Positions 1 through 28,704 of a DNA stretch of 28,704 bases are shown here, piece by piece. Below the pieces are notes generated by a model that saw nothing but the letters and a program-made list of their open reading frames with translations, was not told the origin of the DNA and did not search any database. The position numbers were made by a program, and so were the translations under genes. The DNA is from an uncultured Candidatus Saccharibacteria bacterium (GTDB lineage Bacteria > Patescibacteriota > WWE3 > 9FT-COMBO-53-11), in assembly GCA_964592215.1 (NCBI GenBank), contig CAZQCZ010000002.1, positions 1 through 28,704 of the forward strand, written 5' to 3'. Positions within the stretch are counted from its first letter, which is position 1, and every line of letters starts with the position of its first letter.

Positions 1-2
1 TC

Positions 3-113
3 GACGCTTATCGCGCTGAGGATGAGGAGAGTCGCTTCGCTGACGAACTTCTCGCCCAAGCGGGAGTAGCTGTTCGACAGCTTGAGCCAAAGAAGGAGGA
101 AGGTCATGGGTAG
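3..113 (+). CDS. 3' end of a probable dCMP deaminase (partial, starts before the window)
   Basis: Frame 3 reads DAYRAEDEESRFADELLAQAGVAVRQLEPKKEEGHG*. This resembles the Y...ELL..AGV.VR.L C-terminus of deoxycytidylate deaminases. It overlaps the thyA start by 8 nt and precedes thyA-tdk. Confidence 0.55.
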   Translation, partial: DAYRAEDEESRFADELLAQAGVAVRQLEPKKEEGHG

Positions 114-780
114 CAAGATTACAGCGGTAGTTGCCCACTCCATAAGTGACGCTTGGTACCAGGTGGTGAAGGCCGTTCTTGAGCACGGGGTTGACTACGA
201 GATTACACGAGGCAGTTTCGTGGGTCACCAGCGACGAGAGCTAGAGAGTTTGGCATTGTTCATTGCCGTCCCTGGAGCGCGGCCTTTCGCTCCCTTCGTG
301 CCGACGGGGGTGCCGTTACCTACTGACGATGATTACATCCAAACATATTTCGAGCACTATTGGCTTAGCCCCGAGAAGGCTGCGGGAGAGGATTATACTT
401 ACGGTGAGCGAATTCATGCCCAGCTTTTTAAGGTGATCGAAATGCTGAGAGAGACACCGGGAACCAACCAGGCCTGCATCGAGATTGGGCAACCTGGAGA
501 CATCTTTCTAGCCGATCCTCCGTGCTTGCGGTTGATCGACTTCAAGCTTCGGGACGGGATATTGACCGTTCATGCCTACTTCCGGTCGTGGGACGTTTGG
601 GCTGGTCTTCCTTCCAATCTTGGAGCATTGCAACTGCTCAATGAGTTTATCAGTGACGCCGTCGGCTGCGAGCCCGGCCCATTGTGCATCTACAGTAAGG
701 GTGCTCATCTCTATGATTACTGTTGGAAGCTGGCAGAGTTGTTGACATACGAAGATTCGGCGGAGGAGAAAGATGCCTGA
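106..780 (+). CDS. thyA: Thymidylate synthase, short archaeal-like ThyA type
   Basis: Motifs YTYGERI, DPPCL (catalytic Cys), FRSWD, SNL and KGAHLYD. ATG at 106 follows an AAGGAGG SD, so it is preferred over the TTG at 82. Confidence 0.85.
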   Translation: MGSKITAVVAHSISDAWYQVVKAVLEHGVDYEITRGSFVGHQRRELESLALFIAVPGARPFAPFVPTGVPLPTDDDYIQTYFEHYWLSPEKAAGEDYTYGERIHAQLFKVIEMLRETPGTNQACIEIGQPGDIFLADPPCLRLIDFKLRDGILTVHAYFRSWDVWAGLPSNLGALQLLNEFISDAVGCEPGPLCIYSKGAHLYDYCWKLAELLTYEDSAEEKDA

Positions 781-1396
781 GTGGCGACGAAGGCGTCGGT
801 GCGGTCTAATCGCTATCACGGGCTGCATGCGTGCGGGGAAGACGTCTTACCTGATCCAGATGGTTACCACTCGTGAGACTTATGGAGGCCAGAAGGTTCA
901 GGTCTTCACTCCAAAAGTTGACACCAGAAGTGGCTTGGGTAGGATTGTTGCGCAGGATGGGTTTTCCTTCCCGGCGCAGACGGTTTCGCATTCCAGCGAG
1001 ATCTTAGCGCTGGTGGAGCCGGATACCGACCTGGTTGCAATTGATGAGGCCCAGTTCTTCGATCCCGGCTTGGTTGCCGCTTGTCAGGAGCTAATGCAGC
1101 AACGGGAAGTCATCGTCGCCTGCCTTAGCACCGACTTCCGCGGTGAACCGTTTGGACCGATGCCGATGCTTTTGGCGATTGCCACCAAGATTCGTACTTT
1201 AACTGCGATCTGCGCTGTCTGTGGTGAGGACGCGTATCGTACCCAGCGGTTGGTTAACGGAGAGCCGGCGCACTACGACGATCCGCTCGTCATCGTCGGT
1301 GATTTCGGCAAAGGTGTGGAGCGTTACGAAGCGCGCTGTCTTCTTCATCATGTCGTTCTACGGGGGAAGCGCGAGAGCCCGGAGGGTCAAGTTTAG
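773..1396 (+). CDS. tdk: Thymidine kinase (type II)
   Basis: P-loop GCMRAGKT, K(V)DTRSG, IDEAQFF, DFRGEPF, and Zn ligands CAVC...YEARC..H. Confidence 0.95.
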   Translation: MPEWRRRRRCGLIAITGCMRAGKTSYLIQMVTTRETYGGQKVQVFTPKVDTRSGLGRIVAQDGFSFPAQTVSHSSEILALVEPDTDLVAIDEAQFFDPGLVAACQELMQQREVIVACLSTDFRGEPFGPMPMLLAIATKIRTLTAICAVCGEDAYRTQRLVNGEPAHYDDPLVIVGDFGKGVERYEARCLLHHVVLRGKRESPEGQV

Positions 1397-1413
1397 CCCC
1401 TCTGGGCTTTTTT
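1395..1413 (+). terminator. Putative intrinsic terminator of the thyA-tdk operon
   Basis: AGCCC-CTCT-GGGCT stem-loop followed by a T6 run at the tdk stop. Confidence 0.6.
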
Positions 1414-1414
1414 C

Positions 1415-2668
1415 TCATGCAGCGAATGCTTTTCTCAGTTTGGGGTTCAGTCTTTGAGTGTATGCTTCTCTAAGGAGGGATTGGTAGTGGCTTTGGTCTT
1501 TAATCGCTGTTTCAGCTCTCGTCCCTTCATATTCAGTTACTAGGTTTTCGAGTGTCGCACATACTAATACTAGGTTTTCGAGTGTCGCGCAGGCATCACT
1601 TATTTCCTCCCGACAAAGGTCTCCCTTCTGATACTTTTTATAGTAGCCTCCCCCTTCCCTATTTCGCCGCGCTATGATGTTAGCCATGGTGTCCACTGAA
1701 TCAAGGTCAACGATGCAGCCGTCGAGCGTGACATTGTGTTCGCTAACGTAGCCGTGGAAATAGCCCGCGTTGTGAAGCTTAGCGAGGTTCTCCCCCAAGG
1801 TTTTGGCAAACCATTCCAAATAGTCATTATCCGAAAACTCATCAGGATCTTTCCCTAACTCTTGGGCAACCAGAGCTTTAGCGTCCTTGATGACGGCCTC
1901 TGTTCTTTTACGACTTTTTAGCGACGATGTTCCCAACAACGGGACGCTGACAGAGTCTACTCTCTCTCGCGTTCCTCGATAAGCGCGAATTTCTATAACC
2001 GGTCTCGCGTCCCCGGGGATAATTCCCCTCCTCTTGGCTTCCTCTATTGATATTTTCTCGTCTCTATAAACCAATTCTTTTAGCCTTATCAGGGCCACGA
2101 TGCGACATGTTCTGATGCCCAGCCCAATTAGTCTTTCGGAGTTATCTATGTCGGTGTGGGCATACCCCTCATCTACTATTCCTAAGATCTGATGAGGGGA
2201 TGGGGCTGCTCCTTCTGTTGTTACCTCATCGATGTGGTGGGAGGGACCATCGTCTGCTGACCACCGGCGTGCACGAAAGTGCCCCGTTCCCTTAGCGTCA
2301 ACGTCCCTGTAGGTGATTCTCTCCCGGTCTCGGAGAATGATTCTTCCCAAAAGGCCGCTTCTTCCCCTACCAGATTCTGGGTTTATAGCCAACCGTCTGG
2401 TCCCCTGGCGAGAGAGGAACACGGCGAGATCGGTTGGCTCTCCTCTCTTGAAGAGCTGGCGTGGTTCAAGTCTGAAGGGGAGGTAGTTTATGTCTCCAGA
2501 GGGAGAGCGGAAGGCGGGATTTACCCAGAGAACCTCGTTGTCAACTTTTTCGGCCGGGAGAGATAATTCCCCGCGAGCCCGGTTAACTTCCTTGCCGGTA
2601 CCGGTGCGGTAGTCAGGGTCTCGAGGTGTCTCATCGGTCGGAGTTTTTGGGGAGAGTGATTCTGCCAT
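1415..2668 (-). CDS. SelO/YdiU-like kinase-fold protein (divergent putative AMPylase)
   Basis: Ordered motifs GRGRSG, DAKGTG, SERLIGLGIRT, IEIRA...RER and HGYVSEHNVTLDGCIVDLD parallel the SelO motifs GDGRA, LKGAG, SEAM..LGIPT, R...SHIRFG and HGVMNTDNMSILGLTIDYG. Confidence 0.6.
   Translation of the reverse strand: MAESLSPKTPTDETPRDPDYRTGTGKEVNRARGELSLPAEKVDNEVLWVNPAFRSPSGDINYLPFRLEPRQLFKRGEPTDLAVFLSRQGTRRLAINPESGRGRSGLLGRIILRDRERITYRDVDAKGTGHFRARRWSADDGPSHHIDEVTTEGAAPSPHQILGIVDEGYAHTDIDNSERLIGLGIRTCRIVALIRLKELVYRDEKISIEEAKRRGIIPGDARPVIEIRAYRGTRERVDSVSVPLLGTSSLKSRKRTEAVIKDAKALVAQELGKDPDEFSDNDYLEWFAKTLGENLAKLHNAGYFHGYVSEHNVTLDGCIVDLDSVDTMANIIARRNREGGGYYKKYQKGDLCREEISDACATLENLVLVCATLENLVTEYEGTRAETAIKDQSHYQSLLREAYTQRLNPKLRKAFAA
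1538..1591. repeat. 30-bp-period tandem duplication inside the SelO-like gene
   Basis: TACTAGGTTTTCGAGTGTCGC occurs at 1538 and 1568, extending to 24 nt with 1 mismatch. It encodes CATLENLV twice. Confidence 0.95.
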
Positions 2669-2675
2669 TGCTTAC

Positions 2676-2681
2676 ATTTTA
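2676..2681 (-). promoter_or_regulatory. -10 box 7 nt upstream of the SelO-like ATG (leaderless candidate)
   Basis: Minus strand reads TAAAAT-gtaagca-ATG with no SD. Confidence 0.45.
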
Positions 2682-2754
2682 CTATACCGTTGATTCTTTT
2701 GAGACTCGGTGGAGACCACTTTTCTTGTTTTATTGCTGATTTTAGTATGTTGAT

Positions 2755-3549
2755 ATGGTATATTTAGTCGCAATGGCAAGGGAAAAATCTCGGTCTAAGA
2801 AGGCTTCATCTGGGGTGAAGAGGGCTGAAGATAAAAAGGCGAAAAGCCGAGCGGTTTTGAAGATACCCACCGCCGAGCAATTACTGGAGGCAGGGGTCCA
2901 TTTTGGTCATCTCAAACGCCGCTGGCACCCGAAGATGGCGCCGTTTATCTACACTGATCAGGAGGGCGTTCATATATTTGACCTCTACAAGACGCGTGGG
3001 AAGTTGGTGGAAGCCTGCCAATTTCTTAGGAAAGTAGCGGCGGAAGGAAAAATCATTTTCGTGGGAACAAAACGGCAGTCGGGACCAGTCATTGAGCGTG
3101 AGGCGGGTCGGGTAGGCGCTTATTACTTGTCGGAACGGTGGGTTGGTGGGTTGCTGACCAATTTTGATTCTGTTCGGAAGAACATCGAGAAGTTAGAGGA
3201 ACTATCCAGTAAGGCAAAGAAGGGCGAGTTTAAGCATCACACCAAGAAGGAGCAGCTTCTTATCGAGCGCGAAGTCAGGAAGCTCGAGCGGGATATTGGT
3301 GGTTTGCGGGGGATGTGCGAACTTCCAGTTGCCGCCGTTCTTGCCTCGGCGAAGAATGAGGCTGTTGCCGCCCGGGAGGCTCGGCAGGCAGGAATTCCGG
3401 TGGTGGCCATCACTGATACCAACGCTGACCCTAGGTTAATTGACTACGTCGTTCCCGGTAACGACGACGCGGCCGCGTCGATTGAGATAATTATAAGGAC
3501 GCTTGCGGATGCAGTAGCGTCCGCGAAGCCAGGAGACAAGGATCGGTAG
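2755..3549 (+). CDS. rpsB: 30S ribosomal protein S2 with a basic N-terminal extension (start at 2755 or 2773)
   Basis: LLEAGVHFGH, WHPKMAPFI, ERWVGGLLTNF, DTNADP and PGNDDA. Confidence 0.97.
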   Translation: MVYLVAMAREKSRSKKASSGVKRAEDKKAKSRAVLKIPTAEQLLEAGVHFGHLKRRWHPKMAPFIYTDQEGVHIFDLYKTRGKLVEACQFLRKVAAEGKIIFVGTKRQSGPVIEREAGRVGAYYLSERWVGGLLTNFDSVRKNIEKLEELSSKAKKGEFKHHTKKEQLLIEREVRKLERDIGGLRGMCELPVAAVLASAKNEAVAAREARQAGIPVVAITDTNADPRLIDYVVPGNDDAAASIEIIIRTLADAVASAKPGDKDR

Positions 3550-3587
3550 TCAGCGGTGGAAATTTAATGTCTCCTGCCTAATAGCTG

Positions 3588-4040
3588 ATGACTATTGGTA
3601 CCGACCAAATTAAGAAACTTCGGGAAGCGACTCAGGCGCCGGTGATGGAGGTGAAGCGGGCACTGGAAGAATCCGGTGGAGACGAGGAAAAGGCTAAGGA
3701 AATCCTTGCCCGCCTTGGGCGGGTCCGCGCGGAGAAGAAGCAGGCCCGCGGAACCGGAAACGGCTGCATCTTTTCGTACGTTCACACCGGGGGGAAGGTA
3801 GGCGTTCTGTTGGAGTTGCGGAGCGAGACCGATTTCGTAGCCAAGAATGAACTCTTTCAGAATTTAGGGAAAGAGCTGGCGATGCAGGTTGCCTCGATGG
3901 CTCCTCAAGACATCGCCATTTTGCTGCAGCAAGATTATATCAGAGATTCTTCAAAGACAGTTGCTGATTTCGTTGGCGAGGTATCGGGGACGGTGGGGGA
4001 GAAGATCGAAGTGGGGAGGTTCGTGAGGTATGAGATATGA
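3588..4040 (+). CDS. tsf: Elongation factor Ts, short form (150 aa)
   Basis: IKKLREATQAPVMEVKRAL, ETDFVAKN and VGEKIEVGRFVRYEI; lies directly after rpsB. Confidence 0.95.
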   Translation: MTIGTDQIKKLREATQAPVMEVKRALEESGGDEEKAKEILARLGRVRAEKKQARGTGNGCIFSYVHTGGKVGVLLELRSETDFVAKNELFQNLGKELAMQVASMAPQDIAILLQQDYIRDSSKTVADFVGEVSGTVGEKIEVGRFVRYEI

Positions 4041-4083
4041 GACTTGTGGGTGGCGCCGAGTGTCTATGAGTTGCTTGTAGCGT

Positions 4084-4614
4084 ATGCAGGTAGGGGAAAA
4101 ATTTGAGGGGATAATTAAAGATTTTCATAGTGATCTTGCTGCCATCCGCACCGGTCGAGCGTCGGCGGCGTTGGTCGAGGATCTGGAGGTCGAAGCCTAC
4201 GAATCCCAGATGCCGCTCAAAGAATTGGCGGCGATTGCTGTTCCAGAGACGCGGCAGATCTTGATTACGCCTTGGGATAAATCGGTTTTGAGAGCGATAG
4301 AGAAAGTGCTACGGGTGGCTGGTTTCAACCCTGTGGTTGGGGAATCGGCCTTGCGCCTTAATCTGCCTCCGTTGACGGGTGAGGACAGGGAGCGTTTGGC
4401 GAGGGAGGTGGGGGAGAGGGCCGAGGGAGCACGGATGGAAGTGCGGCGCGTGCGGCGGGACGCTATCAGTGAAGTAGAACGCCTTGAGCGGGAGAAACAA
4501 CTTTCCGAGGATGAGGCATTCGCCAAGAAGAAGGCGATTGACGAGGAGGTGAGGGAGGTTAATCGGCGGATCGAGGAGTTGGTGGAGGAGAAAAAGCGCC
4601 AGTTGGCGCTGTGA
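4084..4614 (+). CDS. frr: Ribosome recycling factor
   Basis: IRTGRA, ITPWDKS, LPPLTGEDRERL and VRRVRRD. Confidence 0.95.
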   Translation: MQVGEKFEGIIKDFHSDLAAIRTGRASAALVEDLEVEAYESQMPLKELAAIAVPETRQILITPWDKSVLRAIEKVLRVAGFNPVVGESALRLNLPPLTGEDRERLAREVGERAEGARMEVRRVRRDAISEVERLEREKQLSEDEAFAKKKAIDEEVREVNRRIEELVEEKKRQLAL

Positions 4615-4641
4615 GTAATCGGCAATTAGTAACTGGGCACT
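4614..4641 (+). repeat. Degenerate heptamer tract starting at the frr stop
   Basis: AGTAATC GGCAATT AGTAACT GGGCACT. Confidence 0.5.
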
Positions 4642-4781
4642 GAGGATGGTGTATCGTTGCTGAGGAGTCTGGCCGATTCCATTTTCTTGAAGCAGGGGGA
4701 TGCGGATGTTTGTCCCGCGATGAATGGCTTGATTGCTTCGAATCTTAAGGTCGAAAATGAGTCAAAGCCGTAGTTGCTAAA

Positions 4782-5819
4782 ATGGCTATCCTGTTGTTTT
4801 TAATTTTATTCTCGTTGCTTATCTTCGTTCACGAGGGCGGCCATTTTCTTATGGCAAAGTTTTTCGGCGTTGGGGTAGAGGAGTTTGGTTTCGGCTACCC
4901 GCCGCGAGTCTTGGGGAAGAAGATTGGGGGAACTATTTACTCGATTAATCTCATCCCGTTTGGGGGCTTTGCTCAGATAAAAGGGATGATGGCAGAAGAC
5001 ACCGGCGGCAAGGATCATGACTCGTTTGCTTCTCAGCCAAAGCTTAAGCGCGTCTTAATTCTTTGTGGTGGGATCTTTGGCAATTTTGTTCTTGCCTGGA
5101 TCTTGTTTGTGTTCCTCTTCATCTTTGGCAATCCGATTTTAGCGGAGAAGGTTTTGGTTGAGGAGGTAGCGGAGGGATCTCCGGCGGCGGAGGTCGGCAT
5201 CGCCGCCGGCGATTACATTCTTTCGTTTGAAGGTGAGCCGGTAGCAACGGCCGATGAGTTAGTTGGGTTGATCGCGGATAACGTTGGGCGTTTGTCGGTT
5301 ATGGAGATTGAACGGGGCGGGGAAACGCGTCTGGCGGCGGCGATTCCGCGGACAGATTATCCCGAGGATGAGGGGTCGCTGGGGCTTGCCCTCTCTACCG
5401 GTGTCGCCTATGAGAAGGCGGCTGTCTGGCGAGCGCCGGTGGCGGCGGCGGCCGAAGCGATCGAGACCGTCGGCCAGATGGCGCGCCTTGTTGCCCGGTT
5501 GATAAGGGATTTAATTCGGGGTGAGACGGTGGAGGTAGGAGGGCCGGTGGCAATTCTCGCTCTGACAGAGACTTACGCTTCTTACGGGGTAAGGATTTTC
5601 CTCCAGTTTGTGGCTCTTCTTTCAATTAACCTCGTTGTTGTCAACCTTCTCCCGTTCCCCGCCCTCGACGGGGGACGGCTACTCTTCGTCGTTTATGAGG
5701 CAGTTCGAGGGCGGCGGTCGCCATTCCGAGTGGAGCAGTTTATCAATAACATTGGATTTATCATGATCATCATTCTCTCGTTCCTTATCGCCGTCAAAGA
5801 TATTCGGACGTTCTTCTAA
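4782..5819 (+). CDS. rseP: Site-2 (M50) intramembrane zinc metalloprotease with PDZ domain, RseP-like
   Basis: HEGGH, FGFGYPP, NLIPFGGF, PDZ segment GSPAAEVGIAAGD and NLLPFPALDGGR. Confidence 0.95.
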   Translation: MAILLFLILFSLLIFVHEGGHFLMAKFFGVGVEEFGFGYPPRVLGKKIGGTIYSINLIPFGGFAQIKGMMAEDTGGKDHDSFASQPKLKRVLILCGGIFGNFVLAWILFVFLFIFGNPILAEKVLVEEVAEGSPAAEVGIAAGDYILSFEGEPVATADELVGLIADNVGRLSVMEIERGGETRLAAAIPRTDYPEDEGSLGLALSTGVAYEKAAVWRAPVAAAAEAIETVGQMARLVARLIRDLIRGETVEVGGPVAILALTETYASYGVRIFLQFVALLSINLVVVNLLPFPALDGGRLLFVVYEAVRGRRSPFRVEQFINNIGFIMIIILSFLIAVKDIRTFF

Positions 5820-6592
5820 GTTTTTCCCCCCTCTGGTTTGGTGAAGGTAGCGAATGATTCGGTTTGAGGCGGCTTTCCTTCGGCGCATCTAACGCCAAAG
5901 CCGAACTCTTCGAGTAGTTCTTGAGGCGCGCCGTTGGTTAGGGACCGGATTTTGGCGAGAGTGGGGGGGACGCGTGGGCTATCGCTGGTTCGAGAGTCAA
6001 GAAGGATTATTCCTCCGGGGCGGATAACACGCTGATACTCTGCCAACATGGCTCTCGTGCAGCTCTCCTTTTTCTTCCCTCTGCTATATCTCTGGTCTAC
6101 TTCCGCCGCGTGCCACAGGCCGCCCAGACGTTCGCAGAGAACGTCAACCGAGTTGTCTGGGAGCGGGATGCGCGCCATATCACCGGCAACTAGCTTCAGG
6201 TCAACGTTTTTGGGCAGCGGTTTTGGCCAGCGCATGATTGATTTAGGAGGCTTATTCCCCTCTCCTTCTCGGGTGGCGAAGTCCGTAAAGAAGATCGTCG
6301 GTTTATGGACTTTTCCGTTGTTGCGGCCCAGCATCTCGTCCAGCGCTTTTACGAATGCTGTTTCCCGTTCGCCGACGCCGACAGAGGACATAATGATCTT
6401 CACTGGCCGCCGTTCCATGAGCTTTAAGATGCCGTTTTGCTCGAACTCTTCCATAACGGTACGGACGTATTCGTTTTTTTCCCACTCGGGGACGTCGGCG
6501 GCAAACGGTTTCGCGCTATACTGCGCCCGCAACCTTGCTATAGCGCTTCCCTTGATCGTCTCCTCGCCTGTAGGAGTAGCTTCGCGGCCCAT
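5816..6592 (-). CDS. Class I SAM-dependent methyltransferase-like protein
   Basis: Degenerate motif I (SVGVGE), acidic TDF, AGDMARIPLPDNSVDV and EYQRVIRPGGIILLD. Confidence 0.7.
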   Translation of the reverse strand: MGREATPTGEETIKGSAIARLRAQYSAKPFAADVPEWEKNEYVRTVMEEFEQNGILKLMERRPVKIIMSSVGVGERETAFVKALDEMLGRNNGKVHKPTIFFTDFATREGEGNKPPKSIMRWPKPLPKNVDLKLVAGDMARIPLPDNSVDVLCERLGGLWHAAEVDQRYSRGKKKESCTRAMLAEYQRVIRPGGIILLDSRTSDSPRVPPTLAKIRSLTNGAPQELLEEFGFGVRCAEGKPPQTESFATFTKPEGGKT

Positions 6593-6603
6593 ACTTGTCT
6601 CTT

Positions 6604-6632
6604 ATTCTAGTCCGTGCCGACGGTAGATTCAA
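6604..6632 (-). promoter_or_regulatory. Sigma70-type promoter of the methyltransferase gene
   Basis: Minus strand TTGAAT-N17-TAGAAT, ending 11 nt before the ATG at 6592. Confidence 0.6.
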
Positions 6633-6634
6633 TG

Positions 6635-6643
6635 TGCTAAACT
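6635..6643 (+). promoter_or_regulatory. Extended -10 promoter of proS
   Basis: TGcTAAACT lies 19 nt before the ATG and is followed by a CTCTC-TATT-GAGAG hairpin. Confidence 0.5.
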
Positions 6644-6662
6644 CTCTATTGAGAGAAACGAA

Positions 6663-7937
6663 ATGCGCTATACTCGGCTCTTCGGTAAAACTTCGAGGGA
6701 GGTGCCTCGTGATGCAGAGCTTCCAAGCCACCGTTATCTGGTCAAAGGGGGCTTTATCGATCAGTTGATGGTCGGCTCATGGACGCTCCTTCCTCTCGGC
6801 TGGCGGGTTGTTAACCGGATCAACAACATCATTCGTGAGGAGATGGATAAGACGGGCGCTAGCGAAATGCTGATGCCGCTGATGCATCCTAAAGACGTCT
6901 GGAACAAGACCGGCCGCTGGAACGATCCCGGTGTTCGGGAGATCATGTATCAGTTTAAGGACAAACGCGGTCGGGAGTTCTGCCTTTCGTTTACTCATGA
7001 GGAGGTAGTGATGGATCTGGTGGGGAAGCACATCAGCTCCTACAAAGATCTTCCGGTAAAGGTCTACCATTTCTCGACGAAGTTCAGGAATGAACCACGG
7101 GCGCGAGGCGGTATTATTCGGGCACGGGAATTCCTGATGAAGGATCTTTACTCCGTTCACACCTCGGAAAAAGATTTAATGGCCTATTATGAGGAGGTAA
7201 AGCAAGCCTATCTTAGGATCTTCTCCCGTTTGGACATGCCCGTTCGGGTAGTAGAAGCCGGTGGTGGGGTCTTTACCGAGAAGCATACGCACGAATTTCA
7301 GCTTATTGTCCCTACCGGTGAGGACACTGTCTTCTATTGTGACGAGTGCCTCTGGGGTCAAAACAAGGAGATCTTCGGAGGCCGTGAAGGGAGCAGGTGT
7401 CCGGAGTGTAAAGAAGGCAGGGTAGTGTCGGCTAATGCCATCGAGGTTGGCAACATTTTTCCCTTGGGGCAGAAATATGCCCAAATGATGGGGGTGACTT
7501 TCGTCGATAAGGACGGGGAGAGGAAGATTCCCTGGTTCGGAAGTTACGGGATCGGGACGGGTAGAGTGATGGGGGCGATAGTAGAGTGCTGCCACGATAG
7601 CAAGGGAATTATCTGGCCCGCTTCAGTGACGCCGTACGATGTCCATCTCCTCTCTCTGTCGGGCGGGGAGTCTGTGGCGGAGAGGATCTATTGTGCCGCT
7701 GAGGAATCGGGGCTGGAAGTTCTTTATGATGACCGCGACGGGTCGCCGGGGGTGAAATTGGCCGATGCTGATTTGATTGGGATTCCGGTGCGGGTTATCG
7801 TTAGTGCCAAGAGTATCGCCGCCGGCGGGGTTGAGGTTAGCCGTCGTTCCGGAGGCAAAGCGGAGATTGTTTCCGTGGAGAAGCTGGCAGGGAAGATTAA
7901 GGAGCTTTATAGCGAAAAGCTAAAAGCAAAAAGCTAA
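6663..7937 (+). CDS. proS: Proline--tRNA ligase, short form without INS editing domain
   Basis: LPSHRYLVKGGFI, THEE, KFRNEPRARGGIIRAREFLMKD, a CDEC..CPEC Zn insert, EVGNIF.LGQKY, GSYGIG and DADLIGIP. Confidence 0.97.
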   Translation: MRYTRLFGKTSREVPRDAELPSHRYLVKGGFIDQLMVGSWTLLPLGWRVVNRINNIIREEMDKTGASEMLMPLMHPKDVWNKTGRWNDPGVREIMYQFKDKRGREFCLSFTHEEVVMDLVGKHISSYKDLPVKVYHFSTKFRNEPRARGGIIRAREFLMKDLYSVHTSEKDLMAYYEEVKQAYLRIFSRLDMPVRVVEAGGGVFTEKHTHEFQLIVPTGEDTVFYCDECLWGQNKEIFGGREGSRCPECKEGRVVSANAIEVGNIFPLGQKYAQMMGVTFVDKDGERKIPWFGSYGIGTGRVMGAIVECCHDSKGIIWPASVTPYDVHLLSLSGGESVAERIYCAAEESGLEVLYDDRDGSPGVKLADADLIGIPVRVIVSAKSIAAGGVEVSRRSGGKAEIVSVEKLAGKIKELYSEKLKAKS

Positions 7938-7948
7938 AGGCTAAAAGG
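7914..7948 (+). repeat. Heptamer tract spanning the proS stop
   Basis: GAAAAGC TAAAAGC AAAAAGC TAAAGGC TAAAAGG. Confidence 0.8.
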
Positions 7949-7981
7949 AACCAGCGTTTGGTCTTTAGCCATTATGTTGGT

Positions 7982-8320
7982 ATGACTGATTGTCTATTTT
8001 GCAAGATCATTGCCGGTTCCGAGCCCTCGGAAAAGGTTTTAGAGACGGAGGGTTTTTTGGTGATCAAAAATAAGTTTCCCGCCGCTCCGGTCCATCTTCT
8101 TGTCCTCTCCAAGGAGCACAGGGAGAAGCCGGATACGATCTCGGGCGGGCACCGCGGCTTTTGGGACGGGATGGTTGCTGCCGCCTGGGAAGCGATTAAG
8201 GAGGCAAAGCTGGAGGGGGCGTATAAATTGGTTGTTAACGGCGGAGCCTACTCGCACTTCCCTCACGAGCACCTGCATGTCCTGGGGGGAACGGTGGAGG
8301 AGCCGGGAGGGAGAACTTAG
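7982..8320 (+). CDS. HIT-family nucleotide hydrolase, copy 1 (divergent)
   Basis: DCLFCKI, PAAPVHLLV and PHEHLHVLGG. The ATG at 7982 matches the family start. Confidence 0.85.
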   Translation: MTDCLFCKIIAGSEPSEKVLETEGFLVIKNKFPAAPVHLLVLSKEHREKPDTISGGHRGFWDGMVAAAWEAIKEAKLEGAYKLVVNGGAYSHFPHEHLHVLGGTVEEPGGRT

Positions 8321-8380
8321 GTCAATAGCGTCAATGAATCAAGTATTCAACGATCAAGACTTGGCTACTGGGTTATTAAG

Positions 8381-8728
8381 ATGATTGATTGTTTGTTCTG
8401 CAAAATTGCCCGGAAGAAAAAGAGGGAAGATATCGTCTATGAGGATAGCGACTTCATTGCTTTCCGTGACGCCCATCCGCAGGCGCCGGTGCATCTCCTC
8501 ATTATTCCTAAGGAGCACCTTGGTATTGTAGAGTGTGACGTGGAGAGGAAGCATGCTGTCTGCCGCAAAATCTTTGGCGTCGCCCGAAAGATTGCGGAGA
8601 CGGCGGGGATCGGGGGCGCTTATAAGTTGCTGGTGAACGCTGGTTATAGCGCGAGCGAGGGGCCAGATCATCTGCATGTTCATTTGATCGGAGGTTGGGG
8701 GTCACCGACAGAGGTGCGCCATGCTTGA
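8381..8728 (+). CDS. HIT-family nucleotide hydrolase, copy 2 (HinT-like)
   Basis: DCLFCKI, FRDAHPQAPVHLLIIPKEH and HLHVHLIGG. Confidence 0.9.
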   Translation: MIDCLFCKIARKKKREDIVYEDSDFIAFRDAHPQAPVHLLIIPKEHLGIVECDVERKHAVCRKIFGVARKIAETAGIGGAYKLLVNAGYSASEGPDHLHVHLIGGWGSPTEVRHA

Positions 8729-8746
8729 GGGAGGTGTGATTGCATA

Positions 8747-8938
8747 GTGGCCAAAGTTGTCTTGAAAGAAGGAGAGTCTCTTGAGGAGGCATTGCGTCGT
8801 TTTCGGCAGCGGGTGTTGCGAGAGGGCATCCTCGTCGAATTGCGCCGGCGGGCGAGCTACGAAAGTCCTTCGGAGGCGAGGAAGCGAAAGCGGGCGGCGA
8901 AGAAGAAATTAATTGAGCGATTGGAGGCGGAGAAATAG
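8747..8938 (+). CDS. rpsU: 30S ribosomal protein S21
   Basis: GESLEEALRRF and YESPSEARKRK. GTG start after a GGAGGTG SD; followed by yqeY. Confidence 0.92.
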   Translation: MAKVVLKEGESLEEALRRFRQRVLREGILVELRRRASYESPSEARKRKRAAKKKLIERLEAEK

Positions 8939-8951
8939 CCGGACAGTTAGG

Positions 8952-9410
8952 ATGGGCGAGAATCTTCTAGAGACAATCAGAGGTGATTTGTTGGCGGCGC
9001 TGAAATCGGGCGATCAGCCCAAAGTTGGTGCGTTGCGATTTCTTTTGTCAGCCATTCATAACGCTGAAATAAGCAAGGGGAAGGATGCGGTTTTGACGGA
9101 AGAGGAGTTGATCGAAGTCCTTCGGAAGCAGGCAAGGCAGCGCTGCGAATCGATCGAAGCGTATGAGAAGGGTGGGCGTTCGGATCTTGTCGAGCAGGAG
9201 AGGAGGGAGCTGGAGATCGTCGGGGGCTACCTTCCCCGGATGCTCTCTGAAGAAGAGATCCGCCCGTTAATAGAGGAGACGATTAAGGAGGTTGGTGCCA
9301 AAGGTTCGTCGGACATGGGAAAGGTAATGGGGGCGTTGATGCCGAAGGTTAAAGGGAAGGCCGATGGTGCCGTAGTCAGCAAGATAGTTAAAGAAATGTT
9401 GGCCTCCTAA
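8952..9410 (+). CDS. yqeY: GatB/YqeY domain protein
   Basis: ALKSGD...LRFLLSAI, KQARQR.ESIEAYEKGGR.DL, YLP and DMGKVMG. Start is the ATG at 8952. Confidence 0.92.
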   Translation: MGENLLETIRGDLLAALKSGDQPKVGALRFLLSAIHNAEISKGKDAVLTEEELIEVLRKQARQRCESIEAYEKGGRSDLVEQERRELEIVGGYLPRMLSEEEIRPLIEETIKEVGAKGSSDMGKVMGALMPKVKGKADGAVVSKIVKEMLAS

Positions 9411-9416
9411 TCAGCG

Positions 9417-9974
9417 ATGGGGAAGAAGACGAAGAACTGTATCTTCTTTTTAATCGGGGCAAGCGGCAGTGGAAAGACCGTAGTCTGTGACTACCTCAAG
9501 AAACACTGCGCTTCTAAATCGGTTGGTGCGGATCTCGCGGTCCACGACATCGACGAAGACGGCCTTCCCGATTTTGGGCGGGGTCATTGGAGGAGGTATC
9601 GAATCGATGAGCTCCTCGGGAATGCTAAGAGGGCTATTGCCGAACGATCCAGCCTTATCTGTGGCGTTATCCTTCCCCACGAGGTTATTGAATCGGATCT
9701 TTTCGAGCCCGAAATGCGGGTTTATTTTATTTTGTTGGACGCCTCTTCTCAGGCAATATCCCGAAGGCTTTCGAGGAGACTTGAATCAAAGTATGGAAAG
9801 GAAAAATCGGAGGAATCGGCAAGGGATAATATCAAGTTCTCAAAGAAGCTGAGGAGCCAAATCTCCATGCAAAGAAATGGCTTTACGGTAGATACGCGCA
9901 ACAAGAGTATTAAGCAGGTTGCTGAGGAAGTTTTAGCGATCGTTATGCGGGTTCTGGGAAGCAAGGCGCGTTGA
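9417..9974 (+). CDS. Small P-loop (nucleoside/nucleotide kinase-like) protein
   Basis: FLIGASGSGKT, HDID, LLDAS...RRLSRR (lid-like) and C-terminal VDT..KS...VAEEV. Confidence 0.75.
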   Translation: MGKKTKNCIFFLIGASGSGKTVVCDYLKKHCASKSVGADLAVHDIDEDGLPDFGRGHWRRYRIDELLGNAKRAIAERSSLICGVILPHEVIESDLFEPEMRVYFILLDASSQAISRRLSRRLESKYGKEKSEESARDNIKFSKKLRSQISMQRNGFTVDTRNKSIKQVAEEVLAIVMRVLGSKAR

Positions 9975-10241
9975 ATGGAAGTTAAGGTTTCCGTTTCCTT
10001 TGTCCCCGCGGGGGAGATGAAGAAGTTGAATAAAGAGCTTCGCGGTAAGAACTACACTCCGGCAGTGCTGTCCTTCGAATATTTTGAGCCGACAGAAGAG
10101 GGGCTCCTTTTGGGCGAGGTCTTGATCTGTAGAGGCGAGGCAAGAAAACTCGCTAAAGAGAATAAGATTTCCGAAGATGAGCAGGTTAGCGCCCTGATTC
10201 TTCACGGAACGAAGCATATCCTTGGGATTCACCATCGTTAG
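9975..10241 (+). CDS. ybeY: Minimal YbeY-like metal-dependent endoribonuclease (88 aa)
   Basis: MKKLNKELRGK, VLSF, LGEVLIC and HGTKHILGIHH (HxxxHxxGxxH). Confidence 0.85.
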   Translation: MEVKVSVSFVPAGEMKKLNKELRGKNYTPAVLSFEYFEPTEEGLLLGEVLICRGEARKLAKENKISEDEQVSALILHGTKHILGIHHR

Positions 10242-10275
10242 AACCGTCTTGTCAGAGCCTGCCGTTGCCGCTATT

Positions 10276-10284
10276 TGTTACCAT
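10276..10284 (+). promoter_or_regulatory. Extended -10 promoter of pth
   Basis: TGtTACCAT lies 9 nt before the ATG; no SD. Confidence 0.5.
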
Positions 10285-10293
10285 TCATTTTGA

Positions 10294-10779
10294 ATGAAAC
10301 TCGTCGTTGGGCTCGGAAATCCGGGGAAGAGATTTGCTAAGGATCGTCACAATGTCGGGCATATATTCATATCCTCGTGCGGTAAAGAGCTAAAAGCTAA
10401 AGGCGAAAAACGGAATCAGGCGAAATGGCATAAGACGACTGTCTTTATGAACGATTCCGGCAAGGAAGTGGGGCAGCTAGCTGCTCGTTATCAAGTGCCG
10501 ACCGCCGACTTGTTGATTGTTCACGATGATATGGATCTGCCGTTGGGAGAGTTTCGGCTTCAGTTTGGCCGTTCGGCAGCGGGACATAAGGGTGTTCAGA
10601 GCATCATTGATGCGCTTGGTACACAGGATTTCTGGCGGTTACGGATCGGGATTGGCCGCCCGCCCGTTGGCGTTCCCAGCGAAGACTACGTTCTTTCTCC
10701 CTTCAGCGCAGAAGGGCTCGGAAAGCTCTATAAAGTCCTCGACGAAGCGGTCTCCAGCGTTTCGAAATGGCTCGGTTAG
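10294..10779 (+). CDS. pth: Peptidyl-tRNA hydrolase
   Basis: VGLGNPG, RHNVG, FMNDSG, HDDMDLP, GHKG and RLRIGIGRP. Confidence 0.95.
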   Translation: MKLVVGLGNPGKRFAKDRHNVGHIFISSCGKELKAKGEKRNQAKWHKTTVFMNDSGKEVGQLAARYQVPTADLLIVHDDMDLPLGEFRLQFGRSAAGHKGVQSIIDALGTQDFWRLRIGIGRPPVGVPSEDYVLSPFSAEGLGKLYKVLDEAVSSVSKWLG

Positions 10780-11942
10780 ATTCTCTTAAACGAGGGGTCA
10801 AGAGAGAGGCGGAGATGGTGCCTCTTTTCCTCAGTCACTCCCTCCGCTCGGCGGCGATTTCACTTTCTTCTCTCTTCTCATCAATCTTTATCTACGAAGC
10901 GCTGCTTTTCCTAACCGGCCAGAGCAATACCGCTCTTCTCGGCGTCTTTTCCTTCTTCCTCGGACTTTACGTATTCAAACTTGTTGGGGTGCTTCTTGCG
11001 GAGGAGATGGCGCTGCGGCTCGGTTTTCGTTGGACGTTCTTTCTTGGGCTGATTCTTTCAGCCCTTTGCATTTCTACCCTCGCCCTTTCCCAGCGATGGC
11101 CCGTTCTTCTTTGTTTGGTGATGGCCATCTGGGGGCTTTCCGCCGGTTTCTACTGGTTCGGTTGGCACGGAATGATGGCTAAGTGCTGCCGCCGTGGCTC
11201 TTTTGGTGAGGAGCTTGGTCTCTCCGGTGTAATTACGACCTTCTTGCTCGCCGGTGTGCCTCTTCTCGGCGGTTGGCTGATCAGCCGTTTTGGCTATTCC
11301 GCTCTCTTTGCTGTGTCTCTTTTCTTCATCTTCCTTGATCTTCTCTCCGTTCGCTTCTTGCGCGGAGAGCAAACTCATCAGGATACTTCCTTTGGGGAAG
11401 CGCTTCGTCTTTTCAGAACCCACAAGCGGGTGGCCTTGACCTATGCCGGCAATTCCTCTGGTGGAGTCATCTATGCGGACGCGATGCCTTTGTATCTCTT
11501 CCTAATTCTCGGAACGAAACTTTCCTTGGGGGAGTTCCTCACTGCGTCCAGCCTTTTGGTGGCATTTCTCGGTTTGGCTATCGGGTGGTGGGTTGATAAG
11601 AAGGGGAAGACGGGGCTGCTCGAGTCGGGTTCTTTGTTCTCATCGTCTGCGTGGCTGGGGCGTCTGATTACGAGGTCGGTGTTCCCGTTGTTTATTCTAG
11701 ACATGATTACGCGCATTGCCGCCAAGATGGTGGAAATTCCTCTTGGTGCCTGGAGTTATGAAAAGGCCCTCGATGGCCACTCTACCGGAAGGGCGATTCT
11801 TTTTAGGGAAACGGCGGTCTGCTTCGGCGAGATTTTCGCCTGTCTGCTTCTCATTGTTTCCGTGCTGTGCGGATTGGGGTTTGAAGTCGGCTTCCTTGCC
11901 GCCGCTATTTTCAGCCTCGCGCCGCTGCTGCTTACGCTTTAG
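10767..11942 (+). CDS. MFS-type transporter
   Basis: About 12 hydrophobic segments in a 6+6 arrangement, with PLLGGWLISRFGY and GWWVDKKG loop motifs. Confidence 0.75.
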   Translation: MARLDSLKRGVKREAEMVPLFLSHSLRSAAISLSSLFSSIFIYEALLFLTGQSNTALLGVFSFFLGLYVFKLVGVLLAEEMALRLGFRWTFFLGLILSALCISTLALSQRWPVLLCLVMAIWGLSAGFYWFGWHGMMAKCCRRGSFGEELGLSGVITTFLLAGVPLLGGWLISRFGYSALFAVSLFFIFLDLLSVRFLRGEQTHQDTSFGEALRLFRTHKRVALTYAGNSSGGVIYADAMPLYLFLILGTKLSLGEFLTASSLLVAFLGLAIGWWVDKKGKTGLLESGSLFSSSAWLGRLITRSVFPLFILDMITRIAAKMVEIPLGAWSYEKALDGHSTGRAILFRETAVCFGEIFACLLLIVSVLCGLGFEVGFLAAAIFSLAPLLLTL

Positions 11943-13035
11943 GGTTGGGCCCTAACGCTGCTCTTTTTTGGCTGAGCGTTAGCCCGTGTTTTTGAGCTAG
12001 GTCTCTGACAATTCCCAAAGCGGTTTTCGCCTGCGCCCTAATTTTCTTTCCCTTGGCGATTTCGTCTGGCCACAAGCAGTCAATATCGGCAGCGGCCGCT
12101 TGCTGCTCCTGAGCGAAGCGATCGAGAGCTCTATCGATTTCTTCGTCGCTCAATTTTGCTGTTAGCCTAACGGAAGCTGCTATCGCTTTTGCTATGTCAT
12201 TAGGCCACGCTGGGGAAAATCCCCAGAGGACAATGGCATCGCAGAAAAAGCTGCGGCGATACTCCTCTTTGCTAATTTTCCGCTCCGGAAAGAACAGCCT
12301 CTTCCTGAGGATGGTCGACGCTGAGGGATAGCTGAGGGGTGAGGGGACAGGTAAGTATCGCCCGCGGAAATGATATCCGCCCTTTTTCATAAAGTGATAC
12401 ACGGGAGTGTGCTGGGCGCCTTGAATCACTGCGACCTTCTTCTTTCCTTGTATTTTTCCGAGCCACTCCTCCAACTGTTTAATTACAATTCCCTCTCTTC
12501 GGCGGCAGTCCTCGGCGAGGGCTTTAATGAATCCTGGGTATTGCCGGAGCGCTTCTTCTACATCGCCGTTGCGGAGAAGTCTGTGAAGTTCTTCGTTACA
12601 GGCCTCCAATCTTCCGCTACGGGGGTTAGAATCTTCCTCTGTTTCTATGGTTTCATCAATGAATCTTATTTCTTTTCCGCTTCCGGCTATGTAAGTCGCG
12701 AATTGATCGAGGAATTCTTGTTGGGCGAGTTGATGATATTGCCGCAGCGCCTCTGCTCTGGGGTGATCGGGAGGAATTTGAGCAAGCGCGTTCAGGCAAG
12801 ATTCCAGCTCTTTCCTTTTTCCTTTCGTAGCGATGAATTCGAGCAGAATGAGGTCGGCGTCTTCTGCTTTTTCCCAAATTTGGCCGACATTTTCCGGTGT
12901 GTGAAAAACGTAAAGAAACGTCACTTCAACATCCGGTCGGTTTTCCGGGGATTTGGCGGCTTCGGTGGCATCTCCTCCCGCCGAGGCCGCTTCTGGCGGG
13001 GCAGGTTTTCCCGCTTCGAATGCTTTTCCTCCCAT
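11932..13035 (-). CDS. Hypothetical protein, possibly TIKI/TraB/ChaN/EreA-like hydrolase fold
   Basis: LYVFH, DLILLE, RRRE.IV.KQL and VAVIQGAQH occur in the order typical of that superfamily. The N-terminal leader is low-complexity. Confidence 0.45.
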   Translation of the reverse strand: MGGKAFEAGKPAPPEAASAGGDATEAAKSPENRPDVEVTFLYVFHTPENVGQIWEKAEDADLILLEFIATKGKRKELESCLNALAQIPPDHPRAEALRQYHQLAQQEFLDQFATYIAGSGKEIRFIDETIETEEDSNPRSGRLEACNEELHRLLRNGDVEEALRQYPGFIKALAEDCRRREGIVIKQLEEWLGKIQGKKKVAVIQGAQHTPVYHFMKKGGYHFRGRYLPVPSPLSYPSASTILRKRLFFPERKISKEEYRRSFFCDAIVLWGFSPAWPNDIAKAIAASVRLTAKLSDEEIDRALDRFAQEQQAAAADIDCLWPDEIAKGKKIRAQAKTALGIVRDLAQKHGLTLSQKRAALGPNPKA

Positions 13036-13082
13036 TACCTTATCACAGGCAGTGCTTTTGCTGATCGCCGCCTCTTCCTACA

Positions 13083-13110
13083 AACAATCAGCTATTAGCA
13101 ATTAACAATC
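13083..13110 (+). repeat. Heptamer tract upstream of dnaX
   Basis: AACAATC AGCTATT AGCAATT AACAATC. Confidence 0.6.
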
Positions 13111-13120
13111 CAATCGCCTG

Positions 13121-13129
13121 TGCTATCAT
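13121..13129 (+). promoter_or_regulatory. Extended -10 promoter of dnaX
   Basis: TGcTATCAT lies 5 nt before ATG 13135 and 11 nt before ATG 13141; no SD. Confidence 0.55.
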
Positions 13130-13134
13130 TGGCG

Positions 13135-14583
13135 ATGAGAATGCTCTATCGAAAATATCGGCCCCAGAAGTTCAGCGAGCTTATTGGTCTTGATCCCGTC
13201 AAAAAGACGCTTCTTTCCCAAGTAAAGGAGGGGAAGATCGGTCATGCCTATCTCTTTTCCGGTCCACGGGGGACTGGGAAAACGTCGACGGCGCGAATCC
13301 TGGCGAAAGCGATGAACTGCCTTGGCAGCGAGGGCGGCGAGCCATGCGGCGAATGCATCGTTTGTGAACAAATCGAGGGGGGGCGGTTTCTTGACCTTAT
13401 TGAAATTGACGCCGCTTCCAATCGCGGGATCGATGACATCCGCTCTCTGCGGGAGAGAGTTCGGCTGGCGCCGTCCTCCGGCAATTACAAAGTCTACATC
13501 GTCGACGAGGCACACATGCTCACCGCCGAAGCCGCTAATGCTCTGCTTAAAACTTTAGAGGAGCCGCCGGCGCATGCCATTTTCGTTCTTTGCACGACCG
13601 AGCCATACAAACTGCCGGCGACGATTCGCTCCCGCTGCCAGCAGTTTAACTTTGAGCGAGCTTCCACTCCTCTTATTGTTGAATGCTTGGGGGGAATTTG
13701 TCGGCGGGAAGGAGTGACGCTTGGAGATGAGGAGTTGGAAGAAATTGCTAAGGCCGCCGGCGGCGGTTTCCGAGATGCCGAGACTCTCCTCGAGCAAGTA
13801 ATCACCGGAAGCCAGAAAGTATCGGACCTTGTTGGTCTCACTGACCTTGACGATCTGGGAGATTTCTTTGATCACCTAATCGCCGGAAATAGTTCGGGGG
13901 CCTTGGTCTATCTCAACGCTCTTTACGACAAGGGTATTGGAATGGAGAATCTGTGCCGGAAGATTTTGGAATACCTTCGTGACCTTTTGCTGATTAAGGC
14001 GGGGGTAGGGGAGAGCTTGGTTGAGGTGGGGAAGGACCAGTTTGCCAAGATGCGGGCGCAGGCTGCATCGTTGGAACCATTTCGGCTTGTCAACATGATC
14101 AATAAGTTTACCCAATCTTACGAAAACCTCGCTCAGAGCTCGGTCCCAACGCTGCCGCTTGAGGTGGCAGTCGTTGAGGTGTCAGCTCCGGGTCAAATGT
14201 CCCCGCCAAGCACAGATTCGCCTCTGAGTGAAAAAATCAAAGATCAAAAAGAGGGGAGCAGAATGCGGACGGTTGGAGATGTGCCTGATCAACCAGTCAG
14301 CCAGCCGACCACTGGACTGGCCGATTGTTGGTCTGAATTGATGAGGCAGGTCGAGCCGCTCAATCACAGCGTTGCCGCCTTGTTGCGCTCTTGTGAGCCC
14401 GGAAAAGTGATGGGTCGCAAGCTCATTATCTGCGCTTTTTATCCATTCCACAAAGAGAGGTTAGAGGAGCCGAAATGTCGGACGATCCTGGAGCAGGCGG
14501 CGAAGGAAGTGTATGGTAAGAATCTAGGAGTTGAGGTGAGGCTGGCAAGAGGGAAGCAGCTTGTGTCGGGTTCGAAATCTTAG
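13135..14583 (+). CDS. dnaX: DNA polymerase III subunit gamma/tau (start at 13135 or 13141)
   Basis: LYRKYRPQ, GPRGTGKT, CGEC..C, EIDAASNRGID, DEAHML, LKTLEEPP and TIRSRCQ. Confidence 0.97.
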   Translation: MRMLYRKYRPQKFSELIGLDPVKKTLLSQVKEGKIGHAYLFSGPRGTGKTSTARILAKAMNCLGSEGGEPCGECIVCEQIEGGRFLDLIEIDAASNRGIDDIRSLRERVRLAPSSGNYKVYIVDEAHMLTAEAANALLKTLEEPPAHAIFVLCTTEPYKLPATIRSRCQQFNFERASTPLIVECLGGICRREGVTLGDEELEEIAKAAGGGFRDAETLLEQVITGSQKVSDLVGLTDLDDLGDFFDHLIAGNSSGALVYLNALYDKGIGMENLCRKILEYLRDLLLIKAGVGESLVEVGKDQFAKMRAQAASLEPFRLVNMINKFTQSYENLAQSSVPTLPLEVAVVEVSAPGQMSPPSTDSPLSEKIKDQKEGSRMRTVGDVPDQPVSQPTTGLADCWSELMRQVEPLNHSVAALLRSCEPGKVMGRKLIICAFYPFHKERLEEPKCRTILEQAAKEVYGKNLGVEVRLARGKQLVSGSKS

Positions 14584-14750
14584 ATTCGAAACGAATTTCG
14601 GCGAAGCAGGTCACAAATCACAAGCGATACAACCTTGGAGAGGGGGACATTGGCGTTCGCAGAGGTACAGACTAGTAGATATTGGCAATACGAAGTTGGA
14701 AGAGGGGGCGGCTGAGGTTGTTAGTATAGGCTTAGTGCTTCGATTTTTGA
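14571..14750. repeat. Intergenic repeat element between dnaX and recR, related to the rpsR-ctpA spacer
   Basis: Contains the near-palindrome TTCGAAATCTTAGATTCGAA. AGATTCGAAACG (14582-14593) is identical to 19756-19767, and the right end TTAGTGCTTCGATTTT resembles TTTAGTGTTTCGAATTT at 19809. Confidence 0.6.
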
Positions 14751-14753
14751 CTC

Positions 14754-15434
14754 ATGAAGGTTCCGAGAGCGATCAAAAATTTAATCGATGCCCTTGAACG
14801 GCTGCCGGGGATAGGTCCAAAAACGGCAGCGCGGTTAACCTTTTATCTTCTCCATGTTCCTGAGGCGGAGCGGGAGAAGCTGGGGCAGGCCGTGCTGGAG
14901 TTAGGGAAGGAGACAGCGATTTGCCAGCGGTGTTTCAACATTGCCAACCCCCCTTCGTCCCTCGACGGGCTCGGGACTACGGAGGGGCAGGCCCTCCCTG
15001 TCCTTTGTGAGATCTGCAGCGATTCCAGTCGTGACCAGTCAACAATCTGCGTCGTCGAAGAGCCGTTGGATCTGATGGCGTTTGAGCGGTCAGGAAAATA
15101 CCGCGGACTCTACCACGTTCTTCAGGGGGCGATTGCCCCCTTGGAGCACATCGGACCGGAGGATTTGAAGATAGACGAGTTAATGGCTCGTCTGAAGAAT
15201 AAAGCAGGAGGTGAGGGCCAGGTGAGGGAGGTCATCCTTGCAACGAATCCCTCGCTTGAGGGTGAAGCGACGGCGATGTACGTTAGGCAACTAATCAGAA
15301 GCCAGGAATCTAAAGACAGCGGTAGGAAGGTAAAGGTCACGAGAATTGCGCGGGGAATCCCGACCGGAGGCGATTTGGAGTATGCAGATGAAACTACTCT
15401 AACTAAGGCATTGGAAGGACGGCAGGAGTATTAG
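14754..15434 (+). CDS. recR: Recombination mediator RecR with an insertion in the Zn finger
   Basis: HhH LPGIGPKTAARL, CQRC...CEIC, CVVEEP, YHVLQG and Toprim EVILATNPSLEGEATA. Confidence 0.97.
   Translation: MKVPRAIKNLIDALERLPGIGPKTAARLTFYLLHVPEAEREKLGQAVLELGKETAICQRCFNIANPPSSLDGLGTTEGQALPVLCEICSDSSRDQSTICVVEEPLDLMAFERSGKYRGLYHVLQGAIAPLEHIGPEDLKIDELMARLKNKAGGEGQVREVILATNPSLEGEATAMYVRQLIRSQESKDSGRKVKVTRIARGIPTGGDLEYADETTLTKALEGRQEY
14950..14987 (+). repeat. Palindromic mini-element inserted in frame in recR
   Basis: CCCCTTCG-TCCC-TCGACGGGCTC-GGGAC-TA-CGGAGGGG forms a nested hairpin and encodes part of PPSSLDGLGTTEGQA. Confidence 0.7.
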
Positions 15435-15436
15435 CT

Positions 15437-16867
15437 ATGGGAGCTGTGGCTGGTGAGAAAGACAAAGGCTCGGTTGGGCGGTGTGAGCAGGTCGAGAGCC
15501 CCGAGTGGCTTAAGACCCAGGTTGATCAGCTGACGGCTGCTGTCCGTAACCACGAGCCTGATGCGGCCGCCGAGGTTGCTAGGCGGCTGGCAGGCACGGG
15601 GATCAGGGTTGATCTCTACCACGAGGTGCCTCCAGAACTTTTCTCCCCTCTAAGGAACTCGGGTTGTATCGACGCTAGCGCTAAGAGCGAGCATCACTAT
15701 CTAGGTGCCGCGGTCTACTTTGGGCTCGGCGAGCCGTATGGGTGGGTTTTCCCATCGCCAAATGAGGATCAGGTAGTTAACGTAATTCTTTTCGAAGGGG
15801 TTCCCATCCAGTTCACGCTTCCCGTCTTGGTCAGGAGCCACGAAGGCCTACCCCAGGCGGCAGTTATGGTCCGGGAAGCAACCTTTGCGCGGTTAGAATA
15901 TGATGAAGACCGCAGTCGCTTGTATACTGTGATGGATGAGGGCGGCGAAGGCGGGCCGACAGTGTATCTTGAGTATAAGGTCTGGCGGGCGATTGGGCAC
16001 GGGCTAGGAGATGAAGAATCATTCAAGGAGCACTCGGCAGGGAAGTGGACTAACTACAGTCACGGCCCCTTTTCCACTTTTCCCGAGTTGGGGAAGGAGC
16101 AGATCGAGACTTTAAATCGCTTGCTGGGGGTGATTAAGGTGGAGAAGGCGTTCGATCCTGATCTGGGCTGCGGCTCGGGGGTTTATGGGGGCGTTTACTA
16201 TGACCGGGTGTATGTCAGGGAGAAGAGCCCGCTAATAGTTTCCAGTGTTGCCGCTGCTGTAGGTGCCGTGGAAGTAGTGTGGGATGCGCGCGGGAAAGAA
16301 TTAGAACCCGCGGCGCCGATTAATCTCGAGGAGGAGGGGTCAGCCGATATTTTGGTGGAGCAGCTTGTGGCCGAGTACCCCAGCCATGATTCCTCCCATG
16401 GGAGGGGTCACATTCGCCGCGTTTTAGAGTCTTTAGACCTCCTCGCTGGGGATCTTGAGCTGGACGTTAAGAAGCACCAACTGGCGCGATTGGCTGTCGC
16501 TGGCCACGACATTATCCGTGGTGGTGAGCGTCCTGCTGAAGAATCAGCCAAGGTGATGGAGAATATGCTGCGGGGTTTGATTGATCCTGGAGATATTAAG
16601 GTTGTTGCCGATGCTATCGTTCAGCACAATAAGCCGCCCGAAGAGAGATTTGACGAATCAATGGTTACCAGGTTGCTGGTCGACGCAGATAAGTTGGACT
16701 GGTCACGGGAGCGCTACGGGCTGGATGACAAGCCCGATCCCGCCGACCCGCTGGAGGAGCAGTTTAGGGACGAGACACGGCGAATTTTGGAAGGGGTGTA
16801 TTCCGAGCGAGCGAAGAGATTTCTAAGAGGTTTGCTTGATGAGTCGTTGGCGGCAGGTTATCGGTAG
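15437..16867 (+). CDS. Uncharacterised N-terminal region fused to a C-terminal HD-domain phosphohydrolase
   Basis: C-terminal SHGRGHIRRV, AGHDI, IVQHN and DADKLD. The first ~300 aa are not assignable. Confidence 0.75.
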   Translation: MGAVAGEKDKGSVGRCEQVESPEWLKTQVDQLTAAVRNHEPDAAAEVARRLAGTGIRVDLYHEVPPELFSPLRNSGCIDASAKSEHHYLGAAVYFGLGEPYGWVFPSPNEDQVVNVILFEGVPIQFTLPVLVRSHEGLPQAAVMVREATFARLEYDEDRSRLYTVMDEGGEGGPTVYLEYKVWRAIGHGLGDEESFKEHSAGKWTNYSHGPFSTFPELGKEQIETLNRLLGVIKVEKAFDPDLGCGSGVYGGVYYDRVYVREKSPLIVSSVAAAVGAVEVVWDARGKELEPAAPINLEEEGSADILVEQLVAEYPSHDSSHGRGHIRRVLESLDLLAGDLELDVKKHQLARLAVAGHDIIRGGERPAEESAKVMENMLRGLIDPGDIKVVADAIVQHNKPPEERFDESMVTRLLVDADKLDWSRERYGLDDKPDPADPLEEQFRDETRRILEGVYSERAKRFLRGLLDESLAAGYR

Positions 16868-17036
16868 CAATCCAGAATATGACGACGAAACGACTTTGGC
16901 AAAGGCGCCAGGGGTGGGGCGAATATCGACCAATCTTCTTTTGAAGACCTCGGGAACACTTCCGTAGGGTTGTTCCCCGTGTATCGACTGTGGGGAAGGA
17001 GCCGGTGTCACGGTAGTAACCGCCAGCGCGTACCTA

Positions 17037-17045
17037 TGCTATGAT
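17037..17045 (+). promoter_or_regulatory. Extended -10 promoter of cysS (leaderless candidate)
   Basis: TGcTATGAT-cgggtcag-ATG. Confidence 0.6.
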
Positions 17046-17053
17046 CGGGTCAG

Positions 17054-18415
17054 ATGGCTTTACGGCTGTATAACACCTTAACGAGGAAGAAGGAGACTTT
17101 TAGGCCCCAAGATTCTTCATTGGTAAAAATGTATACCTGCGGGCCGACGGTCTACGGCCCTTCTCATCTCGGCCACATGCGCACCAACACTACTTTTGAC
17201 CTTCTTAAGCGGACGCTTTTGTTTGATGGGTATCAAGTGAGGCATATCCTGAACATTACCGATGTTCATGATTCGATGATCAAGCAGGCGGAGGTGGAGC
17301 GCACTACCGTCCGGAAACTCGGCGATCGCTACTTTGATCTTTTCCGCCAAGAGCTTGCGGTGCTGAATATCATTCCGCCGGACGGATTTCCTCGGGTTAC
17401 CGATCACATAGGAGACATAGTCACTATGATCGAGTTTCTGATGGAGAAGGGGTACGCCTACGAGGCGGATGGTTCAGTATATTTTGACATTTCTAAATTC
17501 AAGAATTATGGCAAGTTATCTGGTATTAAGTTGGAAGCGGAGCGGTCGGGTACCAGGATTGCTTCCGATAAATACGGGAGAGAGGAGGCGCAGGATTTCG
17601 CTCTTTGGAAGGCAGCCAGCGAGGAGGAGGAAGAAGTCGGGGCGGTGTGGGATTCTCCTTGGGGTCGCGGCCGACCGGGGTGGCACATCGAGTGTTCGGT
17701 GATGGCGAAGAAGCATCTCGGCGAGACAATCGACATTCACGCTGGTGGGATGGACCTCAAGTTTCCTCACCATGAAAACGAGATTGCCCAGAGCGAAGCT
17801 GCGAACGGCGTAAAGTTCTCCAACTACTGGGTCCATTGCGGTCTGCTAACAGTTGACGGCCAGAAGATGAGCAAGTCGCTAGGGAATTACACCGAGTTCA
17901 GGGACATTGCGGCAAAGGGATTCAATCCTCTTGCTTTCCGCTACCTCTGTCTGACAACCCATTACCGCAGTGAAATGAATTTCACTTGGGCGGCTCTTGA
18001 TGCCGCCCAGCGAGCATTGAGCCGGCTCTATTCCGAGGTCTCTATGTGGGATTCGCCGGAGGAGGGGAGCGGCGGCGTCCGCTATCGCCGGGCGTTTCTT
18101 AGCGCGGTTAACGACGACCTCAACCTTCCTAAAGCCCTGACCGTCGTTTGGGAGGTGATCAAAGACAAGAAGTGCCCAACGGCAGTTAAGCATCAGACCC
18201 TCCTTGAGATGGACGATGTTCTCGGGCTTGCTTTGGGCGCGGTGGGGCGGTTGGAGGTTCCCGGAAGGGTGGGGAGGTTGGTTGCCGAGCGGGAGCGGTT
18301 GCGGGAGGAGGGCGAATGGTTGGAAGCGGATAAGATCCGTGACTGGCTAGAGCAGGAAGGGTATCAAGTCGAGGATACCTCCAAGGGGCCGGTCGTGAAG
18401 CGCATAGGTTTGTAG
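17054..18415 (+). CDS. cysS: Cysteine--tRNA ligase
   Basis: YTCGPTVY, HLGH, NITDV, DFALWK, GRPGWHIECS, FPHHENEIAQS and KMSKS. Confidence 0.98.
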   Translation: MALRLYNTLTRKKETFRPQDSSLVKMYTCGPTVYGPSHLGHMRTNTTFDLLKRTLLFDGYQVRHILNITDVHDSMIKQAEVERTTVRKLGDRYFDLFRQELAVLNIIPPDGFPRVTDHIGDIVTMIEFLMEKGYAYEADGSVYFDISKFKNYGKLSGIKLEAERSGTRIASDKYGREEAQDFALWKAASEEEEEVGAVWDSPWGRGRPGWHIECSVMAKKHLGETIDIHAGGMDLKFPHHENEIAQSEAANGVKFSNYWVHCGLLTVDGQKMSKSLGNYTEFRDIAAKGFNPLAFRYLCLTTHYRSEMNFTWAALDAAQRALSRLYSEVSMWDSPEEGSGGVRYRRAFLSAVNDDLNLPKALTVVWEVIKDKKCPTAVKHQTLLEMDDVLGLALGAVGRLEVPGRVGRLVAERERLREEGEWLEADKIRDWLEQEGYQVEDTSKGPVVKRIGL

Positions 18416-18427
18416 GGAACATTTGGC

Positions 18428-18462
18428 TACTGGTCGTCGGTCAGTAGTTATTGGTACTTAGT
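18428..18462 (+). repeat. Heptamer tract after cysS
   Basis: TACTGGT CGTCGGT CAGTAGT TATTGGT ACTTAGT. Confidence 0.65.
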
Positions 18463-18524
18463 GAGGAGAGGAGTTATTCCAATAGCCGGCGGACGAGATG
18501 CTAGTAACCATATACATTGGAGTA

Positions 18525-18533
18525 TGTTAAGAT
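18525..18533 (+). promoter_or_regulatory. Extended -10 promoter of rpsF
   Basis: TGtTAAGAT lies 10 nt before ATG 18544. Confidence 0.5.
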
Positions 18534-18543
18534 AACGGAAGTT

Positions 18544-18834
18544 ATGTCAAAGTATAAATTGATTCTGGAGCTAAAGCCCGATCTTTCTGCCGACAAGCAG
18601 GGTGGGGTTATGGGAAGAGTGAAAAGTCTAGTTACCGATGCGGGGGGCAAGGTATCGGAGGCTAAGAGTGGCGGTTTGGTCAAGCTTGCCTACCCGATCG
18701 ATGGGTCTACTGAAGCGAATTTATTTACCATCCCCTTTGATGCTTCCCGTGAGGCCGTCGATTCATTGCAGCGGGGGATGAGGAAGCTGGGGGGGGTTTT
18801 GCGGGCGATGATTGTAAGAGGAGAGAGGGGGTGA
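18544..18834 (+). CDS. rpsF: 30S ribosomal protein S6
   Basis: KYKLILELKPDL, G..KLAYPI and VLRAMIVR; first gene of rpsF-ssb-rpsR. Confidence 0.88.
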   Translation: MSKYKLILELKPDLSADKQGGVMGRVKSLVTDAGGKVSEAKSGGLVKLAYPIDGSTEANLFTIPFDASREAVDSLQRGMRKLGGVLRAMIVRGERG

Positions 18835-18840
18835 AAGCTA

Positions 18841-19356
18841 ATGGCTCGATCAATTAATAAGGTGATTATCGTTGGTAATCTTACGCGCGATCCGGAGATG
18901 AAGTATACTCCGAGTGGTCAGGCAGTAGTTACGTTTGGCGTTGCCACTAGTCGGCGCTGGACAACGAATGGGGAGCAGAAAGAGGAAACCGAGTTTCACA
19001 ACGTTGTTGCCTGGGGAAAGTTGGCAGAAATCTGCAACCAGCTTTTGCAGAAGGGACGCAAGGTCTATATCGAAGGTCGGTTGCGAACTAGGAATTGGGA
19101 GGATAAGAACGCCGTTAAGCACTATCGGACAGAGATCATCGCTCTGGATATGGTTGTTCTCGACCGTCGAGAGGTAGCGGGTGCTGCGGGAGAGGAATTT
19201 GTTCCCCCCGAGGAGACCCCGGAAGAATCGGCGGGAGAAGCTTCTCCTGAGAGGCAAGAGGATACCTCCAAAGGTGATGAAGCCAAGAAGAAAGGGAGCA
19301 AGGGGTCGAAGGAAGAGAAACCGGATGATATCCAGTTAGAAGAGATTCCATTTTGA
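18841..19356 (+). CDS. ssb: Single-stranded DNA-binding protein
   Basis: INKVIIVGNLTRDPE, TEFHNVVAWGKLAE, KVYIEGRLRTR and an acidic tail ending EEIPF. Confidence 0.98.
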   Translation: MARSINKVIIVGNLTRDPEMKYTPSGQAVVTFGVATSRRWTTNGEQKEETEFHNVVAWGKLAEICNQLLQKGRKVYIEGRLRTRNWEDKNAVKHYRTEIIALDMVVLDRREVAGAAGEEFVPPEETPEESAGEASPERQEDTSKGDEAKKKGSKGSKEEKPDDIQLEEIPF

Positions 19357-19407
19357 TTGGGTCCGAATCTCAGATTAGCGCTACCTTGTCGCGCCGGGGG
19401 GCGGAGG

Positions 19408-19416
19408 TGCTAAGAT
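19408..19416 (+). promoter_or_regulatory. Internal extended -10 promoter of rpsR (leaderless candidate)
   Basis: TGcTAAGAT-ttacgt-ATG. Confidence 0.55.
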
Positions 19417-19422
19417 TTACGT

Positions 19423-19695
19423 ATGCCGAGCGCAGGGAAATTGAAGAAAAGTAAAACGTCGGCGGGTTACCAAAGGCGGCGCAAGCCTGTCGTTCCCCAG
19501 CGGTGCTTTTTTTGTGTAAAGAAAATAGAGCCATCGGCAATGGAGTATGAGATTCTGGCCCCGTTCTTAACTCGCCGGGGGAAGATTAGAGGTCGGCAGC
19601 GCAGTGGTCTCTGTCGACGACATCAGCGCTGGTTGGCTAAGGAAATCAAACGGGCGCGGAATTTAGGGCTGTTGCCGTTTAAGATCGAGGGGTAG
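19423..19695 (+). CDS. rpsR: 30S ribosomal protein S18 (Cys-containing, Zn-type)
   Basis: CFFC, FLTRRGKI, SGLCRRHQR and IKRARNLGLLPF. Confidence 0.95.
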   Translation: MPSAGKLKKSKTSAGYQRRRKPVVPQRCFFCVKKIEPSAMEYEILAPFLTRRGKIRGRQRSGLCRRHQRWLAKEIKRARNLGLLPFKIEG

Positions 19696-19700
19696 TGGAG

Positions 19701-19829
19701 AAATCCTAGATCCCGGAGCCGGAAGGTACCGAAAGCGTCTAAGTCCCAATCCCCCAGATTCGAAACGCTTCGGGACGTTGTGGTTTAGAATTTGTGATTT
19801 GCTTAGGATTTAGTGTTTCGAATTTAGAG
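19701..19829. repeat. Intergenic inverted/heptamer repeat element between rpsR and ctpA
   Basis: AAATCCTA (19701) pairs with TAGGATTT (19804), and ATTCGAAAC pairs with GTTTCGAAT. The right arm is a TTTAGAA/TTTGTGA/TTTAGTG/TTTCGAA/TTTAGAG heptamer run. Confidence 0.7.
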
Positions 19830-19846
19830 TTCGCGTTGAATTGCAG

Positions 19847-21079
19847 ATGAATCGTTTTACACGCTCTCTGAGAGATAAATTTCCGTCGCTCTTTCTTTCT
19901 TTGGCGATTTTCTTTTTCGGTTGGATGCTCGGTACCGCCGGGTTTAATCTTAATCTTCGGCTAAACCCTCCCGGCGTCAGCATTGAGTACAAATCTATTC
20001 CCTCATCGAAAATCGATTTTTCCCTTCTTGGCGAAGTGCTTAGTAGCATCAACAGTAAGTTCCTCTTCAGGCCAATCGATGGGCAGAAGCTCCTTTACGG
20101 GGCGGTTTCGGGACTGGTCAATGCTTTGGGCGATCCTTACAGCGTTTTTCTCAACCCGGAAGAAAATGCTGAATTTCAGGATCAGCTTGAGGGCCGATAT
20201 GAAGGGATCGGGGCAGAGCTGGACGTGAGAGATGACCAGCTAATAATCGTTGCCCCTTTGGAGGGGTCGCCGGCGGAGGCGATGGGGGTACGGGCGGGAG
20301 ACAAGATTTTGGAAATTGAAGGGGAGAGCACGGAAGGGATAACTGTCTATGAGGCGGTGACGAAGATCCGCGGTGCGACCGGGACGGTTTCGACGCTGAC
20401 GCTTCAGCGGGGGGATGAAGAGCCGTTTGAGGTAAAAATTACTCGGGCGGAAGTAGCCCTTGAGAGTGTTCGTTTTGAGGATAAAGGTGGCGGTGTTTGT
20501 TACCTTCGTGTCTCTCGTTTCGGCGAGGGGACTTTGGGAGAATGGGATGGCGCCGTGGCTGAAGTGGTTAGCAGACGACAGTCGGGGGCGGGATGCACGA
20601 GGGGGGTTGTCTTGGATTTGCGGGGTAATCCGGGCGGTTTTTTGAACGGGGCGGTTTATCTGGCATCGGAGTTCATTTCCTCCGGGGTGGTAACGATCGA
20701 GGAATCAGCTGGCGGCGCGCGGCAGTCTCTTAGAGTTCAGACGACCAAGAATGGTCAGGCTCTGGTAGGAGTGACGACGATTGTCTTAATCAATGAGGGT
20801 TCTGCTTCGGCTTCGGAAATTCTTGCTGCCGCCCTTAATGAACGGGTTGGGGCAATGCTGGTAGGGAAGACGAGTTTTGGGAAGGGAACTGTCCAGGAGG
20901 CGGCGGAGCTGACCGGTGGATCAGGATTGCACCTGACAGTGGCGAAGTGGCTGACTCCTTCGGGAAAGTGGATTCATCAGATCGGCTTGGCTCCCAATTA
21001 TGAAGTTGAGTTGACCGATGAGGATATCAATGCCGATCGTGATCCCCAGCTAGACCGCGCATTGGAGCTTCTGCATTAG
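19847..21079 (+). CDS. ctpA: S41 carboxy-terminal processing protease (PDZ plus peptidase)
   Basis: N-terminal TM, LGDPYS, GIGAEL, GSPAEAMGVRAGD, DLRGNPGG, SASASEI and FGKGTVQ. Confidence 0.95.
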   Translation: MNRFTRSLRDKFPSLFLSLAIFFFGWMLGTAGFNLNLRLNPPGVSIEYKSIPSSKIDFSLLGEVLSSINSKFLFRPIDGQKLLYGAVSGLVNALGDPYSVFLNPEENAEFQDQLEGRYEGIGAELDVRDDQLIIVAPLEGSPAEAMGVRAGDKILEIEGESTEGITVYEAVTKIRGATGTVSTLTLQRGDEEPFEVKITRAEVALESVRFEDKGGGVCYLRVSRFGEGTLGEWDGAVAEVVSRRQSGAGCTRGVVLDLRGNPGGFLNGAVYLASEFISSGVVTIEESAGGARQSLRVQTTKNGQALVGVTTIVLINEGSASASEILAAALNERVGAMLVGKTSFGKGTVQEAAELTGGSGLHLTVAKWLTPSGKWIHQIGLAPNYEVELTDEDINADRDPQLDRALELLH

Positions 21080-21106
21080 GCCTCCCCTGCGTTTTAATCA
21101 GGACTT

Positions 21107-22111
21107 TCAAGAAGGGGAAGATGTTGCCAGTTGGCCGCAGGCCCCTTTAATCTCTTGGCCGAAACTGTGGCGGACGGTTACGTTGAGGCCGTTTCTTTCC
21201 AGCTCTTTTTTGAACCGGGAAACGGTTTTCTCATCGGCGCTTTCGAATCCGGTACCGGTTTCGTGGTAGCGGATTAGATTAACGTGGGAGAGGGGAGTGC
21301 CCCGCAAGAGGTCGGCTAACTTCCTCGCCGATGCCGCGTCGTCATTAACGTCCTTGAGGAGGATATATTCGAAAAAGACTTTTCTCCTTGTCTTTCTCAC
21401 ATAGTCCTTGGCGGCCTTGATCACTTCCGTGATCGGGTACCTTCTGTTGACGGGCATTAACTCACTCCTCTGCTCGTCGTCGGCGGCGTTTAGGGAGATA
21501 GCCAGGTTAACTTCCAGGTTTTCCTCCGTGAATCTCCTGATCTCCGGGACGATGCCAACCGTCGAGATTGAAATTGCCCTTTCTGCCAAACCAAACCCAT
21601 CCCTGTCCTTCAGGATTGTGATTGCTTCCATTACGTTGTCGTAGTTCAAAAATGGCTCTCCCATCCCCATAAAGACAACGTTCGGTTTCCTTCCCTTGCT
21701 TTTTTTGGCGAAGAAAAGGACCTGCTCTACCATTTCCTGCCAATCAAGATTTCTCTTGAAGCCCGTTTGGCCGGTGGCGCAGAACCGGCATCCCAGCGGG
21801 CATCCGACTTGAGAAGAGATGCAGACCGTTTCCCTTCCGTATTTGTGCCTCATCAGGACGGATTCGATTAGAAGGTTATCCTCAAGCTCAAAGAGGGCTT
21901 TCTCCGCCCCGTCTCCTTTTTCCAGCGCTTTCAGTTTCAGGGAAAAAGGCTTGACTTCCTTTGCCAGCTTCCTTTGCAGCTCGGCGGGGAGGTCAGTCAT
22001 CTCCTCGAAATTGAGGCATAAATTCTTGAAGACTGCTCGGTAGATTTGGCGGAAGCGATAGTCCGGTTCTCCCACTGTTTCTAGAATGCTTTTCAGTTTT
22101 TCCAGATTCAT
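21107..22111 (-). CDS. rlmN: Radical SAM RNA methyltransferase RlmN (start at 22111, or 22120)
   Basis: CISSQVGCPLGCRFC, MGMGEP, LAISLNA, EYILL and ACGQL. Confidence 0.93.
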   Translation of the reverse strand: MNLEKLKSILETVGEPDYRFRQIYRAVFKNLCLNFEEMTDLPAELQRKLAKEVKPFSLKLKALEKGDGAEKALFELEDNLLIESVLMRHKYGRETVCISSQVGCPLGCRFCATGQTGFKRNLDWQEMVEQVLFFAKKSKGRKPNVVFMGMGEPFLNYDNVMEAITILKDRDGFGLAERAISISTVGIVPEIRRFTEENLEVNLAISLNAADDEQRSELMPVNRRYPITEVIKAAKDYVRKTRRKVFFEYILLKDVNDDAASARKLADLLRGTPLSHVNLIRYHETGTGFESADEKTVSRFKKELERNGLNVTVRHSFGQEIKGACGQLATSSPS

Positions 22112-22118
22112 CCTTTTC

Positions 22119-22124
22119 ATTTTA
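22119..22124 (-). promoter_or_regulatory. -10 box 7 nt upstream of the second rlmN ATG
   Basis: Minus strand TAAAAT-gaaaagg-ATG(22111). It lies just past the tRNA-operon terminator. Confidence 0.45.
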
Positions 22125-22134
22125 GCCGAAAATC

Positions 22135-22164
22135 AAAAAGCCGACGAGGAACTCATCGGCTTTC
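22135..22164 (-). terminator. Intrinsic terminator of the tRNA operon
   Basis: Minus strand AAAGCCGATGAG-TTC-CTCGTCGGCTTT followed by a T-rich tail. Confidence 0.8.
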
Positions 22165-22180
22165 ATCGTTACTCCAGAGG

Positions 22181-22251
22181 CAGGCCGGGCAGGACTTGAA
22201 CCTGCACCACTGGTTTTGGAGACCAGCGTTCTACCATTAAACTACCGGCCT
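22181..22251 (-). tRNA. tRNA-Trp (CCA anticodon); 3' CCA not encoded
   Basis: Acceptor AGGCCGG/CCGGCCT, D-arm GTTT..GAAC, anticodon arm CTGGT-CTCCAAA-ACCAG and T-arm GCAGG-TTCAAGT-CCTGC. Confidence 0.95.
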
Positions 22252-22262
22252 GCGTTCTTCAG

Positions 22263-22337
22263 CACCCTCGGTGGGACTTGAACCCACAATTAGCAGATTA
22301 GGAATCTGCCGTTCTTCCCAATTGGGCAATGAGCGGT
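22263..22337 (-). tRNA. tRNA-Arg (CCT anticodon) with a degenerate 5' half, possible pseudo-tRNA
   Basis: The anticodon arm GCAGA-TTCCTAA-TCTGC and T-arm GTGGG-TTCAAGT-CCCAC are perfect. The acceptor 5' strand ACC(G)CTCA versus CGAGGGT and the D-stem GCCC versus GAAC are mismatched. Confidence 0.7.
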
Positions 22338-22360
22338 GTCACTTGGTGATGATAGTAAGC

Positions 22361-22391
22361 GAGGAGAGTTCAGCAGGATTGAACTCTCCTC
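22361..22391. repeat. Perfect 12-bp inverted repeat with 7-nt spacer
   Basis: GAGGAGAGTTCA-gcaggat-TGAACTCTCCTC. Confidence 0.9.
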
Positions 22392-22632
22392 CTTCCCTCT
22401 GCTCCTGTTCGGAGAACGGGATCGGAGAGAAGGATTGTCACCAAACTGGATCTTGGTGGCAGGCAAGAATCCGCTCTTTATCCTAGTTGCGGCGCTATTT
22501 GGTACGGGGCGAGGTGGGATCCTCCATTTGGGATTTCCCGTTTGATAGCGAAAGAAAAATTATCGCTTGTGCGTACCATTATTGGGTAGAAGCATCCCCG
22601 GGTCAGAGGGGAACAATCAAAATCAGTTATTT

Positions 22633-22641
22633 TGGTAGACT
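22633..22641 (+). promoter_or_regulatory. Extended -10 promoter of htrA
   Basis: TGgTAGACT is followed by a leader with a GGAG SD 6 nt before GTG 22661. Confidence 0.5.
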
Positions 22642-22660
22642 GTGTTTTGTGGAGATTAAT

Positions 22661-23779
22661 GTGTCCCTAACCAAACTAGGATCCTTTCTGAAACGCCATT
22701 TGAAGCCTCTTGTAATTTTACTTATCCTTGCCACCTTGGTAGCTTCAGGTTATTGCTTCCGTAACCATATCAGTTCTTTCGTTGCCGGTCTTTTTCCCGG
22801 TGTTGAAATCAGGACAAACCGCGAAGTTCTTACTCAGGAGGAGGCAGTTATTTCTGTTGTTGATGAAGCGTCGCCGGCGGTGGTTTCAATCGTGGAAAAG
22901 AAGACAGTTTTTGATCCTTTCTCCGGTCCGGTTTCGCAGGAACAGGGGATTGGGACAGGTTTCATTATTGACGCCGACGGAGTGATTTTGACAAACCGCC
23001 ATGTTGTATCCGATACCGACGCTGAATACACGGTAGTAACATCCGACGGGCAGGAGTATACAGCGGAGAAGATTCACCGCGACTTTGCCTATGATTTGGC
23101 GATTATTAAGGTTTCTGCCTCCGGTTTGCCGGTGCTGACGTTGGGAGATTCTGATGCGATCAAGGTAGGTCAGACGGCGGTGGCGATCGGTAATGCCTTA
23201 GGAAAGTTCTCTAACACAGTGACTGCTGGCATCATCTCCGGTATCGGGCGGGGTATAGAAGCAAGTTCGGGGTATGGCAGTCAGTCGGTCTATATGGAGG
23301 ATGTCATTCAGACTGATGCTGCTCTTAATCCCGGGAACTCCGGCGGGCCATTATTAGATCTTTCCGCCAAAGTAATTGGGATTAATGTGGCGATTGCTGT
23401 TGAGGGGGAGAACATCGGCTTTTCAATTCCAATAAATATTGCTAAGCCGGTGGTCGATGACTTTCAGAAGTACGGCCGCATTATTAGACCGTTTCTTGGC
23501 GTTTCTTACTATATAATCACCGAGGACGTTGCCGAACTGCGCGATCTGCCCCAAGGCGCCTTTGTCCAGTCGGTGAGGGATGGTTCCGGGGCGGACAAGG
23601 CGGGGGTGAAGGCGGGAGATATTATCACCGCTATTGATGGCCAAGCGATCAGTGAGAACGTAACCTTGGCGAGGATCATCATTGCTCACGAAGTAGGAGA
23701 TGTGGTGGTCCTTAGTATCAATCGTAGCGGAAAAAAGCTAACTTTAAGTGCAACTCTTGGTGAGGCACCTTCTGATTGA
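22661..23779 (+). CDS. htrA: HtrA/DegP-family serine protease with one PDZ domain
   Basis: N-terminal TM, GTGFII, TNRHVV, DLAII, IQTDAALNPGNSGGPL and a PDZ domain. The GTG start with SD is preferred over TTG 22487. Confidence 0.93.
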   Translation: MSLTKLGSFLKRHLKPLVILLILATLVASGYCFRNHISSFVAGLFPGVEIRTNREVLTQEEAVISVVDEASPAVVSIVEKKTVFDPFSGPVSQEQGIGTGFIIDADGVILTNRHVVSDTDAEYTVVTSDGQEYTAEKIHRDFAYDLAIIKVSASGLPVLTLGDSDAIKVGQTAVAIGNALGKFSNTVTAGIISGIGRGIEASSGYGSQSVYMEDVIQTDAALNPGNSGGPLLDLSAKVIGINVAIAVEGENIGFSIPINIAKPVVDDFQKYGRIIRPFLGVSYYIITEDVAELRDLPQGAFVQSVRDGSGADKAGVKAGDIITAIDGQAISENVTLARIIIAHEVGDVVVLSINRSGKKLTLSATLGEAPSD

Positions 23780-23802
23780 AACAGAAGCTGCCGACGCTGG
23801 TG

Positions 23803-24954
23803 TTAGATCGGACCCTGTTGGAGAAAGTTTAGGACGGCGGCGGTGGCCCAGGCTTGGGGATGGCAGGCGCTGGGGACTTGGATGAGCTTTCCATTGGCGT
23901 AGCCGTAAAACTCCGGAATGTATCCTAATTCTTTGTAAGCGTTGGTGATAGCGTCTTGTACTTGCTGGTATTTTGCTTGGGCACCGACTTTTGCTAATCC
24001 TTGAGCGATAATCCAGTTATCGTGGGGCCAAATCGCGCCGAGATGGTAGCCGCGCGGGTCGAAGTCGGGGTCATTTGTGGAAAGGGTGCGGATGCCGAAC
24101 GGCGTCCAGAGATCCGGGGCGAACAGGCGGCGGATAAGCGGATCGAGATGACGCTTCTCGGCGATGCCGGTAAAGAGCAGGTGTCCGGGGTTGGAAGTAA
24201 TTGCCCGGCGCTGCTTCTTATTGCCGTCAAGGGCTAGGGCAAAGAATTGTTCTCTTTCTATCCAAAACCGGCGGTTGAAGTCCTTCTTAAGTTGATTAGC
24301 TTTGCGGTCATATAAATTGCTCCCCGCGCCAGCTATTCTTGCGAGTGTAATCATCTTCTTGAGCGCTAGGTAGGCGTATCCCTGTTCTTCGACAATCGCT
24401 ACCGGCGGCTCAATTTTGAGATGGTCTCGAGTGCCATCTTTCCACCCTTGGTGGAGAAGTCCTTTGCCCTTACGCGCGTATTCAACAAAACCGTCGTTAT
24501 CAATATCTCCCCAGTTGATGATCCATTTAGCGGCCGCCCGGAGATGGGGCCAAAGGCCCCTGATAAGTGCCTTGTCGCCGGTTTTTTCGAAATAGAAGGC
24601 GGCAATGATGATGAAGAGCGGTGTTGCATCAACACTGCCGTAGTAGGGGAAGGGAAGTGTTTTCGGGCGCTCCGGGTGGGGTTTATCATCGGTTTCGTGA
24701 AGTATTTTTCCGGGCTCTTCCTCGCGGATAGGATCGCTTTCATCTCCTTGGAGTTTGGCAAGGATTTGTAGAGTCTTTCGGCAGACGGAGGGGTCGATCT
24801 CGAGCAGCTGCCAAGCGGTAATAAGGGAGTCGCGGCCGAAGAGGCGATTGAACCTTGGGAGCCCTGCGTTTATAAATCCCCGTGGGTCACGGAGGGTATC
24901 CAATTCTCTCAGGAGCGATTCTTTAATTTGTTCTTTGCCCGCTCTTCGCGCCAT
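23803..24954 (-). CDS. Amylo-alpha-1,6-glucosidase / glycogen-debranching (six-hairpin glycosidase) catalytic domain
   Basis: AGLPRF..LFGRDSLI, EEPGKILHE, YYGSVDATPLF, QGWKD, YH.G.IWPHDN, PEFY and PQAWA. Confidence 0.88.
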   Translation of the reverse strand: MARRAGKEQIKESLLRELDTLRDPRGFINAGLPRFNRLFGRDSLITAWQLLEIDPSVCRKTLQILAKLQGDESDPIREEEPGKILHETDDKPHPERPKTLPFPYYGSVDATPLFIIIAAFYFEKTGDKALIRGLWPHLRAAAKWIINWGDIDNDGFVEYARKGKGLLHQGWKDGTRDHLKIEPPVAIVEEQGYAYLALKKMITLARIAGAGSNLYDRKANQLKKDFNRRFWIEREQFFALALDGNKKQRRAITSNPGHLLFTGIAEKRHLDPLIRRLFAPDLWTPFGIRTLSTNDPDFDPRGYHLGAIWPHDNWIIAQGLAKVGAQAKYQQVQDAITNAYKELGYIPEFYGYANGKLIQVPSACHPQAWATAAVLNFLQQGPI

Positions 24955-24967
24955 CGTTATGGCACTA

Positions 24968-24976
24968 ACAATATCA
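24968..24976 (-). promoter_or_regulatory. Extended -10 candidate for the glycosidase gene
   Basis: Minus strand TGaTATTGT lies 13 nt before the ATG. Confidence 0.35.
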
Positions 24977-25092
24977 GATCGTTTGGGGATGTTACCCCTG
25001 CTTTTATCTTATTCATTGTGAATGCCGGAGTCTCTTAGGCCGTGGTGGTTTGTTTCCCTCAACTCGGAAGGTTGGTAAATTGGTGGCGGAGG

Positions 25093-25824
25093 TCACTTAT
25101 TCTTCTGTGATTTGGCAATCTTTCTTAGCAGCAAGTCTAAATTCCCGTTCATTATGTCTTCAATTTTGCCTACTGAAACCCCGTAACGATGGTCTGTAAT
25201 TCTATCTTGGGGGAAGTTAAAGGTACGTATCTTTTCTACCCTTTCGGCGGTGCCGATCTGCTCGCGACGCAACTCGTCAACGCGGGATTTCCGCTGCCGC
25301 TGCATCATCTGAAAGAGTTTTGATCGGAGAACGGCGAGGGCCCTTTCTCTGTTCTGAAATTGGGAACGCTCGTCCTGACAGCTGACGATAGTGCCAGTGG
25401 GAAGGTGCGTGACGCGCACAGCCGTTGCCACTTTTTGGACATTTTGTCCCCCGTGGCCTGACGCATGGAAAGCTTCTACCCTCAAATCGTTAGGATTTAT
25501 CTCAACCGACGTTGGCGGAACCTCCGGCAGGACGGCGACGGTGGCGGTTGAGGTGTGGATTCTCCCACCCTTTTCGGTTTTGGGTACTCTTTGTACCCGA
25601 TGAACGCCAGATTCGTGCCTAAGCAGGTCGGGGGCATCTTCACCGGCGATCTCCGCCGTTACCGATTTTATATTTCCGACCCCTCCCTCATGTCGGCTAT
25701 ATTCGCGGACTTTCCAACCGCGGCTTTCGGCGAAGCGCCGGTACATCCGGTAGAGATCGGCGGCGAAAAGCCCCGCTTCGTCGCCGCCAGCTCCGGCACG
25801 AATTTCTAGGATAACGGATCCCAT
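25093..25824 (-). CDS. prfA: Peptide chain release factor 1 lacking N-terminal domain 1 (243 aa)
   Basis: [35 protein letters not shown] (PxT, RF1-specific), GGQ, CQDERSQ and [14 protein letters not shown]. Confidence 0.93.
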
Positions 25825-26133
25825 TTAGCCTTGCTCCAACAGCGCTTTAAGAGTTCTCGGGCGTGTTTCTCTTTCTTTTTCTTTGAGCATCTTTGCTTCC
25901 TCTTTTTGGCGCTTTTCCTCTAATCGCGCTTTGGCCCATTTTCGCTTCCTATTGAACTTGTCAATCTGTCCTTTGGTGTCGATGAGCCTTTCCTCGCCCG
26001 TATATACAGGGTGGCATTTGTAGCAAACTTCGACTCGCAACTCGGGTTTAGTTGAGCCGGTAGCGAAGGTATTCCCGCAGGCGCAGGTTGCCCTTGCGTT
26101 TGCGTAGTATTTGGGGTGGATGTCTTTCTTCAT
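25825..26133 (-). CDS. rpmE: 50S ribosomal protein L31 (Zn type) with a charged C-terminal extension
   Basis: [23 protein letters not shown] and DTKGQIDKF, followed by a ~35-aa K/E/R-rich tail. AAAGGA SD. Confidence 0.95.
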
Positions 26134-26156
26134 TTCTTATTCCTTTCGTTTGAGAC

Positions 26157-26165
26157 AGTTTATCA
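26157..26165 (-). promoter_or_regulatory. Extended -10 promoter of rpmE-prfA
   Basis: Minus strand TGaTAAACT lies upstream of the SD. Confidence 0.55.
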
Positions 26166-26199
26166 TCGATGCTTAGGGGATGCAACCCGTCTCCGCGGT

Positions 26200-27135
26200 T
26201 CACTCATGGCGAGGTTGGTATTCGCTGATGCCGACACCCGCGGCGATAATTATTGCGCCGATGAGGAAGGCGGCGGTAGGAACCTCTCCGAGCCAAAGGT
26301 AGGCAAAGGGGACAGAAAAAATTGGCTCGAGGTAGGCAAACACCGCCGCTTCCGAAGCCTCAATCTTTGACACTGCCCAGGCGTAGGCGAAGTAAGCGAC
26401 GATGGAGGAGAGGAGAGACATATACAAGATGCCGGTCCACGCGGATGGTGGGATGCGGATCAATGCGGAGGGAAGATTCGGATTTTCGATCAGGGCGAGG
26501 GGGAGGAAGGTGAAGAAGCCGAATATGAATGAGGTGGCGGTGACGAGGAGAGGCGAAAATCGCTTGAAAGCCTCTTTAGTGAGGAGGGTAAACGCTGTCC
26601 AGGAGATGTTTGAGGCGAGGACGAGGAGGTTACCGGCAAGATTTCCGCCGGCGAAAATCCCCCCCTCAAGAAGCGGTTGGAGGACAGTGGCCCCCACTCC
26701 TGTTAAAGCGATTGCCAGCCCGAGCTTTTCCAATCGCGTTACCTTTTCTCTGAGGCAGACGACTCCTTTGATGCAAACGACGCTGCCACCGAGAATGATG
26801 AAGAGAGGGGCGGTGGCGATGATGAGGGAGGCATCGAGGGCGGTGGTGCGAGCGATTCCGAGGAAGACTAAAGTGAGGGTCGTGGTTGTCCCAAGAAGAG
26901 TGAGGAGAATGAGCTGTCCCACCTCGCTAAAGCTTCGAGGAACTTGGTCGGGGTTTTTTTTAAGGTAGAGACAGAGAATAGGGGAAATAACAACCGCACT
27001 GACGAGAAATCTTAGCGCCAAGAGGGCGAACGGCTGGATGTCGCGAAGGGTAATTTTGATCACCGGCCCGGCAATGCCCCAAATGGCGACGGTGACAATC
27101 ATGGCGAGATAGGCAAGAAGGCGATTTTTTTCCAT
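26200..27135 (-). CDS. DMT/EamA-family transporter
   Basis: About 10 TMs in two EamA repeats, with IWG, ALRF, AP.F, REK, YL.P.F and WLGE motifs. Confidence 0.9.
   Translation of the reverse strand: MEKNRLLAYLAMIVTVAIWGIAGPVIKITLRDIQPFALLALRFLVSAVVISPILCLYLKKNPDQVPRSFSEVGQLILLTLLGTTTTLTLVFLGIARTTALDASLIIATAPLFIILGGSVVCIKGVVCLREKVTRLEKLGLAIALTGVGATVLQPLLEGGIFAGGNLAGNLLVLASNISWTAFTLLTKEAFKRFSPLLVTATSFIFGFFTFLPLALIENPNLPSALIRIPPSAWTGILYMSLLSSIVAYFAYAWAVSKIEASEAAVFAYLEPIFSVPFAYLWLGEVPTAAFLIGAIIIAAGVGISEYQPRHE
26922..26940. repeat. Palindromic mini-element in frame in the DMT gene
   Basis: CCTCG-CTAAAGC-TT-CGAGG, which encodes PRSFSEV on the minus strand in a loop between TMs. Confidence 0.55.
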
Positions 27136-27142
27136 GTATTTG

Positions 27143-27148
27143 ATTTTA
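27143..27148 (-). promoter_or_regulatory. -10 box 7 nt upstream of the DMT ATG (leaderless candidate)
   Basis: Minus strand TAAAAT-caaatac-ATG. Confidence 0.5.
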
Positions 27149-27267
27149 ACCTATTGTGCGTGCGGGTTTTATGTTTGTCTATTAGCTGACGGCCGCTTGC
27201 CTGGCAGACTATTTTCGGAATGAGCGCGAATTTTGAAGGCGAATGCCAGCCTCCCGCATCGGCAATG

Positions 27268-27301
27268 AAAAAAGGAGCTCCGGGGACTAGTCTCCGGAGC
27301 T
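27268..27301 (-). terminator. Intrinsic terminator overlapping the microprotein stop
   Basis: Minus strand AGCTCCGGAG-ACTAGT-CCCCGGAGCT-CC-TTTTTT. Confidence 0.75.
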
Positions 27302-27421
27302 TTCGTTGAGCAAATGCGTGCCGATGCCGATTGCTATGCCAAAAAGCAAGCAGATCGGCCAGCCGGCGCCGAAGACAAACCCATATGCGGCCCCGACGAC
27401 GAAGCCGATTATAAATGACAT
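27287..27421 (-). CDS. 44-aa Gly-rich membrane microprotein (below the ORF-track cutoff)
   Basis: Reads MSFIIGFVVGAAYGFVFGAGWPICLLFGIAIGIGTHLLNESSGD*. An AGGAGG SD lies 9 nt upstream and a terminator lies at the stop. An alternative ATG is at 27427. Confidence 0.7.
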   Translation of the reverse strand: MSFIIGFVVGAAYGFVFGAGWPICLLFGIAIGIGTHLLNESSGD

Positions 27422-27600
27422 CTCCATGTCCCTCCTGTCTTGTTTTCAGTGCCGCGTTGCGGCCTGGCCAAACAGGTGTCCTGCTTGAGAAAAATCCCAG
27501 GCGGGAACACCCGCTGGTGTTCGTCCTCTCCCACTTAGTACTAAAGCTAGTATGGTCCTCCCTTCTTTTGGGTTATTTTATCCCCCGAGGAAGGATAAGA

Positions 27601-28704
27601 TCAAGCAGACTTGATTACTGTGGGGAGAAGGGAAGAGGGAACGGTTTGCTGCCTCTTCCGTTTGAGGTCTTTGATCGTAACTGTGCCTCCTTTTGCTTCT
27701 TTGGGACCAACGATGATGGCATAATCAATGCCTTTCCTGTCGGCGTATTTGAGCTGTTTGTCGAGTTTGGCCGTCGGGTCAGGATAAATTTCGGCGTCGA
27801 TTCCCTTGCTTTGGATGGTTGTGAGCGTTCTGATTGATGCGTCGGTGAGGTCTTCAGTGCTGCCTTCAGCAGATTCTGTCTCTGACGGGAAGATGGTAAC
27901 CAGCACCTCGGGGCGGAAGGGAATATCGGTTAGATTTTTCTCCGGAGCGGCAGCGACAAGACGATCCAGCCCAAAAGCCATTCCGACGGCGGGGATATCC
28001 CGTCCGGAGTAAACTCCGATAAGCTTATCATACCTTCCTCCGCCAGCTACCGACTGGTTTCCGCCCTCAATGACAATTTCGAAAATCGGGCCGGTGTAAT
28101 AATCCAGACCGCGGGCGAGGGTGGGCTCGAAGGTAAATTGCTTCTCCGAGATTCCAAAGCTCTTCAGATGTTCGAAGATTTTCTCCAGTCGCGGGGTAGG
28201 GGATTGGGATTTGAGTTTGCGCAGGATGGCGGTATCAAGTTTGGCTTTCTTCAATTCTTCTTTAACACCGTCTTCACCGATTTTATCCAGCTTGTCAACG
28301 ATAGTGAGCGCCTTCTTTGGAAGGTCTTTGAGGAGGGCGCGGTCGTTGATTTTTATCAGGAAGTCCTTAACGCCAAGGAGCTCTAGAAAGGTAGCGCAGA
28401 CGGCGAGGATTTCCGCGTCGGCGAGAGGCGAATCAACGCCGACGGTGTCAAAGTCCACCTGGGTAAACTCGCGGTAGCGGCCGGATTGCGGTTTTTCGGC
28501 GCGGAAAATATTTCCGATCTGATAGCGCTTGAATGGGAAAGTGATCTCGTTGTAATGGGTGGCGATGAACCGGGCGAGCGAGGGGGTGTGTTCGGCCCGG
28601 AGGGCGACCCAACGGTCGCCTTGATCCTTGAATTTGAAGACCAGCTTTTGCATCTCCTCACCGACTTCTTTTTCAACCAGCTCGGCGTACTCGAGAGTCG
28701 GCGT
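27601..28704 (-). CDS. hisS: Histidine--tRNA ligase (5' end lies outside the window)
   Basis: The frame stays open to the window edge (TPTLEYAEL...). Motifs KRYQIG..FRAEKPQSGRYREFTQ.DFD, LARGLDYYTG, GGGRYD, G.AFG.DRL and KQLKYADRKG. Confidence 0.97.
   Translation of the reverse strand, partial: TPTLEYAELVEKEVGEEMQKLVFKFKDQGDRWVALRAEHTPSLARFIATHYNEITFPFKRYQIGNIFRAEKPQSGRYREFTQVDFDTVGVDSPLADAEILAVCATFLELLGVKDFLIKINDRALLKDLPKKALTIVDKLDKIGEDGVKEELKKAKLDTAILRKLKSQSPTPRLEKIFEHLKSFGISEKQFTFEPTLARGLDYYTGPIFEIVIEGGNQSVAGGGRYDKLIGVYSGRDIPAVGMAFGLDRLVAAAPEKNLTDIPFRPEVLVTIFPSETESAEGSTEDLTDASIRTLTTIQSKGIDAEIYPDPTAKLDKQLKYADRKGIDYAIIVGPKEAKGGTVTIKDLKRKRQQTVPSSLLPTVIKSA

Follow-up and report, generated by a model that had tools for sequence, protein, structure and literature searches.

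What gave rise to the long loop in the zinc finger of a RecR protein whose two CxxC pairs are separated by 24 residues, as against 8 in solved RecR structures? The window analysed here, i.e., the whole stretch of 28,704 nt (contig CAZQCZ010000002.1 of assembly GCA_964592215.1, positions 1 to 28,704, forward strand), contains an intact recR coding sequence at positions 14754-15434 of the + strand, delineated from the ORF list, Pfam, a match to the solved structure 3VDP and an AlphaFold2 model. The 226-aa product matches the Pfam models RecR_HhH, Toprim_4 and RecR_C and is similar to 3VDP over its full length (phmmer, E = 7e-60), and its relatives belong to WWE3/Patescibacteria. The predicted HhH motif, C4 zinc finger, Toprim domain and C-terminal motif follow one another in the expected order, supporting its assignment to RecR. 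The two knuckles of the zinc finger, C57-Q-R-C60 (14922-14933, + strand) and C85-E-I-C88 (15006-15017, + strand), occupy invariant columns of alignment A1, so that all four zinc-finger cysteines are invariant. A Pfam search of the 226-aa protein gave no match to the RecR zinc-finger model, which fails because of the insert described below. The gene directly upstream of recR is dnaX (13120-14583), from which it is separated by a 170-nt spacer (14584-14753). In many bacteria a ybaB/ebfC-like gene lies between dnaX and recR; no such gene was found at 14584-14753 of this window.

The phmmer alignment to 3VDP contains one single 16-residue gap, comprising residues 67-82 (nt 14952-14999). Relative to the solved RecR and to insert-free relatives, the protein therefore carries an in-frame insert of 48 nt, or 16 residues (P67-P82), at 14952-14999 of the + strand. 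The original prediction had noted 24 residues between the CxxC pairs against about 8 in typical RecR proteins, and both values were confirmed (C57/C60 and C85/C88 here; 8 residues in 3VDP). It had also proposed an alignment with relatives, which delimited the insert and revealed that the site is empty in several of them; in three genomes of the same family (L015-L017), the loop without insert consists of 8 residues between the cysteine pairs, CERCFNIAEAPLCKVC. An AlphaFold2 model built with 34 RecR sequences reached a mean pLDDT of 82 overall. Within the insert, residues 71-80 showed a mean pLDDT of 56, while the flanks were well predicted, and this drop suggests that the insert is a flexible loop at the surface of a RecR that is normal elsewhere. 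The protein is presumably still functional, the loop being neutral for RecR function.

The insert is one copy of a repeat element whose long form spans positions 14947-14994 (+ strand), as bounded by its similarity to two other loci of the genome, C52:3259-3306(-) and C10:15145-15185(-). Its outer stem, defined by the consensus fold of three copies and by the family listing, consists of a 5' arm CCCCTTCG at 14950-14957 (+), containing the CCTTCG that represents the conserved 5' motif of the family, and a 3' arm CGGAGGGG at 14980-14987, the two arms pairing with one G-T pair. Between them lies a 19-nt half-site, CCCTCGACGGGCTCGGGAC (14959-14977, +), located by an approximate-match scan of the genome and holding the inner stem TCCC/GGGA, the arms of which are (G)TCCC at 14957-14961 and GGGA(C) at 14973-14977. 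The stretch CTACGGAGGGG (14977-14987, +), common to all listed members of the family, unites the conserved CTWCGGA motif with the outer 3' arm. It is followed, with some overlap, by a non-palindromic tail, GGGGCAGGCCC (14984-14994, +), which was found in 7 copies with unrelated left flanks and sets the orientation of the element. The recR copy is thus nested: the short-form repeat of this genome (CCTTCG ... CTACGGAGGGGCAGG) serves as an outer shell around the inner half-site, and these inner 19 nt recur alone elsewhere in the genome.

A nested hairpin in the extra DNA had been part of the original prediction. Its geometry was upheld by the RNAalifold consensus of the three long copies, in which 2 of 11 pairs are changed on both sides, a consensus that lends weak support because only three sequences contribute to it. 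The folding energy was not above chance relative to shuffled sequences (for the 61-nt segment z = -0.6, for the 42-nt segment z = -0.2), 44-83 of 200 shuffles folding as stably as the element. Since folding is not significant, the case rests on the recurrence of the sequence.

A scan of the genome for further copies, also proposed originally, bore out this recurrence at the DNA level. The 604,608-bp genome harbours 3 long copies (including that in recR), found by a pattern search and short-word BLAST, and about 8 short ones, that is, around 11 copies of the shell type plus a few half-site copies; as the genome is an 89%-complete bin of 70 contigs, these copy counts, and likewise the absence of a transposase reported below, are provisional. 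The copy at C52:3259-3306(-) shares 14/14 and 20/21 nt with the recR copy at its two ends (ACCCCCCTTCGTCC ... GGACTACGGAGGrGCAGGCCC), with an identical spacing of 13 nt between them; its loop differs, and one stem pair is compensated. The copy at C10:15145-15185(-) shows 88% identity to the recR copy over 41 nt. No convincing ORF covers the C52 copy, which is apparently non-coding, and the C10 copy forms the last ~20 codons (3' end) of a GT2 glycosyltransferase gene in a frame that differs from that used in recR. Thus, the likeness exists at the DNA level and not at the protein level.

The short form follows the pattern CC(C/T)CCTT(C/T)G, a short variable centre and CT(A/T)CGGA, often with GGGCAGG. 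Reverse copies are located at C51:903-930(-), C64:281-308(-), C23:9381-9409(-), C53:404-422(-) and C10:15086-15105(-), and forward copies at C23:8789 and C23:9262(+) and at C54:3415(+). A loose version of the pattern gave 25 matches versus about 12 in reversed-genome and block-shuffled controls; the strict version gave 5 matches here, whereas neither the reversed controls nor any of 133 other genomes of the class contained one. The approximate-match scan with the half-site yielded 9 matches versus 4 in the control. The copies run in either direction and are read in several frames; some are located in apparently non-coding DNA, and some follow immediately on the CCA end of a tRNA.

These matches bear on whether the loop could have grown in place, by slippage or hairpin-templated duplication, and resemble other loci through a shared GC-rich bias instead of common descent. 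Such local mutation would fit the ordinary folding energy and the high variability of the loop in relatives, one of which (L012) holds a simple GACCAGA-type tandem repeat at this place. However, some 21 defined bases agree with C52 at the same spacing, and neither this match nor that of C10 is what composition alone would give; the strict pattern, moreover, is missing from the controls and from the 133 other genomes. We therefore regard local growth of the loop as very unlikely. The decisive evidence is the copy number of the repeat, and the RecR loop is, with high probability, a dispersed DNA repeat that was inserted secondarily.

Metagenomic sequences were compared with the same locus. Four independent metagenome runs contain the recR locus with the insert at 100% identity, and no empty recR site in a near-identical strain was found, 4/4 runs with the locus holding the insert. 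Other metagenome contigs from the same samples match only 14948-14982 or 14944-14989, beyond which their sequence is unrelated, and several of the contigs break off at the element; partial matches, unrelated flanks and contig breaks constitute the behaviour expected of a repeat. Direct repeats flank only 2-3 of 10 copies, so that no consistent transposition signature emerges; a repeat matching at 7/8 positions accompanies the C52 copy, and a 9-nt repeat one extra metagenome copy. Set against the features of a MITE, namely terminal inverted repeats, regular target-site duplications and a related autonomous IS, the majority of the copies show no flanking repeat, and no transposase came to light in the genome. 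Two additional repeat families were observed in the genome, namely a 24-nt palindrome, ATCATACTCTACAGTATGATAGCA, in 5 copies (C22:6918, C24:1000, C24:2659, C26:2351 and C39:5404), and a unit of ~45 nt, CCTGTCGAGAGCCGGGGGCTAAAAGCCCTCGGATGAAGACAGGAGG, in 4 copies (C3:567, C35:6004, C45:8 and C58:598), which resembles a structured leader with a Shine-Dalgarno sequence at its end.

Insertion of the element into coding sequence is not confined to recR. A ThiI/MnmA-like tRNA sulfurtransferase gene on C64 contains the short copy in reverse orientation, which accounts for exactly 11 residues (33 nt), in frame. No orthologue of this ThiI-like gene was found in nine genomes of the family, and a protein search was therefore used instead. 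The inserted DNA is identical in a 98%-identical JGI relative and occurs nowhere else among the homologues compared: ten of them, at 55-74% identity, lack it. A direct repeat of 9 nt (8/9 matching) borders the insertion. The copy on C51 lies in reverse orientation within a long ORF, in yet another frame. In dtd (C13:11716-11735; L176:317-336), a half-site copy in reverse orientation coincides with 6 extra residues, ASPEPR, in a comparison made with E. coli Dtd (1JKE) alone. The idea that an element analogous to the Rickettsia palindromes creates peptide loops in conserved genes is thus supported, both by the dispersed copies and by the in-frame inserts in the ThiI/MnmA-like gene and in dtd; that the element is selfish, as originally put, we infer from its distribution.

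Comparison of RecR proteins across relatives placed the insertion in a wider context. Among 34 RecR sequences the loop ranges from 8 to 38 residues, and on a tree calculated after masking of the loop, sequences with 8 residues are intermingled with those carrying an insert. In G007, which belongs to a different genus of the same family, the same recR site is occupied by a different variant of the family, CCTTCGACAAGCTCAGGACGGGTGGG. Its motif CCTTCGACAAGCTCAGGAC is present in 14 genomic copies versus 0 in the control, counted by exact motif with mismatches allowed; 2 of these copies lie directly after a tRNA CCA and 2 beside GIY-YIG genes, and at least 7 overlap long open frames, four of these reading D-P-S-x-G-S-G-Q. 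The half-site region of the recR element is 20/22 identical to a G007 copy (L055), and a Logan contig contains element-like DNA, CCTTCGACAAGCTCAGGGCAAGC, in its recR loop. From these alignments, the zinc-finger loop of RecR appears to be an insertion hot spot in this family. In each genome, the recR insert thus corresponds to the repeat family of the genome itself, which implies that insertions took place independently at one site or that the copies were homogenised; in both cases the repeats are evolving as DNA. RecR has two more variable sites, one after RLK and one before the last Toprim strand (15190-15215 and 15295-15330 in the window), and the RecR of the window carries small, unrelated expansions at both. 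The site after RLK reads ..SSFA(E/K)ASGDK.. in P0003, P0004 and P0007, and in the recR gene of P0003 (L029), the DNA of codons ~150-162 is a short-form element, CCTCCTTCGCCGAAGCTTCGGGGG, at this second recR position.

A loop of the D-P-S-T-S-S-G-Q-A type is common to several relatives, as would be anticipated if the zinc finger had long ago gained a functional extension that is maintained as protein sequence. Nevertheless, the DNA that encodes these loops is itself element sequence (CCTTCGACAAGCTCAGG..), RecR proteins free of the insert are scattered among them on the tree, genera do not share a conserved loop sequence, and the loop is predicted as a low-confidence coil. The original prediction had named as its counter-case an ancient insert conserved only at the protein level and having no other genomic copies. 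The DNA copies in other frames, in the other orientation and in apparently non-coding DNA, together with the in-frame inserts in other genes, exclude a protein-level or purely ancient origin, and an ancient functional extension is extremely improbable.

To which proteins could the spread of the element be attributed? The genome contains only two PF01541 (GIY-YIG) genes, C23:8914-9231 (106 aa) and C54:3041-3301 (87 aa). Both encode single-domain proteins, both are situated at tRNA loci and flanked by the element, and CGGGCAGGCAAA adjoins both genes too. The best match of the two proteins among solved structures is UPF0213 BH0048 (E = 6.5e-5), and NCBIfam produced only weak, sub-threshold matches to a group I intron endonuclease. 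A search for a RAYT/Y1 transposase (PF01797) gave 0 matches in the 89%-complete genome, while control genomes do give matches. Of the partners suggested originally, a nuclease or a transposase, candidates for the former were therefore obtained, in the form of two GIY-YIG genes flanked by copies, but no RAYT/Y1 transposase. Four of the 11 copies lie less than 300 nt from the two GIY-YIG genes, against 0.03 expected (P ~5e-4 even when counted as two loci), a clustering that is confounded with clustering at tRNA loci, 3 of the 11 copies lying less than 150 nt from a tRNA (P ~0.001).

The arrangement of the two loci was examined further. At C23:8696-9420 (L008:1408-2140), four copies of the 16-nt 3' end of tRNA-Ser(gga), CCCGCCCCCTCCGCCA, are present. 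Together with the element, this 16-mer makes up a unit of 104 nt that is repeated directly on both sides of the 106-aa GIY-YIG gene. This layout looks like serial insertions into a tRNA 3' end, each of them restoring the tRNA end. At C54:2890-3445 (L020:1330-1890), as well as in JGI L180, the 87-aa GIY-YIG gene is located between a 5' leftover of tRNA-Gln and an intact tRNA-Gln, and the same layout was found in the metagenomic relatives L181 and L182 (55-61% identity); the tRNA-Gln/GIY-YIG unit of C54 is flanked by a direct repeat, G(G/T)CTACGGAAT. A metagenome search with a single protein retrieved 9 loci with GIY-YIG homologues. Those at 44-48% identity (L183, L184) are flanked by TCGAC..CTCAGGA hairpins, and more closely related ones are, as is the C54 gene, located at tRNA-Gln. 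Related genomes contain 1-7 small GIY-YIG genes each, and a tRNA lies within about 150 nt at 11 of 14 loci; the remaining PF01541 matches of these relatives are in 454-aa frames or below the cut-off.

The association with tRNAs extends to the element itself. The sequence T-CCTTCG(A/C)C is present straight after the encoded CCA of tRNAs at C23:8784, C27:4600(-) and C54:3414, and of two in G007 (L044, L049); the element may double as, or derive from, a feature of the tRNA 3' trailer. No tRNA of the genome starts with the GGGCAGG of the tail, which was considered as a possible tRNA 5' end. The CCA-adjacent copies at three tRNAs here and two in G007 would suit a motif that is useful to the host, either as a hairpin for processing of the tRNA 3' trailer or for termination, or as an NTS-like site controlling recombination or uptake, with the coding copies as tolerated by-products of gene conversion. 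The conservation of the non-palindromic CTWCGGA and GGGCAGG parts points in the same direction, and the NTS of Neisseria does have a host role in transformation (PMC11893778). However, the majority of the copies are away from tRNAs; copies within enzymes, in either orientation and in different frames, make little sense for a signal acting at the transcript level; and within one family the sequence changes from genus to genus, in the manner to be expected if the repeat evolves fast and is parasite-like. Furthermore, an Rfam search of five element-bearing loci at a permissive threshold returned tRNAs and chance matches only, and no family for the element. A host signal is thus an unlikely origin of the repeat.

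The inner part of the recR element leads beyond this lineage. The half-site CCCTCGACGGGCTCGGGAC is a variant of a 19-nt motif, CCTTCGACARGCTCAGGAC, which belongs to a hairpin-arm family and was found as an exact match in at least 120 contigs (L056-L175) of many phyla, among its carriers being Sphingomonadales, Chloroflexota, Bacteroidota, Burkholderiales and Acidobacteriota. In Altererythrobacter fulvus (L105:4080-4490), a 97-aa GIY-YIG gene is enclosed by inverted repeats of at least 31 nt that hold CCTTCGACARGCTCAGGAC, and its product is 41% identical to the C54 protein. At L137:3033-3415, a GIY-YIG gene is likewise flanked by hairpin repeats. A derivation of the palindrome from a GIY-YIG cassette whose two ends had become joined found no support here, as the arm order in copies such as L047 (motif, then complement) is opposite to that of joined L105-type ends. 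It is conceivable, if rather doubtful, that the mini GIY-YIG genes at tRNA loci and the hairpins constitute one mobile system shared by CPR and many other phyla, with a 19-nt half-site identical at every base from Sphingomonadales through Chloroflexota to WWE3, in which an Ssn-like ssDNA nuclease would drive the copying and insertion of 20-50-nt units and new loops would arise routinely in essential proteins such as RecR, ThiI-like proteins and Dtd.

Taken together, the data are probably best explained by the secondary in-frame insertion into recR of a short, GC-rich, lineage-specific hairpin repeat. The element would spread by copy-and-insert and may be mobile at present. Inside genes, the survivors would be those copies that are free of stop codons, have a length that is a multiple of three and fall into tolerant surface loops, and the zinc-finger loop of RecR would be one such loop, struck repeatedly in the family. 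The most likely driver would be a small single-domain GIY-YIG nuclease, by analogy with Ssn and the SRM/NTS hairpins, and we tentatively propose the GIY-YIG protein as a candidate mover of the element. This nuclease would act on the hairpin in single-stranded form and nick it on the side that bears the conserved CTWCGGA, after which repair or template switching against another copy would add copies, short duplications or microhomology at the target being possibly involved.

Were the element mobile, ultra-small genomes supposed to be streamlined would harbour an agent that keeps adding peptides in frame to core enzymes of repair and translation, and mobile hairpins of this kind would explain many lineage-specific loops in CPR proteins. 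A true link to GIY-YIG proteins would widen the recently described Ssn/SRM pairing, adding a new repeat family as well as insertion within genes, and would suggest that the same enzyme class stands behind RPE-like elements. Should the hairpins and nuclease genes indeed form one system, these 20-50-nt units would be among the smallest mobile units known. In practical terms, the elements break Pfam models, as in the case of the RecR zinc finger, and metagenome assemblies at the repeat.

A literature search found no description of such elements in Patescibacteria; several known systems offer points of comparison. Rickettsia palindromic elements (RPE) were reportedly described by Ogata et al. in 2000. 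Both RPE and the element studied here are dispersed repeats of palindromic layout in a reduced genome, the hairpin being in our case a consensus geometry of ordinary folding energy, and both insert in frame in conserved genes, adding a peptide loop and leaving the ORF intact; here, several dispersed copies were found, with in-frame insertions that are absent from homologues in recR, in the ThiI/MnmA-like gene and, relative to E. coli, in dtd. Unlike RPE, which measure roughly 100-150 nt, the CPR element comprises 20-50 nt and occurs in another phylum; given this size, it is an analogue of RPE and not a member. It also differs in being nested and modular (shell plus half-site), and in its marked association with tRNA 3' ends and mini GIY-YIG genes.

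The REP/REPIN-RAYT systems likewise combine short, many-copy palindromic repeats with a single nuclease-like gene flanked by repeats, whereas here no Y1 transposase is detectable and the elements are not confined to extragenic DNA. In phage T4, SegB is a free-standing GIY-YIG homing endonuclease encoded in a tRNA gene cluster. The GIY-YIG genes described here similarly lie among tRNA genes, but their proteins are devoid of any DNA-binding extension, and the genes are linked to dispersed hairpin repeats that invade coding sequence too.

Ssn proteins are single-domain GIY-YIG nucleases that cut ssDNA beside a genome-wide hairpin repeat flanking their own gene (Chenal et al. 2025, PMC11893778), and the authors note an IS-like repeat-gene-repeat layout and a richness of SRM in Rickettsia (PMC11893778). 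A scan with the SRM consensus HGTCWY..YYVSBRH..WNVSBRG..RNCYNB gave 4 matches in our genome versus 4.3 in shuffled genomes, and none of them overlaps the element. The repeats thus fall outside the published SRM consensus, and the genes differ from ssn in being located in tRNA loci with duplicated tRNA ends. The two systems share several features: the GIY-YIG genes encode a single domain (about 90-110 aa in Ssn; 106 and 87 aa here), the nuclease gene is flanked by a genome-wide hairpin repeat of 20-50 nt with a conserved non-palindromic side, and the repeat-gene-repeat layout recurs on C23 and in Altererythrobacter (L105). By this analogy, a partner resembling the Ssn/SRM pair would be plausible for the element inserted in recR.

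Follow-up and report, generated by a model that had tools for sequence, protein, structure and literature searches.

A release factor 1 lacking domain 1 in an rpmE-prfA operon of a Patescibacteria bacterium, and a candidate UAG gate before prfA in sister families

To our knowledge, domain 1 occurs in essentially all bacterial RF1 and RF2 proteins described so far. The structures of canonical RF1 (PrfA; TIGR00019/NF001859) that serve as references are 1RQ0 for Thermotoga maritima, 4V63 and 9MTR for the Thermus thermophilus factor on the 70S ribosome, and 2B3T and 5J30 for Escherichia coli. UAG is read by RF1 only, and the gene of the companion factor RF2, prfB, is the textbook case of an autoregulatory frameshift. 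As summarized in PMC1586002, which cites Mora et al. 2003, RF1 and RF2 of E. coli from which domain 1 was deleted in the laboratory retain codon-specific peptide release, domain 1 being dispensable for this activity in vitro, and the truncated RF1 works in vivo. A natural paralogue, PrfH (RFH), likewise has a codon-recognition domain and the GGQ motif and no domain 1. The +1 frameshift of prfB and the autoregulation of plant eRF1 by readthrough and NMD (PMC5397192) follow one logic: a stop read only by the factor lies in the path of the ribosomes making that factor. Our literature search found no report of RF1 autoregulation and none of an RF1 without domain 1 in CPR.

The DNA analysed here (the window) is a stretch of 28,704 nucleotides from a Patescibacteria (CPR) bacterium. 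The feature under study is a two-gene rpmE-prfA operon on its minus strand (Table 1), a gene order common in the phylum also for canonical RF1. The source genome is a metagenome-assembled genome (MAG) of 604 kb in 70 contigs, 88.6% complete. The original prediction, made from the letters of the window, had the rpmE TAA directly touching the prfA ATG in the same frame; we saw this contact as claimed, with a 0-nt spacer. The length of 346 aa given there for a hypothetical product of readthrough at the TAA also agreed with the arithmetic of the open reading frames, both genes being in one frame. A simple promoter/terminator scan around the two genes revealed no promoter-like site and no minus-strand terminator-like site.

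Table 1. Features of the rpmE-prfA locus (positions in the window)
Feature	Position	Strand	Description
rpmE	26133..25825, including TAA	-	bL31, 102 aa, zinc-ribbon type (C17, C19, C37, C40)
Basis of the rpmE assignment			PF01197, E=2.5e-28, 98.5 bits, residues 1-63; NF000612, 94.4 bits, above cut-off
rpmE stop TAA	25827-25825	-	
prfA	25824..25093	-	RF1 without domain 1, 243 aa, domains 2-4 only
prfA start ATG	25824-25822	-	
prfA stop TGA	25095-25093	-	
Stop-start junction TAA-ATG	25822..25827	-	spacer 0 nt, both genes in the same frame
bL31 C-terminal tail	25828..25944	-	residues 64-102; Lys/Glu/Arg-rich, predicted helical
Tail motif P-R-T-L-K-A-L-L	25837..25860	-	class consensus P-K/R-S/T-L-K-E/D-M/L-L
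GGAG	25834..25837	-	possible Shine-Dalgarno sequence of prfA (function inferred), inside the last rpmE codons, 9 nt before ATG
PKT	25576..25584	-	RF1-type PxT 'tripeptide anticodon', residues 81-83
GGQ	25444..25452	-	catalytic motif within GGQNVQK, residues 125-127

The short RF1 covers only the rear half of the PCRF model (PF03462, E=8.2e-41; model positions 101-194 of 194), together with the RF-1 domain (PF00472, E=2.5e-37). Its match to NF001859 (E=1.9e-106) runs over model positions 105-343 of 347 and leaves positions 1-104 unmatched. Since only the rear part of the family models is matched, the N-terminal helical domain 1 of canonical RF1, about 105 model positions, is absent, and an earlier prfA start is impossible because the reading frame is bounded by an upstream TAA. 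The protein stays under the NCBIfam equivalog cut-offs (356.1 versus 400 for NF001859, 351.2 versus 423.25 for TIGR00019), a shortfall (356 versus 400 bits) that comes from the missing third of the RF1 model; the same 356 bits compare with 236 bits to the RF2 models. When 68 RF1s of the class are aligned, P81, T83, G125, G126 and Q127 stand in invariant columns, as do all decoding and catalytic residues of the window protein. Identity is 65-73% within its own family and 47-49% to canonical RF1, which has the same domains 2-4, PxT, GGQ and fold. The AF2 model of the short RF1 (pLDDT 93) superimposes on ribosome-bound RF1 of T. thermophilus and E. coli with a TM score of 0.95 and an rmsd of 1.4 A (Foldseek), and the closest solved sequence is that of T. 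maritima RF1. Domain coverage, motif columns and fold thus bore out the claim that this prfA has lost domain 1 and kept PxT and GGQ. The sequence GGQNVQK, by contrast, which had been called unusual, is not: it recurs in RF2 of the same genome and the class consensus is GGQNVNK, so it is a trait of the lineage and not a peculiarity of the gene. The residue following GGQ, usually His, is Asn throughout the class.

In its truncation point the protein agrees with the domain 1 deletions engineered in the two E. coli factors (Mora et al. 2003, cited in PMC1586002). Here, however, an ancient truncation of natural origin has become fixed in a clade, whose cells never possessed an RF3 to lose contact with. 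The resemblance to PrfH is one of architecture: the window protein scores 83.7 bits to TIGR03072 (cut-off 166.65) versus 356 bits to RF1, and it is the RF1 orthologue, with a PxT motif, the only RF1 of its genome, and adjoining rpmE. Unlike ArfB/ICT1, rescue factors in which a GGQ domain with a basic C-terminal tail stands by itself, it has a codon-recognition domain, and it reaches 38.5 bits with NF006718, whose cut-off is 100. Judged by its sequence the short RF1 is a known factor in a naturally occurring variant form, and it could serve as a ready-made minimal RF1 for biochemical and structural work.

RF1 and RF2 are each encoded once in the source genome; the RF2 is full-length and unshifted, carries SPF and GGQNVQK, and retains domain 1. 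A second full-length prfA, the presence of which would have weighed against the original prediction, was looked for in this 88.6% complete genome and none was found. There was no separate gene for domain 1 either: the sole extra PCRF match (E=0.024), considered as a free domain 1, was rejected, being the coiled coil of seryl-tRNA synthetase. The prediction had also remarked that prmC is missing and had left the presence of prfC, prmC and prfB to be checked. No PrmC above cut-off was found in the source genome (88.6% complete) or in nine family relatives, and RF3 was absent from every one of the 134 class genomes, whether or not their RF1 has domain 1. Thus the window's genome, differing in this from the canonical setting of RF1, yielded neither RF3 nor PrmC, and RF2 was present at full length. 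Ribosomal protein uL11 is present, and none of the 35 tRNAs of the source genome is a suppressor. As TAG closes about one third of the long ORFs in the source genome, RF1 is needed. One further, odd protein of the genome with a GGQ motif (HSKGGQKQQ), Arg/Glu-rich and 251 aa long (genome G000, contig C27, locus L003:1363-2118, minus strand), has a weak match to the RF-1 domain (E=0.0034, residues 140-206) and may be a divergent ArfB/ICT1-like peptidyl-tRNA hydrolase.

The comparison covered 134 species genomes of the class, 125 of which allowed the rpmE-prfA junction to be read, and 60 other genomes. RF1 proteins with 0-26 residues before the ILEIRAG block occur in families f1, f4, f5, f6, f7, f9, f10, f13, f15 and f16, f1 being the family of the window; in the other families of the class 62-88 residues precede this block, much as in T. 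maritima RF1. When a tree is built from the RF1 core, 21 short RF1s from nine families fall on one side of a branch (SH-aLRT 86), and the short RF1 of f7 is placed apart from them. One or two ancient losses of domain 1 explain this pattern, as far as sequences tell, and the short RF1 of the window would have been inherited from an ancestor common to at least nine families. In a 150-genome sample of the phylum RF1 is mostly full length, with short forms recurring in other families, closed genomes of f20 among them. Closed single-contig genomes that have this architecture outside the family of the window are G135, G163 and G189.

PrmC was detected in f2, f3, f7, f12, f15, f17 and f18, in none of nine genomes of f1 and in one of 86 of f14. 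It thus occurs in the short-RF1 families f7 and f15, yet is missing from most genomes with a long RF1. Since RF3 is absent even where RF1 keeps domain 1, and since RF2 keeps its domain 1, the loss of RF3 can at most have been permissive; and as the presence of PrmC does not follow RF1 length, its loss is unrelated to that of domain 1. We therefore rejected loss of RF3 (absent from 134/134 genomes) or of PrmC as the cause of the domain 1 loss. The proposal of a minimal, RF3-independent termination system stands in so far as domain 1 is truly gone and neither RF3 nor PrmC was found; the causal tie to RF3 is reduced to a permissive one, and that to PrmC falls away. A whole clade has dispensed with domain 1 in RF1 alone, RF2 of the same cells keeping it, and nature thereby offers a test of the role of domain 1 where RF3 is missing.

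We then compared the junctions. In family f1 the spacing between rpmE and prfA is -1, 0, 9, 9, 30, 30, 38 or 200 nt and the rpmE stop is TAA or TAG; the TAA junctions are in frame in three cases and out of frame in two. The exact arrangement of the window is therefore not conserved, and the frame conservation looked for across relatives did not materialize within the family. In the short-RF1 clade as a whole the rpmE stops are TAA in 11, TAG in 4 and TGA in 4 cases, and the junctions are of the type typical of translational coupling: TAATG, ATGA, or spacers of 0-13 nt. With such junctions in the clade, and with the TAA, the zero spacer and the GGAG in the window, we read the window junction as stop-start coupling. 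Ribosomes ending bL31 at the UAA, with the help of RF1 or RF2, would restart at the abutting AUG, possibly aided by the GGAG in the final rpmE codons, and the shared frame would be merely the case of a 0-nt spacer. Because its TAA is also read by RF2, the window junction cannot sense RF1 specifically.

A different picture emerged in the sister families with a longer RF1 (f14, f3 and f11), where a pair was counted as adjacent if the spacer did not exceed 150 nt. In 64 of the 72 adjacent rpmE-prfA pairs rpmE ends with TAG. The background is much lower: TAG closes 16 of 141 (11%) neighbouring long ORFs, five of about 100 prfA genes, and 10 of 31 rpmE genes that are not adjacent to prfA. The signal extends beyond the stop. 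After the 64 TAG codons position +4 is A in 54 cases and position +5 is T in 57, versus about 35% expected, and the third base is free, so that the next codon is ATT, ATC, ATA or ATG in 50 of 64. In highly expressed bacterial genes UAA followed by U is favoured, and UAG is leakier than UAA (PMC5289835); the UAG signal of rpmE thus runs against the usual trend.

The frame beyond the TAG is also kept. All 28 TAG junctions with a spacer of at most 24 nt are in frame with prfA, and counted by genus, with spacers up to 45 nt, the frame is shared in all 24 genera; among TAA junctions four share it and four do not. The short spacers, with lengths of 0 to 78 nt, show no alignable sequence from one genus to another and contain compensating indels, and the long spacers of close relatives differ by 1-nt indels. 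In junctions with a spacer of 40-150 nt, the rpmE frame runs on without a stop until it is no more than 25 nt from the prfA ATG in 29 of 34 cases, versus 12 and 13 of 34 for the other two frames and 12.2 for shuffled spacers; weighting by genus gives 13.8 of 16 for the rpmE frame versus 7.4 and 8.1 for the others. In most of these long spacers the second stop is one that RF2 recognizes, TAA or TGA, and at some junctions it overlaps the prfA start (ATGA). Forty further families of the phylum that have a full-length RF1 and this gene order served as a control: rpmE ends with TAG in 9 of 26 junctions and the frame is shared in 9 of 26, which equals chance. Spacers of these control families often carry hairpin and T-run motifs resembling terminators. 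All junction counts come from related genomes, and shared ancestry is corrected only in part, by the genus tallies.

Two genera have long spacers with features of their own. In the genus of G030, G126 and G128 (loci L218, L188 and L180) a 35-codon open frame follows the rpmE TAG; its length is conserved, its sequence is not, and it closes with TAATAA, which leaves 13 nt to the prfA ATG and is soon followed by an AGGTGA-like Shine-Dalgarno sequence. In the genus of G087, G096 and G091 (loci L138, L150 and L171) the long spacers share a TTTCCG...TTAGTTATATAAT block that resembles an extended -10 promoter, hence prfA may also have its own promoter there.

The pattern in the sister families suggests a UAG-gated feedback on RF1, by readthrough or by coupling. 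Its simplest reading, which we infer from stop, frame and context statistics, is that ribosomes pass the UAG in the rpmE frame, with an effect on prfA. In most adjacent pairs of these families rpmE ends with an RF1-only stop in a conserved UAG-A-U context, past which the rpmE frame lies open either straight into prfA or to a second stop beside the prfA AUG. Ribosomes that passed the UAG could reach prfA by one of two routes, continuing in frame to make a bL31-RF1 fusion, or terminating at the second stop (mostly UAA or UGA) next to the prfA AUG and restarting there. As ribosomes passing the UAG would reach prfA, RF1 synthesis would rise when RF1 is scarce, a negative feedback like that of prfB.

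The logic would be that of prfB and eRF1, with differences. The putative recoding would take place at a sensor stop that ends the upstream gene rpmE instead of an internal codon, and the frame would be kept, by readthrough or relay, and not shifted. The RF2 genes of the class are contiguous. The window itself carries TAA, so that the RF1-only sensor stop is seen in the relatives (64/72) and not there; the path past the stop, considered at the level of sequence only, is in frame with 0 nt in the window, in frame in 28/28 short and open in 29/34 long spacers of the relatives. The window junction is, on these comparisons, most likely plain stop-start coupling and a degenerate descendant of a UAG gate. 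The idea of coupling or readthrough feedback in the original prediction therefore survives in part: tight coupling is what the junction looks like and the relatives show a strong, stop-dependent signal, but the TAA of the window is not specific for RF1.

Taken as a whole, the explanation that we favour, and hold to be probable, is that the short RF1 is a release factor naturally reduced to the minimum of domains 2-4, whose activity is suggested by its conserved residues and predicted fold, that it is encoded in a coupled operon, and that the window junction descends from the UAG gate of the sister families. The narrower proposal, that the rpmE UAG acts as an RF1-sensing gate in the class and in some allied families and that the TAA-ATG of the window is such a gate in decay, we advance tentatively, with somewhat less than even confidence. 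If true, the UAG gate would give RF1, for the first time, a counterpart of the prfB frameshift, and the arrangement rpmE-UAG-AU-(open frame)-prfA offers a concrete, testable candidate for RF1 autoregulation.

The conserved A-U after the UAG could equally be part of a restart codon (AUN) or a leaky context, and the former possibility leads to another functional reading. Ribosomes would terminate at the UAG and restart at the adjacent AUN codon, giving a coupling relay with neither readthrough nor feedback, the spacer being translated as a leader or as an N-terminal extension of RF1. The identity of the codon after TAG (ATT/ATC/ATA/ATG in 50/64, third base free) fits this relay, as AUN codons pair with the initiator tRNA at positions 1-2, and so does the lack of an obvious Shine-Dalgarno sequence in the short spacers. 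The efficient start codons ATG, GTG and TTG are, however, not favoured at this place, where ATG appears only as the prfA start itself, and the relay leaves unexplained why the RF1-specific TAG stands in place of the otherwise dominant TAA. We consider such a relay unlikely.

It is less probable still, in our judgement, that the TAG and the common frame are functionless baggage, inherited by ancestry with few indels in short spacers, and that the window is an ordinary compact operon. Most cases do come from one large family (f14), and the counts are not fully independent. But TAG differs from TAA by a single transition and TAA makes up 77% of stops in these genomes, yet TAG persists only before prfA; although the spacers differ in length (0 to 78 nt) and their sequences do not align across genera, the short ones are all multiples of three; lineages that have switched to TAA drift out of frame, as in the sister pairs G011/G022 and G107/G057; and the control families elsewhere in the phylum, which share the gene order, do not depart from chance. 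Given these controls, pure inheritance of the sister-family pattern appears unlikely, and UAG-gated feedback remains the reading that we prefer for these families.

The bL31 encoded upstream is longer than the typical protein of 66-75 residues. It shares with bL31 type A the N-terminal 63 residues and the four cysteines, which are invariant among 46 relatives. As the Pfam L31 match comprises residues 1-63, residues 64-102 form a tail, and the charged tail that had been predicted is indeed present, with 39 residues beyond the Pfam match. Such tailed bL31 proteins, 97-120 aa in total, occur across the class, including genomes in which rpmE is unlinked from prfA. In the alignment of 46 bL31 proteins L95 is conserved to at least 90% and the tail ends with the consensus PxSLKEML, absent from type A bL31 like the rest of this charged helical extension. 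The motif looks like a short binding motif. The same motif, in its P-K/R-S/T-L-K-E/D-M/L-L form, is also present in other Patescibacteria families (f45, f78, f86 and f92). The long, motif-bearing tail is a further unexplained feature of the ribosomes of these ultra-small bacteria.

The tail is central to a stronger claim, that the TAA of the window is usefully read through to give a 346-aa bL31-RF1 fusion, tethered to the ribosome or with the tail in place of domain 1. Besides the common frame and the absence of a spacer, this idea could draw on the relatives G002 and G004, which have TAG followed by an open in-frame spacer of 30 nt, and on the Pfam and TIGR RF1 alignments, which extend through the stop into the bL31 tail, PCRF gaining about 10 bits. 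With an HMM of 66 canonical RF1s, however, real tails gained no more than shuffled tails (mean z -0.1), so the tail shows no descent from domain 1; we rejected it as either a remnant of that domain or a replacement for it, the extension being compositional. Of the stops UAA leaks least, and both release factors read it (PMC5289835), and the TAA junctions of f1 vary in spacing and frame (three in, two out). We also found no suppressor tRNA and, among the bL31-bearing proteins of 190-605 aa in a collection of 5.8 billion proteins, no bL31-RF1 fusion. Complex prediction for bL31 and the short RF1 gave a score of 0.00, which, run without controls, speaks neither for nor against binding and so lends the fusion no support. 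The AF2 model of a relative's read-through product has an L31 core, a tail helix and a two-helix RF1 domain 1, with pLDDT below 60 at the junction, and it offers no evidence for docking of the tail on RF1. Useful readthrough in the window is thus very improbable, and the suggested tethered or fused release factor, in the absence of any fusion protein in that collection, found no backing. Stop-start coupling is the reading that we retain for the window.

Gene decay, or an artefact of assembly or gene calling, with UAG termination handled otherwise, is a barely credible explanation of the short RF1: its scores under the equivalog cut-offs and the origin of the sequence from an incomplete, 70-contig MAG (88.6%) would allow it, but the same architecture is found in at least 21 species, including the closed genomes G135, G163 and G189, its functional residues are all invariant, its AF2 model is confident and RF1-like, and TAG is a frequent stop in the source genome.

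Nine genomes of the class (G007, G009, G025, G043, G045, G049, G075, G106 and G115) had no match at RF1 level and only RF2-like scores, G009 with a prfA fragment on a second contig; assembly gaps or real loss of RF1 could account for them. At locus L213 of G129 the RF1 frame begins two residues after the conserved block, 200 nt from a bL31 gene encoding 151 aa. The other members of this genus have a long RF1, and the L213 protein may reflect a frameshift or a decaying N-terminus.
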